A stretch of DNA of 64,000 nucleotides from Candidatus Kapaibacterium sp. (GTDB lineage: Bacteria; Bacteroidota; Ignavibacteria; Kapaibacteriales; UBA2268). The stretch covers positions 448,001 through 512,000 of the forward strand of contig OY761611.1 in the NCBI GenBank assembly GCA_963664875.1, written 5' to 3'. Position numbers and translations under genes: made by a program. Below the pieces are notes generated by a model. That model was not told the origin of the DNA, made no database searches, and saw only the letters and a list, made by a program, of their open reading frames with translations. Shown piece after piece: positions 1-64,000 of the stretch; the stretch's first letter is position 1, and every line of letters starts with the position of its first letter.

Positions 1-271
1 GCTCTTGAGAAGCAATTATGTCACCAATAGTTTTACCTATAACTGAATCGCGAACACCGCCAAGTCGTGCTAAGCCTTGATTAAGAAGAGTAATATCTTT
101 GAGTGACATTACTTCATCATGCTGAATCTTTTTAGCCAATTCGGTAATGTTGTTTTCTGTAAAGACTTCTTTGAGTAAAGGTGATTTCGGCTCTGCCTGA
201 TTGCATGAATAAATGCTTGCAACAATCAAAAGTGCTGAAAGTGCTTTAGCTGTTTTAAACGATTTGGACAT
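1..271 (-). CDS. Putative lipoprotein, 5' part only (runs off window edge)
   Basis: Not in ORF track. ATG at 271 with GGAG upstream; translates MSKSFKTAKALSALLIVASIYSCNQAEPK..., a basic N-terminus, hydrophobic stretch and lipobox-like IYSC; open to the edge. Confidence 0.75.
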   Translation of the reverse strand, partial: MSKSFKTAKALSALLIVASIYSCNQAEPKSPLLKEVFTENNITELAKKIQHDEVMSLKDITLLNQGLARLGGVRDSVIGKTIGDIIASQE

Positions 272-359
272 ATTAGCTCCTCGAAGCTTTTAATATAACA
301 TACTTGTCTTGTAGAATTATACAAAGATAATTAAGTATTGTAAAATTCCAATAGAATAA

Positions 360-1247
360 TTATAAAAATGATTTGACGAGGCCATATCTCAATCCATGAG
401 AGCTGATATTGATAGGCTTTTCTACAATTTTTGAAATCCTGTCTAATATCAGTGCGCCTGCACCGATTAAATCCGCTCTTTTGGGATGAACTTTATATAA
501 ATTTTGTATGGTCAATGCATCTGCTGTCAAATATTTTTTCGTTATATCACAAAGAGTTTCAGGATCCAAAATGCTGCCATGTACAATATGGTCATCAAAA
601 TCATCTAAATTAAGGGCAGTAGTCGCTATAGTAGTAGCAGTACCGCCAACTGCATAGATATCACCTGAAAAAGCTTTGAGGTTAGTTTTATCAAGCATTT
701 CGTCGATATATTTGACAGCAGCTCGAATTTGATCTGAAGTAGGAGGGGAGTCTTTCAAAAATTTTTCAGTTATCCTGACAGCACCAATTTGCAGACTTTC
801 TCGCGATGTAATTAGTCCGCTTTCTCCGGTAATGAGTTCGGTACTTCCACCGCCAATATCTATGACAAGTGATTTGAATGGTTTTGTTACTGTACCCAAA
901 AAGCTATATCTTGCTTCCTCTGCACCGGATATAATTTCTATTTTTCTTCCTAAATGAAATTCGATTATATCGGCTACTACTTCACGATTTTTTGCATCAC
1001 GCATAGCACTGGTAGCAACTGCTTTGACATTACAAATGCCGTGTTTATTTAACTCAAAAGCGTATTTCTCGAATACTTTGACTGCTCTTTCAATAGCTTG
1101 GTCGTTTATATACCCACTTTTATCAACACCCTCGCCAAGTCTCACAATTTCATGATAATCTTCTACTACTCTTAGTTCTGAGTTTTGGAACTCGGCGATT
1201 AGCATTAGTATAGTATTGGTTCCTATATCAATTCCTGCGATTTTCAA
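360..1247 (-). CDS. ppx: Ppx/GppA family exopolyphosphatase (short form)
   Basis: IDIGTNT, ATSAMRDAKN, ISGAEEA and DIGGGSTE ASKHA motifs. Confidence 0.92.
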   Translation of the reverse strand: MKIAGIDIGTNTILMLIAEFQNSELRVVEDYHEIVRLGEGVDKSGYINDQAIERAVKVFEKYAFELNKHGICNVKAVATSAMRDAKNREVVADIIEFHLGRKIEIISGAEEARYSFLGTVTKPFKSLVIDIGGGSTELITGESGLITSRESLQIGAVRITEKFLKDSPPTSDQIRAAVKYIDEMLDKTNLKAFSGDIYAVGGTATTIATTALNLDDFDDHIVHGSILDPETLCDITKKYLTADALTIQNLYKVHPKRADLIGAGALILDRISKIVEKPINISSHGLRYGLVKSFL

Positions 1248-1254
1248 TATTCAC

Positions 1255-2100
1255 CTATTGTTTTATTCTAAATTTAATACCAACCCATTCATCGTCTTGT
1301 TTTACTTCTTCCAACTCAAATCCCAGATCTAAAGCTGGTTGGATTACGTCATCCTTATGGTAAACTAAAATACCTGAAACAAGTAATACACCTTTACTTG
1401 CTTGTAGGCTTTTATAAAACGCAGGTAAAAATTCGAGTATAATGTGAAGGTTTATGTTTGCAGCAATGCCATCTACCTGAGGCATTTGTAGTTTGTCAAT
1501 TTCTGATAATACCAACTCTATATTTTTGCAATTATTTATTTCAGCATTTTCTTGAGCATTTTCAATACTCCAATGATCATTATCAAATGCATAAATATAT
1601 GATGCTCCGAGTTTTTCTGCCAATATAGCGAGAACACCTGTCCCTGTACCAGCGTCAATCCATCTACTTTTTTGTTTTACTTCTTGTTCCATCAACTGAC
1701 AAACTAGTCTCGTAGTGGAATGTGAGCCGGTTCCAAAAGACATTTTAGGATTGATAAGAAGTATAATCTCTTCTGTTAGTTCATTTTCTTTCCATGTAGG
1801 AGCAATTCCTATTCGGTCTGAAACATGTATAGCCTGAACATTTTTCTCCCATTCTTCATTCCAGTTCGTCTCTTCAATGGTTGTAACGTTAGTAATATCA
1901 GCACTTGGTATAAGCTCTTTAATATTATGCTTTAACAATTCTAATAGTTCCTCATTGTAAGCGTTGCTATCAAAAGAAACTATCATTTCATCAAATTTCT
2001 CTTCGACCCCCAGGAATTGAAGTTCTCCAAGCACTGCATATACTAAATCATAATACTCTTCGTAAACAGATATAGTGACATTGACGTACTGCTTTTTCAT
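1255..2100 (-). CDS. prmA: Ribosomal protein L11 methyltransferase
   Basis: NWNEEW, INPKMSFGTGSHSTT, DAGTGTGVLAI, ANIN, SGIL. Confidence 0.93.
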   Translation of the reverse strand: MKKQYVNVTISVYEEYYDLVYAVLGELQFLGVEEKFDEMIVSFDSNAYNEELLELLKHNIKELIPSADITNVTTIEETNWNEEWEKNVQAIHVSDRIGIAPTWKENELTEEIILLINPKMSFGTGSHSTTRLVCQLMEQEVKQKSRWIDAGTGTGVLAILAEKLGASYIYAFDNDHWSIENAQENAEINNCKNIELVLSEIDKLQMPQVDGIAANINLHIILEFLPAFYKSLQASKGVLLVSGILVYHKDDVIQPALDLGFELEEVKQDDEWVGIKFRIKQ

Positions 2101-2209
2101 ACTATACTCAAAAAAATAAATAAATAGAAAGTTTTATATCTTAACTAAAATGATTATGTTTCGTACTATAAAATAGTCAATTCAACAATACAAAAATAGC
2201 GAAACTGCA

Positions 2210-2734
2210 ATGATAATAAAAGACCTAAAGAGTAAACTTTCAAAAGTCAAACTTTTAGTGATGGATGTTGACGGCACTTTAACTGATGGAGCTATGTATT
2301 ATTCTGCGAGCGGCGAAGAGTTAAAGCGTTTTTCTACAAGAGATGGAATGGGAATCACATTACTTCAAAAGTCAGGAATTAAGACAGCTATAGTTACAAG
2401 TGAGGCTTCACAAATAGCTTTAAAGCGTGGTGAAAAACTAAAAATAGACAAAATTATACTTGGATCTAAAGATAAAACATCAGCTTTGGAAGAATTATGT
2501 AAGTATTTTGAAATAAATATAGAAGAAATTGCCTATATTGGTGATGACGTTAATGACTTACATGCTATGAAAATGGCAGGCATAAGTGCTTGTCCCGGAG
2601 ATTCTGTAGAGTCAATCAAAAATATTGCAGATTATATTTGCATTGCAAATGGCGGTAACGGAGCCGTAAGAGAGCTTTGCGAAAAGATATTAAAAGCACA
2701 AGAAAAACCAATAATACTAACCGAAAACTGGTAA
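2210..2734 (+). CDS. kdsC: KDO-8-phosphate phosphatase, HAD YrbI family
   Basis: DVDGTLTDG, RDGMGI, IGDDVND, GGNGAVRE. Confidence 0.9.
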   Translation: MIIKDLKSKLSKVKLLVMDVDGTLTDGAMYYSASGEELKRFSTRDGMGITLLQKSGIKTAIVTSEASQIALKRGEKLKIDKIILGSKDKTSALEELCKYFEINIEEIAYIGDDVNDLHAMKMAGISACPGDSVESIKNIADYICIANGGNGAVRELCEKILKAQEKPIILTENW

Positions 2735-2749
2735 TCAAAGGAGGATACC

Positions 2750-3154
2750 ATGGGAAAAGAACATGATAACTACACAAAAGGCTTTCTATTGGGTGCAATT
2801 GTCGGTGGAGTAGCCGGAGCTGTAACAGCATTATTATTTGCCCCTAAAAGTGGAGCTGAGTTGAGAAAAGATATCGCGGAAACATCTACTCAACTTTATG
2901 ACAAGAGTAAAGATTATTTCGTAACAGTAGAAGATTCTGTTAGCAAAGCGATTTCAAATACTGTAAACGAAGGAAGAATCAAAGCTCAAAGTATAGTTGA
3001 ATCTGCAAAGCGTCAAGCTGAAGGTATCATCGAAAATGCTGAACATGTACTCTCAGATGCAAAGGCAAAAGCTACACAGGTTAAAGATGCAGCTAAAGCA
3101 GGTGCAGATGCTTTTAGAGATGAGATGAAAGCTGCAGATTACAGAAAAGGGTAA
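2750..3154 (+). CDS. YtxH domain protein
   Basis: GFLLGAIVGG...ALLFAPKSGAELR signature followed by a helical tail; GAGG RBS. Confidence 0.88.
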   Translation: MGKEHDNYTKGFLLGAIVGGVAGAVTALLFAPKSGAELRKDIAETSTQLYDKSKDYFVTVEDSVSKAISNTVNEGRIKAQSIVESAKRQAEGIIENAEHVLSDAKAKATQVKDAAKAGADAFRDEMKAADYRKG

Positions 3155-3159
3155 AAGAT

Positions 3160-3633
3160 ATGGATATAATGCTAAAAATCGCAGCTTTAGCAGCATTGGT
3201 ATCAATTACTTTACTAGCGTTAATGGCAATATCTTCTCTGTCAAAATTCAATAAATCTTTTGAAATAATTTTAGATAACATCAAAAGAGTTACTACAGAC
3301 CTAAATTCGGTAAAAGATAAAATTTCTAATCTTGTTGATGGTATGAATGAATTGCGATCAGAGTTGAGTTATAAGATGAGAGAAATTAGTGAACTTAAAA
3401 ATTCGACTGAAGAATCTCTCAGGCACTTTAATGAAATGAGCATCAAAGTCAAAAATACAACTGAAAAGTTCGAAAATAGGGTAGATCAGATAACCGGAGT
3501 TTTCAAACCATTTGAAATATTGATTGAATCTGTTTATGATAAAATTGCTCCGCCGGTCAATCAATCCGCTACTTTCATAAGTGCTGCTATAAAAGCCATA
3601 GGCGTGTTTGCAAGTAAAGTTACCAACAGGTAA
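3160..3633 (+). CDS. Membrane-anchored coiled-coil protein (DUF948/YoxC-like)
   Basis: N-terminal TM helix plus heptad-rich helix; adjacent to YtxH gene. Confidence 0.6.
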   Translation: MDIMLKIAALAALVSITLLALMAISSLSKFNKSFEIILDNIKRVTTDLNSVKDKISNLVDGMNELRSELSYKMREISELKNSTEESLRHFNEMSIKVKNTTEKFENRVDQITGVFKPFEILIESVYDKIAPPVNQSATFISAAIKAIGVFASKVTNR

Positions 3634-3671
3634 AAAAAAGCCGTTTAAATTCAGTTTAAACGGCTTTTTTT
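3632..3671. terminator. Bidirectional intrinsic terminator
   Basis: aaaaaaagccgtttaaa-ttcag-tttaaacggcttttttt between convergent genes. Confidence 0.9.
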
Positions 3672-3746
3672 AGGATTATTTTCCAAATTATTTCTCTCAC
3701 AAATCTATAATCTTAAAAAGATTCGTAAGATTGATTTTAATCTAAA

Positions 3747-4274
3747 CTATTTGATTTCTGCTGTAGCTGGTTTTGCAGCAAGTTTTTCAGAAATAGCATA
3801 AGTGCCAAATATAATTGCTGAAAACAACATTGAAGATGCTAATGTGCTTTTAAAGAATGGTATTGCAGCCACATAACAAGCAACCAAGCCACTAAAATCA
3901 AGAGTGTACATGCCACTCATAGCCCATACAGCAAAGTTTGTAACTACAAAAAACAACAATGCAGATACTACAGAAGAAGCAGCAACATTTTTAATATTTG
4001 GATTTGACACGAATTTTTGACCGATGAGTACAGTAAGTAAGAAACTTCCGTAAACAGCAAACATTGTGTTATGAAATCCAAAGTAAATGTCTGTCAATAG
4101 CATAGCTGCAACCGGAATAACATAAGCAAGTTTTTTGTTGAGCATAGCACCACCAAAAAGAGCCATAGCCATTACAGGTGAAAAGTTAGGCATTCCTGCA
4201 AAAAGGAATCTTGAAAATGCTGCAACTGCAATAAGTGCAATTACTAAAACGAGATTTGCGTTTTTTCCGCTCAT
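3747..4274 (-). CDS. DUF6580-like membrane protein (putative vitamin/B12 transport component)
   Basis: PNFSPVMAMALFGG, LLFFVVTNFAVW, CYVAAIPFF motifs; about 5 TM segments. Confidence 0.75.
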   Translation of the reverse strand: MSGKNANLVLVIALIAVAAFSRFLFAGMPNFSPVMAMALFGGAMLNKKLAYVIPVAAMLLTDIYFGFHNTMFAVYGSFLLTVLIGQKFVSNPNIKNVAASSVVSALLFFVVTNFAVWAMSGMYTLDFSGLVACYVAAIPFFKSTLASSMLFSAIIFGTYAISEKLAAKPATAEIK

Positions 4275-4416
4275 TTCAATTTACATCATTAAAGTTTTAC
4301 ATATTACTTAGTACCTGCAAAATAAGGTATAATAGGGAATTATCCTAATAATGCAGACAACATATTTTATTAGAGACAAATATTAGTTTACATAATATAT
4401 ATTATATTCCTAATAT

Positions 4417-4596
4417 TTATTCGTCATCCAACATGATTTTGATAGTTTTCAATACATCAGGATCTGCCTGACTAACACGAGCTTGTATTTTAGTCATCAT
4501 TTCTTTGGCTATCAGCTCGCGAAGCAACCTATCCTCATGTGACATGTTATCAGACTTTTCCGGTAGTTTAGCCGGTTTTTTATCTTTCTTAGCCAT
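4417..4596 (-). CDS. Small hypothetical protein (59 aa)
   Basis: Below ORF-track cutoff. GGAG RBS then ATG at 4596; MAKKDKKPAKLPEKSDNMSHEDRLLRELIAKEMMTKIQARVSQADPDVLKTIKIMLDDE*; fills the gap downstream of pyrC. Confidence 0.75.
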   Translation of the reverse strand: MAKKDKKPAKLPEKSDNMSHEDRLLRELIAKEMMTKIQARVSQADPDVLKTIKIMLDDE

Positions 4597-4653
4597 TTTG
4601 CTACTCCGAAGAAAGTATCTATATTATTATAAACGAGATACTTAAGCAAAATA

Positions 4654-5937
4654 TTATAAAGTTGACTCAACTAATTTGTTATTGTTTATCACCATTTTAG
4701 CTTTACCTTTGAATACATAGCCATCAAACGGTGAATTAAGCGATTTTGATTTTGATTTCTTTTGGCTGTAAGTCCATTCTTCAGTAGGATTAAAAATACT
4801 GATATTTGCTTTTGCACCGTTTTCAAAAGAAATCTTATCTAAGCCACAGATATTTCTAGGGTTTACAGACATCTTTTCTATAAGTTGGCTTATAGTTAAA
4901 TGTCCCGGTTCTACCAAGGCTGTAATAGCAATACCCAAAGCAGACTCTAAGCCTAAAATACCATTAGGAGCTAACTCAAATTCTACATCTTTTTCATGCA
5001 ATGCGTGCGGAGCATGATCTGAAGCTATACAATCGATAGTTCCGTCTTTTAAGCCCTCAAGAATTTCGTTTAAGTCGTCAAACCCTCTTAATGGTGGGTT
5101 CATTTTATAGTTTGTATCATATTTTTCCATATGACTGTCATCAAGGAAGAAATGATGTGGAGTAACTTCTGCAGATACTCTTTGACCGTTAGCTTTAGCC
5201 TCTCTTACGAGCTTTACTGCACCTTTTGTGCTTATATGAGAAACATGGTATCTTCTGTTGCCTAAGTAATTAGCTAACATCAAATCTCTTGCAACCATAA
5301 TGTCTTCAGCGACTGAAGGATAACCTTTGAGACCTAACTTATAAGACTGAGGAGTTTCATTTACTGCATATCCATGAGTTAAATGCGTATCTTCGCAATG
5401 CTGTGAGATTAGTAAATCATGGCTTGCAGCATAATCAAAAGCTCGTCTCATTACTTCAGTATCAATAATGGAAGCACCGTCGTCAGTAAAAAGTACTGCA
5501 CCACTTTTGATCATTTCAAGCATTGGTGCAATCAATTTACCTTCTCTGTTTTTAGTAATTGCACCGGCAACATGTACATCTACCGCTAAACCCTGCGATT
5601 TTTCTTTTATATAAGAAATCACAGTCGCATTGTCTATAGAAGGATCTGTATTTGGCATACATACTAAACCGGTAAATCCACCGTTAGCGGCACAGTTTGT
5701 ACCTGTTTTGATATCTTCTTTGTATTCAAAGCCCGGTTCTCTCAAGTGCACATGCATATCAAACAATCCCGGTGAAGCTACTAAATTAGTACCGTCAATT
5801 ATTTTTGTGTCGCTGTCAGTTTGTGCAGCTTCTTTAGAAGAATGGCAGATAATACCATCTTTAATCCAAAGATTACGAACTTCATCTAAACCTTCGTAAG
5901 GATTGATTACTCTGATGTTTTGGATATAAATATTCAA
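4654..5937 (-). CDS. pyrC: Dihydroorotase (type I)
   Basis: DMHVHLREPG, MPNT, HCED, HVSH, KMNPPLR, SDHAPH. Confidence 0.95.
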   Translation of the reverse strand: MNIYIQNIRVINPYEGLDEVRNLWIKDGIICHSSKEAAQTDSDTKIIDGTNLVASPGLFDMHVHLREPGFEYKEDIKTGTNCAANGGFTGLVCMPNTDPSIDNATVISYIKEKSQGLAVDVHVAGAITKNREGKLIAPMLEMIKSGAVLFTDDGASIIDTEVMRRAFDYAASHDLLISQHCEDTHLTHGYAVNETPQSYKLGLKGYPSVAEDIMVARDLMLANYLGNRRYHVSHISTKGAVKLVREAKANGQRVSAEVTPHHFFLDDSHMEKYDTNYKMNPPLRGFDDLNEILEGLKDGTIDCIASDHAPHALHEKDVEFELAPNGILGLESALGIAITALVEPGHLTISQLIEKMSVNPRNICGLDKISFENGAKANISIFNPTEEWTYSQKKSKSKSLNSPFDGYVFKGKAKMVINNNKLVESTL

Positions 5938-6028
5938 GATGCCTCCTACTCATTGAGCTATATTTTGAATTGTTTAGTTTTGTGTATCATTGCAAAATAA
6001 CTTATTTGAAGTTTTAATTCAACAAGAA

Positions 6029-6075
6029 AATATCTTATGCTTTGACATGTTCTCAAATATAAAGCATAAGATATT
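6029..6075. terminator. 15-bp inverted repeat, probable terminator downstream of ChaN-family gene
   Basis: aatatcttatgcttt ... aaagcataagatatt. Confidence 0.55.
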
Positions 6076-6095
6076 GATATATATCAGAGATACTT

Positions 6096-7052
6096 CTAAT
6101 GAGTCTTTGTCATATCTTTATCCACAACTATTATAAAATCGGCAATATTGAGATTTGATTCTTCTAATTTTTCTAAAGAATCCTGCTCGACTGTGGATAT
6201 TGTTAGTACTTCAATATTTTTATTTTCTTGTTTCAAATACCAGTTTATTCCTTCGTATTTATCAGAATGATAGCTACCATTCAAATGTATAAATATGTAA
6301 TTAGATTTCAGGTTTTTATTGATGAAATGTGCCATAGTAGCGTCTTTGACAGCCTGTGCCTGAGCTATGTATGATAAATTTGGCTTTTTCATCATCGGAT
6401 TTGCAGCTGCCGGCATTTTCATTTTCAGAGAGTCAGAATTAGTGCTATCTGATTTCTGAGACATAGGACTACCATGCATTGCCATAGGCTCCATAAGAGC
6501 AGCATAAGTAGGAAGTGTCGCATCAAATTTTACAGGTAAAGGAGCAATATATTGCTGTGCTTCATTGCTTAAAAGTGCAAGTTCATCTAAGCCGTTTCTG
6601 GCTACAAAACCAGCATATCTACGTGGAATATTTGTTGCAACAAAACTTAATTGATTTTCTTTTGCGAACTCTATAATAGGTTTATAATCCGTTGCATAAT
6701 TATCCCACAGTTTTGCTTCCTTAGAGAAATATTTATCAGTAATCTGATCTTGAAAGTATTCGTTAATTATTAGCTGGTCGTCTGATTCAAACATTTCTGC
6801 CCCTAAAATAAGCTTCTTATCATTCTTTTCAAACAGAGCTTTTGTCAATTTGAATTGAAGGAAATGAGAAATTGGGTTGTTGTGGTATTCACCAAATAAA
6901 ACAACTTGGTTATCCTCAGCAGCATCTACTATGTCAGTGAATTCAACCTCTTCCCCATCTTTATCAAAGATTTTGAAAGGGAGTGCTGTTTCTTCAGAAT
7001 GCAATTGGTTAAACATAATTGCACCAATAATAAGAATTAGAAATATTTTCAT
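6096..7052 (-). CDS. ChaN-family (EreA/ChaN-like) exported protein; likely start ATG 7052
   Basis: VVLFGEYHNN, LGAEMFE, LWDNY..DYKP, AQAVKDATMA, HLNGSYHS; signal peptide MKIFLILIIGAIMF. Confidence 0.85.
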   Translation of the reverse strand: MKIFLILIIGAIMFNQLHSEETALPFKIFDKDGEEVEFTDIVDAAEDNQVVLFGEYHNNPISHFLQFKLTKALFEKNDKKLILGAEMFESDDQLIINEYFQDQITDKYFSKEAKLWDNYATDYKPIIEFAKENQLSFVATNIPRRYAGFVARNGLDELALLSNEAQQYIAPLPVKFDATLPTYAALMEPMAMHGSPMSQKSDSTNSDSLKMKMPAAANPMMKKPNLSYIAQAQAVKDATMAHFINKNLKSNYIFIHLNGSYHSDKYEGINWYLKQENKNIEVLTISTVEQDSLEKLEESNLNIADFIIVVDKDMTKTH

Positions 7053-7056
7053 ATTG

Positions 7057-7686
7057 TTATCCTTCAAATAGTTCCATTTGTTTATCAAAATATTTTTTTA
7101 GGAAAGATTTTCTGTGAAATTCAGTAATTCCAAATTGATTTATTGCCTCATAATGGCTTTTAGTACCATAGCCTTTATGATTTTCGAATCCATATTGTGG
7201 ATAGATTGGAGCTATATGCTGTAATACCCATTTATCTCTTATAACTTTAGCTATTACGGAAGCGGCTGCAATCGTTACAGACTTAGAATCCCCTTTTATC
7301 ACAGTCTGATATGGGATACTGTCGTCATCAAATCTGTTCCCATCAATAAGCAAATAATCAGGTTTATTTTTTAGGCTATTAATAGCAATATGCATGGCTT
7401 TATAAGTAGCTTGAAGAATATTTATTCGATCAATTTCTTCGGGAAATACCATACCATAAGAATAATAGACTTTACCATGTAATAATTGAAAAAGTGCTTC
7501 TCTTTTAGAAGCACTTAATTTCTTAGAATCATTTAAACCTTCGATATCTAAACCGGAATGTGGAAATACAACAGCTGCAGCAACTACAGGTCCTGCAATA
7601 CAACCTCTCCCCACTTCATCAACTCCAACTATGGCATCATAATCAGAAATAAGTGTTTTCTCTATGTCAGAATTTGGATAGGTCAT
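7057..7686 (-). CDS. rnhB: Ribonuclease HII
   Basis: GVDEVGRG, LNDSKKL, LIDGN, IAAASVIAKVIRD, HKGYGT, HRKSF. Confidence 0.96.
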   Translation of the reverse strand: MTYPNSDIEKTLISDYDAIVGVDEVGRGCIAGPVVAAAVVFPHSGLDIEGLNDSKKLSASKREALFQLLHGKVYYSYGMVFPEEIDRINILQATYKAMHIAINSLKNKPDYLLIDGNRFDDDSIPYQTVIKGDSKSVTIAAASVIAKVIRDKWVLQHIAPIYPQYGFENHKGYGTKSHYEAINQFGITEFHRKSFLKKYFDKQMELFEG

Positions 7687-8438
7687 TATAAGTCATGATT
7701 GATAAGAGTCATGAACTCATTTCTTAATTTAAGATTGTGGAGTAGATAGCCTCGCATAACTGATGTAGTCATAAGAGCCTTTTCTTCTGAACCTCGTACA
7801 CCTCTGGCAATCATACAGTAATGACGTGCTTTTATTACAACTCCTAATGCTTTAGGTTGAAGGATTTCTTCTAAATAGTCGGCAATCTGTTCACCGAGTT
7901 CTTCTTGAATCTGACCTCGTCTGGAAAACCACTCGACAATTCTTGAGAGTTTAGATACACCAAGTACAAATTTACCGGGTATATAACCAATAACAGCTCT
8001 ACCTGAAATTGGTTCCCAGTGGTGAGAACAAACAGACATCACTTCAATACCCTCGCTTATAACAAGGTTATTTACTTTTTTTCTGTTCGGAAATACTGTC
8101 ATTTTAGGTGGTTCTTCGTACCTTCCTTTAAAAAGCTCATTCACATACATTTTTGCAATTCTTCTTGGAGTTTCTGTACTATTGGGATCTTTTAGAGAAA
8201 TTCTCATAATATCAAGTACTTCTTTAAATTTCTCTTCAAGATGGTGTATCATCTCCAATCGTTCTTTTTCAGAAATAGTTCTGTTCCCGTTTGCATCAAA
8301 CAACTCATAACCGAGAGAATTAAACCGAGGGAATAAATCCAATGCTTTTGATTCGTCTAATGTGCCTAAAAGCTCGTGCGATTTATTGATTTCTGACGGA
8401 AGACTATTAGAAGGCACAATATCTTTGTTTTCACTCAT
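7686..8438 (-). CDS. folE: GTP cyclohydrolase I
   Basis: ETPRRIAKM, CSHH, GVSKLSR, QIQEE, HYCM..RG, TTS. Confidence 0.93.
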   Translation of the reverse strand: MSENKDIVPSNSLPSEINKSHELLGTLDESKALDLFPRFNSLGYELFDANGNRTISEKERLEMIHHLEEKFKEVLDIMRISLKDPNSTETPRRIAKMYVNELFKGRYEEPPKMTVFPNRKKVNNLVISEGIEVMSVCSHHWEPISGRAVIGYIPGKFVLGVSKLSRIVEWFSRRGQIQEELGEQIADYLEEILQPKALGVVIKARHYCMIARGVRGSEEKALMTTSVMRGYLLHNLKLRNEFMTLINHDL

Positions 8439-8445
8439 TACAACC

Positions 8446-8877
8446 TCACTTAAATACTTTTATTTCAGTCTTATCACCAAAATATTCGACATAACTTGTA
8501 TCTGTTTCGTAAATTTTGATTTTATGCAATTTACCTTCAGATATATTAGATTCCAAAATTTTCCAAAATTCAACAGCCATATTTTCTACTGTTGGTATTA
8601 TTCCTTTTAGAAAATCTACATCATGATTTAAGTGCTTGTGATCTACCTTATCAATAATATCGTCGATTAGTATTTTTTTTAGTTTTTTCAAATCAATTAC
8701 ATACCCTGTTTCGGGATTAGGTTCACCTGCGACGGTTACTTCAAGAGTATAGTTATGACCATGTCCCCAGTAATTGTTACATTTATCAAAAGTTTGTTCG
8801 TTCATTTCGTCAGAAAACTCAGGATTATACAACCTATGTGCCGCTGAGAATTTGACCTGCCTTGTTACGTAAATCAT
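8446..8877 (-). CDS. 6-pyruvoyl-tetrahydropterin synthase family (Cx5HGH, PTPS-II type rather than canonical QueD)
   Basis: FSAAHRL, KCNNYWGHGHNY, DHKHLN, PTVENMA, YET. Confidence 0.88.
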   Translation of the reverse strand: MIYVTRQVKFSAAHRLYNPEFSDEMNEQTFDKCNNYWGHGHNYTLEVTVAGEPNPETGYVIDLKKLKKILIDDIIDKVDHKHLNHDVDFLKGIIPTVENMAVEFWKILESNISEGKLHKIKIYETDTSYVEYFGDKTEIKVFK

Positions 8878-8963
8878 TCTTCTTTATCCTTTAGTTATTA
8901 TTTCCTATTTTTGGACGTTGTATAATTTAACTTATTACTTACATTTTTTAGTAAAGCAAAATT

Positions 8964-9686
8964 ATGAAATCTATCTATCTTTTCTTAGCAATAATACTGT
9001 CTTTTTTGACAATTCAGTCTTGCAAAACTATTGATGAATCTAGCAGAAATACTATTAATCTATCTGAAAGACCATCAAATATTGATTCTGAGATGTCTAT
9101 AAGTATTAAATCTGAAGATATTTCTATAAGCGGAAAGGCAAAAGTAAAAATAGCAGGTACTGATTCATTGTTTATGGATATATCTGGACCTTTCGGCATT
9201 AAATTCGGAAAACTTTACGCTGATACAAATATATTTTATTTCTATAATGCAATGGAAAACACGGTATTAAAGGGCAAACCAACTGCTGAAAATATCAGAC
9301 GAGCAACTTACTTAAATATATCTGCTATTGATATTATCAATCTTTTCAAGAACCTTCCCCCTTCTAAAGAACAAAATTATAGAGAAGCAGGAAAACACGA
9401 CAATGGTACATTATATCAGTATAAAAATGAGTTTTTGATTTTGAATGCAAAATCGCAGATGATTCAATATCAGAGGAAAAACGAGGTAAACGACTTGGAG
9501 TTGAATATTATATATTCTGACTTTAATCAGTATAGTAATTTTGAGATGCCGTCTACATTTTTGATAGATGCACCGATAGCGAGCAGTACAGTTAATATTT
9601 CAATAAAACAAATGACTTTTCCTGCAGAATTTGAAAACGCATTTAAGTTTTCGATACCTCAAAGCGCTAAAATTATCGAATTATAG
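8964..9686 (+). CDS. DUF4292/LolB-like lipoprotein
   Basis: Lipobox IQSC; DSLFMDISGPFG motif; C-terminal FKFSIP. Confidence 0.7.
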   Translation: MKSIYLFLAIILSFLTIQSCKTIDESSRNTINLSERPSNIDSEMSISIKSEDISISGKAKVKIAGTDSLFMDISGPFGIKFGKLYADTNIFYFYNAMENTVLKGKPTAENIRRATYLNISAIDIINLFKNLPPSKEQNYREAGKHDNGTLYQYKNEFLILNAKSQMIQYQRKNEVNDLELNIIYSDFNQYSNFEMPSTFLIDAPIASSTVNISIKQMTFPAEFENAFKFSIPQSAKIIEL

Positions 9687-9694
9687 ATAAAAAC

Positions 9695-9728
9695 AAAGCT
9701 CTTCAGAAAAATATCCGGAAGAGCTTTG
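9695..9728. terminator. Intrinsic terminator between convergent genes
   Basis: caaagctcttc...gaagagctttg stem. Confidence 0.7.
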
Positions 9729-9751
9729 CATTGAAAAACATATATGTTGTT

Positions 9752-11992
9752 TTATTTTTTCATAAGATTTGGAATAGCACTTTCGTATAAATCTATAATA
9801 TCGGCAACTGTATATGAAATGGAGTTGTTGATACTGAAATTATCTTTAGTAACTGTTCCGATTTTTTTGCAAGCAGTCAGATACTCTGCACATAATGCTT
9901 CGAATTGATTTGCTTTTTCAGGTGAAACAGAAACAATAATTCGTGAATGCGATTCACCAAAAAGTGCGGCTTGGTTGTTATCTAAGCTAATATTGCATCC
10001 TAAGCTGCCGCTCATAATAGCTTTTTCAGCTAAAGCAATGGCAATACCACCTTCACTTGTATCGTGAGCTGAATTGATTAAGCCTTTCTGTATTGCAGAA
10101 AGAGTAGCTTTATGCAACTGTCTTTCTTCTTCTAAATCCAATTCAGGAGCTTCTCCGGTAATTTTGCCGGTAAGGAGTTTCAAATATTCAGATCCGCCGA
10201 TTTCTGTTCTGTCACTTCCAAGAATGTAGATAAAGTCACCTTCATTTTTGAAATTTGCACTCATTACTTTTGTCATATCATCAATAATGCCCAGCATACC
10301 AATAGTTGGTGTAGGATAAATTGCTCTGTCTCTTGATTCATTGTGGAAAGAAACATTACCTCCCGTTACCGGAGTATCAAAAGCACGACAAGCAGCACCC
10401 ATACCTCTAATTACTTCTTTGAACTGCCAATAAACTTCAGGATCGTAAGGATTTCCAAAATTCAAGCAGTTTGTAATAGCGACCGGAACTGCACCTGTAC
10501 AAACAACGTTTCTGGCAGCTTCAGATACAGCAGCTAAACCACCTCTATATGGATTCAAATAAGCATAACGGCTATTGCAATCGGTACAAACAGCAATACC
10601 TTTGTTTTCTATTTCTTTTATTCTTAAAACAGCAGCATCACCTTTGATAGCTACAGTATTTGTACGTACCTGAGAATCATATTGTTCAAATATCCATCTT
10701 TTAGATGCGATATTCGGAGTAGAAATAAGTTTTTCAAAAACTTCTTTATCTGAATATTTAGATTCAATATTTTTTGTATCAAAAGAAGATGTTTCTTTTA
10801 AGTAAGCAGGCTTTTTAGCAGGTCTGTCATTTACAGGAGCTCCACCGCCTAATACAAGGTGATCAGCTTCTAATTTAGAAACAAATTTACCGTTTCTAAA
10901 TACATTGACATCACCATCATTAGTAATAAAACCAATTTCAGTAATAGGAACATCCCATTTTGCACATATTTGTTTTGCTTGCTCTTCTTTACCTTTTTCT
11001 ATTACTACTAACATCCTTTCCTGAGATTCGGAAAGCATAATTTCGTAGGCAGTCATATCTTTTTCGCGAAGAGGAACTTTATCTAAATCTACGTGCATAC
11101 CGATATTAGGGAAACGGGCACTCATTTCGGAAGTTGAGCAAGATATACCTGCAGCACCCATATCTTGGATACCTACTACTACACCTGCTTTGATAAGCTC
11201 CAGAGTTGCTTCTAACAACAATTTTTCAGCAAAAGGATCACCAACTTGTACAGTTGGTCGCATATCTTCAGTTTTTTCGTCAAACTCTCTGGAAGCTAAA
11301 AGTGAAGCACCATGGATACCGTCACGTCCTGTAGAGCTTCCAACAATCATAACTGGGTTTCCTACACCATTAGCTGCTGCAGAGGCAGTTTGGTCAGTTT
11401 TTACGATACCGACAGCCATTGCATTTACTAGTGGATTGTCAAAATAACATTCGTCAAAATAAATCTCACCACCAACTGTAGGAACACCAAAGCAGTTTCC
11501 GTAATGGCTTATACCTTCAACGACACCATTCAAAAGGAATTTTGTTCTTGGATTGTCAAGTTCACCAAATCTTAGAGAATTGAGAGCAGCTATAGGTCTG
11601 GCACCCATAGTAAAAATATCTCTTAAAATACCACCAACACCTGTAGCAGCACCTTGGAAAGGTTCTATTGCCGAAGGGTGATTATGGCTTTCAATTTTAA
11701 AAGCAATTGCATAACCGTTTCCAATATCTACTAAACCGGCATTTTCTTCACCGGCTTCTACCAAAAGTCTGCCGCCGGAGCGTGGCAAAGTTTTGAGTTG
11801 TTTAATAGAATTTTTATAAGAACAGTGCTCACTCCACATTACACCATAAATTCCAATTTCAGTGTATGTAGGTTTTCTGCCTAACTTATTCAAAATTTTA
11901 TTGTATTCCTCTTCTGTAAGACCACATTCGATAGCCGTATCAAGAGTAACTTCAATCTCAGAGTAGAGATTTGAGATGTCATAATTTGCCAT
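9752..11992 (-). CDS. purL: FGAM synthase subunit PurL (small type); likely start MANYD at 11992
   Basis: MWSEHCSYK, ESHNHPS, GAATGVGG, QDMGAAG, LSESQERM, VTGGNVS. Confidence 0.97.
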   Translation of the reverse strand: MANYDISNLYSEIEVTLDTAIECGLTEEEYNKILNKLGRKPTYTEIGIYGVMWSEHCSYKNSIKQLKTLPRSGGRLLVEAGEENAGLVDIGNGYAIAFKIESHNHPSAIEPFQGAATGVGGILRDIFTMGARPIAALNSLRFGELDNPRTKFLLNGVVEGISHYGNCFGVPTVGGEIYFDECYFDNPLVNAMAVGIVKTDQTASAAANGVGNPVMIVGSSTGRDGIHGASLLASREFDEKTEDMRPTVQVGDPFAEKLLLEATLELIKAGVVVGIQDMGAAGISCSTSEMSARFPNIGMHVDLDKVPLREKDMTAYEIMLSESQERMLVVIEKGKEEQAKQICAKWDVPITEIGFITNDGDVNVFRNGKFVSKLEADHLVLGGGAPVNDRPAKKPAYLKETSSFDTKNIESKYSDKEVFEKLISTPNIASKRWIFEQYDSQVRTNTVAIKGDAAVLRIKEIENKGIAVCTDCNSRYAYLNPYRGGLAAVSEAARNVVCTGAVPVAITNCLNFGNPYDPEVYWQFKEVIRGMGAACRAFDTPVTGGNVSFHNESRDRAIYPTPTIGMLGIIDDMTKVMSANFKNEGDFIYILGSDRTEIGGSEYLKLLTGKITGEAPELDLEEERQLHKATLSAIQKGLINSAHDTSEGGIAIALAEKAIMSGSLGCNISLDNNQAALFGESHSRIIVSVSPEKANQFEALCAEYLTACKKIGTVTKDNFSINNSISYTVADIIDLYESAIPNLMKK

Positions 11993-12210
11993 TTTGCACA
12001 CTTTTGATAATTGACTCAAAAAAACTTAGAACAAAAATAATACTTTTTCGTATTAAAGCCTTAGAAAAGATACAGTATTTGTATAACTTATCTAAGTTCT
12101 TTAGAAAATTGAATTTATAGATGCTCCCATACTGATTAAAAACTAATATTATTCCTTTGGGAGTTTTTTTATATTTGAACTTAGAAAACTATTTCAGTTT
12201 ATTTAGTACC

Positions 12211-12849
12211 ATGTTCGAGAAAATGGAAACATTAAAAGATAGAATAATTAGCGAAGCTGCTGAAATGTTCCTGAAAAACGGTTACAGAAAAGTAAGGACT
12301 GACGACATAGCCGGCAATATCGGAATCAGCAAAAGAACTCTGTATGAATACTTCTCGTCTAAGCAAGACTTGCTTATAGCAGTTATTTCATATTTACATA
12401 GTCGTAAGATTAGTAGAATGAAGATATTGATTACAAAATTGCGAGATGCAAATAAAGAAGATTTTATAAGTGCTCTCAAACAATTTTGGCTTGAAGACAC
12501 AAAACTATTGAAATCAATAAGCTATGATTTTGTAGAGGATGTTAAAAAAATCGCTCCAAAAAAATGGAAAGATTTTGTTGAAGAAACAGATCACGACGAA
12601 TATCTTGATGAGTTAGTCAAAATAGGAGAAACACACGGCTTCTTCAAAAAAATGATAGACTACCGCCTTTTTAGACTTTTGCACAGACATGCTCTGTTTG
12701 GAATTTTTACAAACGAAGATTTTACGAGCCTCAATTATACACTCGAAAAGCTTATTGAAGAAACTTTCTATATTTTCTTTTTTGGGATACTTTCTGACGA
12801 AGGGCAGGATATTTTCAATAAAGAGTTTAAAATCGAAACAAATAACTAA
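12211..12849 (+). CDS. TetR/AcrR family regulator (ORF track starts 12157; ATG 12211 or 12223 more likely)
   Basis: HTH DDIAGNIGISKRTLYEYFSSK; heads an efflux operon. Confidence 0.92.
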   Translation: MFEKMETLKDRIISEAAEMFLKNGYRKVRTDDIAGNIGISKRTLYEYFSSKQDLLIAVISYLHSRKISRMKILITKLRDANKEDFISALKQFWLEDTKLLKSISYDFVEDVKKIAPKKWKDFVEETDHDEYLDELVKIGETHGFFKKMIDYRLFRLLHRHALFGIFTNEDFTSLNYTLEKLIEETFYIFFFGILSDEGQDIFNKEFKIETNN

Positions 12850-12877
12850 TTGTATTAACAAATAGAGTTGAACAACG

Positions 12878-14347
12878 ATGATCAAATCCGCTCTAAAAAA
12901 TGTTCCACTATTACTAACAGCGTTAGTTGTGTTTCTGGCTTCAAATGGTTTAGAATCCAAAGCAGAAAATTTGTCTTTGAATTTGGATCAAGCTATTGAG
13001 ATGGCTTTAGAAAACAATCATGATACGAAAAAAGCTTTGCTTGAAGTGGATAAAGCTCAGGCGGCAATCGACGAAGCATATGGGTATGCATATCCGACTG
13101 TTGATTTGTCAGGGCAATATCACCATTTTCTTGAAAAACCTAAAATGCCTTTCCCCGATCTTGAAGGTCAATTTGGTAAAGGTATGATCGAAACTTTGAA
13201 TCAGTTCAAACTTATCACTTCCCAAGAATATACAGACGCAATGAAACAGTTTGATAATTCAGGTGGGGAAACTCTTTCTGATGCTTTTACTCAAACAAAC
13301 AATTTCGAAACGAAATTGGCTGTTTCTCAAGTACTTTTCAGCTCTGCTGTTTTTACTGGTATTGGTGCGTCAGAGGATTATTATAACCTATCAAAAGAAC
13401 AATTGAAGTCAGTAGTCAATAAAACTGTATTTGATGTTAAAAAGACTTTTTATGGTGTTTTATTGGCAAAGGAAGCCCGAGATATTTTACAACAGAGTTT
13501 TGAAAATGCTCAAACAAATCTTTCCAATGTTAAAGCATTTTATGAGCAAGGATTAGCCGCAGAATATGATAAAATGCAAGCAGAAATTCAAGTCGAAAAT
13601 ATTAGACCACAAGTTTTAGAAGCAGAAAATAGATTAAAGGATGCTACAAACGGACTAAAAATGATATTAGGACTCGATAACGAAGCTGAGATTACATTGT
13701 TAGGAGAACTAGATTATTTAGTTTATAATTTGAATTCTTATAATGACTTGAAAAATACTGCATTAGAAGAAAACTATGATATAAGGACCTTAAAAAGCAA
13801 AGTGAAGTTAGATCAAGCTCAGATTGAACTTACAGAATCTGAATATTGGCCTACGATAGCAGCCTTTGGGAATCTATCTTACAACGGTGTTTCGAACGAC
13901 TTTGACTTTACAACTTATTCTTCTGCTTTAGTTGGATTAAACTTCTCTATCAATCTTTTTCAGGGTGGTAGAACATTCCATAAAAGACAGCAAAACGAAA
14001 TCTCAAAAATGCAGACAGAAACTCAAATAAATCAGATGAAAGAATATTTGAGTATGGATATAAAAACCAAGCTAAATGAGATAGAAAGAGTTCAAAGTTC
14101 TCTTGAAGCTCAAGAACGCAACGTAAAGCTTGCAGAAAAGGCATACACTATGTCTGAAGTAAGATATAAAGAAGGTTCAGGAACTCAACTTGAAGTTTTA
14201 AATGCTGACATTGCATTGAAACAAGCCAAAACAAACAGGCTCAATTCGGTTTATAACTATATTACTGCAATTGCAGAGTTAGATAAAATACTTGGCAAAG
14301 TAGATGACAAGTATATGCGTAGATTCATGAATAAGAAACAAAATTAA
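12878..14347 (+). CDS. TolC-family outer membrane efflux protein
   Basis: Signal peptide, LDQAIEMALENN, YEQGL and YKEGSGTQLEVL repeats. Confidence 0.92.
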   Translation: MIKSALKNVPLLLTALVVFLASNGLESKAENLSLNLDQAIEMALENNHDTKKALLEVDKAQAAIDEAYGYAYPTVDLSGQYHHFLEKPKMPFPDLEGQFGKGMIETLNQFKLITSQEYTDAMKQFDNSGGETLSDAFTQTNNFETKLAVSQVLFSSAVFTGIGASEDYYNLSKEQLKSVVNKTVFDVKKTFYGVLLAKEARDILQQSFENAQTNLSNVKAFYEQGLAAEYDKMQAEIQVENIRPQVLEAENRLKDATNGLKMILGLDNEAEITLLGELDYLVYNLNSYNDLKNTALEENYDIRTLKSKVKLDQAQIELTESEYWPTIAAFGNLSYNGVSNDFDFTTYSSALVGLNFSINLFQGGRTFHKRQQNEISKMQTETQINQMKEYLSMDIKTKLNEIERVQSSLEAQERNVKLAEKAYTMSEVRYKEGSGTQLEVLNADIALKQAKTNRLNSVYNYITAIAELDKILGKVDDKYMRRFMNKKQN

Positions 14348-14355
14348 TACATAAT

Positions 14356-15423
14356 GTGGAGTATTTAGATACCATGAAAAGAATCAGTTTTTCAGGATCA
14401 AAATTATTATTGGCTACTGTAATGTGCGGAGCTTTAGTATTAGCTTCATGCGAAAAAGAAAAAAAAGAACCCCCTATGTCTATGGAACAGTTACACGACG
14501 CTAATGGATTACCTGTATCTATAGAGGTAATCAACAAAAGTGGTTTTTCCAAAAAATTAAGCTTTTACTCTACGTTGCGTGGCATCAAAGAAGCTACAAT
14601 AGGAGCTCCTATTGGTGGAAAAATAGAAAAAATCAAAGTAAAAGTTGGTGATCATGTAAAAGAAGATCAAATTATTGCACAGTTCCCTCTTGATTCTCCA
14701 AGTATGCAGTATGAGCAAGCAAAAGCAGGTTTGGAAAATTCAGAAAAACTATATAAAAGAATGAAAGCTCTTTTGGAAACAGGTGAAATTTCACAACAAA
14801 AATATGATGATGTTGAAACAAAATATCTTGTTGACAAAAGAAACTTTGAAACTATCAAACAGGCACTTTTTGTAGAAGCTCCGTTTGACGGTGTTGTTAC
14901 AAATGTTGCACTTAATGAAGGTGATAATATCAGTGAAAAAACACCAATCATGACTATTGCTCAACTTAACACTTTGACTGCTAAAGTTTGGATTTCTGAT
15001 ACTGAAGTAAATCAAATTAAGACAGGTATGGTGGCAAAAACTACTTGGCTTGGTGAAACTTATACAGGTAAAGTCTCTGAAGTAGCAATATCAAAAGATG
15101 CACATAAACAAGCATTTTATGCGGAAATTCAATTCCCTAATTCAGACAGAAAACTAAAAAGTGGCTTGACTCTCGATATTGATGTTTTATCTGAAACTGC
15201 TGACAACATTTATGTTATTCAGAGAAATTATGTACAGGAAGAAGGCGACAAAAAATTCATCTATATTGAAAAAGATGGTGTAGCTCACAAAAAAGAAGTT
15301 AAAACAGGCACTGAAAGTGGTATTGAAATTGAAATATTAGAAGGATTGCAAGACGGCGATCATCTAATCAATTGCTGTTTCAATAAGTTAGAAGACGGAA
15401 CGAAAGTAAAAGTGGTCAAATAA
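14356..15423 (+). CDS. RND periplasmic adaptor (MFP) lipoprotein
   Basis: Lipobox LASC; GKIEKIKVKVGDHVK, APFDGVV, EILEGLQDGD. Confidence 0.92.
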   Translation: MEYLDTMKRISFSGSKLLLATVMCGALVLASCEKEKKEPPMSMEQLHDANGLPVSIEVINKSGFSKKLSFYSTLRGIKEATIGAPIGGKIEKIKVKVGDHVKEDQIIAQFPLDSPSMQYEQAKAGLENSEKLYKRMKALLETGEISQQKYDDVETKYLVDKRNFETIKQALFVEAPFDGVVTNVALNEGDNISEKTPIMTIAQLNTLTAKVWISDTEVNQIKTGMVAKTTWLGETYTGKVSEVAISKDAHKQAFYAEIQFPNSDRKLKSGLTLDIDVLSETADNIYVIQRNYVQEEGDKKFIYIEKDGVAHKKEVKTGTESGIEIEILEGLQDGDHLINCCFNKLEDGTKVKVVK

Positions 15424-15433
15424 GGGGAAAACA

Positions 15434-18400
15434 ATGTTTTTAGCAAAAATCTCAATAAATAGACCTATCATGGTCACTATGGGTATTTTGGTTCTAATGA
15501 TTTTTGGTGCTATTGCTTATACAACTTTAAATCTAAACAGAACTCCTGAAGTTGATATACCTTTTATCACTATACAGACTATTTACCCGGGTGCCGGACC
15601 AAAAGAAATAGAAACACAGATTTCTAAAAAAATTGAAGACGCCGTAGCAACAGTTAGTGAAATCAAACGAATTGAGTCTTACTCTTTAGATGGTGTTTCC
15701 ATCGTTATGATTGAGTTTAACTTGTCTAAAGACGTAGATGTGGCAAGTCAGGAAGTTAAAGATAAAATTGATGTTATAATTAACGAATTACCTGATGATG
15801 CAGAAGATCCAATTACTGAAAAATTTGACTTTTCAGCTGAACCAATAGTTGATATTGTGCTTAGTGGCAAAAATCAAACTCCACAAGAACTTTTCGATAT
15901 TGCTGACAAACAGCTTAAAGACAGATTTTCGCAGATAAAAGGTGTCGCAAATGTTGAATTGGTTGGTGGTCAGGAAAGAGAAATTCAAGTACAATTAGAT
16001 AATAAAACTGTATTTGAAAATTACATTTCCTTGCCTCAGTTGATGCAAATACTGAAAGCACACAATATGGATTTGCCGGGAGGCTATTTCAATATCGGAG
16101 ATTTGGAATATACTGTTCGTGTTGAAGGTGAATATGATAAGCTTGAAGATATGCGTGAGCTCGAAATACCAACTGCTTTCGGCAACAAGAAACTCAAACA
16201 ACTTGCAGATGTTGTTGATGGAGGGAAAAAAATAAGAGAGCGTGCTGTTTACTTCAACAACAACACAAAAACTCGAGACGAGAATGTTGTTAGGTTATCT
16301 ATTGTAAAAAGTTCAGAAGGTAATGAAGTAGATGTTGCCGATGAAATAAAAGCAAAATTACCGGAAATCAAAGAAACTTTACCGGAGGGCTGTAATCTTG
16401 AATTGATCAATGACAAATCTACATTTACAAGATCAACGGTAGATGATACAATAAGCAATATTATTCTTGGTGTATTATTTACATCCATAGTATTGCTGTT
16501 CTTTTTACATGATTTGCGATCTACTTTTATTATCGCTCTATCAATGCCTACATCAGTAATCATAACATTCCTATTGATGCAATATGCAGGATTTACTCAA
16601 AATATGATGTCGCTGATGGGTATCTCGGTGTCTATTGGTGTTTTGGTTGCAAACTCTGTAGTTGTGCTTGAAAATATTTTTAGACACAAGAGTATGGGCG
16701 TGGAAAAGAAACAGGCTGCGTTCAAAGGTACTGCAGAAGTAACTGTAGCAGTTGTAGCTTCTACTTTGACAAACATTGTAGTATTTGTGCCTCTGGGTAA
16801 TATTAGCTCTATCGTTGGTGAATTCTTAAAAGAGTTAGCTTTCACAGCTGCATTCGCAACTATAGTTTCACTATTAATGTCATTTACATTGACTCCAATG
16901 CTTGCCTCATTAATTCTACCCGAAAAGCAAAAAACGGGTGCAATAAGCAGATTTATCGAATCAATGTTAGATGGTTTGTCAAATCTATATGGTGGAACAT
17001 TAAACTGGGTAATGAAAAATAAAATCATTTCCACAGTTGTAGTAGTCTCAAGTTTTGCATTTTTTGTTTGGACAATGGACTTCTACGGTAGCCGATTAAG
17101 TGGTGAATTCATGCCAAACATGGACGATGGAAAGATTAAAGTTGAAGTGGAATTGCCACAGGGTTATAATCTTGATCAAACTGCAAAAGTAATGGAAGAT
17201 GTTGAGCAGAGATTAAGCAAGTTTGAAGATATTGACCACACAATAACAAATCTTGGCAAAAAAGGTCAGATGGATATTGGTACAAACATGGCAGTAATGG
17301 AAGTTTATTTCAACAAAGCAAGCGAAAGATATACAGGCATAGTTGATTATACAACATATTTGACGAAAGAATTATCCGAAGTTCCTAACGCAGATATAAA
17401 AGTATCACTTTTAGAAAGTATGGGCGGAGGCTCTGCACCAATCGAATTTTTTATTCTTGGTCAGAACTTGGATACTTTAGAATCTTTAAAAACAATGTTC
17501 TATGAAAAAACTAAAACAATACCAGGTCTTATCAACTATGATTTTAGTTCAAGACCGGGCAAACCTGAAATTACTGTTACTCCTAAAAGGGATAAAATAA
17601 CGCAAGCAGGTCTAACTGCCACAGAAATCGCTCTTACCGTCCGTTCTGCAGTAGAAGGTATGGTTGCAACACAATTTAAAGAAAAAGGAAATGAGTACGA
17701 TATACTTGTAACCTTAGATAGAGCATCCGTGGATACACCTGAAGAAATTAAGAACATACCGATTGTATCACAAAACGGTGTAGTTTATCGATTGGCACAG
17801 TTAGCTGATGTAGAATTTACAAGCGGGGTTTCTAAAGTAATCCATAGAGACAAATATACTGCTATTAAATTCACGGGATATAATGCTCCGGGAACTGCAA
17901 CAGGTGATTTGCTTAAAGCACTTGAAGAAAAGATGAAAGATACAAAATTGCCTGAGGGGTACCAATATAAATGGGCAGGTACTACAGAAATGCAAAATGA
18001 AATGATGGCAGATCTTGCATTTGCAGGATTATTAGCTATCGTCTTAACTTATATGCTTCTTGCAGCTATGCTTGAAAGTTTCTGGCAACCGGTACTCATC
18101 CTGGCAACATTACCATTAGCATTTATCGGTGTGTTTATTCTTATGTACTATACAGATACAAATATTGGTCTGACTGCTCTTATGGGTATGATTATGTTGA
18201 TTGGTATCGTAGTTAATAATGCAATTTTGATACTTGATTATGTAAATCAGCTTATAAGAGAAGAGGGTTATACAGCAAAAGACGCATTACTAAAAGCTGC
18301 TCCTTTGAAATTGAAACCAATTTTAATGTCAACAATAGCAATTATTCTTGGTATGTTGCCTATGGCAATGGGCGTAGGTGATGCAGGTAAAGAGATGCGT

Positions 18401-18511
18401 ATTCCTTTAGGTATAGTTTCTATTGGTGGTTTGGTAGCCTCTACCCTACTAACACTTTATGTTGTACCTGCGTTTATGTATATTACTTCAAGAAACAAAA
18501 AAGCAGCGTAA
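15434..18511 (+). CDS. RND efflux permease (AcrB/HAE family)
   Basis: SINRP, YPGAGP, GVLVANSVVVLENI, GIVVNNAIL, PILMST; about 12 TM. Confidence 0.95.
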   Translation: MFLAKISINRPIMVTMGILVLMIFGAIAYTTLNLNRTPEVDIPFITIQTIYPGAGPKEIETQISKKIEDAVATVSEIKRIESYSLDGVSIVMIEFNLSKDVDVASQEVKDKIDVIINELPDDAEDPITEKFDFSAEPIVDIVLSGKNQTPQELFDIADKQLKDRFSQIKGVANVELVGGQEREIQVQLDNKTVFENYISLPQLMQILKAHNMDLPGGYFNIGDLEYTVRVEGEYDKLEDMRELEIPTAFGNKKLKQLADVVDGGKKIRERAVYFNNNTKTRDENVVRLSIVKSSEGNEVDVADEIKAKLPEIKETLPEGCNLELINDKSTFTRSTVDDTISNIILGVLFTSIVLLFFLHDLRSTFIIALSMPTSVIITFLLMQYAGFTQNMMSLMGISVSIGVLVANSVVVLENIFRHKSMGVEKKQAAFKGTAEVTVAVVASTLTNIVVFVPLGNISSIVGEFLKELAFTAAFATIVSLLMSFTLTPMLASLILPEKQKTGAISRFIESMLDGLSNLYGGTLNWVMKNKIISTVVVVSSFAFFVWTMDFYGSRLSGEFMPNMDDGKIKVEVELPQGYNLDQTAKVMEDVEQRLSKFEDIDHTITNLGKKGQMDIGTNMAVMEVYFNKASERYTGIVDYTTYLTKELSEVPNADIKVSLLESMGGGSAPIEFFILGQNLDTLESLKTMFYEKTKTIPGLINYDFSSRPGKPEITVTPKRDKITQAGLTATEIALTVRSAVEGMVATQFKEKGNEYDILVTLDRASVDTPEEIKNIPIVSQNGVVYRLAQLADVEFTSGVSKVIHRDKYTAIKFTGYNAPGTATGDLLKALEEKMKDTKLPEGYQYKWAGTTEMQNEMMADLAFAGLLAIVLTYMLLAAMLESFWQPVLILATLPLAFIGVFILMYYTDTNIGLTALMGMIMLIGIVVNNAILILDYVNQLIREEGYTAKDALLKAAPLKLKPILMSTIAIILGMLPMAMGVGDAGKEMRIPLGIVSIGGLVASTLLTLYVVPAFMYITSRNKKAA

Positions 18512-18594
18512 CGTCTTGTAACAATCTGATATTATTATTTAATTAGAGACTGACTTATTCAAATTTCTCAATAAGTAACTCAATTCAAATATTC

Positions 18595-18638
18595 AGGACT
18601 AAGTTAGGAATTTTCCAGACTTGGTCCTCTATTTTTAT
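18595..18638 (+). terminator. Intrinsic terminator of RND operon
   Basis: aggactaagtt...gacttggtcct stem with G-U pairs followed by a T-rich tract. Confidence 0.7.
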
Positions 18639-18777
18639 TGTATGGAATTTGATCAAACTCATCTAACCTTGTTTATAAAATATATTGATGTGAATAACTT
18701 TTGTTGAGCAAATAATGATGAAATCTACTCGATTTTATTATCTTGTAAAATGTATCTACCACATATAAAACAATACT

Positions 18778-19887
18778 ATGGATAATAACATAAATAAACC
18801 GGAATGGGTTCCTGAGGATGCAGGCTCCGAATTTACAACGAATGTAATGAAAGGAGTTGATTTATCTGCTGTCAAAAAAAATAGAAATCTTAAGATAGTA
18901 AAACGTAAATCTCTTTCAATCAATGACTATGTCGAAGGTATTAAACAAAACGACTTGTCTATTATGTCTAAAGCAATTACTTTAGTTGAAAGCAACAATC
19001 CCCTACACAACCGTGAAGCTCAGGATGTTCTGAAAGCTCTTAACGGACTTACCGGTAATTCTGTTAGAGTAGGCATTACCGGACCTCCAGGTGCCGGAAA
19101 AAGTACTTTTATCGAAGCACTGGGAACATTCTTAGTCAAAAATGGTTTCAAAGTTGCTGTGTTAGCTGTTGATCCAAGCAGTACTGTTACAAAAGGTTCT
19201 ATTTTGGGCGATAAGACAAGAATGGAAATGCTTTCTCGTGAAAAAAATGCCTATATCCGACCTTCACCCTCAGGAGGTTCCTTAGGTGGCGTTGCAAAAA
19301 AAACAAGAGAAACGATTCAAATTTGCGAAGCTGCCGGATACGATGTAATTCTTATAGAAACTGTTGGCGTTGGGCAAAGCGAGACAACAGTGCGTTCTAT
19401 GGTTGATTTATTCATGTTGCTTCTACTCCCCGGTTCTGGTGACGAATTGCAGGGAATTAAGAAAGGTGTTGTAGAATTGGCTGATTTATTAGTAATCAAC
19501 AAAGCTGACGGTGACTATAAAACGCGAGCGAATATCACTAAAAATGCTTATGAGAGTGCTCTTTATCTTTTGCAACCTGCAACTGAAGGCTGGAAAACAC
19601 AAGTTAGAACTTGCTCTGCTTTAAATAATATTGACATTGATACTGTTTGGTCAACTGTAAATGAATTTGTACTCAACACTAAAGAATCAGGTGTTTTTGA
19701 GAAACGTCGAAAATCTCAGATATTGGAATGGGTTTATAGTATGATTGAAGACAATCTAAAAACTATTTTCTATAACAATCCGCTTATAAAGCAAAATATG
19801 CCTGATATTAAAAGTAGAGTAATGAAAGGAGATTTGACTCCGGCTTTAGCTGTTGAAGAGTTACTTAGTTATTTCGGGAAATTGTAG
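18778..19887 (+). CDS. meaB: Methylmalonyl-CoA mutase-associated GTPase MeaB/ArgK
   Basis: GITGPPGAGKST, VDPSS, GSILGDKTRM, ETVGVGQSE, GDELQGIKKG, NKAD. Confidence 0.95.
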   Translation: MDNNINKPEWVPEDAGSEFTTNVMKGVDLSAVKKNRNLKIVKRKSLSINDYVEGIKQNDLSIMSKAITLVESNNPLHNREAQDVLKALNGLTGNSVRVGITGPPGAGKSTFIEALGTFLVKNGFKVAVLAVDPSSTVTKGSILGDKTRMEMLSREKNAYIRPSPSGGSLGGVAKKTRETIQICEAAGYDVILIETVGVGQSETTVRSMVDLFMLLLLPGSGDELQGIKKGVVELADLLVINKADGDYKTRANITKNAYESALYLLQPATEGWKTQVRTCSALNNIDIDTVWSTVNEFVLNTKESGVFEKRRKSQILEWVYSMIEDNLKTIFYNNPLIKQNMPDIKSRVMKGDLTPALAVEELLSYFGKL

Positions 19888-19888
19888 C

Positions 19889-20473
19889 ATGAAAATTCTT
19901 ATTGCTTCTAACAATAATCACAAAATCCAAGAAATAAATTCTATCTGTGAATCAGTTTTACCCGGATACTTTAAGTTTTTCAAGTTAGATGATATTATTT
20001 CTGAGCCATTCGATGTGGAAGAAACTGGAATTACATTAGAAGAAAATGCAATTTTGAAGGCGAAAGCATATTATCAAATTGCAAAAATGCCGGTACTTGC
20101 TGATGATACAGGCTTAGAAGTAAGAGCACTTGACTATAAACCAGGTGTTTACTCTGCGAGATATTCGGGCAAGCATGGTGATGATGCTGCAAACAGAAGA
20201 TTGTTGCTTAAAAACATGGAATCTGAGAGCGATAGATATGCACATTTCAGGACTGTGCTCTGCTTTTTTGATGGTTCTAAAGAGATCATTGTAGAGGGCA
20301 AATGTGCCGGGAAGATTGCTTTTCAAGAAATTGGAGATAACGGTTTCGGTTATGATTCCATTTTCATTCCTGAAGGATATTCAGACACATTTGCAGAGCT
20401 ATCTACAGCAGAAAAAAATGCTATTAGTCATAGATTCAAAGCAGTTATGAACTTTGCAAAATTGTTTGTGTGA
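19889..20473 (+). CDS. rdgB: Non-canonical purine NTP pyrophosphatase (likely start ATG 19889)
   Basis: ASNNNHK, ENAILKA, ADDTGL, PGVYSARY, FGYD, SHR. Confidence 0.95.
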   Translation: MKILIASNNNHKIQEINSICESVLPGYFKFFKLDDIISEPFDVEETGITLEENAILKAKAYYQIAKMPVLADDTGLEVRALDYKPGVYSARYSGKHGDDAANRRLLLKNMESESDRYAHFRTVLCFFDGSKEIIVEGKCAGKIAFQEIGDNGFGYDSIFIPEGYSDTFAELSTAEKNAISHRFKAVMNFAKLFV

Positions 20474-21216
20474 AATACATAATATACATATTTCTTATAT
20501 ATTTTTGTTTTGTCAATAGCGAAGCCGGTGAAAGACAAAATAACTTTTATGTTGATATTATACTAAATAATCACTTCTTCAACGGAAATTTCAAAAATTT
20601 GGGAGGTTTGCCCGATTGCTGCCCTGATAATAGAACAGGAAACGGGTTTACTCCAAAATTTATTATAGGTACTGATCTCCCGCTCTGGGAAGAGCCATTT
20701 CTGCTGAACTTAGGGTTCAATAGAATTTCAGGTAGAATGAAACATGAAGAAAATACTTTTATCCTGATTAACGATTCTGAAGAACTTGGGAAATTTGAAC
20801 ATAGCATCAATTTTTCCTTTTATTGCTTATCTCTAGAACTTGCTAAAAAGATAAGCTTTTCTGATTTTAGCACGACTATTGGCACAGGTGGGTATTTTCT
20901 AATTCAATCCAATTACGAACAGTCAGAAAAGTTAGTTGCTCCTTTTGAATACGGAGTTTTTAGTAATACAAGAACAAGATTGAGAAATCAATCATCAGGA
21001 GATGTAAGAGATAAAAATGTATTCTTACCATTCATCTTCGTTGATTTAGCATACACATTTATTAGACCAACAGAAAATCAGATGATTAGTTTGAATCCTT
21101 ATATTCATTTTGAATTGTCTCTAACATCTTTACTTAGACAAGAGACTTGGAAATACTATAGTATTGGAGTAGGCATAAAATTTACAATACAAACTAATGT
21201 CGATAAGACTAATTAG
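20470..21216 (+). CDS. Hypothetical exported protein, probable outer-membrane beta-barrel
   Basis: Signal peptide, alternating beta-strand pattern, late YSIGVGIKF strand; LPDCCP vicinal cysteines. Confidence 0.6.
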   Translation: MKYIIYIFLIYFCFVNSEAGERQNNFYVDIILNNHFFNGNFKNLGGLPDCCPDNRTGNGFTPKFIIGTDLPLWEEPFLLNLGFNRISGRMKHEENTFILINDSEELGKFEHSINFSFYCLSLELAKKISFSDFSTTIGTGGYFLIQSNYEQSEKLVAPFEYGVFSNTRTRLRNQSSGDVRDKNVFLPFIFVDLAYTFIRPTENQMISLNPYIHFELSLTSLLRQETWKYYSIGVGIKFTIQTNVDKTN

Positions 21217-21344
21217 TCTTGAAATCGATATTAATTGTTTGCAATTCAAGAATATACATTTTCTTTGTTCATATAAATTAATTATATTTGTAATCTATAC
21301 TATTTACGATTCGTATTATTTATAATAATCGTGGTCTTCAAAAA

Positions 21345-23420
21345 ATGGATTCGAGTTCTGACTCTCTAAAATCTATCTACAAACGTGCATCTCTAAGTGC
21401 AATCAATTTTGTTAACAAAGCTAAAATGACCGAACATCTTTTTATGATCATTTTGGCTATTTTTATAGGTTTACTGACCGGATTCGGTGCGGTAGGAATT
21501 AAGTACCTTATCCACTTAATTTCTGATTTATGCTACTCCGGTGAAGGTAATTTATTAGACAATATTATAAATTCTCCATGGTATATAAAAGTATTGATTC
21601 CTGCACTAGGCGGACTGCTTGTAGGTCCTATTATACTTTGGTTTGCTCCTGAAGCTAAAGGACATGGCGTTCCGGAAGTAATGCAGGCAATCTTACAAAA
21701 AGGTGCTATCATAAGACCTCGAGTAGCAATTGTAAAAGCCTTTACTTCAGCAATTACAATAGGAACCGGAGGTTCCGTTGGTAAAGAAGGTCCAATTATT
21801 CAAATTGGTTCTTCTTTAGGATCTACTGTTGGACAGTTTTTTAATATTCCTTCTTCACGTCTAAAAACATTAGTTGGTTGTGGTGCTGCTTCCGGTATAG
21901 CAGCTGCATTCAATGCTCCGATAGCAGGTGCCATTTTTGCAGTAGAAATTATTTTGCTTGATTTTACTGCTAAACAGCTTTCTCCAATAGTAATAGCATC
22001 AGTGATGGCAACTGTTGTATCTCATACTTTCGAAGGTAATTATCCTGCATTTGTGGTACCATATTACGAATTAAAAAGCTCTTATGAAATCATTTTCTAT
22101 TTCATTTTAGGTGGTCTAAGTGGCATAGTATCTTGGATGTTTATCAAAATACTATACTTTTTCGAGCATATCTGGGAAGAAAAAATAAAAATTCCAAAAT
22201 ATATGAAAGCTACATTAGGTGGTTTGATTGTTGGAACTATTGCTCTTGCATTCCCACAGGTTATGGGTACAGGTTATGAATATATTACTATTGCTCTTAG
22301 CTCAAATGCAGTTTGGACTACCGCATTGTTATTAATCTTTGTTAAAAGCATTGCAACATCTATAACATTAGGTTCTGGTGGCTCAGGTGGAGCTTTTGCA
22401 CCTTCTCTATTCGTGGGTGCTATGTTAGGAGCATTTTTTGGTTTCTTTGTTCATCAGTTCTTCCCTGATGTAACTGCCGATCCCGGTGCTTATGCTTTAG
22501 TTGCAATGGGTGGTCTTGTTGCAGGTACTGTGAGAGCTCCTTTGACAGCTATCATCATCGTTTTTGAACTCACTAAACAAAATAGTATCATTTTGCCTTT
22601 GATGATAGTAGTAACTATTTCAATGATTTTGTCTTCTAAATTGTCTCGTGAATCAATTTACACGCTTACTTTGGTTCTTAGAGGTATCAAAGTAAAAGAT
22701 ACTGCTGATTATAGTATTCTAAGTTCAATTCATGTAAGAGATTTATACGATAAAAACTTCGTTTTTGTCGATGAAAAAATCAATTTTAGTGAAGTTGTTT
22801 ACAATATTATCAGCAAAAAACAACCTTCTTTGGCTGTTCTCTCTCAAAAAGGGGCTTATATTGGTATCATTTCGATAGATAATATAAAAGAATTTATTTT
22901 AGACTCTGATGAATTGAAACATGTTTTAATTGCGGGCGATTTAGCAGACAAAAACGTACCTAAAGTTACATTAGATGATTCTCTGAAAACTGTTTTCGAA
23001 CAATTTTCGAAATGTGATTACGACGGTTTACCAGTTATGTCAGGTAAAGATAGCTCTTTTCTTGCCGGTATGATATGGAGAAAAGATGTTGATGATGCTT
23101 ATCAAAAAGAACTTAGCAGACAGCAACTTACCTCTGATTTGGCAACAAAACTTACATTGAATAATTCTTCTGAAGATGTACACTTTTTGGAAGGATATAT
23201 TATTACTGAAATTGATGTACCAAAAGCTTTCGTTGGCAAAACCATAAAAGATTTGAATATAAGATCTGTTTATGGTGTTGATATTCTTTCAATAAAGAGA
23301 CCTATACAAAACTCAACGGATATAAAAGCCATACCTGAAGCAAATCACAAATTTGCACAAAATGAAAAGATCATTGTTGCCGGTGAAGCGGAAAAAATAA
23401 ATTTAATAAAAACAATTTAG
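21345..23420 (+). CDS. ClC-family chloride transporter with CBS pair and TrkA-C domain
   Basis: GHGVPE, GKEGP, AAFNAP, GGAFAP, SIYT; C-terminal CBS and FVGKTIKDLNIR (RCK_C). Confidence 0.93.
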   Translation: MDSSSDSLKSIYKRASLSAINFVNKAKMTEHLFMIILAIFIGLLTGFGAVGIKYLIHLISDLCYSGEGNLLDNIINSPWYIKVLIPALGGLLVGPIILWFAPEAKGHGVPEVMQAILQKGAIIRPRVAIVKAFTSAITIGTGGSVGKEGPIIQIGSSLGSTVGQFFNIPSSRLKTLVGCGAASGIAAAFNAPIAGAIFAVEIILLDFTAKQLSPIVIASVMATVVSHTFEGNYPAFVVPYYELKSSYEIIFYFILGGLSGIVSWMFIKILYFFEHIWEEKIKIPKYMKATLGGLIVGTIALAFPQVMGTGYEYITIALSSNAVWTTALLLIFVKSIATSITLGSGGSGGAFAPSLFVGAMLGAFFGFFVHQFFPDVTADPGAYALVAMGGLVAGTVRAPLTAIIIVFELTKQNSIILPLMIVVTISMILSSKLSRESIYTLTLVLRGIKVKDTADYSILSSIHVRDLYDKNFVFVDEKINFSEVVYNIISKKQPSLAVLSQKGAYIGIISIDNIKEFILDSDELKHVLIAGDLADKNVPKVTLDDSLKTVFEQFSKCDYDGLPVMSGKDSSFLAGMIWRKDVDDAYQKELSRQQLTSDLATKLTLNNSSEDVHFLEGYIITEIDVPKAFVGKTIKDLNIRSVYGVDILSIKRPIQNSTDIKAIPEANHKFAQNEKIIVAGEAEKINLIKTI

Positions 23421-23635
23421 GGTTATTGAAATTTCAAAATATTGGAACTACGGACTTTTCAGTCAGTAAGATAACATAGTCAAAGAAACAAATATCTGAC
23501 ATAATTACTACAAATCCATCCTATTCCAAAATAGGATATTATCCTTATTTGCTCTGATTCGCATAGTCTTCCATACTTATCTGACCAAAAAACTCACTTT
23601 TCTTTGAGTATTAGTTAAATATAATAAAAAAAACC

Positions 23636-23697
23636 TTTGACAATTCTTTAGCAATATCTATTTTTGTTCTTAGCTATACCTAATAGGTAAATTCCTA
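23636..23697 (+). promoter_or_regulatory. feo operon promoter (TTTG ... TAnnTTTG) overlapped by three DtxR/MntR-like palindromes
   Basis: tttgaca at 23636, tatttttg at 23659; boxes TTAGcaatatCTAT (23648), TTAGctatacCTAA (23670), TAGGtaaattCCTA (23684). Confidence 0.7.
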
Positions 23698-23702
23698 AAA
23701 TA

Positions 23703-23948
23703 TTGGATGATGTGATGACAACTTTATTAGACGCTCCCGACAATATTGTTCTAAAAATAAAAGAAATAATTGCCGGCGATACCGCTAAAATCAAACTTAG
23801 TAATCTGGGTTTGAATATCGGAGATAATGTAATTAAAATTAGAAGCAAAAAGTCAGGTCCCGTTTTATTACATAACGAATCTAATGCTATCTCGAAACTT
23901 GCCATTGGTAAAGGTTTAGCAGAAAAAATCGGTGTAGAGGAAGTATGA
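23703..23948 (+). CDS. feoA: FeoA
   Basis: KLSNLGLNIG, GPV, LAIGKGLAEKI; overlaps feoB start. Confidence 0.85.
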   Translation: MDDVMTTLLDAPDNIVLKIKEIIAGDTAKIKLSNLGLNIGDNVIKIRSKKSGPVLLHNESNAISKLAIGKGLAEKIGVEEV

Positions 23949-25858
23949 GAGATATAAAAACTATAGCACTCATCGGACAGCCAAATTCCGGCAAAAGTAC
24001 TATTTTCTCTGTTATGTCTGACATCAAGACTTCTGCATCAGGTTCAACTTATGAGCAAAAAAAGTCTTTAATAAATATTTTTGGTGAGAAGTTTAATCTT
24101 GTGGATTTGCCCGGGATTTACTCCTTAAATTCTTCTCAAAATTCTGAAGAGCTCACTTTAGATTACCTTCTAAAAGGGAAAGTAGATTTAATAATAAATG
24201 TTGTAGATGGTACTCTTCTTGCCAGGTCTTTAGAATTGACTGTTGAGCTTCTCGAATTAGGACTTCCTATGATTGTAGCAGTCAATATGGAAGATATATT
24301 TTCCAATTATGGTATCACAATAGATTATAAAAAATTACAAGAGATACTTAATGTCCCTGTAATTCCAACACAAGCTCTTTTTGGTAAAGGCATAAAAAAT
24401 CTTACTGAGCATTGTTATAAAAGAATAAAAGGTAAATCCATTGCTCCCGGTACGCTTGATTACACACATCATTTTGAAATGCATCTCCAAAAGTTGTACC
24501 CGGTAATAGAACCTTTGAAAGAAAAATACAACGCTAAGACACGTTTCTTCGCAATTAAAGCCATAGAAAACCCAAAGGTTTTGCCTCAGGACATCAGAGA
24601 GGCAGTGTCTGATATATCCTCCGGCATCAGACGAGAATTAGAAGAAGAGCATGGAAAGGATACATTTGAAACTGTTTCATACGAGAGGCACCATCTTGCA
24701 ATGAAAATGGCAGAAGATATTTCTGTTATTTCAAATCGGAGATCAAAACCTTTTATAGAAAAAATTGACAATTTGCTTTTACATCCAGTTTTTGGAAACT
24801 TTTTCCTTGTCATCTTTTTCTTTCTTTACTTCTTATCAATTTTTGTTGTTGGTGATTTTCTGGCAGGATTATTAGAATCACCTTTAGAAAATCTTGCAAC
24901 ATATTTTCAAGGTTTGAAGGAAGTGAATGAATTTGCGTGGTTTTCTGTCAATGGAGCCTATCAGGGGCTGATTGGTGTCGTTGGAATCGTATTACCTTAC
25001 TTTCTTCCTTTAGTCTTTCTAACTTCTTTATTTGAAGACACAGGCTATTTGTCCCGAATTGCATTTCTAATTGATGGCTTGATGCATAGAGTAGGTTTGC
25101 ATGGAAAATCTGTAGTATCTTTTATACTTGGGCTGGGTTGTGCTATCCCTGCTATTTATGCAACAAGGATGCTCGAAGACAAAAGAGACAGAGTAATAAG
25201 TGCTATGCTTATCCCATTTGTTCCGTGTTCTGCTAGAATAACAGTAATATTTGCTCTTGCGGCTGCTTTTACCGGACCAATATGGGCAATGGTAATCTTC
25301 CTATATATTTTACTTGTAATAGCGATTGTAGGTAAGGTACTGTCTAAATTTTTGTCTGAACCTACAGGAATGGTTTTAGAAATACCACGCCTAAGAAAAC
25401 CACTACTAAAATCTTCTGCAAAGTCAACCTGGTTAAAAACAAAAGATTTTATAAGAGAAGCTACTATATTTTTAATTGGCGGTGGTGTATTCCTTGGCTG
25501 GGTTGAGTATTTTGGAGTTGCACAGTTTTTAGATGCTGCTTTTGCTCCTATTCTACATGCAATTTTAGGACTACCTGAACAGTTAGGCTCAACTCTTATA
25601 TTTGGCTTTTGGAGAAAAGAATTGATTTTGGTTATGGCAAACCAAGCACTTAACGTATCTACACTTTCAGCTTTACCTCTTACTAATGCACAAGTGATAG
25701 TATTCGTAATTTTTGTTGCATTGTATTTTCCGTGCTTTACAACATTTGTTGTTATTGTTAAAGAATTCAGCTGGAAAATAGCCACTTATTCCGGTATTTT
25801 GGCACTTGCTATTGCCACTATCTCAGCTTTTTTGTTCAAAATAATACTTGGTGCCTAA
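23945..25858 (+). CDS. feoB: FeoB-family metal transporter
   Basis: GQPNSGKS, DLPGIYSL, NMED, EDTGYLSR, GLGC, PFVPCSAR, LYFPC. Confidence 0.94.
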   Translation: MRDIKTIALIGQPNSGKSTIFSVMSDIKTSASGSTYEQKKSLINIFGEKFNLVDLPGIYSLNSSQNSEELTLDYLLKGKVDLIINVVDGTLLARSLELTVELLELGLPMIVAVNMEDIFSNYGITIDYKKLQEILNVPVIPTQALFGKGIKNLTEHCYKRIKGKSIAPGTLDYTHHFEMHLQKLYPVIEPLKEKYNAKTRFFAIKAIENPKVLPQDIREAVSDISSGIRRELEEEHGKDTFETVSYERHHLAMKMAEDISVISNRRSKPFIEKIDNLLLHPVFGNFFLVIFFFLYFLSIFVVGDFLAGLLESPLENLATYFQGLKEVNEFAWFSVNGAYQGLIGVVGIVLPYFLPLVFLTSLFEDTGYLSRIAFLIDGLMHRVGLHGKSVVSFILGLGCAIPAIYATRMLEDKRDRVISAMLIPFVPCSARITVIFALAAAFTGPIWAMVIFLYILLVIAIVGKVLSKFLSEPTGMVLEIPRLRKPLLKSSAKSTWLKTKDFIREATIFLIGGGVFLGWVEYFGVAQFLDAAFAPILHAILGLPEQLGSTLIFGFWRKELILVMANQALNVSTLSALPLTNAQVIVFVIFVALYFPCFTTFVVIVKEFSWKIATYSGILALAIATISAFLFKIILGA

Positions 25859-25932
25859 AAAACATTTAGATAAGAATAAAATATTTCTTAGTTTATATAA
25901 AACATTAATGTACCACTTTTGATTTGTGAATT

Positions 25933-26577
25933 ATGCTAAGTCAAGCCGTACAAGATTATCTGAAGACAATATACAAGTTACAGGAAACGGGGCCTGTATC
26001 AACTACAAAGATTGCAAAAGAATTGAATATATCAGGTGCCTCCGTGACAGGAATGCTAAAACGATTAGCTTCTATGGGAATGGTAGATTATAATTCGTAC
26101 AAAGGTGTCAAACTAACATCTAACGGAGAAAAAATTGCTTTAGAGATTCTAAGGCATCACAGATTGTTAGAGCTTTATCTGAAAGAAATGCTTGGATTCT
26201 CTTTAGAAAAAGTCCACGACGAGGCATGCCGTTTAGAGCATCATATTTCACCTGAGTTTCTCGAAAAAATTGATGATTTACTTGGCAATCCACAATTTGA
26301 CCCACATGGGCATCCAATTCCTCAGCGAGATGGCAATCTTCCAAGTTTGCAAGAAAATGTCCTTCTAGAAATAGATCCCGGTAGAACAGTTACTATATCT
26401 CGTTTAGCCGATAACGATCCGGAAATGCTAGCCTATTTTGAAACGCAGGGGCTTGTTCCTTCAGTAGTGATTCAGGTAATGGAGAAAGCTCCATTCAACG
26501 GACCAATTACTATTAAATTGAACGGTCAAAATAAAATATTAGGCAACGAGGTTGCTAGAAATATATATGTGAAATAG
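25933..26577 (+). CDS. DtxR/MntR metal-dependent repressor with C-terminal FeoA-like domain
   Basis: QDYLKTIY, SVTGMLKRL, RHHRLLELYL, HDEACRLEH, DPHGHPIP. Confidence 0.94.
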   Translation: MLSQAVQDYLKTIYKLQETGPVSTTKIAKELNISGASVTGMLKRLASMGMVDYNSYKGVKLTSNGEKIALEILRHHRLLELYLKEMLGFSLEKVHDEACRLEHHISPEFLEKIDDLLGNPQFDPHGHPIPQRDGNLPSLQENVLLEIDPGRTVTISRLADNDPEMLAYFETQGLVPSVVIQVMEKAPFNGPITIKLNGQNKILGNEVARNIYVK

Positions 26578-26609
26578 CATCACAGCTTTTGTATATTATA
26601 CTTGAATTT

Positions 26610-26648
26610 ATATAAAAGAAGCGAGTCTAATCTCGCTTCTTTTATATA
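26610..26648. terminator. Bidirectional intrinsic terminator
   Basis: tataaaagaagcgag-tctaat-ctcgcttcttttata. Confidence 0.9.
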
Positions 26649-26820
26649 GTGATTTTATGATATTTGATTGATTCCATGATTCATTTCAAGGCAACATTCA
26701 TGTATTTATACTCAGCTCCTTGAGTCTTATTTGATGAATCAAATTCTGTGCTGCATTTTTCTTAGACAAGATATTGGAATTGACTTACAAAAATCAAAAA
26801 AATTACTTAATATCCTTTTT

Positions 26821-27354
26821 TTATTCTTTCTCAGATTCGCAGAGTACTTTAAGTTGTTTCAAACCTTTTTCGTAATCTGCTGCAATCATATCTTCCAGAC
26901 CTAATCCGAGCCATCTGCCAAAGAAGCCGAGGTCAGCCTTCATACCCCAAATTACTTCTGTAGCACTATTTTTGTCATTAAATATGAAATATCCTGTCCC
27001 CCATTGCTGTCCTGCAAATGTAAGTTGTGTTTCAAGATACTTGTTGTCTTCGAATTTCGAAATTTTTAGACTCCCAATCCCAACATTTTCATGCTTACTT
27101 TCCCAATCCATTACGGCTCCTAAACCAGAGCTGCTATTTGAATATTTAACAATCATAGCAGTATCAATTTGATGCCATGGCGACCAATCAGTCCAACGTT
27201 TTAATTCGTTTACTTTAGGAAAAACATGTTCTACATTTTTATTGATTATAATACTTCGATTCATATCGAATTCAGGAGAAAGAAAAAAAGTAGAAACCAA
27301 TAAGATCAAGATTATTCCTATTAAAGCAAGAAATATATACTTTAAAAATTTCAC
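26821..27354 (-). CDS. SRPBCC/START-like protein with N-terminal membrane anchor
   Basis: RSIIIN, WTDWSPW, GLGAVMDW, DYEKGLKQLK; GGAG RBS before GTG. Confidence 0.85.
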   Translation of the reverse strand: MKFLKYIFLALIGIILILLVSTFFLSPEFDMNRSIIINKNVEHVFPKVNELKRWTDWSPWHQIDTAMIVKYSNSSSGLGAVMDWESKHENVGIGSLKISKFEDNKYLETQLTFAGQQWGTGYFIFNDKNSATEVIWGMKADLGFFGRWLGLGLEDMIAADYEKGLKQLKVLCESEKE

Positions 27355-27372
27355 GTTATACTCCTACAAATA

Positions 27373-27396
27373 AGGGCTATTTATTGTAATAGCCCT
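27373..27396 (-). terminator. Hairpin downstream of the split hypothetical gene
   Basis: agggctatt...aatagccct. Confidence 0.55.
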
Positions 27397-27426
27397 GAAT
27401 AAAGAAACTGTAAATTAGAAATGTAT

Positions 27427-28988
27427 CTATTCAGCAGCATATACTTTTACTTGATCATTTAGTTCTTGAATCATGTGATCCCATAAAGTAGTATATGGAA
27501 CTATTTCTAATGAATCAAGTATTTCGTTATCCGGCGTATTTTCGACTAATTGTTTATAGTATCTCAATGTAGTCTTACGAATCATGTTAGCTTTGAAATT
27601 ATGTTGAATCATTGTTTGCAACATTCTTAAGAAAGCAAAAGTCCTTCTGTGACCTCTAGTTTAAGAGTATTTCTCTCTAAATAGAAAGCAATTTCACCTT
27701 CCAAATCAAGTATTCGTCTAAACTCGTTATTGGCAAAAAAGTGCATAAATTGAATTACAAGGAAAGAGGTATTGAATTCGAGTCTGTCTTTTTCATAATT
27801 CGGCATATTGTCTAGAATTTCAAGAATTTCAAATTTTTTCTTGAAAGGCTTTGATACCATTCTTTTAGATCTTAATCTTCCCATAGCAGTGAGGACATAA
27901 ATTGCTCCTGCATAAAGTCTCCAATTGTCAAATACTTGTTCTGACATATTTTTGAAGTTGACATTATTCATTACTTCTGTAATTACCATTTCTGCACGTT
28001 TGTATTCCTCGCCGTGTATGAGCAACACAAAAAAGTTTTGCAATACTGCAAACCAAAAATCAGAACCTTCAGGGAACATTTCTATAACATCATCAGCCAA
28101 TTTAATGTTTTCATCGATACTACCTACTCTTCGGAATGCATCTAATTTTGCCTGAGCAAACTCAATGAAGACTTCATGGCTGTACATATCAGGATTGTCT
28201 TTATAGTATTTTTGTATCTCATTACATATTCTGAGTACATTTTCGTAATCATATTTGATTTGATGGAGGTATAGTTGTATTTGGTAATATCTGATTTTAA
28301 GCATGTGAGAATCTGCACCTAACATCAAAGAATCTAATTTCTTGACACTTTTTTCTGTGCGAATCACGAAGGCTTCAGGGTGAACTGTTTTATCAACTTT
28401 ACGATAAAGATCGCAATATAACTCGTTGGCTACAATCTCAGCGTTGTAAATATGTATTTCTTTTCTTACGATTTCGACGTATTCTGAATATTTTAGTTTG
28501 GTTCTTGCTTTGGAAGACATTTGCATCAATATTTTCCCAGCTTCAAGAATAAATTCTGATATTTTATATCGAAGAGCATAATCAAGTACTTTGTCTAAAA
28601 TCTTTACACCGCTCTTCTCAGCTTTTTTTTCTATAAGTGTTCTTCCTACTTCTAAATCTCTCTTTAACTGGTAGTAGTTTTCCTCATAAGGACTAACCCA
28701 TGGTTGCTTTTTTTCTAAAAGAAGTACTGTTTCCAAAAGCTTTTCTTTTAGGCGAGACTTGAGCATCTGATATTTCTTTTCAGATGCATCTGAATTATAC
28801 AAATCGTAAGCAGCATCTTCGTCTGAGGCATATTTGTGTTCTTTTATGCCTTCATAGAAGCTATGCATCATTGTATCGCCGCCCTCTTGTAAGTCTTCGG
28901 GAATACCTTCGAGTCTTTTTTGTCGCTTAGCATTTACTATCTTGACAATTTCAATAAGTTCTTTCACGGTAATATTCCTTTTAATCAT
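27427..28988 (-). pseudogene. Frameshifted ~530-aa helical hypothetical protein (ORFs 27627-28988 and 27427-27660 are probably one gene)
   Basis: The downstream frame is open from 27660 (TRGHRRTFAFLRMLQTM...EIVPYTTLW); one extra base at ctt-aaa-cta would fuse the two frames. Confidence 0.6.
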
Positions 28989-29199
28989 ACAATAAATACT
29001 TTTTTGAATTTAAGAATATTTAATCTAAAATCAAAATATTTTTTTCTTATCGTAACTATATGATATATAAGGAATAAGGATACTGCATTTACCTTGGAGT
29101 ACACAATACCGCAAATATTTTCAAATTTAACTATGTTTGTTTTGGAATCAAAACTACATAATGAAATATATTAATCAATATAAAAGTGTAGAAAACAGA

Positions 29200-30675
29200 T
29201 TATCTTTTCAACATATTTTTCATCTCATTGATTTCATTTCTTGTATAAAAACCTAAAATCTTTAGAAGCAAGACATGAGAACACAACAAAACAATTTTGG
29301 AGACTATTTGAGTTATGCCAGTAAAAGTATTGGAAAGAATATAATCAGCAATAAAAATGGAAAGCGTTGATATAAGTATTTTCAATACCCTGCCCCACTC
29401 ATACTCTACTTCGTAAATTTTCTTCTGGAATTTATAGAGGATGGCAGCACTTATCAGATAAGCAAACAATGTGTTGTATGCAGCTGCTATATAACCAAAA
29501 ACAGGAATAAATACGATATTAGAAATAATATTAAAGATAGCTGCCGTACCTACTGCCATAGGTAGATATTTTGTATTTTTAGTAATATAAAACGCAGATG
29601 TGATATTAGTAAAAACACCGTTAAAATAATAAGCAGCCAAAATAATGGGCACTATTCCCAATGCCTCCCAATATTCACTGTTTATCAAAGTTCTTGATTC
29701 TGTGATAGGTATTTTTACGATTAAGTCAACAAAAAGAGTAATAAACAAAAACAACACCGATGCAAGTAATGTAAAATAGGTAAAAACTCTTGCAAACATT
29801 TCCTTAGCATTGCCTTCTTTTCTATTATTTAGATAAAATGGTTTCCATGCGTATTCAAACATTGAAACGAAAAGCATCATGGGGATTCCCAATTTATAAT
29901 TTATCGAATAAATACCTGCCTGATGTGAGCCCTCTGAGCCACCTATAAGGAATTTCATCAAAGGCTGGTCTGATATTTGAAGAACAATTGCTGATAAACT
30001 TGCGGGTATTGTCGGCAAACCAAATATTATCATTTCTTTATACAATTGAACATCGAAAATTAGCAACCTATTGTTGTAAAGCTGTTTACCAAGGACGATT
30101 GCTCCTATGACAGAGGAAATAAATTGAGCTTGCAACGCACCTGCCGGACCTAATTTTAGGACGATTACAAAATACAATGACAATGCAACTGCAATAACGA
30201 TTATTGAAAACCTCGTTATTGTAAACTGTTTTGCTTTATCGGTAAGTCTTAGAAATGCATATGGAATCAGCATCAATGAGTCAAGGAAGGGTATCCAAGC
30301 AGCATATCTAATCATGGGCAAACCGTAGGGCTCTCTCGTAAAAAGAAGAGCAAGCTCTTTAGAAAATAAAAACAAAACGAGCGACAAAATAAATGAAGTA
30401 ATAGCTATACTTAAGTAAGATGTAGAAAACACCCTCCTACTTCTGTTGCAATCATCTTTATCCCAAAATCTAAAAAAAGCAGATTCCATCCCAAATGTAG
30501 CAAATATTCCCATAAATGCAACAATTGCAAGGACAGATGCCAAATCTCCCATTTCACTTGTAGATAAATCTTCAGTATAAAAAAGAGTCAGAATAAAAGT
30601 TAAAAATCTGCCGGCAATCATCATCAAGCCATATACAAGGGTATCTTTGCTCAATGATTTGAGTTTATCTTTCAT
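29200..30675 (-). CDS. Polysaccharide/O-antigen flippase (MOP superfamily)
   Basis: KDTLVYG, GMESAFFRF, YAWKPF; about 14 TM segments. Confidence 0.88.
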   Translation of the reverse strand: MKDKLKSLSKDTLVYGLMMIAGRFLTFILTLFYTEDLSTSEMGDLASVLAIVAFMGIFATFGMESAFFRFWDKDDCNRSRRVFSTSYLSIAITSFILSLVLFLFSKELALLFTREPYGLPMIRYAAWIPFLDSLMLIPYAFLRLTDKAKQFTITRFSIIVIAVALSLYFVIVLKLGPAGALQAQFISSVIGAIVLGKQLYNNRLLIFDVQLYKEMIIFGLPTIPASLSAIVLQISDQPLMKFLIGGSEGSHQAGIYSINYKLGIPMMLFVSMFEYAWKPFYLNNRKEGNAKEMFARVFTYFTLLASVLFLFITLFVDLIVKIPITESRTLINSEYWEALGIVPIILAAYYFNGVFTNITSAFYITKNTKYLPMAVGTAAIFNIISNIVFIPVFGYIAAAYNTLFAYLISAAILYKFQKKIYEVEYEWGRVLKILISTLSIFIADYILSNTFTGITQIVSKIVLLCSHVLLLKILGFYTRNEINEMKNMLKR

Positions 30676-30758
30676 TTTTTATGCTACATATTGGTTACAG
30701 AATACATTTTTGTTTTTATTTATGAACAATACTTCTTATTTTAAGGCGTGCAAAAATA

Positions 30759-30776
30759 TTTAAGAGGTATCTTAAA
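30759..30776. promoter_or_regulatory. Palindromic candidate operator in divergent promoter region
   Basis: tttaaga-ggta-tcttaaa with perfect 7-bp arms. Confidence 0.45.
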
Positions 30777-30820
30777 ACGATAAGTACTATTTTACTTTTA
30801 AAATAACCATCAATGAAACA

Positions 30821-31183
30821 ATGAAACAAATATTTAACATACTGTTTTCGATAATACTATTCGTCGCAACTTTGCTCTCGATGCATAATGAAGCTGTGAA
30901 TGGACATTATCATGTTTCAGAAGATGGAATTACATATTATCATGTGCATCCTTACGATCATCACGAAAATAGTGATTCTCCATTAAAAGACCATACACAT
31001 TCTAAAGTTGAATCAGTTATATATCTAAGCTATACACACCCTCTTTTTATTCTAAGTAGCATTTTTTGCTTCATAGTATATAGCTTATATAGGAAAATTG
31101 ATTTTAAATCTTCAAAAATCTTTGCTTTTTCACTGCAAGAATCCTTCGACAGTAGTGAGTTACGTGCTCCACCGGCTTTGTAA
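30821..31183 (+). CDS. His-rich leader protein ending in RAPP arrest-like motif
   Basis: N-terminal hydrophobic segment, 10 His (HYH, HVHPYDHH, HTH), second hydrophobic segment, C-terminal LRAPPAL*. Confidence 0.8.
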   Translation: MKQIFNILFSIILFVATLLSMHNEAVNGHYHVSEDGITYYHVHPYDHHENSDSPLKDHTHSKVESVIYLSYTHPLFILSSIFCFIVYSLYRKIDFKSSKIFAFSLQESFDSSELRAPPAL

Positions 31184-31293
31184 AACAAATCTATTAATGC
31201 CTCTAATTCTTTTCCAATAAATACAGCCTATTGTATTATTGGTTCATATTAGCACATACACTATAATTTTTATACTTAATAATGGGGATTACT

Positions 31294-32574
31294 ATGAAAT
31301 TAGTAAACTTTTTACTTATTACATTTATGATTTCTGCCAACTTACTACATGCAGAAACGGAAGAAGTTACAATAACTACTGGTGTAAGCTACCAAAATAC
31401 CGTTTGGTACTCATTGACAGGAGGAGTAGTCAAAGAAGCACCAAAAGATAACTGGGATTTAGCTTTCCAGACAGGACAAAACGGTGCAATTCATCTCAAC
31501 TGCCAAAAAGGCTATGAACTTTTTGAAATAGTAGATTCTGACGAGTTTTCTTGGGATGCTACTATAGATACTACTGACTTCAGAAACTCAAAGAATTTTG
31601 TTTCTTGGCTCAACTCGGAAGGATCTTGGAATGTTGGCGCATTTAATACCGGGAAAAACGGATTTGAGGACAATGGAGAATTCGGTTGGGGTGCTTATGA
31701 TTTGTCAGATCATGGGATAAAAGGCAATAAACTATTTATGCTTATAACACCCGATAAACAAGTAAAAAAGATATTTATATCTAAATTATTGAACAGGAAA
31801 TATGACTTCAAATATGCTGATTTAGACGGATCAAATGAAGTATATGCTACTGTTAATAAAAATGACCGACCTGATGTATCATTTATCTACTTCGACTTTG
31901 CAACTAATGCAATACTTACAGAAGCTAGAGAACCTAATAGTTCTGACTGGGATTTGGTTTTTGGAAAATACACAATAGCTTACCCAACAGGTGAAGGAAC
32001 ATTTATGCCTTATCCTGTTACAGGAATCAAACAAAATCAAACAGTTTTAGCTGTTCAATTAGATGATGTAGATGTAGATAATGTAGCTGAGCCTGCCGAT
32101 GAATTGTTTGAAGAAAATATTACAATAATAGGTTCAGACTGGAAAAAATATAACATGTCCACAGGTGTTTATGAAATCACACAAAACAGAGTTTACTTTT
32201 TAAAAGATGTTGCCGGCATATTATTCAAATTAGTTTTAAAAGATTTTTCCGGAAGCCAAGACGGAAAATATGTTTTCGATCAAACACGCATGGGCTCTTC
32301 GGTTAGCGAAAGTCTCTCAAACTTGAACTTAGCAATATATCCTAATGTGATTGAAAAAAATGAAACATTCAATGTAGTATTGAGTGATGAGATTCCACAA
32401 GAGTATAATCTTTCCATAGTAGATTTGGCAGGAAATAAAGTAATGTCTCAGATAGTAGAATCAGACTATTTGAAAACAGTCACTTTGAATAGCAGCACAC
32501 TTTCAAGTGGTGTTTACTTTATTACACTTTCAAATTCGACAGGGATTATATCTAATAAAATTATCGTGAGATAA
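31294..32574 (+). CDS. HmuY-like protein with T9SS (Por) C-terminal sorting domain (likely start ATG 31294)
   Basis: NWDLAF and DWDLVFGKY repeats, IGSDWKKY; CTD IYPN...SSGVYFITL...KIIVR. Confidence 0.8.
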   Translation: MKLVNFLLITFMISANLLHAETEEVTITTGVSYQNTVWYSLTGGVVKEAPKDNWDLAFQTGQNGAIHLNCQKGYELFEIVDSDEFSWDATIDTTDFRNSKNFVSWLNSEGSWNVGAFNTGKNGFEDNGEFGWGAYDLSDHGIKGNKLFMLITPDKQVKKIFISKLLNRKYDFKYADLDGSNEVYATVNKNDRPDVSFIYFDFATNAILTEAREPNSSDWDLVFGKYTIAYPTGEGTFMPYPVTGIKQNQTVLAVQLDDVDVDNVAEPADELFEENITIIGSDWKKYNMSTGVYEITQNRVYFLKDVAGILFKLVLKDFSGSQDGKYVFDQTRMGSSVSESLSNLNLAIYPNVIEKNETFNVVLSDEIPQEYNLSIVDLAGNKVMSQIVESDYLKTVTLNSSTLSSGVYFITLSNSTGIISNKIIVR

Positions 32575-32577
32575 AAA

Positions 32578-34776
32578 ATGCGATTTTTCACTATGACCTT
32601 TATTTTTATTTCATTGCTGGGCGCACTAAACGCGTCCGGCAGTGAAGATATTATCCAGATTATGGACAAAGAAACTAAAGAGCCTATACATTCTGCTACA
32701 ATAACGATAACAAGTAAAGAACAAAAAAAGATGATCAAGGCAGACAAGTATGGTAAATTTGTAAATCCTTTTCCATATCCCATATCAGTACAAATTACTT
32801 GTGTAGGATACTTAAGATTTTCTTACAAACTGAAATCAAATCCCGGTAAAATATATCTGGTACCTACAACTAAATACATGAATCCAATTGTTACCACGGG
32901 ACAGTTTACACCTCGTTCGACCCAGAAATCTGTTTATCCTGTCAAAGTAATTAGCAGTGAGACAATCAGCGAGCAGGCTGCCAATGATTTACGTGAACTA
33001 CTGAACACTGAATCAAATATCCGTATGTCGCAGGACGGTGTGTTAGGATCAAGTATGAGTATCAATGGTATTTCTGGAGAAAACATCAAGATTTTGATTG
33101 ATGGCGTACCTGTTATTGGTAGAATGGATGGGAATATAGACCTTTCTCAAATCAATCTGTCAAATATAGACAGAGTAGAAATAATTGAAGGTCCTATGTC
33201 TTCTGTTTACGGGTCAGACGCTTTGGGTGGAGTAATAAATCTTATATCTAAAGATCAAACAACTCCCGGGACAAAGATTAATGCTGAGACGTACTATGAG
33301 TCAGTAGGTAGAGTGAATGCTAACGCAGGTTTTAACTATTATGACGAAACTTATAAAACTGGACTCAATTTTGGTCGTAATTTCTTTAACGGATATTCCG
33401 AAAAAGATTATTTGAGAGCTGAAGAATGGTCACCTAAAGAGCAATATTTTGCAGACTTTAATGCTTCAATGAAAAAAGGAAATCACACGATTAAGTACCA
33501 AGCGAGCTATTTTGACGAATATATTCTCAAAAGATACGAACCTTATGATTTTTACAAAGAAAGAGCATTTGATGACAGGTTTTATACCGACCGATTTACA
33601 AATAGTCTATTTTACAATGCGAAAGTAAATGAGAATACTTACTTAACAGCTACTGCAAATTATTCTTTTTATCAAAGAATTCGTAATAAGTATTCAATAA
33701 ACAGAACAACCTTAGACGAAATTCTAGTTACTGACAAGGGCTCCCAGGATACTTCTAAGTTCAATACATATATATTTCGCTCTACTTTGAGTAGTGATAA
33801 ATTGTCTGATTATCTTGCTTATCAAATTGGTTTGGATTTTCAGTATGACGATGCTACGGGGCAAAAGATAGAAGGAAATCGACAAGATATTGGAGATTAT
33901 GCAGTTTTTGGCGGTGTTCAGATTTCTCCATTAGATGAAATTACAGTACAACCAACATTCCGATATAGTCACAATACCAAATACGATTCTCCCCTTACAT
34001 ATACTTTCAATCTGAAATACAATATCATCAACAACTTGATTTTCAGAGCAACATACGGCAAAGGATTTAGAGCTCCGAGTTTGAAAGAGTTATATTTAGA
34101 TTTTGTTGATTCTAATCACGAAATTACAGGCAATACAGACTTAGATGCAGAGGAATCAAAATCAGTAAATGCAGGATTTGAGTACAATGCTTTCTTTTCA
34201 GGTAGATTATTAAAAGTTGAGCCTCGTTATTTCTTTAATCAGATTGATAATAAAATCGAACTGGTAAAGGTTGATCCTAATTCAGAAAGACGAATGAATC
34301 AAAACATTTCAAGATTCAAATCAACAGGTGCTTCTTTGAATGTATCTTTCTTTTCTCACAACTATAATGTAAAAATATCATATAATTATACCGGAAGATA
34401 CAATCAATTATCAGAAACAAGATCTGATGCCGGTGAGTATTCGTTCTCTAATGATTTGCAGGCAAATTTTTCATGGCTGATACCATATTGCGGCACAAGA
34501 ATGTCAATATTTTATAAATACACAGGTAAACTTCCTTATATAGAACTCGTTGATAATACTATCCAAGAGTTATATATAGAAGATTTTCACACTCTGGATT
34601 TGACATTCAATCGCAAATTTTTTGATTTATTCATTCTAAATTTTGGTGCAAAAAATATATTTGATGTTAAATCAATAGCAAGTGGAATGGCATCAGGCGG
34701 AGCACATTCCGGCGGTGGAAATGCAATGATAAATTATGGTAGAACATATTTTGTTTCTATAGGAGTAGATTACTAA
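32578..34776 (+). CDS. TonB-dependent receptor, heme/HmuR-like
   Basis: Plug ILIDGVP, RVEIIEGPMSSVYGSDALGGVINLI; FRAP...H...GNTDL loop; terminal GRTYFVSIGVDY. Confidence 0.92.
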   Translation: MRFFTMTFIFISLLGALNASGSEDIIQIMDKETKEPIHSATITITSKEQKKMIKADKYGKFVNPFPYPISVQITCVGYLRFSYKLKSNPGKIYLVPTTKYMNPIVTTGQFTPRSTQKSVYPVKVISSETISEQAANDLRELLNTESNIRMSQDGVLGSSMSINGISGENIKILIDGVPVIGRMDGNIDLSQINLSNIDRVEIIEGPMSSVYGSDALGGVINLISKDQTTPGTKINAETYYESVGRVNANAGFNYYDETYKTGLNFGRNFFNGYSEKDYLRAEEWSPKEQYFADFNASMKKGNHTIKYQASYFDEYILKRYEPYDFYKERAFDDRFYTDRFTNSLFYNAKVNENTYLTATANYSFYQRIRNKYSINRTTLDEILVTDKGSQDTSKFNTYIFRSTLSSDKLSDYLAYQIGLDFQYDDATGQKIEGNRQDIGDYAVFGGVQISPLDEITVQPTFRYSHNTKYDSPLTYTFNLKYNIINNLIFRATYGKGFRAPSLKELYLDFVDSNHEITGNTDLDAEESKSVNAGFEYNAFFSGRLLKVEPRYFFNQIDNKIELVKVDPNSERRMNQNISRFKSTGASLNVSFFSHNYNVKISYNYTGRYNQLSETRSDAGEYSFSNDLQANFSWLIPYCGTRMSIFYKYTGKLPYIELVDNTIQELYIEDFHTLDLTFNRKFFDLFILNFGAKNIFDVKSIASGMASGGAHSGGGNAMINYGRTYFVSIGVDY

Positions 34777-35777
34777 TGAAAATAATATACATATTTATTG
34801 TTTCGATTATTTTTACTGCTTGTATCAAAGAAGAAACTCCTGTTGCGGCAGTGGAAAGAGCCTATACAGAGACAATTGCTTTGGGTGAGAACTATGCGGT
34901 ACAAGTTTATTATGACTTAGAAAACAAGAAAATTGCTGCATATAACGACTTTGAAATATGGGATTTAGCTATTAATTCAAATACTGATATGAATACAATT
35001 GTTCTGAATACTGCGAAAAATATGCGAATATTTCCGTTGCCGGGCAAAACATTCGATGAGGTCAGTCTATCTGATTTCAAAGCTGTTAACGAAGAAGATT
35101 GGCTGTATGATGCCCCCAGTGGTAATCAAGATACAACTGCCTTCGGAGTTTGGTGGCAAATAATAGATAATCAAATCGTTCCCAAAGATATTACCTATCT
35201 TCTGGATAGAGGAAAAGATTCCAAAGGTGATAAAATAGGCTCATATAAGCTTAAGATTGTTAGTGCTGACAAAGAATCTATTAGTTTTCGTTTCCAAAAT
35301 CTCAGAGCTGATGAAATTATAGATATTACAGTCATAAAAGACTCGAAAACAAACTTCAGTATGTTATCTATAGATTCTAAAGAACAAATTAGCATAGAAC
35401 CAAATAAAGAAGACTGGGATATTTTATTTACCAAACATACTGAGTTGCTTTTTACTTCCGAAGGTGATGCAATGTGGTATGGTGTAACCAGTATTTTATT
35501 AAATCCATACAATTGCACTGCAGCTTTCAATACAGATTCTACTTACAATCTAATTACCTTAGATTCAATTCCAAATTATACTTTTTCGTCTGATAGGAAC
35601 ACGATAGGTCATGATTGGAAATATTATGATTTAGATGCCGGAGTATATCTGATGAGGTATCGTAATACTTATCTGATAAAATCTAGAAATGATTACTATT
35701 TCAAGCTAAGATTTACAAGTTTTACAAATGCTTCCGGTGAAAAAGGTTATCCTGAGTTTGAATTTGAAGGACTATAG
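34776..35777 (+). CDS. HmuY-family lipoprotein
   Basis: Lipobox FTAC; WDLAI, DWDILFTK, IGHDWKYY, YFKLRFTSF..GEKGYPEFEF. Confidence 0.85.
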   Translation: MKIIYIFIVSIIFTACIKEETPVAAVERAYTETIALGENYAVQVYYDLENKKIAAYNDFEIWDLAINSNTDMNTIVLNTAKNMRIFPLPGKTFDEVSLSDFKAVNEEDWLYDAPSGNQDTTAFGVWWQIIDNQIVPKDITYLLDRGKDSKGDKIGSYKLKIVSADKESISFRFQNLRADEIIDITVIKDSKTNFSMLSIDSKEQISIEPNKEDWDILFTKHTELLFTSEGDAMWYGVTSILLNPYNCTAAFNTDSTYNLITLDSIPNYTFSSDRNTIGHDWKYYDLDAGVYLMRYRNTYLIKSRNDYYFKLRFTSFTNASGEKGYPEFEFEGL

Positions 35778-35819
35778 TCTTATATTTGCTTCCAATTATC
35801 CACATTATTTTGATGTCAA

Positions 35820-36269
35820 ATGAAAATTATAGTTCAAAGAGTTTTAAGCGCCTCGGTTTCAATAGATTCAAACACTCATGCAGAAATTGGTAAAGGAATA
35901 TTAGTTTTAGTTGGAATAACCCACAAAGACACTACTGATACTATGCAGTGGATTTGCAATAAAATTGTAAATCTCAGAATATTCCCGGATGAGGATGGTA
36001 AAATGAATAAATCTGTTCAGGATATTGGAGGCAGTATTCTTTTAGTTCCAAATTTTACTTTATATGGGACTCTGAAAAAAGGATTTCGTCCGAGCTATAC
36101 TGATGCTGCTCCCCCTGAGATTTCTCTTCCTTTATTTGAGCAAATTATCAGTCATTTGAAAAATATATGCAATTTGGATATCAAAGCCGGGGTATTTGGA
36201 GCTGATATGAAAGTATCACTTATCAATGATGGACCGGTTACGGTAACTATAAAAAAAGAGGCGGATTAA
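35820..36269 (+). CDS. dtd: D-aminoacyl-tRNA deacylase
   Basis: VQRV, LRIFPDEDGKMN, NFTL, FGADMKVSLINDGPVT. Confidence 0.95.
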   Translation: MKIIVQRVLSASVSIDSNTHAEIGKGILVLVGITHKDTTDTMQWICNKIVNLRIFPDEDGKMNKSVQDIGGSILLVPNFTLYGTLKKGFRPSYTDAAPPEISLPLFEQIISHLKNICNLDIKAGVFGADMKVSLINDGPVTVTIKKEAD

Positions 36270-36284
36270 ACACCCGCCTCTTCT
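36251..36284. terminator. Intrinsic terminator (strongest on minus strand)
   Basis: aaaaaaagaggcgg...ccgcctctt. Confidence 0.8.
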
Positions 36285-36398
36285 TAATTGAGTAGAAGAA
36301 ATACCATATCCCCTCAAATTACTTAAACCAATTTATCAGGAGTTAAATTGGAAAGAATACCATAGGTAAATATAATAAAATATTAGCAATTACAAAAA

Positions 36399-36770
36399 TT
36401 ATTTTTGATCTTTGATTGTTCTTAAACTTATTAGATGCAACGACACAAGAACAGCAATAATAACAAGCAACAGACTTAGCCAAATATTCGAAACAGCAAA
36501 GATTGCAGAGTAGAGTATCGAAATCCAGAGAAGAGATATAGTTAAGATTTTAACCCTTCTGGGCATAGCTTTTTTGTCTCGATAATTTTTGATATACCCA
36601 CCGAGGATTTTATTATCCATGAGTTTATTATAAAATTTCTCGGAGCTTTTTGCATAACACCATGCAGAAAAAAGTAAAAAGGGTGTTGTAGGCAAAATAG
36701 GTACAAATACACCAATTATTCCCATCGCAACTGAAACTGTACCTGCACTAATTAATAGTATCTTTTTCAA
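36399..36770 (-). CDS. YbaN/DUF454 membrane protein
   Basis: GIIGVFVPILPTTPFLL signature. Confidence 0.9.
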   Translation of the reverse strand: MKKILLISAGTVSVAMGIIGVFVPILPTTPFLLFSAWCYAKSSEKFYNKLMDNKILGGYIKNYRDKKAMPRRVKILTISLLWISILYSAIFAVSNIWLSLLLVIIAVLVSLHLISLRTIKDQK

Positions 36771-37434
36771 TAGTTGTATCCTTCATATGAAACTGTTTTA
36801 CTATACCTATGGGAATTTTTTCGCCAAGGAATTTTGGTTCAGTTTCGAATAATAAATCAATAAACACCTTAACCCTTGCAAAGTATTCTCGGATATATGT
36901 TTTCAAAGCATAATTAGAACTAACGGATTGAGCATTATATGCTACCGTCTCTAATCCTTTTTTTCTTGAAATAAAGATAGCTCTTTCATTGTGGAAATTC
37001 TGAGATATTATAGTATATTTCTTCTGACAAAATATCTTATTAGCTCGAATCACCGCATCTAAAGTTCTAAAACCTGCGTAGTCGAGATAAATAGCAGTGT
37101 CGGGGATTCCCATTTTTAATAGCTCAGTCCTCATCATCCAAGGTTCGTTATAATAGATTATTGAATTATCTCCACTAACAATAATATAATCTATTTTCCC
37201 TAATCGATAGAGATTAGTAGCTGCTTCAATACGATATTTGAAAAATAGATTGATTTTGCCATCTATAGTGTATTTACTCGTTCCAAGTAGTAAGCCTGCT
37301 TTATTATATGGTAGCTTATCTATAGAATCATAGATAAATTCATTTGAAAATGATTTAATAATGTTATTACTAAGCAATAACATCAAAAATGATGCAACGA
37401 TTGCAATCAATAAGCTAATCGAAATATATTTCAA
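36748..37434 (-). CDS. sanA: SanA/YdcF (DUF218) family protein
   Basis: LLLGTSK, VSGDN, YNEP, DYAGFRTLD, SQNFHNERA, REYFAR. Confidence 0.9.
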   Translation of the reverse strand: MKYISISLLIAIVASFLMLLLSNNIIKSFSNEFIYDSIDKLPYNKAGLLLGTSKYTIDGKINLFFKYRIEAATNLYRLGKIDYIIVSGDNSIIYYNEPWMMRTELLKMGIPDTAIYLDYAGFRTLDAVIRANKIFCQKKYTIISQNFHNERAIFISRKKGLETVAYNAQSVSSNYALKTYIREYFARVKVFIDLLFETEPKFLGEKIPIGIVKQFHMKDTTIEKDTIN

Positions 37435-37485
37435 AATCTTTCTTATCTTTCTATACCTTCTCTTTTAAGCTATAAACTTAAAAAA

Positions 37486-38457
37486 TCATCTCAAAGGAGA
37501 AAACACATGAACTGAGTTAGTCTGAGGTTTTACAGTTTTAAGATATTTATATATTGCTCGTAAATCTTCGTCTTTCATATTAGCATAAGCCGCCCAAGGC
37601 ATCTCAGTATTATAACTTCCTTTTTTAATTGAAGGCAGGTTATTCAGGTCTTTGTAGCTCTTAAATCTGTTAACAAACATTTCTTCTGTCCAGCGGCCTA
37701 TGCCTGTATTAAGGTCTGAAGTAATATTTGGAGATCTAACAGTGTCCTGAGTTGGCAAAATAAATTGCATTCCACCGGAAAACTCTAAATCATATTGAGG
37801 TCTACCTTTTACAGAAGGAGTATGACAAGTTCTACAACCGGCTATGTACGCAAGATATTTCCCTTTTTCAATCTCAGTTTTCGGATTTTCCATAGGTTCG
37901 GCTTCTGAAGGAATCATTCTCATAATCAAACTCATAGGAAAAGAAGGTTCTGATTTGGGAACTTCTTTATTTATTGTAGGAATAGTCCTTAGGTAAGCTA
38001 TAATAGATTTTACATCATACTCAGTCATTTTTCCGTAATCTTTGTAAGGCATCATTGGGAACAACGGACGACCATCTTTTGATACACCGGTTGTAATAGT
38101 ATGGTACAAATCTGAATCTGACCAATTAGAAAGGAAATGAGGAGTTAAGTTAGCTGCATAAAAACTACCGGGAAATCCTTGGTCTTTCCCAAACAGCCTA
38201 CCACCGGCACCTTTTCTTGATTCAATAACAGGAGAAGAAAACACCTGTTCATTGTTTTCAGAATGGCAATGGAAACAATTTGTAACGTTTTCTACTAAAT
38301 ATTGACCTCTATCTATCATTGCAGAATCAACGTTGATAGATATTTCTTTTTTTGTTCCTACAGAAGGTAAAAACGTATAAACAATAAATAGCATGATTAG
38401 GGTGCCTAAAATGACAAATCCAAACATACCTATCCCGATTTTTATTGCTGCTTTCAT
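37486..38457 (-). CDS. Membrane-anchored diheme cytochrome c
   Basis: Two CxxCH motifs (CFHCH, CRTCH), ANLTP/PNITSD, PMMPY and EMPW Met ligands. Confidence 0.9.
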   Translation of the reverse strand: MKAAIKIGIGMFGFVILGTLIMLFIVYTFLPSVGTKKEISINVDSAMIDRGQYLVENVTNCFHCHSENNEQVFSSPVIESRKGAGGRLFGKDQGFPGSFYAANLTPHFLSNWSDSDLYHTITTGVSKDGRPLFPMMPYKDYGKMTEYDVKSIIAYLRTIPTINKEVPKSEPSFPMSLIMRMIPSEAEPMENPKTEIEKGKYLAYIAGCRTCHTPSVKGRPQYDLEFSGGMQFILPTQDTVRSPNITSDLNTGIGRWTEEMFVNRFKSYKDLNNLPSIKKGSYNTEMPWAAYANMKDEDLRAIYKYLKTVKPQTNSVHVFSPLR

Positions 38458-38522
38458 CTATTTTCCTTTTAGATATTTGACAAAGTGATACTAAATATTC
38501 TTAACTTTTATATCCGACCAAT

Positions 38523-41500
38523 CTATGCTGTGTACTCAGCTTTTGAATTGTTAATAACAAGAGCACAAACAGTAGAAGCCGGTTCCATAGCATAAGTTTC
38601 TGTGAGCGAAACTCCAATATTATGGGCATTCAAAATCTGGAAAACTGTTGATTTTTGAGCATGATTGGGTAGCATTTTAAAACCAAATGCAGGTCTGATA
38701 GAATTATATGCCCTTTGATAGTCTTCACCAACCCATTTGTTTTTTATAATCTTATTATGCAAAATCTCAGCAAATGCTTCTACCATGCTATCAGCCAGAA
38801 TTTTTATCAGTAACGATTTATATGCATCTTTCTTTTCTATTTCTAAAAATAAGCTATCATTTTTTAAATTTATATCTATAGTTGCAATAAAAAGTCCTAA
38901 ATAATCTTTTTTAGCAATAAAATCGCATACACACTTATTTTGTTTGAGGAAATCAACTTGTTCGATATCAAATCTATATCTGACATTAGATTGAGAAATA
39001 ATATCAAAATAGCTTTCTCCTGATTCTGCTTCAAATATGCCATATATAGCATTAGCTTCAAGCAATTTTGATTCTCGAACTCTATTTATCAATTTTAGTG
39101 CATCTTGCTTCAAACTCTCTTTAGCAATTTTAGCAAATTCACTATTTGATTTTATCTGCCATTTGTTATAAAATTGCTTCCAATTAAGTTTGTCCAATAT
39201 ATTTTGCAAATCATAATCTACTAGTTCCCATATACCAATTTCATTTGGTCTAATAAATGATTCTACCACTTTTTGGGGTCTATGCCACAGAGTGTCATTC
39301 GCATTACTTAGCTTTTTAGAATATTCTTCTCGAATAGATTGATATTCAATTGATATATCCTTTAAGTAATTTGGATTAGATTCTATGCTGTTCAAAGAGT
39401 TAATCAGATTCACCGGATTTGATGCATAAAGTACTTTTTCAGGATACAGCGGTTCTAAGTTGAGAGCAGTGTGCAACTTTGACGTTGCTGCCCCACCAAC
39501 AATAAGAGGTATTTTAATATTCTTATTGAAGAGCAATTCTGCAAGTTTTTTCATCTCATGCAAAGAAGGTGATATAATACCGGAAACAGCAATATAATCA
39601 ACTGAGTTTTCTATAGTTTTTTGAAGAATAACTTGATTGTCAACTTTTACACCTAAATCTATTATTTCATAACCATTCGTTTTTAAAACTGCAGATACAA
39701 TATTTTTGCCAATATCATGTACATCTCCCCTAACTGTTGCCAAAAGAATTTTCTTTGATTTAAGTAAGAAATTAGCTTCATCACAAAATTGCTTTAAATA
39801 ATCAAATACTTTACTGAAATTAGTTGTACATTTAAGAACATCAGGTAAATATATCTCCCCTGAATTATAAGCTTCACCGACTTCAGACAAAGCAGGCAAT
39901 AGTATAGTTTCGATTATTTCTACAGGACTTGTTCCTTTTGTAATATTTTTATCAATTATATCTTTAATGAATGATATATCTCCTTCAATCAAAGCAAGAT
40001 ATACAGACATTTCTTTCGATAAAGTATCCGATTGTTTGATAACGCCGGAAGTAGAAAAGATTTGGAATTTATCTGCTAAATCGAATAATACTTCCGGATT
40101 TGTCTTTCCTGTAAGGACTTTTTTGATATCAGAAACTAAATTATCATCTAAAGATTTCACTTGTAATATTTCATTGGGAGAACATATTGCAAAATCTAAC
40201 CCTTCCGTTTCGGCAAGTTCAAGGAATATGGTATTTAGTATCTTTCTAAAATGCGTTCTGCCTTTGAAAGTAAAAGACAAATTGCTGATGCCAACTACAG
40301 TCCTGCATTCAGGATATTGTGTTTTTATAAACCTGATAGTTTGCAAAACATCTGCTGTGTTAGTTATATGTTCTGAGATTCCTGAAGCTATAGGTAATAT
40401 CAAAGGATCAAACAAAATCTTTTGTGGTGATATTCCCAAATCTTCTACTATTATTTTATAAACTCTTTGAAAAATATCAGTTTTACGTTTATATGTCGTG
40501 GCTATTCCATTTTCATCTGATGCAAGTACTACAAAATTAGCTCCGAATCTGTTTATATAGAGTGCTTTCTCCTTGAAAGCAGCTTCCCCTTGTTCGAGTG
40601 AAATTGAGTTTATATAAACTTCGGATGTTATTTTTGTCAGGCCTAATTCGACTAATTCAAAATTAGAAGAATCAATAAACAAAGAGTTGAAAGCAAGCGT
40701 TCTGTCGTGATTATAGAAATCTATAAACTTTCTGAAAGCAGCTAAGGAATCAATATTACCATCATCAAAATTCAAATCTAAAATATTACAACTTTCAGAT
40801 AATTGAGCTTTTGCAAAATCTATAGCTTTTTCATAATTTTCTTCATAAATATATGTTCTAAACAAATTAGAACCGGCAACATTTGTTTTTTCACTTACTA
40901 GTACTGCCTTCCAATTAGTTGGAGTTATTACTTCTGAAGCTTGTTTTGGTTTTACAGACTTTCTATTAAATCTCAGACTCAATTCTTTTATGTGCTCAGG
41001 TGTTGTACCGCAACATCCACCGATTATATTCAATTTTGAATGACTTGCGAATTCTTCAATTTTATCAGCAAAATATTCCGGAGTATCTTTGTAACTTCCG
41101 TCTTCATCAGGTAAGCCTGCATTTACGTATAAAGAAAAAAATAAGTCAGTATTCGTTTTGATTTGCTCTAATACATTTACTATCTGAGCAATTCCAAACG
41201 AGCAATTAATCCCAATCCCTACTACATTGTCAAAATTTTGAATTGTGTTGCAGAAGCTTTGAAAAGACTGACCTATTAGCAATTTAGCATTAGAATCTAA
41301 AGTAACTGAAACGATGATTGGTCTTATGACATTTCTGCTCTCCATGACTTCTGTAATAGCCACCAAAATAGCTTTGCAACTCAAAGTATCATATACTGTT
41401 TCTACCAGAAATAAATCTACACCACCATCTAATAAACCTTCTATTTGACTTGTATAAGCACTGACAAACTCTTCAAAGCTGATTTCTGAATTCAAGAACA

Positions 41501-41927
41501 AGGAATAATTTGACGGGCCTATCGAACCGGCAATATAGATGTCTTTGTGAGCACCATATTCTTTCAAATACTTTTTTTTAGCAGATTTTGCGATTTGTGT
41601 TGCTTCGTAATTCAAATCGTAACACAAATCATCGATAACATATTCTCTCTGAGAGAGTTTGTTTGAATTAAAGGAATTGGTAGTAATAATATGTGCACCT
41701 GATTCGAGGTATTGCAAGTGAATATTTTCGATAACATGAGGCATAGTTAGATTTAAAATATCATTATTGCCTGACAGTGCGATATTATGTTCTTTAAATC
41801 TTTCGCCACGAAAGGAGTCTTCAGAGAAAGAATATTTCTGAATCATTGTTCCCATAGCTCCGTCAAGAATCAGTATTCTTTCTGAGAGAGCTTTGTAGAA
41901 TGAGTTATTTATAAATTTCGAACTCAT
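38523..41927 (-). CDS. metH: Cobalamin-dependent methionine synthase, divergent
   Basis: LDGAMGTMIQ, GINC, GGCCGTTPEHI, pterin domain, DVHDIGKNIV, activation-like C-terminus. Confidence 0.85.
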   Translation of the reverse strand: MSSKFINNSFYKALSERILILDGAMGTMIQKYSFSEDSFRGERFKEHNIALSGNNDILNLTMPHVIENIHLQYLESGAHIITTNSFNSNKLSQREYVIDDLCYDLNYEATQIAKSAKKKYLKEYGAHKDIYIAGSIGPSNYSLFLNSEISFEEFVSAYTSQIEGLLDGGVDLFLVETVYDTLSCKAILVAITEVMESRNVIRPIIVSVTLDSNAKLLIGQSFQSFCNTIQNFDNVVGIGINCSFGIAQIVNVLEQIKTNTDLFFSLYVNAGLPDEDGSYKDTPEYFADKIEEFASHSKLNIIGGCCGTTPEHIKELSLRFNRKSVKPKQASEVITPTNWKAVLVSEKTNVAGSNLFRTYIYEENYEKAIDFAKAQLSESCNILDLNFDDGNIDSLAAFRKFIDFYNHDRTLAFNSLFIDSSNFELVELGLTKITSEVYINSISLEQGEAAFKEKALYINRFGANFVVLASDENGIATTYKRKTDIFQRVYKIIVEDLGISPQKILFDPLILPIASGISEHITNTADVLQTIRFIKTQYPECRTVVGISNLSFTFKGRTHFRKILNTIFLELAETEGLDFAICSPNEILQVKSLDDNLVSDIKKVLTGKTNPEVLFDLADKFQIFSTSGVIKQSDTLSKEMSVYLALIEGDISFIKDIIDKNITKGTSPVEIIETILLPALSEVGEAYNSGEIYLPDVLKCTTNFSKVFDYLKQFCDEANFLLKSKKILLATVRGDVHDIGKNIVSAVLKTNGYEIIDLGVKVDNQVILQKTIENSVDYIAVSGIISPSLHEMKKLAELLFNKNIKIPLIVGGAATSKLHTALNLEPLYPEKVLYASNPVNLINSLNSIESNPNYLKDISIEYQSIREEYSKKLSNANDTLWHRPQKVVESFIRPNEIGIWELVDYDLQNILDKLNWKQFYNKWQIKSNSEFAKIAKESLKQDALKLINRVRESKLLEANAIYGIFEAESGESYFDIISQSNVRYRFDIEQVDFLKQNKCVCDFIAKKDYLGLFIATIDINLKNDSLFLEIEKKDAYKSLLIKILADSMVEAFAEILHNKIIKNKWVGEDYQRAYNSIRPAFGFKMLPNHAQKSTVFQILNAHNIGVSLTETYAMEPASTVCALVINNSKAEYTA

Positions 41928-41981
41928 CTATAATCTTATTACTTTAAACAAAATAGTAGCAATAGTGGCAATATAAACAAA

Positions 41982-42011
41982 AAATGGAGATATAAAAATA
42001 TACCTCCATTT
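41982..42011 (-). terminator. Intrinsic terminator after YitT gene
   Basis: aaatggag...ctccattt stem with A-tract on left (T-tract on minus). Confidence 0.6.
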
Positions 42012-42034
42012 GTATCAATATTTTGTTTGCTTGA

Positions 42035-42964
42035 TTAGAATCGGCGTCTGAAGCCTCTACCAACCACTTCATGAACATTGTTTATAATCATAAATGCATC
42101 AGGATCTATCTCTTTGATTGTATCTGTGAGCTGAGGCACTTCTTTATTGGTAACAACAGTCATTATCACTTCTCTTTCGATATTTCTATAAATACCACGA
42201 GTTTTGATAGCAGTTGCACCACGAGACATTTTGTTCATAATTGCATTAGATATTTCTTCGTACTTATCAGAAATGATATATGCAGCTTTAGCATAGTCAA
42301 TACCATCAATAACCATGTCGATTAGTTTAGATGACAAATATAACAAGAACATAGCATAAAAAGCTAATGCCAAAACCGGAGTAGGTGTACTTTCATTGAA
42401 GTATATCGCAATCGATGCAAATGTAATCACAAAGAAATCAATCATAATAATACCCGTACCCGGCTTAGTACCGAAGTATTTGTTAAGAATTGACGCTACG
42501 ATATCAGAACCTGCAGTTGTTCCTTTAAATTTGAAGATAATTCCGAGACCTAAGCCAAGAAATACCGCACCAAGGAAGATGTGGAAAAAGAAATCGTGCT
42601 CAAGAATGTAAGTAATTGATTCCATTTTATGTAAATGCAAACCAAAGCCACCGTAACCGTCTCTAAATAAATCAGTAAAGATGGAATTGGTAGTGAATGC
42701 GTAAAATGTTCGCACACCAAATGTCTTACCGAGTTCTTTTATACCCCAAAAGAAAAGAGGGATATTAAAAATCCACATCAACAGACCGACCGGCAATGCA
42801 CCATCTGTCATGTAATAAACTGCCTGAGAAAGCCCGGTAACACCGCCAGGTACTACATAAGCATCTACTAAAAAGACGGCAATACCAAATGCCATAATTG
42901 CAGATCCGAGAGTGATAAAGATATAATCCACTATCGGGTGTTTCTCTGAAAGTTCCTGCACCAT
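42035..42964 (-). CDS. YitT family membrane protein (DUF161/DUF2179)
   Basis: PGGVTG, NIPLF, GTTAGSDI, RGAT, IDPDAF, EVVGRGF. Confidence 0.92.
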   Translation of the reverse strand: MVQELSEKHPIVDYIFITLGSAIMAFGIAVFLVDAYVVPGGVTGLSQAVYYMTDGALPVGLLMWIFNIPLFFWGIKELGKTFGVRTFYAFTTNSIFTDLFRDGYGGFGLHLHKMESITYILEHDFFFHIFLGAVFLGLGLGIIFKFKGTTAGSDIVASILNKYFGTKPGTGIIMIDFFVITFASIAIYFNESTPTPVLALAFYAMFLLYLSSKLIDMVIDGIDYAKAAYIISDKYEEISNAIMNKMSRGATAIKTRGIYRNIEREVIMTVVTNKEVPQLTDTIKEIDPDAFMIINNVHEVVGRGFRRRF

Positions 42965-42985
42965 TGTTTTGTTGACCTTTTAAAA

Positions 42986-43864
42986 TTATAGAATAATGCT
43001 AAATGACGATATTAATCCATGCAATATCAACAAGAGTCCTGTTTTAGAAAGCAACATATTGAATTCTTTTGCTTCTGCTTTCATTACACCTTTACATAGA
43101 CTTACAGTCAAAGGTAATGTAATCAAAGGCAACAGTAAATAAATATTGCTTGTTGTGATTGCAAAGTACAAATGAATTAAATACAAGGTAATAAAAATCA
43201 AAACATACAATCGCTTTGCATTGGTTTTCCCAAGTCTTGCAGCAGTAGTCATTTTATTAACTTTCAAATCCGTATCTATATCTCTGATGTTGTTTACACC
43301 AAGTATGTTCATAGAAATAAGACCTGGCACTAAACCCCAAACTGCAGATTCTAAAGTCCAATTTAAAGTTAAAACTGCATAAGTGCCTGCCACTGCAACT
43401 ATACCGAAATAAATTAGAACAAATAACTCACCAAGCCCTTTATAAGCTAAGGGATATGGACCACCAGTGTAAGCCCATGCAAAAAAAAGAGAACTCAAAC
43501 CAACAATCAAAATCTCATATCCGGCTCGATAAACGAGCAACATCCCTATAGAAAAAGTAATTACTAATAATATTGCCGAAACAACTGTCATTACTTTAAT
43601 ATCGATTTTCCCAGATGCTACTGCTCTTTCCGGACCTATTCTTTCTTCAGTATCAGCACCCTTTTTATAATCGTAAATTTCATTTATGAAATTAGTAATT
43701 ATTTGAATTAAAAGAGCACAAACAGCTATTAAAATGAAATATTTCGTATCAAATAAATTGTCTCTTAATGCTAAAGCAGATCCAATTAACACCGGAACCA
43801 ATCCGGCAGGAAGAGTTTTCGGTCGTGTCGCTAAAAGCCAAGTACTGATATTTCCAATTTTCAC
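42986..43864 (-). CDS. menA: 1,4-dihydroxy-2-naphthoate prenyltransferase
   Basis: RPKTL, DYKKGAD, YTGGPYPLAYKGLGE, NNIRDIDTD. Confidence 0.94.
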   Translation of the reverse strand: MKIGNISTWLLATRPKTLPAGLVPVLIGSALALRDNLFDTKYFILIAVCALLIQIITNFINEIYDYKKGADTEERIGPERAVASGKIDIKVMTVVSAILLVITFSIGMLLVYRAGYEILIVGLSSLFFAWAYTGGPYPLAYKGLGELFVLIYFGIVAVAGTYAVLTLNWTLESAVWGLVPGLISMNILGVNNIRDIDTDLKVNKMTTAARLGKTNAKRLYVLIFITLYLIHLYFAITTSNIYLLLPLITLPLTVSLCKGVMKAEAKEFNMLLSKTGLLLILHGLISSFSIIL

Positions 43865-44551
43865 TTATTTTACTACTCCGACATAAACATAAGCTATACC
43901 GAAGGTCAAACTTTTTTTCTGCACTTCAGAAAACTTTCCGGTGTTTTCCATAAGTTTAACAAAAGCATTCCCAGAGGGAAATTTAGCTGCTGTTTCGGGT
44001 AAATAAGTATAAGCAAAATCACTTCCTGCTATCATTTTACCTATAAGCGGAATAACATTTTTGCTATACCACTTATATATTGCTCCGAAAAAGCCACTCG
44101 GTTGTCCAAATTCAAGAACGACTACTCTACCATCTTTTTTTACAACTCTTGCCATCTCTGAAATACCCTGTGAAGGGTTATCTACATTTCTAATTCCAAA
44201 TGAGATACTTGCTATATCAAAAGTGTTTTCTTCATATCGAAGAGACATAACATCTGCAAGTTCAAACTTAATATTTAGGTTCTGTTTGTCAGCTTTCGCA
44301 GGCGCATATTTTAACATATCATCGCAAAAATCTGTTCCAATGACATTTCCGCTTTTTACTTTCTTTTTAAAAGCTATCGCTAAATCGCCGGTACCGGTAG
44401 CACAATCCAAGACGCTATCCCCTATCTTCGCTTTTGACATCGAGACAGTAGTCTTTCGCCACAAATGATGGATGCCAAAAGATAAAATAGTGTTTAGCAA
44501 ATCGTATTTGCCCGATATGTCAGAGAACATTTGTTTTACTTGTTCGCTCAT
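43865..44551 (-). CDS. menG: Demethylmenaquinone methyltransferase
   Basis: YDLLN..LSFG.H..WR, LDCATGTGDLA, FGIRNV, AYTYLPE; adjacent to menA. Confidence 0.93.
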   Translation of the reverse strand: MSEQVKQMFSDISGKYDLLNTILSFGIHHLWRKTTVSMSKAKIGDSVLDCATGTGDLAIAFKKKVKSGNVIGTDFCDDMLKYAPAKADKQNLNIKFELADVMSLRYEENTFDIASISFGIRNVDNPSQGISEMARVVKKDGRVVVLEFGQPSGFFGAIYKWYSKNVIPLIGKMIAGSDFAYTYLPETAAKFPSGNAFVKLMENTGKFSEVQKKSLTFGIAYVYVGVVK

Positions 44552-44820
44552 GTTCTTTTTCCCATGATTTCAAATATAGTGAATATACAGAGAAATATTT
44601 CTCTATATTTTTTTGATTTAGATTTTCATAGTTTTTAATATTAGCATTATATGATATATATATTACATTGTCATGTACATGCAAATGATTCTATCATACT
44701 AAGCAATGACTATACGGCTCTTAAGTTTTAACTGTTCATTATATTTAAACTAATTACATTACCATCATTTCTACTTGTAAAATGAAGGTGAATATCTTTT
44801 ATGAATGGTCTTATTCATGC

Positions 44821-46677
44821 TTAATTGCTTTTGTCTTGATTTATCTCTTTGAAATGTTGATAAACGTTTTGAGCAATTTTTTTGTTAAAGGTCTGCTCTA
44901 ATTCTTCAATAGTCAATTGCTTAATTTTTTCCACAGATCCGAATACTTTCAACAATTTTTTTGCTGTAACTTCACCGATTCCATCTATTTCTGTAAGTTC
45001 CGTTTTTAAAGTTCTTTTAGAACGCAACAGTCTATGGAAAGTAATTGCAAACCTATGAGCTTCATCTCTCAATTGTTGGATCAGCTTTAGACTGCTTGAA
45101 GTTCTTGGTAATATCACAGATTCGGATTGATTTGGGAAAAATACTTCTTCTAACCTTTTTGCAAGTCCTATGATAGTAATTTTCTTTTCTAAGCCTAGTT
45201 CAGTCAATATTTCGTATGCCGAAGACAATTGACCTTTACCACCATCAATAATAATTAAATCCGGCAAAGGCGTATGGGTTTCGCTATTTAGCTCTGCTAA
45301 CAATCTGGTATATCGTCTCCTAACTACTTCTTCCATAGCTGCAAAGTCGTTATTGGACAAAACTGTTTTATTTTTGTATTTTCTGTATTCAGATTTTTTG
45401 GGCTTGCCATCTTCAAATAATACCATGGAAGAGACTAATTCGCTTCCTTGTATGTGAGAGTTGTCAAAACATTCAATTCTACGTGGAGGCTTGTTCATGT
45501 TCAAATCTCTTTGTAAAGACAAAACAGAACGAGGTATTACCTGCTCCCGTTTTTCTATTGCAGTTTGATATTCTTTTAAAATAAAAGAAGCATTTGTGAT
45601 TGCCATATCAACTATTGCTTTTTTCTCTCCGAGTTTAGGAATATAAATGTGTATTGAAGATTTTTTGAGTTCTTTCAACCAGTCAGTAATATATTCAATA
45701 TCTTCCGGTTCTTCGGGTAAAAATATTTCTCTGGGAATGAAATCCGTCTCTAAATACCATTTTTCTAAAGTTCTTTGGATTATTCTGGAATCAGCAATTT
45801 CTTGAGCATCTTTTATGATGTAATGTCGTTTTCCGATGAGCTTTCCATCTCGAATTTTCAGCATTAAACTACATACTAAATCACCATCTCGTGATATTCC
45901 GAGAATATCTCTATCCACAAAATCAGAGCTTATAATTTTTTGTTTTGAGGTAAATTTTTCCAACATCAAAAGTTGATTTCTAATTACAGCGGCTTCTTCA
46001 AATTTCAAATTCTCGGACAAATCAATCATTCTGTCTTTTAGCTCTTTCTCTAAATCTTTTGTTTTGCCCTGCAATATTTTGGTTGCCTGCCGGATTCCGT
46101 TATTATATTCTAGATGAGAAATATGCGATTCACAAGGACCGGAACATTTTTTTATATGATAGTCTAAACAAATGCGAAATTTTTTTTGAGCTATAGATTC
46201 TTTACTTAGTGCAAGATTGCAAGTTCTTACCATGAATACGTTTCTAATAGTTTTAAGTAAAAGCTTTGCATTCAACACATCTGTATATGGCCCGAAATAT
46301 GTCGAACCATCTTTAATGACATTCCTCGTTAAAAATATCTTTGGGAATTCTTCTTTCGTAACTCTGATAAAGGGGTAAGTCTTATCGTCTTTAAGAAGTA
46401 TATTGTATTTAGGCTTATGTTGTTTAATCAAAGTATCTTCGAGTAACAAAGCTTCAGCCTCAGAATCGACTAAAATAAACTCTACGTCAGCAATATGCGA
46501 AATCATAGCTTTGGTTTTAGCGTCAGCAGGTCTCCCTTCTTGGAAATACGATTTTACTCGATTCCTTAGATTTTTTGCTTTCCCGATATATATTATATTA
46601 CCTAAGCTATTGAAATACTGATAAATACCAGGCTTAGTAGGAATATCTTTGAGCTTATTGATCAAATTTTCTGTCAT
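44821..46677 (-). CDS. uvrC: Excinuclease ABC subunit C (likely start MTENL)
   Basis: PGIY..IYIGKAKNLRNRV, DDKTYP, IECFDNSH, DGGKGQL, RDEAHRFA, HhH. Confidence 0.97.
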   Translation of the reverse strand: MTENLINKLKDIPTKPGIYQYFNSLGNIIYIGKAKNLRNRVKSYFQEGRPADAKTKAMISHIADVEFILVDSEAEALLLEDTLIKQHKPKYNILLKDDKTYPFIRVTKEEFPKIFLTRNVIKDGSTYFGPYTDVLNAKLLLKTIRNVFMVRTCNLALSKESIAQKKFRICLDYHIKKCSGPCESHISHLEYNNGIRQATKILQGKTKDLEKELKDRMIDLSENLKFEEAAVIRNQLLMLEKFTSKQKIISSDFVDRDILGISRDGDLVCSLMLKIRDGKLIGKRHYIIKDAQEIADSRIIQRTLEKWYLETDFIPREIFLPEEPEDIEYITDWLKELKKSSIHIYIPKLGEKKAIVDMAITNASFILKEYQTAIEKREQVIPRSVLSLQRDLNMNKPPRRIECFDNSHIQGSELVSSMVLFEDGKPKKSEYRKYKNKTVLSNNDFAAMEEVVRRRYTRLLAELNSETHTPLPDLIIIDGGKGQLSSAYEILTELGLEKKITIIGLAKRLEEVFFPNQSESVILPRTSSSLKLIQQLRDEAHRFAITFHRLLRSKRTLKTELTEIDGIGEVTAKKLLKVFGSVEKIKQLTIEELEQTFNKKIAQNVYQHFKEINQDKSN

Positions 46678-46740
46678 ATATATGGCAATTAGCAATAAGA
46701 GAAAGTAAAAATATTTAGCTTCAAAAATACAAATAAATTG

Positions 46741-47457
46741 CTACAAATCACCATGTTGTGGTTTGATAATTATATCTTCTATCATAACATTAGGTACATA
46801 AGACAAATTGATATTACTTAGTATTATTTCAGATAGATCTCTAGGTTTTATCATCTGTTCTGAGTACTTATCTAATGATATTTTATCCCAAATCTCTGTA
46901 GCTGTCGCACCTACAAGTACATCTAATATCTTTACATTGTCTTTTCGCACTTCTTCTCTAATCGAGCGAGACATAGCACGAATAGCAGCTTTCGTGGCTG
47001 TATAAATGTTAGAATTGGCAAAATTTCGTTCGATGGCACCGGAAAGAATATTTACGATTATTCCTTTTTTTTCTCGAACCATTTTACTCAAGAAGAAATT
47101 AGTCAGAATTGCAGTATTGGTTAGATTTACATTTACAGTTTTAGATATCTCCATTGGAGAGAGTTCGTTAAATGGCTTAAAATATGCAATTCCTGCATTA
47201 TTTATTAAGATGTCAATAAATATATTTTTGCTAGTAAAATATTGAAATAACGATTCAATTGATTCTGCCGAAGTCAAATCTAATTCTAAAGGTACAAATG
47301 CGTCATGAGTGTACAAATTGGTGGCTCTAAGTTTATCGATTTTTCTGGAAGTACCGTAAACTATAGCACCTTGATTCAATGCATTGTATGAAAGAGAATA
47401 ACCGATGCCTTGAGAGGCACCGGTTATTAGTATTTGTTTTTTATTGATATTATTCAT
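46741..47457 (-). CDS. SDR oxidoreductase, sepiapterin-reductase-like (likely start MNNIN)
   Basis: TGASQGIG, NNAG, YTATK, C-terminal EDIIIKPQHGDL. Confidence 0.85.
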   Translation of the reverse strand: MNNINKKQILITGASQGIGYSLSYNALNQGAIVYGTSRKIDKLRATNLYTHDAFVPLELDLTSAESIESLFQYFTSKNIFIDILINNAGIAYFKPFNELSPMEISKTVNVNLTNTAILTNFFLSKMVREKKGIIVNILSGAIERNFANSNIYTATKAAIRAMSRSIREEVRKDNVKILDVLVGATATEIWDKISLDKYSEQMIKPRDLSEIILSNINLSYVPNVMIEDIIIKPQHGDL

Positions 47458-47467
47458 TTTTTCCAAA

Positions 47468-50422
47468 TCAATATTTTCCAAAATCATCTTCATCTAGACT
47501 TATTATATCTTCAGGATTTCCGAAAAAATCGTCTTCCGGAGATTTTCCGGCAGCACTTACAGGAAGCACCATAGATTCGTAGTTAGAATTTGCATTGATT
47601 AGAAAGTCATCTTCTGCCTGTGTTGATGACGAAAAGTTAGCACCTGAACTAAGTAGATTTCTGTTTGAAGACAACTGGAATCTATTTATCATACCTTTTA
47701 GTTGATTTGCCTGAGAAGACAATTCCTCAGCTGCAGAAGCAGATTCTTCGGCACTTGCAGTATTGGTTTGTGTTACTTTATCGATTTGATTTAGGCCTTC
47801 ATTGATTTGAGAGATACCTTGAGCCTGCTCATTAGAAGAAGAAGCAATTTCACCTACTATATCAGATACTTTAATAGAGGCATTGCGAATTTCTTCTAAA
47901 ACTTCACCTGTTCGGACAGCCAACATAGAGCCATTTTCAACAGTTTTGATAGTATTTTCTATCATTTCAGAAGTTTCTTTAGCCGCAGCAGCACTTCGAG
48001 CTGCCAGATTTCTTACTTCTTCTGCAACAACAGCAAATCCTTTACCATGACGACCGGCACGAGCAGCTTCTACTGCTGCATTTAGAGCAAGAAGGTTAGT
48101 TTGGAAAGCAATTTCATCAATAACCTTCATGATTCTTGAGATATTTCTGCTAGCTTCACTTATCTCATTCATTGCTTTATTTAGAGATGTCATTTCATGG
48201 TTACCTTTGTCGGCAGCCTTGTTTGCATCTTCACTTAAAATATTTGCCTGATTGGCATTTTCTGCATTAGTTCTTGTCTGTGAAGCAATTTCAGCCATAG
48301 AAGAAGTAATCTCTTCAAGTGAAGCTGCTTGCTCTGTAGCACCTTGAGATAAGGCAGTAGATGCATCAGATACCTGCAATGAGCCTTTTGTAACTTCATC
48401 TACAGTTATGGCTACATTGTATAAAATATCTTCTATAGAGTCAAGAGATTGATTTAGAGTATTTTTAAGTCTTAAAGCATCACCTTTAAAGTCACCTTTC
48501 ATTCTTTGAGATAAATCGCCTTGAGCAATTTTTTCAAAAATATGCATAGCTTCTTTGAAAGGCATTTGTGCAGCAGTTTTACTTATTGCATCTTTAAGTG
48601 CAGCATGATCTCCTACATATTTACCTTCTACTACAATACTCAAATTCCCGTTAGCCCATTGTTCTAAAACATCTTTTGTTTCTTTAATTGGAGTAACGAC
48701 TGCATCAAGAGTTTTGTTTACACCTGAGATCAATTCTTTGTAAGAATTTTCAAATTTTTCAGCATTCCCTCTGTAAGACAAGTCTCCTTGGACTGCTTTG
48801 TTTACCATGTCGTCAACTTCTTTTGTTATATCCAGAAGCTGTTGTCTGACTTTGTTTACATTAGTTGTTATAAAAGCTTTCTTACCAGGAAGCAATTCCA
48901 TTTTATCTTCAAAATTACCGACACCGTATTGAGCTACTACCTCAATAATTCGTTTTTTGACTGTTAGGTGTGAATTTACTTGTGCATTCACTCCAATAAC
49001 CATATCTTTATAAAAACCTTTGAACTTCTCAGGTAGCATAAAGAATTCAATGTCTCCTGCTTCTTGTTGTTTTTCCATTTCTGCCATGTCAGCAATAAAT
49101 ATCTTCAATTGTTCAATCAAATGATTGAGATTCAAAATAACAGTATCATAATCTCCACCAAAGCGTTGACTTATTGGTTCAGGCAGAATACCGTTAGATA
49201 AGTCAGTGATATTTCTAACTGTTAGTTCGAATGGTTTATTGAAAGCATCAATAATTTCATTCATTCCGATAAGTAGCTTGCTCCACTCGCCTACATATTT
49301 ACTAGTATTGGCTCTTGTACTTAGTTTTCCGTTCTTAGTTGCATTGATTAGATTGTTAGATTCGGAAATAATTCCATTCATAACGTCAATAGTAACATTA
49401 AGGTTGTTTTTGATTTCGTTAAAATCACCTTTATACTCATCTACGATTTTTGGAGGAATATCACCTTTAGAAATTCTGTCAACATATTCAGCAGTTACAT
49501 TTAAAGGTCCAATAACGGCATCTAATGTCTTGTTAAATCCTGTCATGATAGTCGCATACTGCCCTTTGAAAGAAGCAGCATCAGCTCTTTTATCTAATTT
49601 ACCAAGAATAGCTGCATCGGCAGTTTCATTAAGTTGAGATACCATCTTCTTAATATTTGTAGCCATAGTATTCATTGCATTTAACAAGATTCCAACTTCA
49701 TCTTTCTTTGAAGTATCTAAGTTTATATCAACTACACCATTTGCTATATTATTAGCAGCATCCACAGCAACGCTCAAAGGTTTAGTTATGCTTCTTAATG
49801 TAATGATCGTAATCATAATAGTCAAAAGTGCTGCTATAGCTCCGATTATATATAAGAGTGAAGATGCATCTGCATATTCAGCATCAGCACTTGCTGCAGC
49901 TTCAGTTTGAAGTTTTTCCTGATATGCAATCAAATTGTCAATATCTTTGAGATAAGTATTACCAATTTTAAGATAATCGCCGTACATTATTTCAAGAGCT
50001 TTTTGCTTACCTTCAGGTGTATTTAATTCAGCATAAGAAATCATTTCTTGCCAAGAAGCGACAAAGAGTTTACTGTTTTCTGTATAGATATCTAATAGTT
50101 TGATACCTTCTTCAGTAGTTATTGTTTTTTTCAGAATTTCTTCGTTTTCTTCAATAGTTTTTGCTGCTTTTGCAATTCTTTCTTTGCTTAACTTTACCTG
50201 ATCAGGAGTATGAGCAATAACAATATCTCTGAGCATTCTTGCCTGCAGATTAACAGCATCGATAATGGTATTTGAGTACTTGACTTTTGGGATACGGTCA
50301 TTTACCAATAATGATACTTCATTATTGATACCTTTCATGGCATTTATTCCGAGTATAATAATACTTAGAGTCGCAATTAGTATTACCGTAAAACCTAAAA
50401 TGATTTTTGCTGATATTTTCAT
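47468..50422 (-). CDS. Methyl-accepting chemotaxis protein (4HB sensor, poly-HAMP, short 36H/34H-like signalling domain, C-terminal DFGKY pentapeptide)
   Basis: Two [34 protein letters not shown]. Confidence 0.95.
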
Positions 50423-50439
50423 AAAACACCTATATATAA

Positions 50440-50937
50440 TTATTTGTCTCTCAATATGTTGAATTCAGCCTCAGAAATTAGTTCGGATGGCTCTATTAAA
50501 ATCTTCACCTGATCTCCTACCTTACCTATTCCGGCAATGTATTTGTTGCCTTTGGTTAGTTTTTTATTCAAAGGAGGAGAAATATTTTCCTGCAAGATCA
50601 AAGCAACTTCGCTAACTTTATCTACAATTAATCCGAAAAGTTCTTCATGGATTATCAGTATTATGATGCAAGTGCGGTCGTTGTAGTCTGCAATCGGCAG
50701 TCCAAATCTTAGACGAGCATCTATTACAGGTATGACGTTACCTCGAAGATTAACAACACCTTTCACAAATTCCGGAGTATCCGGCATAGGAGAAATGGTC
50801 TGGATTCCTATAATCTGATTGACAAACTTAATAGGTATTCCAAATGATTCATTTTCTATATCAAAAGTGAGGTACTTATTTTTTAGAGAATCCTCTATTT
50901 CGTCTAATTCGAGTTGAGTGAGTTTCAAATCTTCCAT
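50440..50937 (-). CDS. cheW: Chemotaxis adaptor CheW
   Basis: [31 protein letters not shown]. Confidence 0.95.
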
Positions 50938-50944
50938 AATTATC

Positions 50945-52126
50945 TTATTTCATATTTGGAAAAATAACTTTTACCTTGGTACCTACTCCCAGTTCAGATT
51001 GTATATCAATCTGACCATTATGTTTTCTTATAGCTTCACTGGCTATTATAAGGCCCAATCCTGTACCGGGTTCATCTTCAGTCCCTTTTTTGGAAGTGCC
51101 CAATTTTAACTCAAAAATATCATTTATTTCTTTTTCTTGGATACCAGTACCTTTATCGGCAATTTCTAGTAAAACATAATCAGGATCTTCAGTGAGAGTT
51201 ACTGTAATGCTACTATTTATATGACTGTATTTGACTGCATTCGAAAATATATTGCTAATTGCAGCAGCAGTCAAATTGCTGTCATATTTCAGCATTAGAA
51301 CATCCGGGATGTTTTTATCTACGGCGATGTTCTTTTTGTTTGTAGCATCTTTGAAATCATCAATAACATAGTTAATAGTATCTGATAAATTTTCAGTTAA
51401 TGGCTGGAAGTCGTGAGCACCAGCTTGTAATCTGCTCCAAATAATCAGATTTTCTAGCATAGTATATAGGTACTTTGCAGAGTAATTCAAATTGTATGAA
51501 ATATCAAGCAATTCTTCAACACTAAATTTCCCAAAACTTGATACTAACAAATCTGAAAGACCAAGCAAGCCCTGGAAAGGATTGCGTAACTCTTGAGCTA
51601 CAATCGAGAAGAACTTGTCTTTTCTTCTATTACTGTTGAGCAGTTCTGTTTTAGCATTTTGCAATTCATTATTCAAGGTTTCTAACGCGATAATTTGTGC
51701 TTCGTTTTTGTCATTCATTAGTTTTAGCTGCACTTGTACCTTGACACGAGCGATAACTTCTGCATAATTAAATGGTTTTGTGATATAGTCATTTACCCCC
51801 AACTGAAAACCTTTTATTATATCAGAAGATTCGGTTTTTGCAGTTAGAAAAATCACCGGTAAATCAAAATATCTGTCATTTGCTCTAATTTCAGCTAAAG
51901 TCTCATAACCGTCTTTCTCCGGCATCATTATATCAAGCAATACAGTATCGGGCTTTTCTTCATAAATCAAATCAAGTGCTTCCTGGCCGTTTTTTGCAGT
52001 TTTAGTTGTAAACCCTTCTTTGTTTAAAGTTCTTTCCAAAATCTTTAAATTTTCGTAAGAATCGTCAACTAATAAAACGTAGGACATATTTTCAAAAGTA
52101 ATTTCAGACATATTGTGTTCCTTCAT
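50945..52126 (-). CDS. Receiver-histidine kinase hybrid with H-box His replaced by Gln
   Basis: REC (VDD, LLDIMMP, FLTA, KP); FSIVAQELRNP; N-box SNAVKY, DKGTG, GTGLGL. Confidence 0.9.
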   Translation of the reverse strand: MKEHNMSEITFENMSYVLLVDDSYENLKILERTLNKEGFTTKTAKNGQEALDLIYEEKPDTVLLDIMMPEKDGYETLAEIRANDRYFDLPVIFLTAKTESSDIIKGFQLGVNDYITKPFNYAEVIARVKVQVQLKLMNDKNEAQIIALETLNNELQNAKTELLNSNRRKDKFFSIVAQELRNPFQGLLGLSDLLVSSFGKFSVEELLDISYNLNYSAKYLYTMLENLIIWSRLQAGAHDFQPLTENLSDTINYVIDDFKDATNKKNIAVDKNIPDVLMLKYDSNLTAAAISNIFSNAVKYSHINSSITVTLTEDPDYVLLEIADKGTGIQEKEINDIFELKLGTSKKGTEDEPGTGLGLIIASEAIRKHNGQIDIQSELGVGTKVKVIFPNMK

Positions 52127-52174
52127 AAAGGTCTAATCATAGTAATATACACGTTTTTTGAGAAATATATTTTA

Positions 52175-52975
52175 TCATAAAAACATTGCTAAACTAAAAG
52201 CCATGACAAACATACCTATGACCATTGAATAAATGGATTTATGGCCGTCATCATATTCCCTTGCTGTGGGTAATAGCTCGTCAAGAGATATAAAAACCAT
52301 TATTCCGGAGACTATCCCAAAAAGAATACCAAAGGTAATATCATTGAAAAAAGGTGCTAAAACAATATATCCTACTACTGCTCCAACAGGTTCTGCAAGC
52401 CCCGATGCAAAAGAAAGCCAAAATGCTTTTTGTTTGCTTCCTGTGGAAAAATATACAGGAACTGAAACAGCAATTCCTTCAGGGATATTGTGAATAGCAA
52501 CTGCAATTGCGATTGAAATCCCTATTGTAGGATCAGTCAAGGCGGCTGTAAATGTTGCTAAACCCTCAGGGAAATTATGAATTGCTATTGCAAGGGCAGT
52601 AAATAAACCCATTCTGTAAAGTTTATTTTCTTCAACAGGTTTATCCAAAGACTCTACTTTTTTTGGCTCGTGTGGATTTTCATAACTTGGTATTAACTTA
52701 TCTATTATTGCAATTATGAGAATTCCTCCAAAAAAGCTTGCCATCATGTACCAAGTTGAAACTGATTCTGAATAACCGGAAGATAAAAAGGATTCTTTTG
52801 CTTTGGCAAGAATTTCTACAAATGCTACATAAATCATTACCCCTGCTGAAAATCCCATAGCAGAAGATAAAAAGCTTTTATTTGTCTTTTTTGTGAAGAA
52901 AGCTAATGCACTTCCAATGCCGGTCGATAAACCTGCAAAAATAGTAAGACCTAAGGCAAACCAAAAATTATCCAA
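52175..52975 (-). CDS. zupT: ZIP-family zinc transporter
   Basis: [31 protein letters not shown]. Confidence 0.95.
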
Positions 52976-53543
52976 TCTTGTTCTCCGTATTGGGTTTCAT
53001 GTATGCCGGTGAAAGCTTATCTCCTATGCTATAATAAGTTTTTGAGGTATAATCATAGCAAAAGGTTTTTAGTAATTCAAAATTTGCTTTACCATTCGAA
53101 AGAAGAGTATCTTCTATCAATACATCCACAATTTCTCCAATAAATTGTGTATGAGAGCCTAAGTAAATCTGCTCTTTTAATTTACAAATAAGTGTAACCG
53201 GTAATTCTTGGAATATAGGGCAGTTATATTTATCATGTTTGTAATCGTGAAATCCAATTTCTTTTATCTTGTTTGTATTTTTCCCTGAATAAATACCGAG
53301 ATAATCAGCTTGTTTAACTAATTCTACTGTGGGAATCGACATTGAAAAACACTGATTTTGAATAATTGCATCATAAGTGTGTCTTTCTTCTCTCAATGAG
53401 ACTGCGATACAAGGAGGTTGACTACAGCATATACCTGCCCATGAAGCTGCCATTAAATTTGGAATATTGTTACTATCATATGTACCAACTAAATAAACCG
53501 GCAAAGGGAAACCGTAAGTTCCGGGAGCAAGTGATACCTTCAT
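52968..53543 (-). CDS. Flavin reductase family (flavoredoxin-like)
   Basis: [37 protein letters not shown]. Confidence 0.88.
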
Positions 53544-53555
53544 TTAATTCCTATC

Positions 53556-54620
53556 CTATTTTTTGATACTTTGTTTGATTGTCAATTGATTTTGCATAAG
53601 ATATTGATTTTTCGTTATAATCAAATCAGTTTGACTGTATTTCAATCTGTTTTTTTGATTCCATTTTTCGAAATCTATATATTTCTTTGAATTATTTTTG
53701 AACCAACTTTGAAGCTCACTAATATTATTTGCTGCAAATATCCAAAAATCATATTCCTGAAGATGATTACTGCTTAGAACTGCCTTTAAATGTTTAAAAT
53801 ACCCATAGTCTGTCAATTCTTTGTCTTTAGTAATGCCTTCTACTAGTTTCTTTCTGATTTTTGTCAGTTCTTCAATAGTTTTAAATGGTTTAAGTTCTTT
53901 TTTTAGGGAAGCAACATATTTAGTAATTGGCTTCAGGTTCTTAGCAGTATCAAGATATTTGTCTAAATCTGACTTGTTTTTAGCTAAATATTTATAGTTT
54001 TTCCAGAGTAGTTTAGATATTTCTTCAAATTTGAAACTATCATAAGTTAGAAGAAGATAGTTTTCTGCAAAATATGCAGACCAAAATATCTCATTGCTTT
54101 CATGATAGTATTTAGCAAGATGATAATAGTTCAAATCGAGAGCAGGTTGAACGATAATCCCTGTTTCGAATAAAGTTTCTGCTTCATCATATTCTTCCGT
54201 AGCAATTTTACTTAATGCAAGTTCCATATACAATCTACCTGCATCAGGATATTTTTTTATTCCATTCTCGTAAATTGCGACTGACCTTTTGAAATTTCCA
54301 AGTTTTGCTTCGCAATTTCCAAGTAATTGGTAAATCCTTGGATTTTCAATGCCATGTTTTACTAAGGAATCGAGCATAATTCGGCATGGTTCATTTTTTT
54401 CAAGCTGATAAAGACAAAGTGCATATTCGTAAGGATACAACCAATGCTCAGGGTCTAATTCCATTGCTTTGTTTAATAGATCCATTGCCCTATCGTATTT
54501 ACCTTTTTCAATTAGCTGAATAGCTTCATGTCCGATATCGTATGCCTGTGCTTTTTCACGTTTCCCGGCACTTAGTACTGAAAGACTTACAACAAGCAAT
54601 AACACAATCATATATTTCAT
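53556..54620 (-). CDS. Exported tetratricopeptide repeat protein (likely start MKYMIV)
   Basis: Signal peptide, TPR units (AMELDP, YQLLGN, KYPDAGRLY). Confidence 0.8.
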   Translation of the reverse strand: MKYMIVLLLVVSLSVLSAGKREKAQAYDIGHEAIQLIEKGKYDRAMDLLNKAMELDPEHWLYPYEYALCLYQLEKNEPCRIMLDSLVKHGIENPRIYQLLGNCEAKLGNFKRSVAIYENGIKKYPDAGRLYMELALSKIATEEYDEAETLFETGIIVQPALDLNYYHLAKYYHESNEIFWSAYFAENYLLLTYDSFKFEEISKLLWKNYKYLAKNKSDLDKYLDTAKNLKPITKYVASLKKELKPFKTIEELTKIRKKLVEGITKDKELTDYGYFKHLKAVLSSNHLQEYDFWIFAANNISELQSWFKNNSKKYIDFEKWNQKNRLKYSQTDLIITKNQYLMQNQLTIKQSIKK

Positions 54621-54636
54621 AATAAACTCCATAAAT

Positions 54637-54676
54637 AAAAAAGCCATTCCCTACACTAATCATAGGGAATGGCAAA
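54637..54676 (-). terminator. Intrinsic terminator after MCP
   Basis: gccattcccta...tagggaatggc with flanking A-tracts. Confidence 0.8.
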
Positions 54677-54692
54677 ATAAATAAAAATCTTT

Positions 54693-57600
54693 TTATCTAA
54701 GAAGTTTATTCTTTGTTCCTTGCAAAAATAACCTATCTTCCGAATTATTTGAAGAATGATGTCTATCAGCTAATCTGAATTTGGAAATTTCAGCAGCCAA
54801 CTCTTTAGTCATATTTTTTAGTTGATCGGACAAATTAGATACACCTTCTATCCTCTTTGCAGATTCGGATGTTACCTGAGATATTGATGATATGTTTTTA
54901 GAGATTTCTTCAGAAGTTGCTGATTGTTCTTCATTTGCGGAAGCCATCTGATTGACCATATCTTTTAAGCTTTTAGAACTGTTAACTATTTTCTTTAGTG
55001 CTTCTCCGGCATTATCAGCAAATGAAATACCATTATCAACTTCAATTTTGCCTTTGTGCATAGCATCAACTGCTTTTTGAGTTTCTTTTTGAACATCTAT
55101 TATCATAGTACTTATTTGTTTAGTAGCATCTGAAGTTCTTTCAGCTAACTTTCTGACTTCATCTGCAACAACAGCAAATCCTCTGCCCTGCTCTCCTGCA
55201 CGAGCCGCCTCAATTGCAGCATTTAAAGCTAAAAGATTGGTTTGGTCAGCTATCTCATCAATTACCGAAATGATTTCGCCAATTTTGCTTGAAGCTCTCC
55301 CCAATTCTTCGATTTGGTCAGCAGAATCAGAAACAACCGAGGCAATATCCTTCATTTTAGAAATAGTTTCTTGAACTATATTGCCTCCATTTTCAGCTAA
55401 TTTACCGTTTTCTGTTGCTAAATCAGAAGTTTTTTGTGAACTAATAGCATTTTGTGTAATCGTTGCAGAAAGCTCTTCTACAGCAGACGCGACTTCTTCA
55501 GCCTGAGAGCTTTGCTCTAGGGTTGCAGCTGCAAGTGCGTCTGTATTATTGCTTATTGTATTTGTTGAGTCATCGACTTTAACAACCATATTTTTTACAT
55601 TTGATAAAACATCATTCAACGAAATCAATAGAGAATTTTGCTTTTCTTTAAGTTTTTGATAGTCACCCTCATACTCACCTGTCATGAATATCGACAAATT
55701 TCCTGATTCCATAGTTTCTATAACAGCTAAGGATTCGTTAATAGGTGCAAGTACATTTTCCAAGATATTATTTACACCTTCCACAAGGTTTCGATAATCT
55801 CCATTGAAGGTTTTGGAATCAATTCTATATTTCAGGTTCCCTTTTTCTGCTTGTGCAACAAACATATTTACACTATTAAGTACAGAATTAATCGATTGGA
55901 ATGATGATAGTAAAGCGTTCGAAATTTTTCTGAAATTACTATATGCTACTTCTAAATGCTCATCTTGAGGCGTTTCCAATTCGAATTTGCAATCCAAACA
56001 ACCTTTACTTAGAGATTCTAAAGAAAGGATCAATTCTTCTGTTTTCTCAGTTTGATATTGAGAAATGTTTTGAGCTACTTTCATTTGATTTTTGACTGCT
56101 GTTTGATCAAATACAATTTCAAAAGCCCCTATAGTATTGTTATTTTTATCCCTGATTGGTACACCGGAATATAATACTTCTAACTTATGTTTACCCGGAC
56201 TTGCTATTGTTTCTGATGATTGAGGTCTGTTTGAATTCATCGTTTTCAAACAAGCACAGTTTTCGGTATTACAATCTTGCGTTTTAAAATGATTAAAACA
56301 TTTTGTGCCTTCTAATTCATAACCTTGTTTATTGTCTAATGAAGCCCCTGTTTCATTAAGGAAGAGAATGTTAAAGTCTTTGTCAATACTCATCAAAGGA
56401 GCGTTAATACTATCCAAAAGAGAAACAACAGCATCCATTGATGAATTAAGCCCTTGCATGATGTTTTTGTATTCTCCTGATAACTGATTTGCATCAATTC
56501 TGTAACGAAGTTTTCCATTGGAAATATTACTTACAAAACGATTAGCTCCCGAAATCATAGTATTTAAAGAATCAATACAGAGATTCAAATTGTTTTTGAT
56601 TTCGTTAAAATCACCTTTGTAATCTTCTGTAATTTTTGCAGGTATGTCTCCTTTAGAAATCCTATCTACATATTCAGCGGTTACATTCAATGGATGAATG
56701 ACAGCATCTAAAGTTTTATTTAGCCCTAACAATATAACCTGAAATTGTCCTTTGGCTTTTCTCTCATCTGCTCTTACGTCAAGAAGGCCATTAGATATTG
56801 AATTTGAAAGAGAATTTAATTCTACGGAAAGCATTTCTACAGAATTACCAATTTGATTGATAGAATTTGAAAATTTAGACAATTCTCCCGGTAAATCTTT
56901 CATTCTCTCACTTAAATCTCCGTTTGAATATTTAACTGCTATTTGTATAGTATCAGATAGATAATTATCTAATTTTCCAAATGCCATATTGATTTTTTGT
57001 AGTAATTCTTTATAAAAACCCTCATATTTTTTTGAAGGTGCCTGATAACTAATATTACCATCGGTTTGATTTTGATAGACTAAATCCAGTTCGTTATTCA
57101 ACGAAGAAATTGATTTGATAAGCAGATTGAGAGCACTTTTAATTCTGTCAAAATCGCCTTTGTAATTCTCATTTATGGTATCCGGAAGCACTCCATTACT
57201 AATTTGTTCGAGATAATTAATAGTTTTATCAATAGGATGAACCATTACTTCTATGCAACCGTTTATTTTGTTTAATATTTCTGAATAAACACCTTTTAGA
57301 TCGTTATTGTTTCTATAACTAAGATTCCCATTGTCAATCTCTGAAGTAAAAATATCTATTTGATTCAGAAGTGTTGTTTGTACTTTGACCATGGACTGAT
57401 AAGAAGCTACAAGCAGTCCTATTTCATCACTTGATTTTTGTTGTGCAAGAATCTTATATTGTTCATCATTGTCAAAATAACTAATATTTCCGCTTTCTAA
57501 AGCTTGATTTGCAGAAAGTATTATTGATAATTTATTTGAGACTATATATTTCACTACTAAAATCAAAGCGATATAAAGCAACAAAAACAGGCCACCTATA

Positions 57601-58529
57601 ACTATATTTATTACGAATACAAAATCAGAAACAGCTGCCATTTTTTTAGATATATCCTGCGAAAACAACATTATACCAATTGTTTTACCAGAGAAGTCCT
57701 TTAAAGGAATATAACTGGTTGCAGTATTATCTGAAATATCCGTAGTAATTTCAGATGAGGAGACTGTTTGTTTTAGATAGGCTTCTTTAATTATTTCCTT
57801 AGGTTTTATAGTTTCTATGCTGACTTTAGAAATTAAGTAGTCTCCAATTTCATCAGAGTAGTTTTCTTTAAGCTGTTCGGGTAAAAACAGCGAAGATGCG
57901 ATAGTTTTATTTACAGCATAAAATGCAAAATAGCTTGAATCGTTGCCGGTAAGAATTTTAATAATATCCATTGGATTATAGAACATTTCTACCGAACCTT
58001 TATAATCCTCATTCTTTAATATGGGTGCAATACCTCTAATTGCAAATCCACCTTTACCCAATTCTATTGCTTTAAGAGGTTTTTTTGTTTGATAAACATG
58101 CAAGATTGTATTTCTGAAGCCTGACAAGTCATCAAATCTTTTATTTGTCCAATTGCGATATAAACTTTTGGCAGGAGGCCTATGGAAATGCACCTTAAAA
58201 TCAGAATTCCCATTTTCTTCCGTTATAGATTCTCTAAGAGGGGCAACTGTTTTCTCAAGGGCATCTACTGCTAATTCATCAGGTAATTCATAAGCAGAAA
58301 TAACTTCTGCATTATTCGCGAAAAACAAAGAAGTTTCCAATGCTTTGCTTTGGTACTCTTCAATTAGTTTTGATAGCTTATTAGCATCAATATTTGCCTG
58401 CTTTTTTAAATCTTGAACTATCTGCTCATTCATTTTACTATCAATAAGATAAGTCGTAATTAGTAAAATGGATATAAAAAATGGAGTAAGCCACAAAAGA
58501 ATTTTTGTAGAAATCGTGTTGATTTTCAT
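54693..58529 (-). CDS. Methyl-accepting chemotaxis protein (Cache sensor, poly-HAMP, Cys-rich PAS, 40H-like signalling domain)
   Basis: [31 protein letters not shown] (Cache_3-like); [29 protein letters not shown]. Confidence 0.95.
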
Positions 58530-58568
58530 CTGAAAGTCCCTAAATATGAAAAACTATCGCTACTAAAC

Positions 58569-58606
58569 AAACAATTAGCCAACTGTTTAGATTGGCTAAT
58601 TGTTTG
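58569..58606. terminator. Intrinsic terminator between MCP genes
   Basis: aaacaattagccaa...ttggctaattgttt 14-bp stem. Confidence 0.8.
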
Positions 58607-58621
58607 AATATTTTAATCATT

Positions 58622-61600
58622 TTAGAAATCGAAAATACTATCACCATTTGCAGACATTAGCTGTTTTCCGCTATCGCTATTATAATCAATCTGATTATCC
58701 TCATAATGTAGGTTACTTGTATCTTCTCTAAGCAGATTCTGTCCTGTATTCATTGCAGAAATTTTAAAGCGCTTCATTAGACTAAATAAATCATTAGTTA
58801 AGCGAGATAATTCCTCTGCCGAGCGAGCAACATTTTCAATCCTAGAAGCAGATTCTGAAGTAACTTTTGATATAGACTGTACATTTTTACTAATTTGTTC
58901 GCTGGTAGCAGACTGTTCTTCACTAGCTGCTGCAATTTGATTTATCATGTCCATCACATCAGTAGTGCTGGATAATATTTCTTCTAAAGATTCACCAGCT
59001 TTGTCTGCGAGATCAATACCTGAATTGACTTCTTCGTTACCTTTATTCATAGCTTTAACTGCTTCGGAAGTTTCTTCTTGAATGCCTTTTATCATACCTG
59101 CGATTTGTTTTGTAGCTTCCGTTGTCCTTTCAGCAAGTTTTCTGACTTCATCAGCCACAACCGCAAAACCTCTTCCCTGTTCTCCTGCTCTCGCTGCCTC
59201 AATAGCTGCATTAAGAGCCAATAAATTAGTTTGATCAGCAATGTCATCAATTACAGATATAATTTCTCCAATTTGTTTACTTGACTCGCCCAGTTTTTCT
59301 ATATTATCTGCTGATTTTTTGACTACATTAGCAATATCACGCATTTTTAATATAGTCTGCTTAACAACTTTACCACCTTCTTTTGCCACATCACCGTTTT
59401 TCTGAGCAACTTCTGCTGTTTTGTTAGCACTCATTGCATTTTCTGTAACTGTTCGGGACATTTGCTCTACTGCTGAAGCAACTTCGTCAGATTGAGCAGA
59501 TTGTTCCTGTGTTGCCGCAGCTAAAGATTCGGAAGTATGAGTAATTTCTTCTGATGAATTAGCAGTTATCTTCACAGTATCCTGAACTTGGAACAGCAAT
59601 GCATTTAGTGATTCTGTTACTTTGTTAATATTATCTTTGAGAGCCTGGTGGTCACCTTTATAATTCCCTGTCATTCTATGAGTAAGATCGCCTGTTGCCA
59701 TCACTCTTAATACTTTCGTAGCTTCTTCTATAGGTTCTACTACTGCCTGTATTAAGTCATTGATGCCTTCTACTAAATCTGCCCATCCACCTTGGAATTT
59801 GTCAACCGAACCTCTTGCTTTCAGGTTGCCCTCTTTTGCAGCTTTTACGAGCTTTTCAATTTCTCTATTAAAATTGATAAGATTCATTCTAAGCTCGTCT
59901 AAAGTGTCTTTAATAAATGCCTTTTTGCCAGGTAATTCAGGACATACTTTATCAAAATTACCTTGTCCGTATTCTTTCGCAATTGACATTGCCATTTTTT
60001 TGACATTTATATGACCTTTGACCATTTCATTTACGCCAACTGCCATATCATAGTAAGCACCTTGATATTTTGAAATATCCATTACAACATCAATCTCTCC
60101 TAAATCATGTTGATTGCTCATATATTTCATATCGGAAATATATTCACTTAGACTAGAAATAAGCTGATTTATATTCTGTTTTATTTCATTAAAATCGCCA
60201 TAATAGGTGTCTGTAATCTGAGGTGGAATGTCACCTTTAGATATTCTATCTACATATTCAGCAGTTACGTTTAGCGGTGCAACCATAGCATCTACTAATT
60301 CATTTACTCCCTGAACTAAGTTACCCCAATCCCCCACAAATTTTCTACTGTCTGCTCTTGTGTCAAGTTGACCATTTTTTGCTGCTTTTATTAGACTATT
60401 TGTTTCATGAAGAAGGCCACTCATTACATCTATAGTACTGTTTAGGTTGTTTTTAATTTCGTTAAAATCACCTTTATACTCATCAACAATTTTCGGCGGG
60501 ATATCACCTTTGGATATTCTATCCACATACTCAGCAGTTACATTCAATGGAGCTACCATAGCATCTACCAATTCGTTAACTCCCTGAACTAAACTTCCCC
60601 AGTCACCAACAAACTTTTGACTTTCTGCTCTAACATCTAATTGTCCGTTTTTGGCAGCTCTTATCAGCATATTTGTATCTTTGAGCAAGCCGGACATTAC
60701 ATCTATAGTACCGTTTAGATTGTTTTTAATTTCGTTGAAGTCGCCTTTGTATTCATCTACTATTTTTGGAGGGATGTCACCTTTTGATATTCTATCCACA
60801 TACTCAGCAGTTACATTCAATGGAGCTACCATAGCATCTACCAATTCGTTAACTCCCTGAACTAAGCTACCCCAGTCACCAACAAACTTTTGACTTTCTG
60901 CTCTAACATCTAATTGTCCGTTTTTAGCAGCTCTTATCAGCATATTTGTTTCTTTTAGCAAACCGGACATTACATCAATTGTTCCATTTAGATTGTTTTT
61001 GATTTCATTGAAATCACCTTTGTATTCATCTACTATTTTTGGAGGGATATCGCCTTTTGAGATTCTATCTACATATTCTGCAGTTACATTTAGTGGAGCA
61101 ATTACAGCGTCTAAAGTTTTGTTAAAACCTTCCATAATTGTAGCGTATTCACCTTTGTAATCTTTCACATTAGCACGTTTATCGAGTTTTCCTTCCACAG
61201 CAGCCTGAGCAGTCTCATTCAATTCTTTTACCATATTTTTAATGCTGTTTGCCATCTGAGCCATTGCTTTTAATAAAGTAGCCACTTCGTCTTTTTGATC
61301 AGTTGACAAATCAATATCTATTTGACCTTTAGCAATGGAATTAGCTGCATCTACAGCTCGAGAGAGAGGTTTTGTAATGCTTCTGATAGTTACAAGAGCA
61401 ACAATAATTCCAAGAAGTGATGCTATAATCCCAATGATATAAACCATATTATTAGCATTTGATTGGGCTTCATGTGCTAAATTTGCAGATTCGATTTGTA
61501 GTTTCTCCTGAAAGGCAATTATTGTATTGATATCTGCCAAGTGTTTTGCCTGAGATTCTCTAACTTTTGTAAACAAAATAGCAGTTGCAATTTTATCAGC

Positions 61601-62011
61601 TTCAACTGTATTTTTTTGAGCATATTCGATAGCTTCATTTCTGTCCTTGACAAATGTAGCCCGATTTTTTTCAAATTCAGCAAGAAGCCTCTTGCCTTCA
61701 TCTGATTTTATAGTGTTATGCAACGAATCTGCATTCATTTGAATGGTGTTAGATGCATTTGAAACGCGAGTAATTTGTTCCTTAATTTTTTCGATATCAT
61801 CGAGCATGACTATATTTCTTATTGATCTTGCTTGCAAATTTACAGCATCAATGATATTGTTAGCATATTTGACTTTTGGCATTCGATCATTCACTAACAA
61901 ATCTAACTCTTTGTTAATCGACCCCATTCCATTGATACTAACCAAAATGATAGCTATAATTGAAACTATCAGTAAAGCAAATCCAAGAGTAAGTTTAACC
62001 GTGATTTTCAT
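58622..62011 (-). CDS. Methyl-accepting chemotaxis protein (4HB sensor, tandem 91-aa HAMP repeats, 40H-like signalling domain); likely start MKITVK
   Basis: Two TM, repeated [18 protein letters not shown], conserved hairpin tip, C-terminal SIFDF. Confidence 0.95.
60180..61110 (-). repeat. Intragenic tandem repeat, 273-bp unit, about 3.4 copies
   Basis: gcagttac anchor at 60261, 60534, 60807 and 61080 (exact 273 spacing); middle copies nearly identical. Confidence 0.95.
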
Positions 62012-62123
62012 ATCACACCCCAGTATATATAAAACCATAATTATATGACCGAGTTAAAGTCATCTACTTATTTACACTGAACAGCATAAATAAATAATCG
62101 GTATATTTATAATACGGTGTAGC

Positions 62124-62723
62124 TTACTTAATTATTTTACTGGATATGATATTTTTATATGTGTTTTCTAAAATATATTTGACATTTTCTGTCAGGGGAT
62201 CATCATGGCCGGAATAAACTATTTGAATATCTTTTTCTAAAAGATTTTCGATGACTTTTACATATTCTATTGTGTAAGAGCCACCGGGTGATTTGATATT
62301 TATAGCAGTGTCGCCGGAAAACAGTATTTTTTCATGTGGAAAATAGATGCATGCAGAATCATGCGAATGACCTGGAGTATGAAGGATTTCTGCATAAGTG
62401 TCACCGACTTTGATTTGCATACCATCACGGAGTACGTCAGTAACTCCGCTTATCTTTGAAAATGCATAAACTTTCGGGTTGTAATGTTCAATAATGTATT
62501 TTAAACCTCCTGTATGATCAAAATGTTCGTGTGTTAGGATTACCTGCTCTACTCTTTTTTTTCCAACTCCCGTAGAAATGGTTTGCAATTCGTTTAGAAT
62601 GAAGCCATTAGTACCAACATCTATCAAAGTGTTTACATCAGAGATGGCGTTCCAGTCACCTCTGATTAGATAAACATTACAAGTGTAAGTATTAGGGTCT
62701 TTATGGAATAGAGTTACTTTCAT
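62124..62723 (-). CDS. MBL-fold metallo-hydrolase in chemotaxis operon
   Basis: THEHFDH, HTPGHS, FSGD, SGH. Confidence 0.9.
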   Translation of the reverse strand: MKVTLFHKDPNTYTCNVYLIRGDWNAISDVNTLIDVGTNGFILNELQTISTGVGKKRVEQVILTHEHFDHTGGLKYIIEHYNPKVYAFSKISGVTDVLRDGMQIKVGDTYAEILHTPGHSHDSACIYFPHEKILFSGDTAINIKSPGGSYTIEYVKVIENLLEKDIQIVYSGHDDPLTENVKYILENTYKNIISSKIIK

Positions 62724-63322
62724 TATATTTTTTTGTATAAGTTTGCATCGCTGACTATTTTTTCAAACATACCCTTACATTCTTCAGGTAGAGCTTGCGT
62801 TTGTTCCGATACAAAGAATCCGCCGGGATTTAGTACTTTATGGAACATTTTTATTACTTCAACTCTTTCTTCAGGTTTGAAGTGAAGTAGTACATTTTTG
62901 CATATAATGGCATCAAAATTTTCTTCAATTGGCTTTAATGTAAGTAAATCATGCCAGTAATATATAAGTCTGCTTTTGATATTATGATCAAGCTCATAAT
63001 TACCATCATCTGTTTGAGCAAAGTATTTTTCTAATATTCCTTCTGGCATTCTTGATAAGTCTGATAATGGGTACTTGGCTTGTTTGACAATTTGTTCAAA
63101 ATTCCCGGATTCGTCAATATCCGTTGCTATAATATTTATTTTTTTGAATCCGAAATAGCCCATTTTTTCAGCCATGATTAGAGCAAAAGTATAAGGTTCC
63201 GGTCCCATTGCACATCCGGCATCCCATACTTTAATACTGGATTTTGCTCCAAAATCGTTGATAATATTGTTTGCTAAATGTTCTAAAGTATGTCTGTCTC
63301 TAAAGAAAAAAGTAAAAGCCAT
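62723..63322 (-). CDS. cheR: CheR-type methyltransferase, SAM-binding domain only (likely start MAFTFF)
   Basis: TFFFRD, VWDAGCAMGPEPYT, ATDID, HDLL, CKNVLLHF. Confidence 0.88.
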   Translation of the reverse strand: MAFTFFFRDRHTLEHLANNIINDFGAKSSIKVWDAGCAMGPEPYTFALIMAEKMGYFGFKKINIIATDIDESGNFEQIVKQAKYPLSDLSRMPEGILEKYFAQTDDGNYELDHNIKSRLIYYWHDLLTLKPIEENFDAIICKNVLLHFKPEERVEVIKMFHKVLNPGGFFVSEQTQALPEECKGMFEKIVSDANLYKKI

Positions 63323-63407
63323 TTTTTTGTTTCTCATGAATTTGATAAATCTTAAAACAATATATTCAATTTAAAGGTAATTTACAAGTAACTGGACGAA
63401 TAATATA

Positions 63408-63436
63408 TAAAAAAAGAGAGTACGAATACTCTCTTA
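63408..63436 (-). terminator. Intrinsic terminator after purH
   Basis: aagagagta-cgaa-tactctctt preceded by A-tract (T-tract on minus). Confidence 0.8.
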
Positions 63437-63466
63437 ATAAAATCTTTGTCTTACTAATTCAAAGGC

Positions 63467-64000
63467 TTAGTGTTTAAAATGACGCATACCGGTGAATATC
63501 ATTGCAATATTATTTTCATCGGCAGCTTTGATAACTTCTTCATCTCGAACTGAGCCACCCGGTTGGATAATTGCAGTAACTCCAGCTTTAGCAGCTTCAA
63601 TTAAACCATCTGCAAACGGGAAAAATGCATCAGAAGCCAATACACTGTTCTCTAAGTTCAAGTTCATTAGTTTTGCCTTTTCTACTGCAATTCTGGATGA
63701 ATCAACTCTTGACATTTGACCTGCACCAATACCTAATGTTCTGTCATGAGAAGCATAAACAATTGCATTAGATTTGACATGTTTACAAACTTTCCAAGCA
63801 AACTGCAATCCTTGCATTTCTGATTCTGTAGGTTGTCGCTTTGTAACAACTTTGTAGCCTTCGTCAGAGAGCAAAAGTTTGTCAGTTTCCTGCATTAAAA
63901 CGCCTCCTACGACACTCTTATATTCAAAAGCCAAATTGTCTTTGATGATGTCAAATTCTACTTTAATAAGTCGTCTGTCGCGTTTCTTAGTAAGTATTTC
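63467..64000 (-). CDS. purH: AICAR transformylase/IMP cyclohydrolase, 3' part (starts beyond window)
   Basis: [40 protein letters not shown]. Confidence 0.97.

What the first reader, a model, noticed from the sequence alone, without database searches (positions are those of the whole stretch)
30821..35777. His-rich RAPP arrest-peptide leader heading a heme-uptake operon (candidate nascent-chain metal/heme sensor)
Seen: a 120-aa ORF has a signal/TM segment, a 10-His domain (HYH, YHVHPYDHHE, DHTHS), a second hydrophobic helix, then 24 residues, then RAPP (codons 31163-31174) just before the stop. It lies about 110 nt upstream of HmuY-CTD, a TonB receptor and lipoprotein HmuY. Established: RAPP is the stalling motif of ApdA/ApdP-type arrest peptides and of DUF2946-type leaders (CruR/CutF, which use CxxC for copper and sit upstream of transport genes). 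Inference: the ~24-28 aa spacer matches the ribosome tunnel length. The His cluster would therefore be exported while the ribosome is stalled, and ligand binding (heme, Fe, Zn, Ni or Co) or translocon pulling could release arrest and switch the operon. I know of no characterised His-based, two-helix RAPP leader controlling Hmu-type heme uptake.
Basis: partly seen in the sequence, partly recalled or inferred. Interest (0 to 1): 0.88.

Follow-up and report, generated by a model that had tools for sequence, protein, structure and literature searches.

The report
His-cluster RAPP arrest leader before TonB receptors
A small membrane protein with six invariant histidines and a ribosome-stalling RAPP tail sits in front of an outer-membrane uptake operon; it belongs to a widespread, unnamed Bacteroidota family that probably senses a metal while still being made.

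Summary
ORF 30821-31183 encodes 120 aa: an N-terminal helix, a His-rich loop, a second hydrophobic helix, 24 residues, then RAPP (31163-31174) two residues before the stop.

It is not a one-off. A phmmer search found 259 cluster representatives. Of 153 examined, 151 keep three HxH motifs and 147 keep a C-terminal [RKH][AGSP]PP. The spacing from the last His to the Arg is 50-56 residues in 146 of 147, although the sequence between is not conserved.

Across 28 loci the next gene is a TonB-dependent receptor in 23. It is HmuY-CTD followed by a receptor in 4 (the window and 3 syntenic relatives), and a CzcA-type metal efflux pump in 1.

The family matches no Pfam or NCBIfam model and is not DUF2946.

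Best reading (0.55): a RAPP-type arrest leader that senses a periplasmic divalent metal through its His cluster, working like CruR/CutF. The heme reading is weak, because HmuY is linked to the leader only in this small clade.

The general class, RAPP/RGPP uORFs upstream of TonB receptors, was published in 2025 (EMBO J). I found no description of this His-based, two-helix family. Stalling and regulation are untested.

The parts
30821..31183 (+). Leader ORF, 120 aa (family: 3xHxH ... R[AG]PP)
   Evidence: Homologs. No Pfam or NCBIfam family.
30821..30901 (+). Residues 1-27: N-terminal signal-anchor or TM1 helix (a Lys, then a hydrophobic run)
   Evidence: AF2 helix 2-27 at pLDDT 87-91. This region is hydrophobic in nearly all of 143 aligned members.
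30902..31030 (+). Residues 28-70: predicted periplasmic His domain. HxH at 29/31 (30905-30913), HxHP at 41-44 (30941-30952), HxH at 58/60 (30992-31000), E64.
   Evidence: H29, H31, H41, H43 and H60 are invariant in 143 of 143; H58 in 142, P44 in 140. AF2 gives a beta-hairpin at 28-32/38-42 and a helix at 62-70.
31034..31111 (+). Residues 72-97: second hydrophobic helix (TM2), followed by a basic flank (R91, K92, K96, K99)
   Evidence: AF2 helix 72-97. A hydrophobic 17-mer is present in 138 of 147 members, and its end lies a median of 28 residues before the second Pro.
31112..31162 (+). Residues 98-114: linker of conserved length but unconserved sequence
   Evidence: HxH3-to-Arg spacing is 50-56 in 146 of 147. 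AF2 shows no secondary structure here, pLDDT about 68.
31163..31174 (+). RAPP codons (R115-A-P-P118): predicted stall site, with the Pro117 codon in the P site and the Pro118 codon in the A site
   Evidence: R in 130, A/G/S in 88/39/13, and PP in 141 of 143. The stall register is taken from PMC12992588 (passage). Stalling was not measured here.
31175..31183 (+). Two-residue tail (AL) and stop codon
   Evidence: The tail after PP is 1-9 residues in 140 of 147 members.
31184..31293 (+). 110-nt intergenic region. It has a hairpin at 31214-31242 and a GGGGA Shine-Dalgarno-like site at 31284-31288.
   Evidence: Fold z = -2.03 against 100 shuffles. C>G skew is at the 95th percentile of 556 co-directional IGRs. 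The GGAG-like site and the ATG are conserved in 3 relatives while the rest is not. No intrinsic terminator was called.
31294..32574 (+). HmuY-family protein with a T9SS C-terminal sorting domain (the ORF is open from 31282)
   Evidence: HmuY 40.9 bits, Por_Secre_tail 33.6 bits, both cut-offs 27. TIGR04183.
32578..34776 (+). TonB-dependent receptor, 732 aa, substrate unassigned
   Evidence: Plug and barrel. All NCBIfam subfamily hits fall below their cut-offs; the best is BtuB at 136 bits against a 600-bit cut-off. Best solved relative is BtuB, E = 3e-21.
34776..35777 (+). HmuY-family lipoprotein, 333 aa; its start overlaps the receptor's stop
   Evidence: HmuY 59.6 bits. Only E = 0.076 to a solved HmuY homolog, 6eu8.

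Best explanation
The 120-aa ORF is a regulatory leader of the RAPP arrest-peptide kind. It works like CruR/CutF but is built differently.

**Proposed sequence of events.**
1. The N-terminal helix targets the nascent chain to the Sec translocon.
2. The 45-residue loop with three invariant HxH motifs is moved to the periplasmic side.
3. The ribosome then reaches R115-A-P-P118 and stalls, with Pro117 in the P site.
4. At that moment the last His is 57 residues from the peptidyl-transferase centre, so it is outside the ribosome and the translocon. The second hydrophobic helix is 27-43 residues away, so it is just leaving the exit tunnel.
5. Whether the His cluster holds a metal ion changes the pull on the chain, through folding of the loop and/or insertion of helix 2. 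That sets how long the ribosome stays stalled.
6. The stalled or released ribosome, sitting 10-20 nt before the stop codon, sets expression of the downstream operon. This could work by hiding or exposing the intergenic RNA to Rho (as in CruR) or by changing RNA pairing around the ribosome-binding site (as in CutF). I cannot say which.

**Ligand.** The most likely ligand is a divalent metal: Zn, Ni, Co, Cu(II) or Fe(II).

**The window's clade.** Here the leader has been joined to a different, HmuY-associated receptor operon, so the import cargo may be a metal chelate or a tetrapyrrole.

**Shown versus inferred.** Shown: the anatomy, family conservation, spacing and gene neighbourhood. Inferred: stalling, ligand, direction of regulation and RNA mechanism.
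For: **1. Family size.** 259 representatives at E<=1e-3 in 1.84 billion proteins, almost all about 120 aa.

**2. Conserved features.** Of 153 members examined, 151 have the 3xHxH core and 147 also have [RKH][AGSP]PP: RAPP 86, RGPP 41, RSPP 9, HAPP 4, KSPP 3, KAPP 3, RPPP 1. These are the only conserved features of the C-terminal half.

**3. Spacing and layout.**
- The spacing from HxH3 to Arg is 50-56 residues in 146 of 147, with a mode of 54 in 72, across unconserved sequence. This parallels the fixed CxxC-RAPP spacing that matters in CruR (PMC9426467, passages).
- The tail after PP is 1-9 aa in 140 of 147.
- Helix 2 is present in 138 of 147, ending a median of 28 residues before the second Pro.

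**4. Allowed substitutions.** The variants seen are those reported as arrest-competent or arrest-associated: RGPP at least as strong as RAPP, RSPP partially permissive, HAPP and RAPS in uORF families (PMC12992588 and PMC10987492, passages).

**5. Motif distribution in the own genome.** R[AG]PP is confined to three such leaders plus one dubious ORF.

**6. Gene neighbourhood.** In 28 loci the leader is followed on the same strand, 38-214 nt later (25 IGRs measured), by:
- a TonB-dependent receptor in 23;
- HmuY-CTD then a receptor in 4;
- a membrane-fusion protein, a CusA/CzcA-family RND pump (TIGR00914, 935.8 bits against a 701-bit cut-off) and an outer-membrane factor in 1.

**7. Structure.** AF2 (pLDDT 83.3) gives helix, beta-hairpin carrying HxH1 and HxH2, short helix, helix, and a disordered tail holding RAPP.

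**8. Published precedent.** RAPP/RGPP uORFs are enriched upstream of TonB-dependent receptors (PMC12992588, section 13). CruR regulates a receptor through RAPP. CutF is a transmembrane Cu sensor acting by stalling (preprint 10.1101/2025.02.05.636593, abstract only).

**9. Intergenic RNA.** IGRs are on average more structured than shuffles: mean z = -1.1 over 25, with 8 of 25 below -2 and the window at -2.03.
Against: - There is no experimental evidence here for stalling, metal binding or regulation.
- No RNA run holds the locus.
- The RNA mechanism is unresolved:
  - The fold of 31120-31320 is not unusual (z = -0.84).
  - The IGR is poorly conserved among 4 syntenic loci, and RNAalifold found no consensus pairs.
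  - 13 of 25 IGRs have z > -1, and the short ones (38-65 nt) are mostly unstructured: 5 of 7 have z > -0.5, one (42 nt) reaches -2.47.
  - The hairpin at 31214-31242 starts about 30 nt beyond the edge of a ribosome stalled at RAPP.
- Some members depart from the motif:
  - RAPS in 3 loci and NAPP in 1.
  - L024 has RASP 33 residues from the end of an ORF that overlaps the receptor gene.
  - 4 of 151 core-bearing proteins lack the motif, and two of those are truncated.
- 9 of 147 lack a clearly hydrophobic helix 2, so helix 2 cannot be essential to the mechanism everywhere.
- RAPP-like motifs alone often do not stall. Most E. coli and B. subtilis proteins carrying them did not (PMC10987492, passage).
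- The high AF2 confidence is also what one would expect of a stable, functional two-helix membrane protein.
- A sibling receptor in the same genome (at 850490) has no leader.
Confidence: 0.55

Rival explanations
1. One reading: the His cluster senses heme (or heme iron), and the leader controls a Hmu-type heme uptake operon.
For: - Two HmuY-family proteins above the Pfam cut-off flank the receptor, and this layout is kept in 3 relatives.
- FeoB and a DtxR-FeoA iron repressor lie 4-7 kb upstream and are also near the locus in 2 of the relatives.
- The window clade's leaders carry extra His residues: 10 here, against about 7 as the typical count across the family.
Against: - HmuY accompanies the leader in only 4 of 28 loci.
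- The six invariant His predate that association, and their usual partner is a different receptor clade.
- One family member heads a CzcA-type cation efflux pump.
- The HmuY proteins are very remote from solved heme-binding HmuY homologs (E = 0.076, matching the C-terminal strand only), so heme binding is unverified.
- The receptor's best relatives are BtuB and CirA, and it is below every subfamily cut-off.
- No hmuSTUV-like genes follow; the next gene is Dtd.
- Heme needs one or two axial ligands, not six invariant His.
Confidence: 0.12
2. It is a stable small inner-membrane metal-binding protein, for example a metallochaperone or an accessory to the receptor or TonB system. Its C-terminal R[AG]PP is a protein motif or only slows translation, with no role in controlling downstream genes.
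For: - AF2 gives a confident two-helix hairpin with a structured loop (pLDDT 83.3).
- The tight genetic link to one receptor clade would also fit a functional partner.
- CruR-type leaders are mostly secreted proteins without a second helix.
Against: - The region between helix 2 and the motif is unconserved in sequence but fixed in length. This is typical of a spacer measured against the ribosome and translocon, not of a binding tail.
- The motif's allowed variants match arrest-competent ones.
- RAPP and RGPP are the most avoided tetrapeptides in bacterial proteomes (PMC12992588, passage). In this genome they occur almost only in such leaders.
- The same leader type also precedes an efflux pump. 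That fits a sensor better than a receptor-specific accessory.
Confidence: 0.15
3. It is an arrest leader without a ligand. The stall is released by insertion of helix 2, so it monitors Sec/YidC insertion capacity. Alternatively it simply holds the operon mRNA at the membrane so the exported downstream proteins are made there.
For: - Helix 2 ends a median of 28 residues before the stall. In von Heijne-lab force-profile work (recalled; the paper is not held), inserting helices pull on arrest peptides at about this distance.
- Known monitoring substrates such as MifM work this way.
- All downstream products are exported.
Against: - Six invariant His plus N23, G36, P44, P54 and E64 in the exported loop are unexplained by a pure insertion monitor.
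- The downstream genes are not Sec or YidC components.
- 9 of 147 members lack a clear helix 2.
Confidence: 0.1
4. It is a chance ORF, or a mis-called gene whose true start is M21. Several gene callers used M21, which would remove the N-terminal helix.
For: Database entries for the closest homologs start at M21 and are 100-103 aa long.
Against: - The upstream in-frame hydrophobic segment is kept at the protein level in relatives that use TTG starts and across nearly all of 143 aligned members.
- The family has 259 representatives with residues under clear purifying selection.
Confidence: 0.01

Closest known systems
CruR (Bp2923, DUF2946) of Bordetella pertussis, leader of the cruR-bfrG(crtA)-bp2921 operon
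   Same: - It is an exported small protein with a C-terminal RAPP three residues from the end.
- It has a metal-ligand motif at a fixed distance from RAPP.
- It lies directly upstream of a TonB-dependent receptor, separated by a long intergenic region.
- RAPP is needed for downstream expression.

(PMC9426467, passages)
   Different: - The ligand motif is CxxC, for copper, at 45 residues. Here it is three HxH with no Cys in the loop, at 54 residues.
- CruR has no second hydrophobic helix.
- It occurs mostly in Proteobacteria and in high-GC loci with a Rho mechanism.
- There is no detectable sequence relation: PF11162 hits only 3 of 118 members, at E>=0.11.
CutF of Rhodobacter capsulatus (DUF2946), leader of cutFOG
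   Same: It is described as a transmembrane metal sensor. [quoted passage not shown]
   Different: - It uses Cys-based copper sensing.
- Its stall motif is a PPP repeat that depends on EF-P.
- It controls a multicopper oxidase, not an uptake receptor.
- Metal induces rather than represses.
RAPP/RGPP uORFs upstream of TonB-dependent receptors and metal genes (bioinformatic class of Fujiwara, Chiba and colleagues, EMBO J 2025), including S. lividans SLIV_16130 and SLIV_18480
   Same: - They are small ORFs with a localisation signal and RAPP/RGPP near the C-terminus, enriched upstream of TonB-dependent receptors in Gram-negative phyla.
- Some have conserved His/Cys predicted to bind metal.

(PMC12992588, section 13 and passages)
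   Different: - That work defines a class by motif and neighbour, not this family.
- The text I read describes no 3xHxH two-helix Bacteroidota family.
ApdA / ApdP and the RQH family (Sec-associated RAPP arrest peptides); MifM, VemP and SecM as force-released arrest peptides
   Same: - They share the R-A/G-P-P core, with a variable upstream region and an N-terminal export signal.
- Bacteroidales and Flavobacteriales RQH members stall in vitro (PMC10987492, passage).
- Release by pulling force is the established logic of this group.
   Different: - Those precede secA, secDF or yidC and monitor the export machinery.
- They have no conserved metal-ligand cluster.
Pfam DUF6769 (PF20558), an uncharacterised Bacteroidota family
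   Same: - It is the nearest named cluster in the ESM Atlas (score 0.93, a lead only).
- A third RGPP leader in this genome (Cys/His-rich, upstream of an RND metal pump) scores 21.7 bits against it, below the 27-bit cut-off.
   Different: - The window protein does not match it, and only 3 of 118 members do so weakly.
- My search found no paper on its function.

Membership tests
RAPP-type translation arrest peptides (ApdA/ApdP/RQH class) | R-A/G-P-P core close to the C-terminus of a short ORF | tested here: met
   RAPP at residues 115-118 of 120. 147 of 151 core-bearing family members have [RKH][AGSP]PP, with 1-9 residues after it in 140 of 147.
RAPP-type translation arrest peptides (ApdA/ApdP/RQH class) | N-terminal signal or transmembrane segment | tested here: met
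   A hydrophobic N-terminus across the family. AF2 helix 2-27. No dedicated signal-peptide predictor was available.
RAPP-type translation arrest peptides (ApdA/ApdP/RQH class) | Encoded directly upstream of the regulated gene on the same strand | tested here: met
   28 of 28 loci have a transport gene downstream on the same strand.
RAPP-type translation arrest peptides (ApdA/ApdP/RQH class) | Demonstrated ribosome stalling at the motif | not testable with these tools
   Needs toeprinting, a PURE system or ribosome profiling. No RNA run holds the locus.
Sec/YidC monitoring substrates (SecM, MifM, VemP, ApdA/P) | Downstream gene encodes a Sec or YidC component | tested here: not met
   The downstream genes are HmuY, a TonB-dependent receptor and HmuY.
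DUF2946 (CruR/CutF) | Match to PF11162 | tested here: not met
   No hit for the window protein. 3 of 118 members hit at E>=0.11. PF11162 was found in 7 of 301 genomes of the phylum sample, 4 over the cut-off, and none in the own genome.
DUF2946 (CruR/CutF) | Conserved CxxC copper motif | tested here: not met
   The single Cys (C83) lies in helix 2. The loop has no Cys.
DUF2946 (CruR/CutF) | Fixed spacing between the ligand motif and RAPP | tested here: met
   Met by analogy only: 50-56 residues in 146 of 147 members here, against 45 +/- 1-2 in DUF2946 (PMC9426467).
Hmu-type heme uptake system | HmuY-family hemophore-like protein | tested here: met
   PF14064 at 40.9 and 59.6 bits against a 27-bit cut-off.
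Hmu-type heme uptake system | Heme-ligating residues of HmuY conserved | tested here: inconclusive
   Only the C-terminal strand aligns to solved homologs (E = 0.076 and 0.21), so the ligand positions could not be mapped.
Hmu-type heme uptake system | HmuR-type heme receptor | tested here: inconclusive
   The heme-receptor models score 104-107 bits against cut-offs of 317-324. BtuB scores higher, at 136 bits. The best solved relative is BtuB.
Hmu-type heme uptake system | Downstream hmuSTUV-like genes | tested here: not met
   The next gene is D-Tyr-tRNA deacylase, followed by convergent genes.

The most novel reading that the evidence does not exclude
A widespread, uncurated Bacteroidota family of transmembrane nascent-chain metal sensors has arisen independently of the Cys-based DUF2946 leaders.

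- Its sensor is a periplasmic four-to-six-His beta-hairpin cluster.
- The cluster is held exactly about 54 residues from an R[AG]PP stall site.
- A second membrane helix, about 28 residues from the stall, converts the loop's metal occupancy into pulling force on the stalled ribosome.

The same module has been plugged in front of uptake receptors (repressed by metal), a CzcA-type efflux pump (induced by metal) and, in this clade, an HmuY hemophore-like system. If so, one leader design can give opposite regulatory signs depending only on the downstream RNA.
Probability: 0.4. Interest if true: 0.8.

Novelty: new variant of a known kind. Interest (0 to 1): 0.62.

Why it matters
Metal homeostasis in Bacteroidota is poorly understood, and classical regulators are often missing next to their TonB-dependent receptors.

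If confirmed, this family would add three things:
- **A second sensor chemistry.** It would be a His-based form of regulation by nascent-chain arrest. So far only the Cys/copper leaders CruR and CutF have been studied experimentally.
- **A natural force sensor.** A membrane helix sits at the tunnel exit during the stall.
- **Easy tests.** The family has six invariant His, a fixed 54-residue spacer, and partners of opposite function (uptake and efflux). This makes the open questions raised in the 2025 EMBO J paper directly testable: how arrest is modulated and how it reaches the downstream gene.

It would also allow better annotation of hundreds of 'hypothetical' 120-aa genes and of the receptors they control.

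Tried and rejected
- **Pfam and NCBIfam on the leader:** only chance-level hits.
- **Foldseek of the AF2 model against the PDB:** nothing below E = 2.
- **ESM Atlas:** only 'hypothetical protein' clusters from Bacteroidota. DUF6769 at 0.93 is a lead only.
- **RBS-sequestering or attenuator structure:**
  - The fold of 31120-31320 is not unusual.
  - RNAalifold on 4 syntenic IGRs found no pairs, on a poor alignment.
  - Per-locus folds are mixed.
  - The promoter/terminator scan found no + strand terminator in the IGR, and promoter-like hits were no more frequent than in shuffles.
  - C>G skew as a Rho hint is at the 95th percentile for the window IGR but unremarkable for the paralog and the third leader.
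- **Genes beyond the receptor in other loci:** thioredoxin-like in 2, and globin, TPR, rhomboid, FmdE, an oxidoreductase, prolyl oligopeptidase and IMPDH once or twice each. No shared theme emerged.
- **Receptor subfamily naming by NCBIfam:** all hits were below their cut-offs.
- **DUF2946 membership:** rejected.
- **Expression data:** no RNA holder is listed for the locus, and read laying was not used.
- **Not done:** no complex prediction was run, because no binding claim is made.
- **Supplements of PMC12992588 and PMC9426467:** these may list family members or Bacteroidota uORFs, but could not be opened.
- **Dropped rows:**
  - L020 (G271; stops inside the match, E = 2.4e-4) was not fetched.
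  - L044 and L045 are cut by contig ends and give no downstream information.
  - P0001 is the window's own product from M21.
  - P0042 is an unrelated 297-aa repeat protein.
  - Only 150 of the 259 phmmer hits were listed and examined.
- **Recalled, not from any call:** the RND transmembrane-helix-4 signatures used to call L029 'Czc-like' and L041 'Cus-like', and the pulling-force distances.

Full report
**What is there**

ORF 30821..31183 (+) encodes 120 aa ending ...SSELRAPPAL. The protein has, in order:
- a basic and hydrophobic N-terminus;
- a loop with 10 His;
- a second hydrophobic stretch (about 74-90) followed by a basic flank;
- 24 residues;
- RAPP, then two more residues and the stop.

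An AlphaFold2 model built on a 118-sequence family alignment is confident (mean pLDDT 83.3). It gives helix 2-27, a beta-hairpin 28-32/38-42, helix 62-70, helix 72-97 and an unstructured tail that holds RAPP. HxH 29/31 and HxH 41/43 lie on the two strands of the hairpin. If the strands pair in the register 28:42, these four His point to one face. That is my inference from the secondary structure; I could not read coordinates. Foldseek found no solved relative (best E = 2.5).

**The operon**

- 110 nt after the leader's stop comes an HmuY-family protein with a T9SS sorting domain. The ORF opens at 31282. ATG 31294 and the GGGGA before it are the parts conserved in relatives.
- Next is a 732-aa TonB-dependent receptor (32578-34776).
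- Next is an HmuY-family lipoprotein whose start overlaps the receptor's stop (34776-35777), followed by Dtd.
- The receptor cannot be assigned a substrate. Every NCBIfam subfamily hit is far below its cut-off, with BtuB best at 136 bits and the heme models at 104-107. BtuB is the best solved relative.
- The HmuY lipoprotein aligns to solved HmuY homologs only over its last strand (E = 0.076).
- FeoB and a DtxR-FeoA repressor lie at 23945-26577.

**It is a family**

A word-index search gave five close homologs (61-100% identity), all ending in LR[AG]PP. A full phmmer scan of 1.84 billion representatives gave 259 hits at E<=1e-3, almost all about 120 aa.

In a MAFFT alignment of the 143 members of 95-135 aa:

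| Position | Conservation (of 143) |
|---|---|
| H29, H31, H41, H43, H60 | 143 |
| H58 | 142 |
| P44 | 140 |
| N23, G36 | 137 each |
| P54 | 124 |
| E64 | 104 |
| R115 | 130 (K 6, H 4) |
| Position 116 | A 88, G 39, S 13 |
| P117, P118 | 141 each |

Everything between helix 2 and the Arg is unconserved.

By regular expression over all 153 proteins held, without the window's own P0001:
- 151 have the 3xHxH core.
- 147 of these have [RKH][AGSP]PP: RAPP 86, RGPP 41, RSPP 9, HAPP 4, KSPP 3, KAPP 3, RPPP 1.
- The four without it include two truncated entries.
- The distance from the last His to the Arg is 50-56 residues in 146 of 147 (54 in 72).
- The tail after PP is 1-9 residues in 140 of 147.
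- A hydrophobic 17-mer (helix 2) is present in 138 of 147, and its end lies a median of 28 residues before the second Pro.

The family has no Pfam or NCBIfam model. Of 118 members scanned, the commonest hits are chance-level, and DUF2946 appears 3 times at E>=0.11. The ESM Atlas returns only 'hypothetical protein' clusters from Bacteroidota.

**Chance**

In a crude proteome of the same genome (3295 ORFs, 1.16 M residues), R[AG]PP is expected 5.9 times from composition and occurs 4 times.
- Three lie 2-4 residues from the end of small exported His/Cys-rich ORFs:
  - the window's leader;
  - a paralog at C1:813861-814190, upstream of a TonB-dependent receptor;
  - a 132-aa Cys/His-rich RGPP ORF at C1:2344212-2344610, upstream of a His-rich membrane-fusion protein, a CusA/CzcA-family RND pump (828.8 bits against a 701-bit cut-off) and an outer-membrane factor.
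- The fourth is in a 60-aa ORF of doubtful reality.

Arg, Ala/Gly and Pro codons vary synonymously among relatives. Selection therefore acts on the peptide, not on an RNA motif.

**Neighbourhood**

The profile matched 17 of 401 genomes in a sample of the phylum and 15 of 401 in a sample of the class, so the distribution is patchy.

| Source of loci | Loci | First downstream gene |
|---|---|---|
| First search: 16 fetched (15 other genomes plus the own paralog; one match with internal stops not fetched) | 16 | A 735-801-aa TonB-dependent receptor in 15; a membrane-fusion protein, TIGR00914 CusA/CzcA pump (935.8 bits) and outer-membrane factor in 1, L029 |
| Second search: 10 new, 2 cut by contig ends | 8 | A receptor in all 8 |
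| Close relatives (record titles: an uncultured bacterium, a 'Chlorobiota bacterium' MAG, a 'Candidatus Kapaibacterium' MAG) | 3 | The window's exact layout |

With the window this makes 28 loci: a receptor first in 23, HmuY-CTD then a receptor in 4, and an efflux pump in 1.

The receptors linked to leaders in other genomes and to the own paralog are close to one another (400-980 bits pairwise). The window's receptor scores at most 84 bits against them. HmuY proteins were found only in the window's clade. The window's arrangement therefore looks like a secondary recruitment of the leader to another receptor system.

Transmembrane helix 4 of the L029 pump reads DFG..DGA..VE. I recall this as the signature of divalent-cation (Czc/Cnr-type) pumps; that label comes from memory, not from a call.

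**How it probably works**

RAPP and RGPP stall ribosomes with the third codon in the P site and the fourth in the A site. They tolerate small residues at position 2, resist EF-P, and are the most avoided tetrapeptides in bacterial proteomes (PMC12992588, passages). HAPP, RSPP and RAPS occur in uORF families, and Bacteroidales and Flavobacteriales examples stall in vitro (PMC10987492, passages).

For the window's leader, a stall at Pro117 leaves H60 57 residues from the peptidyl-transferase centre and the core of helix 2 27-43 residues from it. The exit tunnel holds about 30-40 residues (established knowledge). So the His loop is outside the ribosome and, after hairpin insertion of helix 1, on the periplasmic side. 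Helix 2 is just emerging.

The fixed 54-residue spacing across unconserved sequence is what a ruler measured against ribosome plus translocon would give. It parallels the 45-residue CxxC-RAPP spacing whose alteration by a few residues was probed in CruR (PMC9426467, passages).

I therefore propose that metal occupancy of the His cluster changes the pulling force, through loop folding and/or helix-2 insertion, and hence the dwell time of the stalled ribosome. That in turn sets downstream expression.

The sign and the RNA step are open. CruR uses stall-dependent protection from Rho. CutF uses stall-dependent melting of a stem-loop over the ribosome-binding site (abstract only). Here:
- The window's IGR has a hairpin at 31214-31242 and folds better than shuffles (z = -2.03).
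- Over 25 loci the mean z is -1.1, with 8 below -2. One locus (L033) has a canonical terminator hairpin just after the leader stop. However, 13 have z > -1, and the short IGRs are mostly unstructured (5 of 7 have z > -0.5; one 42-nt IGR reaches -2.47).
- The window's IGR is C-rich over G (95th percentile), but the paralog's is not.
- No consensus structure could be derived.

**Comparison with what is known**

The kind is known:
- CruR was shown experimentally for one Cys-based proteobacterial leader upstream of a receptor.
- CutF is described as a transmembrane copper sensor.
- In December 2025 a proteome-wide survey reported RAPP/RGPP uORFs enriched upstream of TonB-dependent receptors in Gram-negative phyla, nearly all with signal sequences (PMC12992588, section 13 read in full).

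That text does not describe this family, its HxH signature, the fixed spacing or the second helix. Five further full-text searches found no paper that does. The supplements could not be opened and may list some of these genes.

The family fails the DUF2946 membership tests: no PF11162 match and no CxxC. DUF2946 itself is rare in the phylum sample, at 7 of 301 genomes and none in this genome. I file it as a new variant of a known kind.

**Verdict**

| Item | Verdict |
|---|---|
| Observation | Confirmed |
| Arrest-leader interpretation | Well supported by comparative evidence but untested |
| Heme as ligand | Unlikely; a divalent metal is likelier |
| Confidence in the combined mechanism | 0.55 |
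| Interest | 0.62 |

Noticed in passing
own genome G000:C1:2344212-2344610 (locus L041:1212-1607), outside the window: A third C-terminal RGPP small ORF (132 aa) with a signal-like N-terminus and a Cys/His-rich region. It is weakly DUF6769-like (21.7 bits, below the cut-off). It lies about 330 nt upstream of a His-rich membrane-fusion protein, a CusA/CzcA-family RND pump (828.8 bits) and an outer-membrane factor. It is probably another arrest-type metal leader, this time for efflux.
   Followed up: partly
own genome G000:C1:813861-814190 (L037:3062-3391), outside the window: A paralog of the window's leader (31% identity, ending HLRAPPTAC), 121 nt upstream of a 797-aa TonB-dependent receptor. 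That receptor belongs to the clade that usually accompanies this leader family. A sibling receptor at C1:850490-852559 has no leader and appears split into 689 + 101 aa.
   Followed up: partly
L035 and L036 (genomes G307, G239): Distant relatives of the leader family with a mixed His/Cys pattern (HxYEH ... C.H ... THQH ... C..C) and a C-terminal RAPP or RGPP. They lie upstream of a different receptor type: the L035 receptor hits the copper-receptor and ZnuD models weakly, and the L036 receptor was not scanned against NCBIfam. Each locus also carries a prolyl oligopeptidase gene further downstream. This suggests a wider superfamily with exchangeable ligand chemistry.
   Followed up: partly
L046, L049, L050 (RAPS) and L047 (NAPP); L024 (RASP, ORF runs on): Some family members replace the second Pro or the Arg. 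One has lost the motif's C-terminal position and overlaps the receptor gene. These would be useful natural variants for testing whether the stall is needed.
   Followed up: no
window 23945-26577 (+): FeoB (637 aa) and a DtxR-family iron-dependent repressor fused to FeoA (214 aa) lie 4-7 kb upstream of the leader. The same pair lies near the locus in two of the syntenic relatives, in the opposite orientation.
   Followed up: partly
L033 (genome G395), 8 nt after the leader stop: A canonical intrinsic-terminator-like hairpin (GC-rich 9-bp stem followed by a T run) sits immediately after the RGPPAC stop codon and before the receptor gene. The IGR fold has z = -3.9. This is a possible attenuator version of the same leader.
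   Followed up: no
window 31284-31288 and the equivalent sites in L038-L040: A GGAG-like Shine-Dalgarno site and the spacing to the ATG of the HmuY-CTD gene are conserved, although the rest of the IGR is not. The leader ORF itself has no such site upstream.
   Followed up: no
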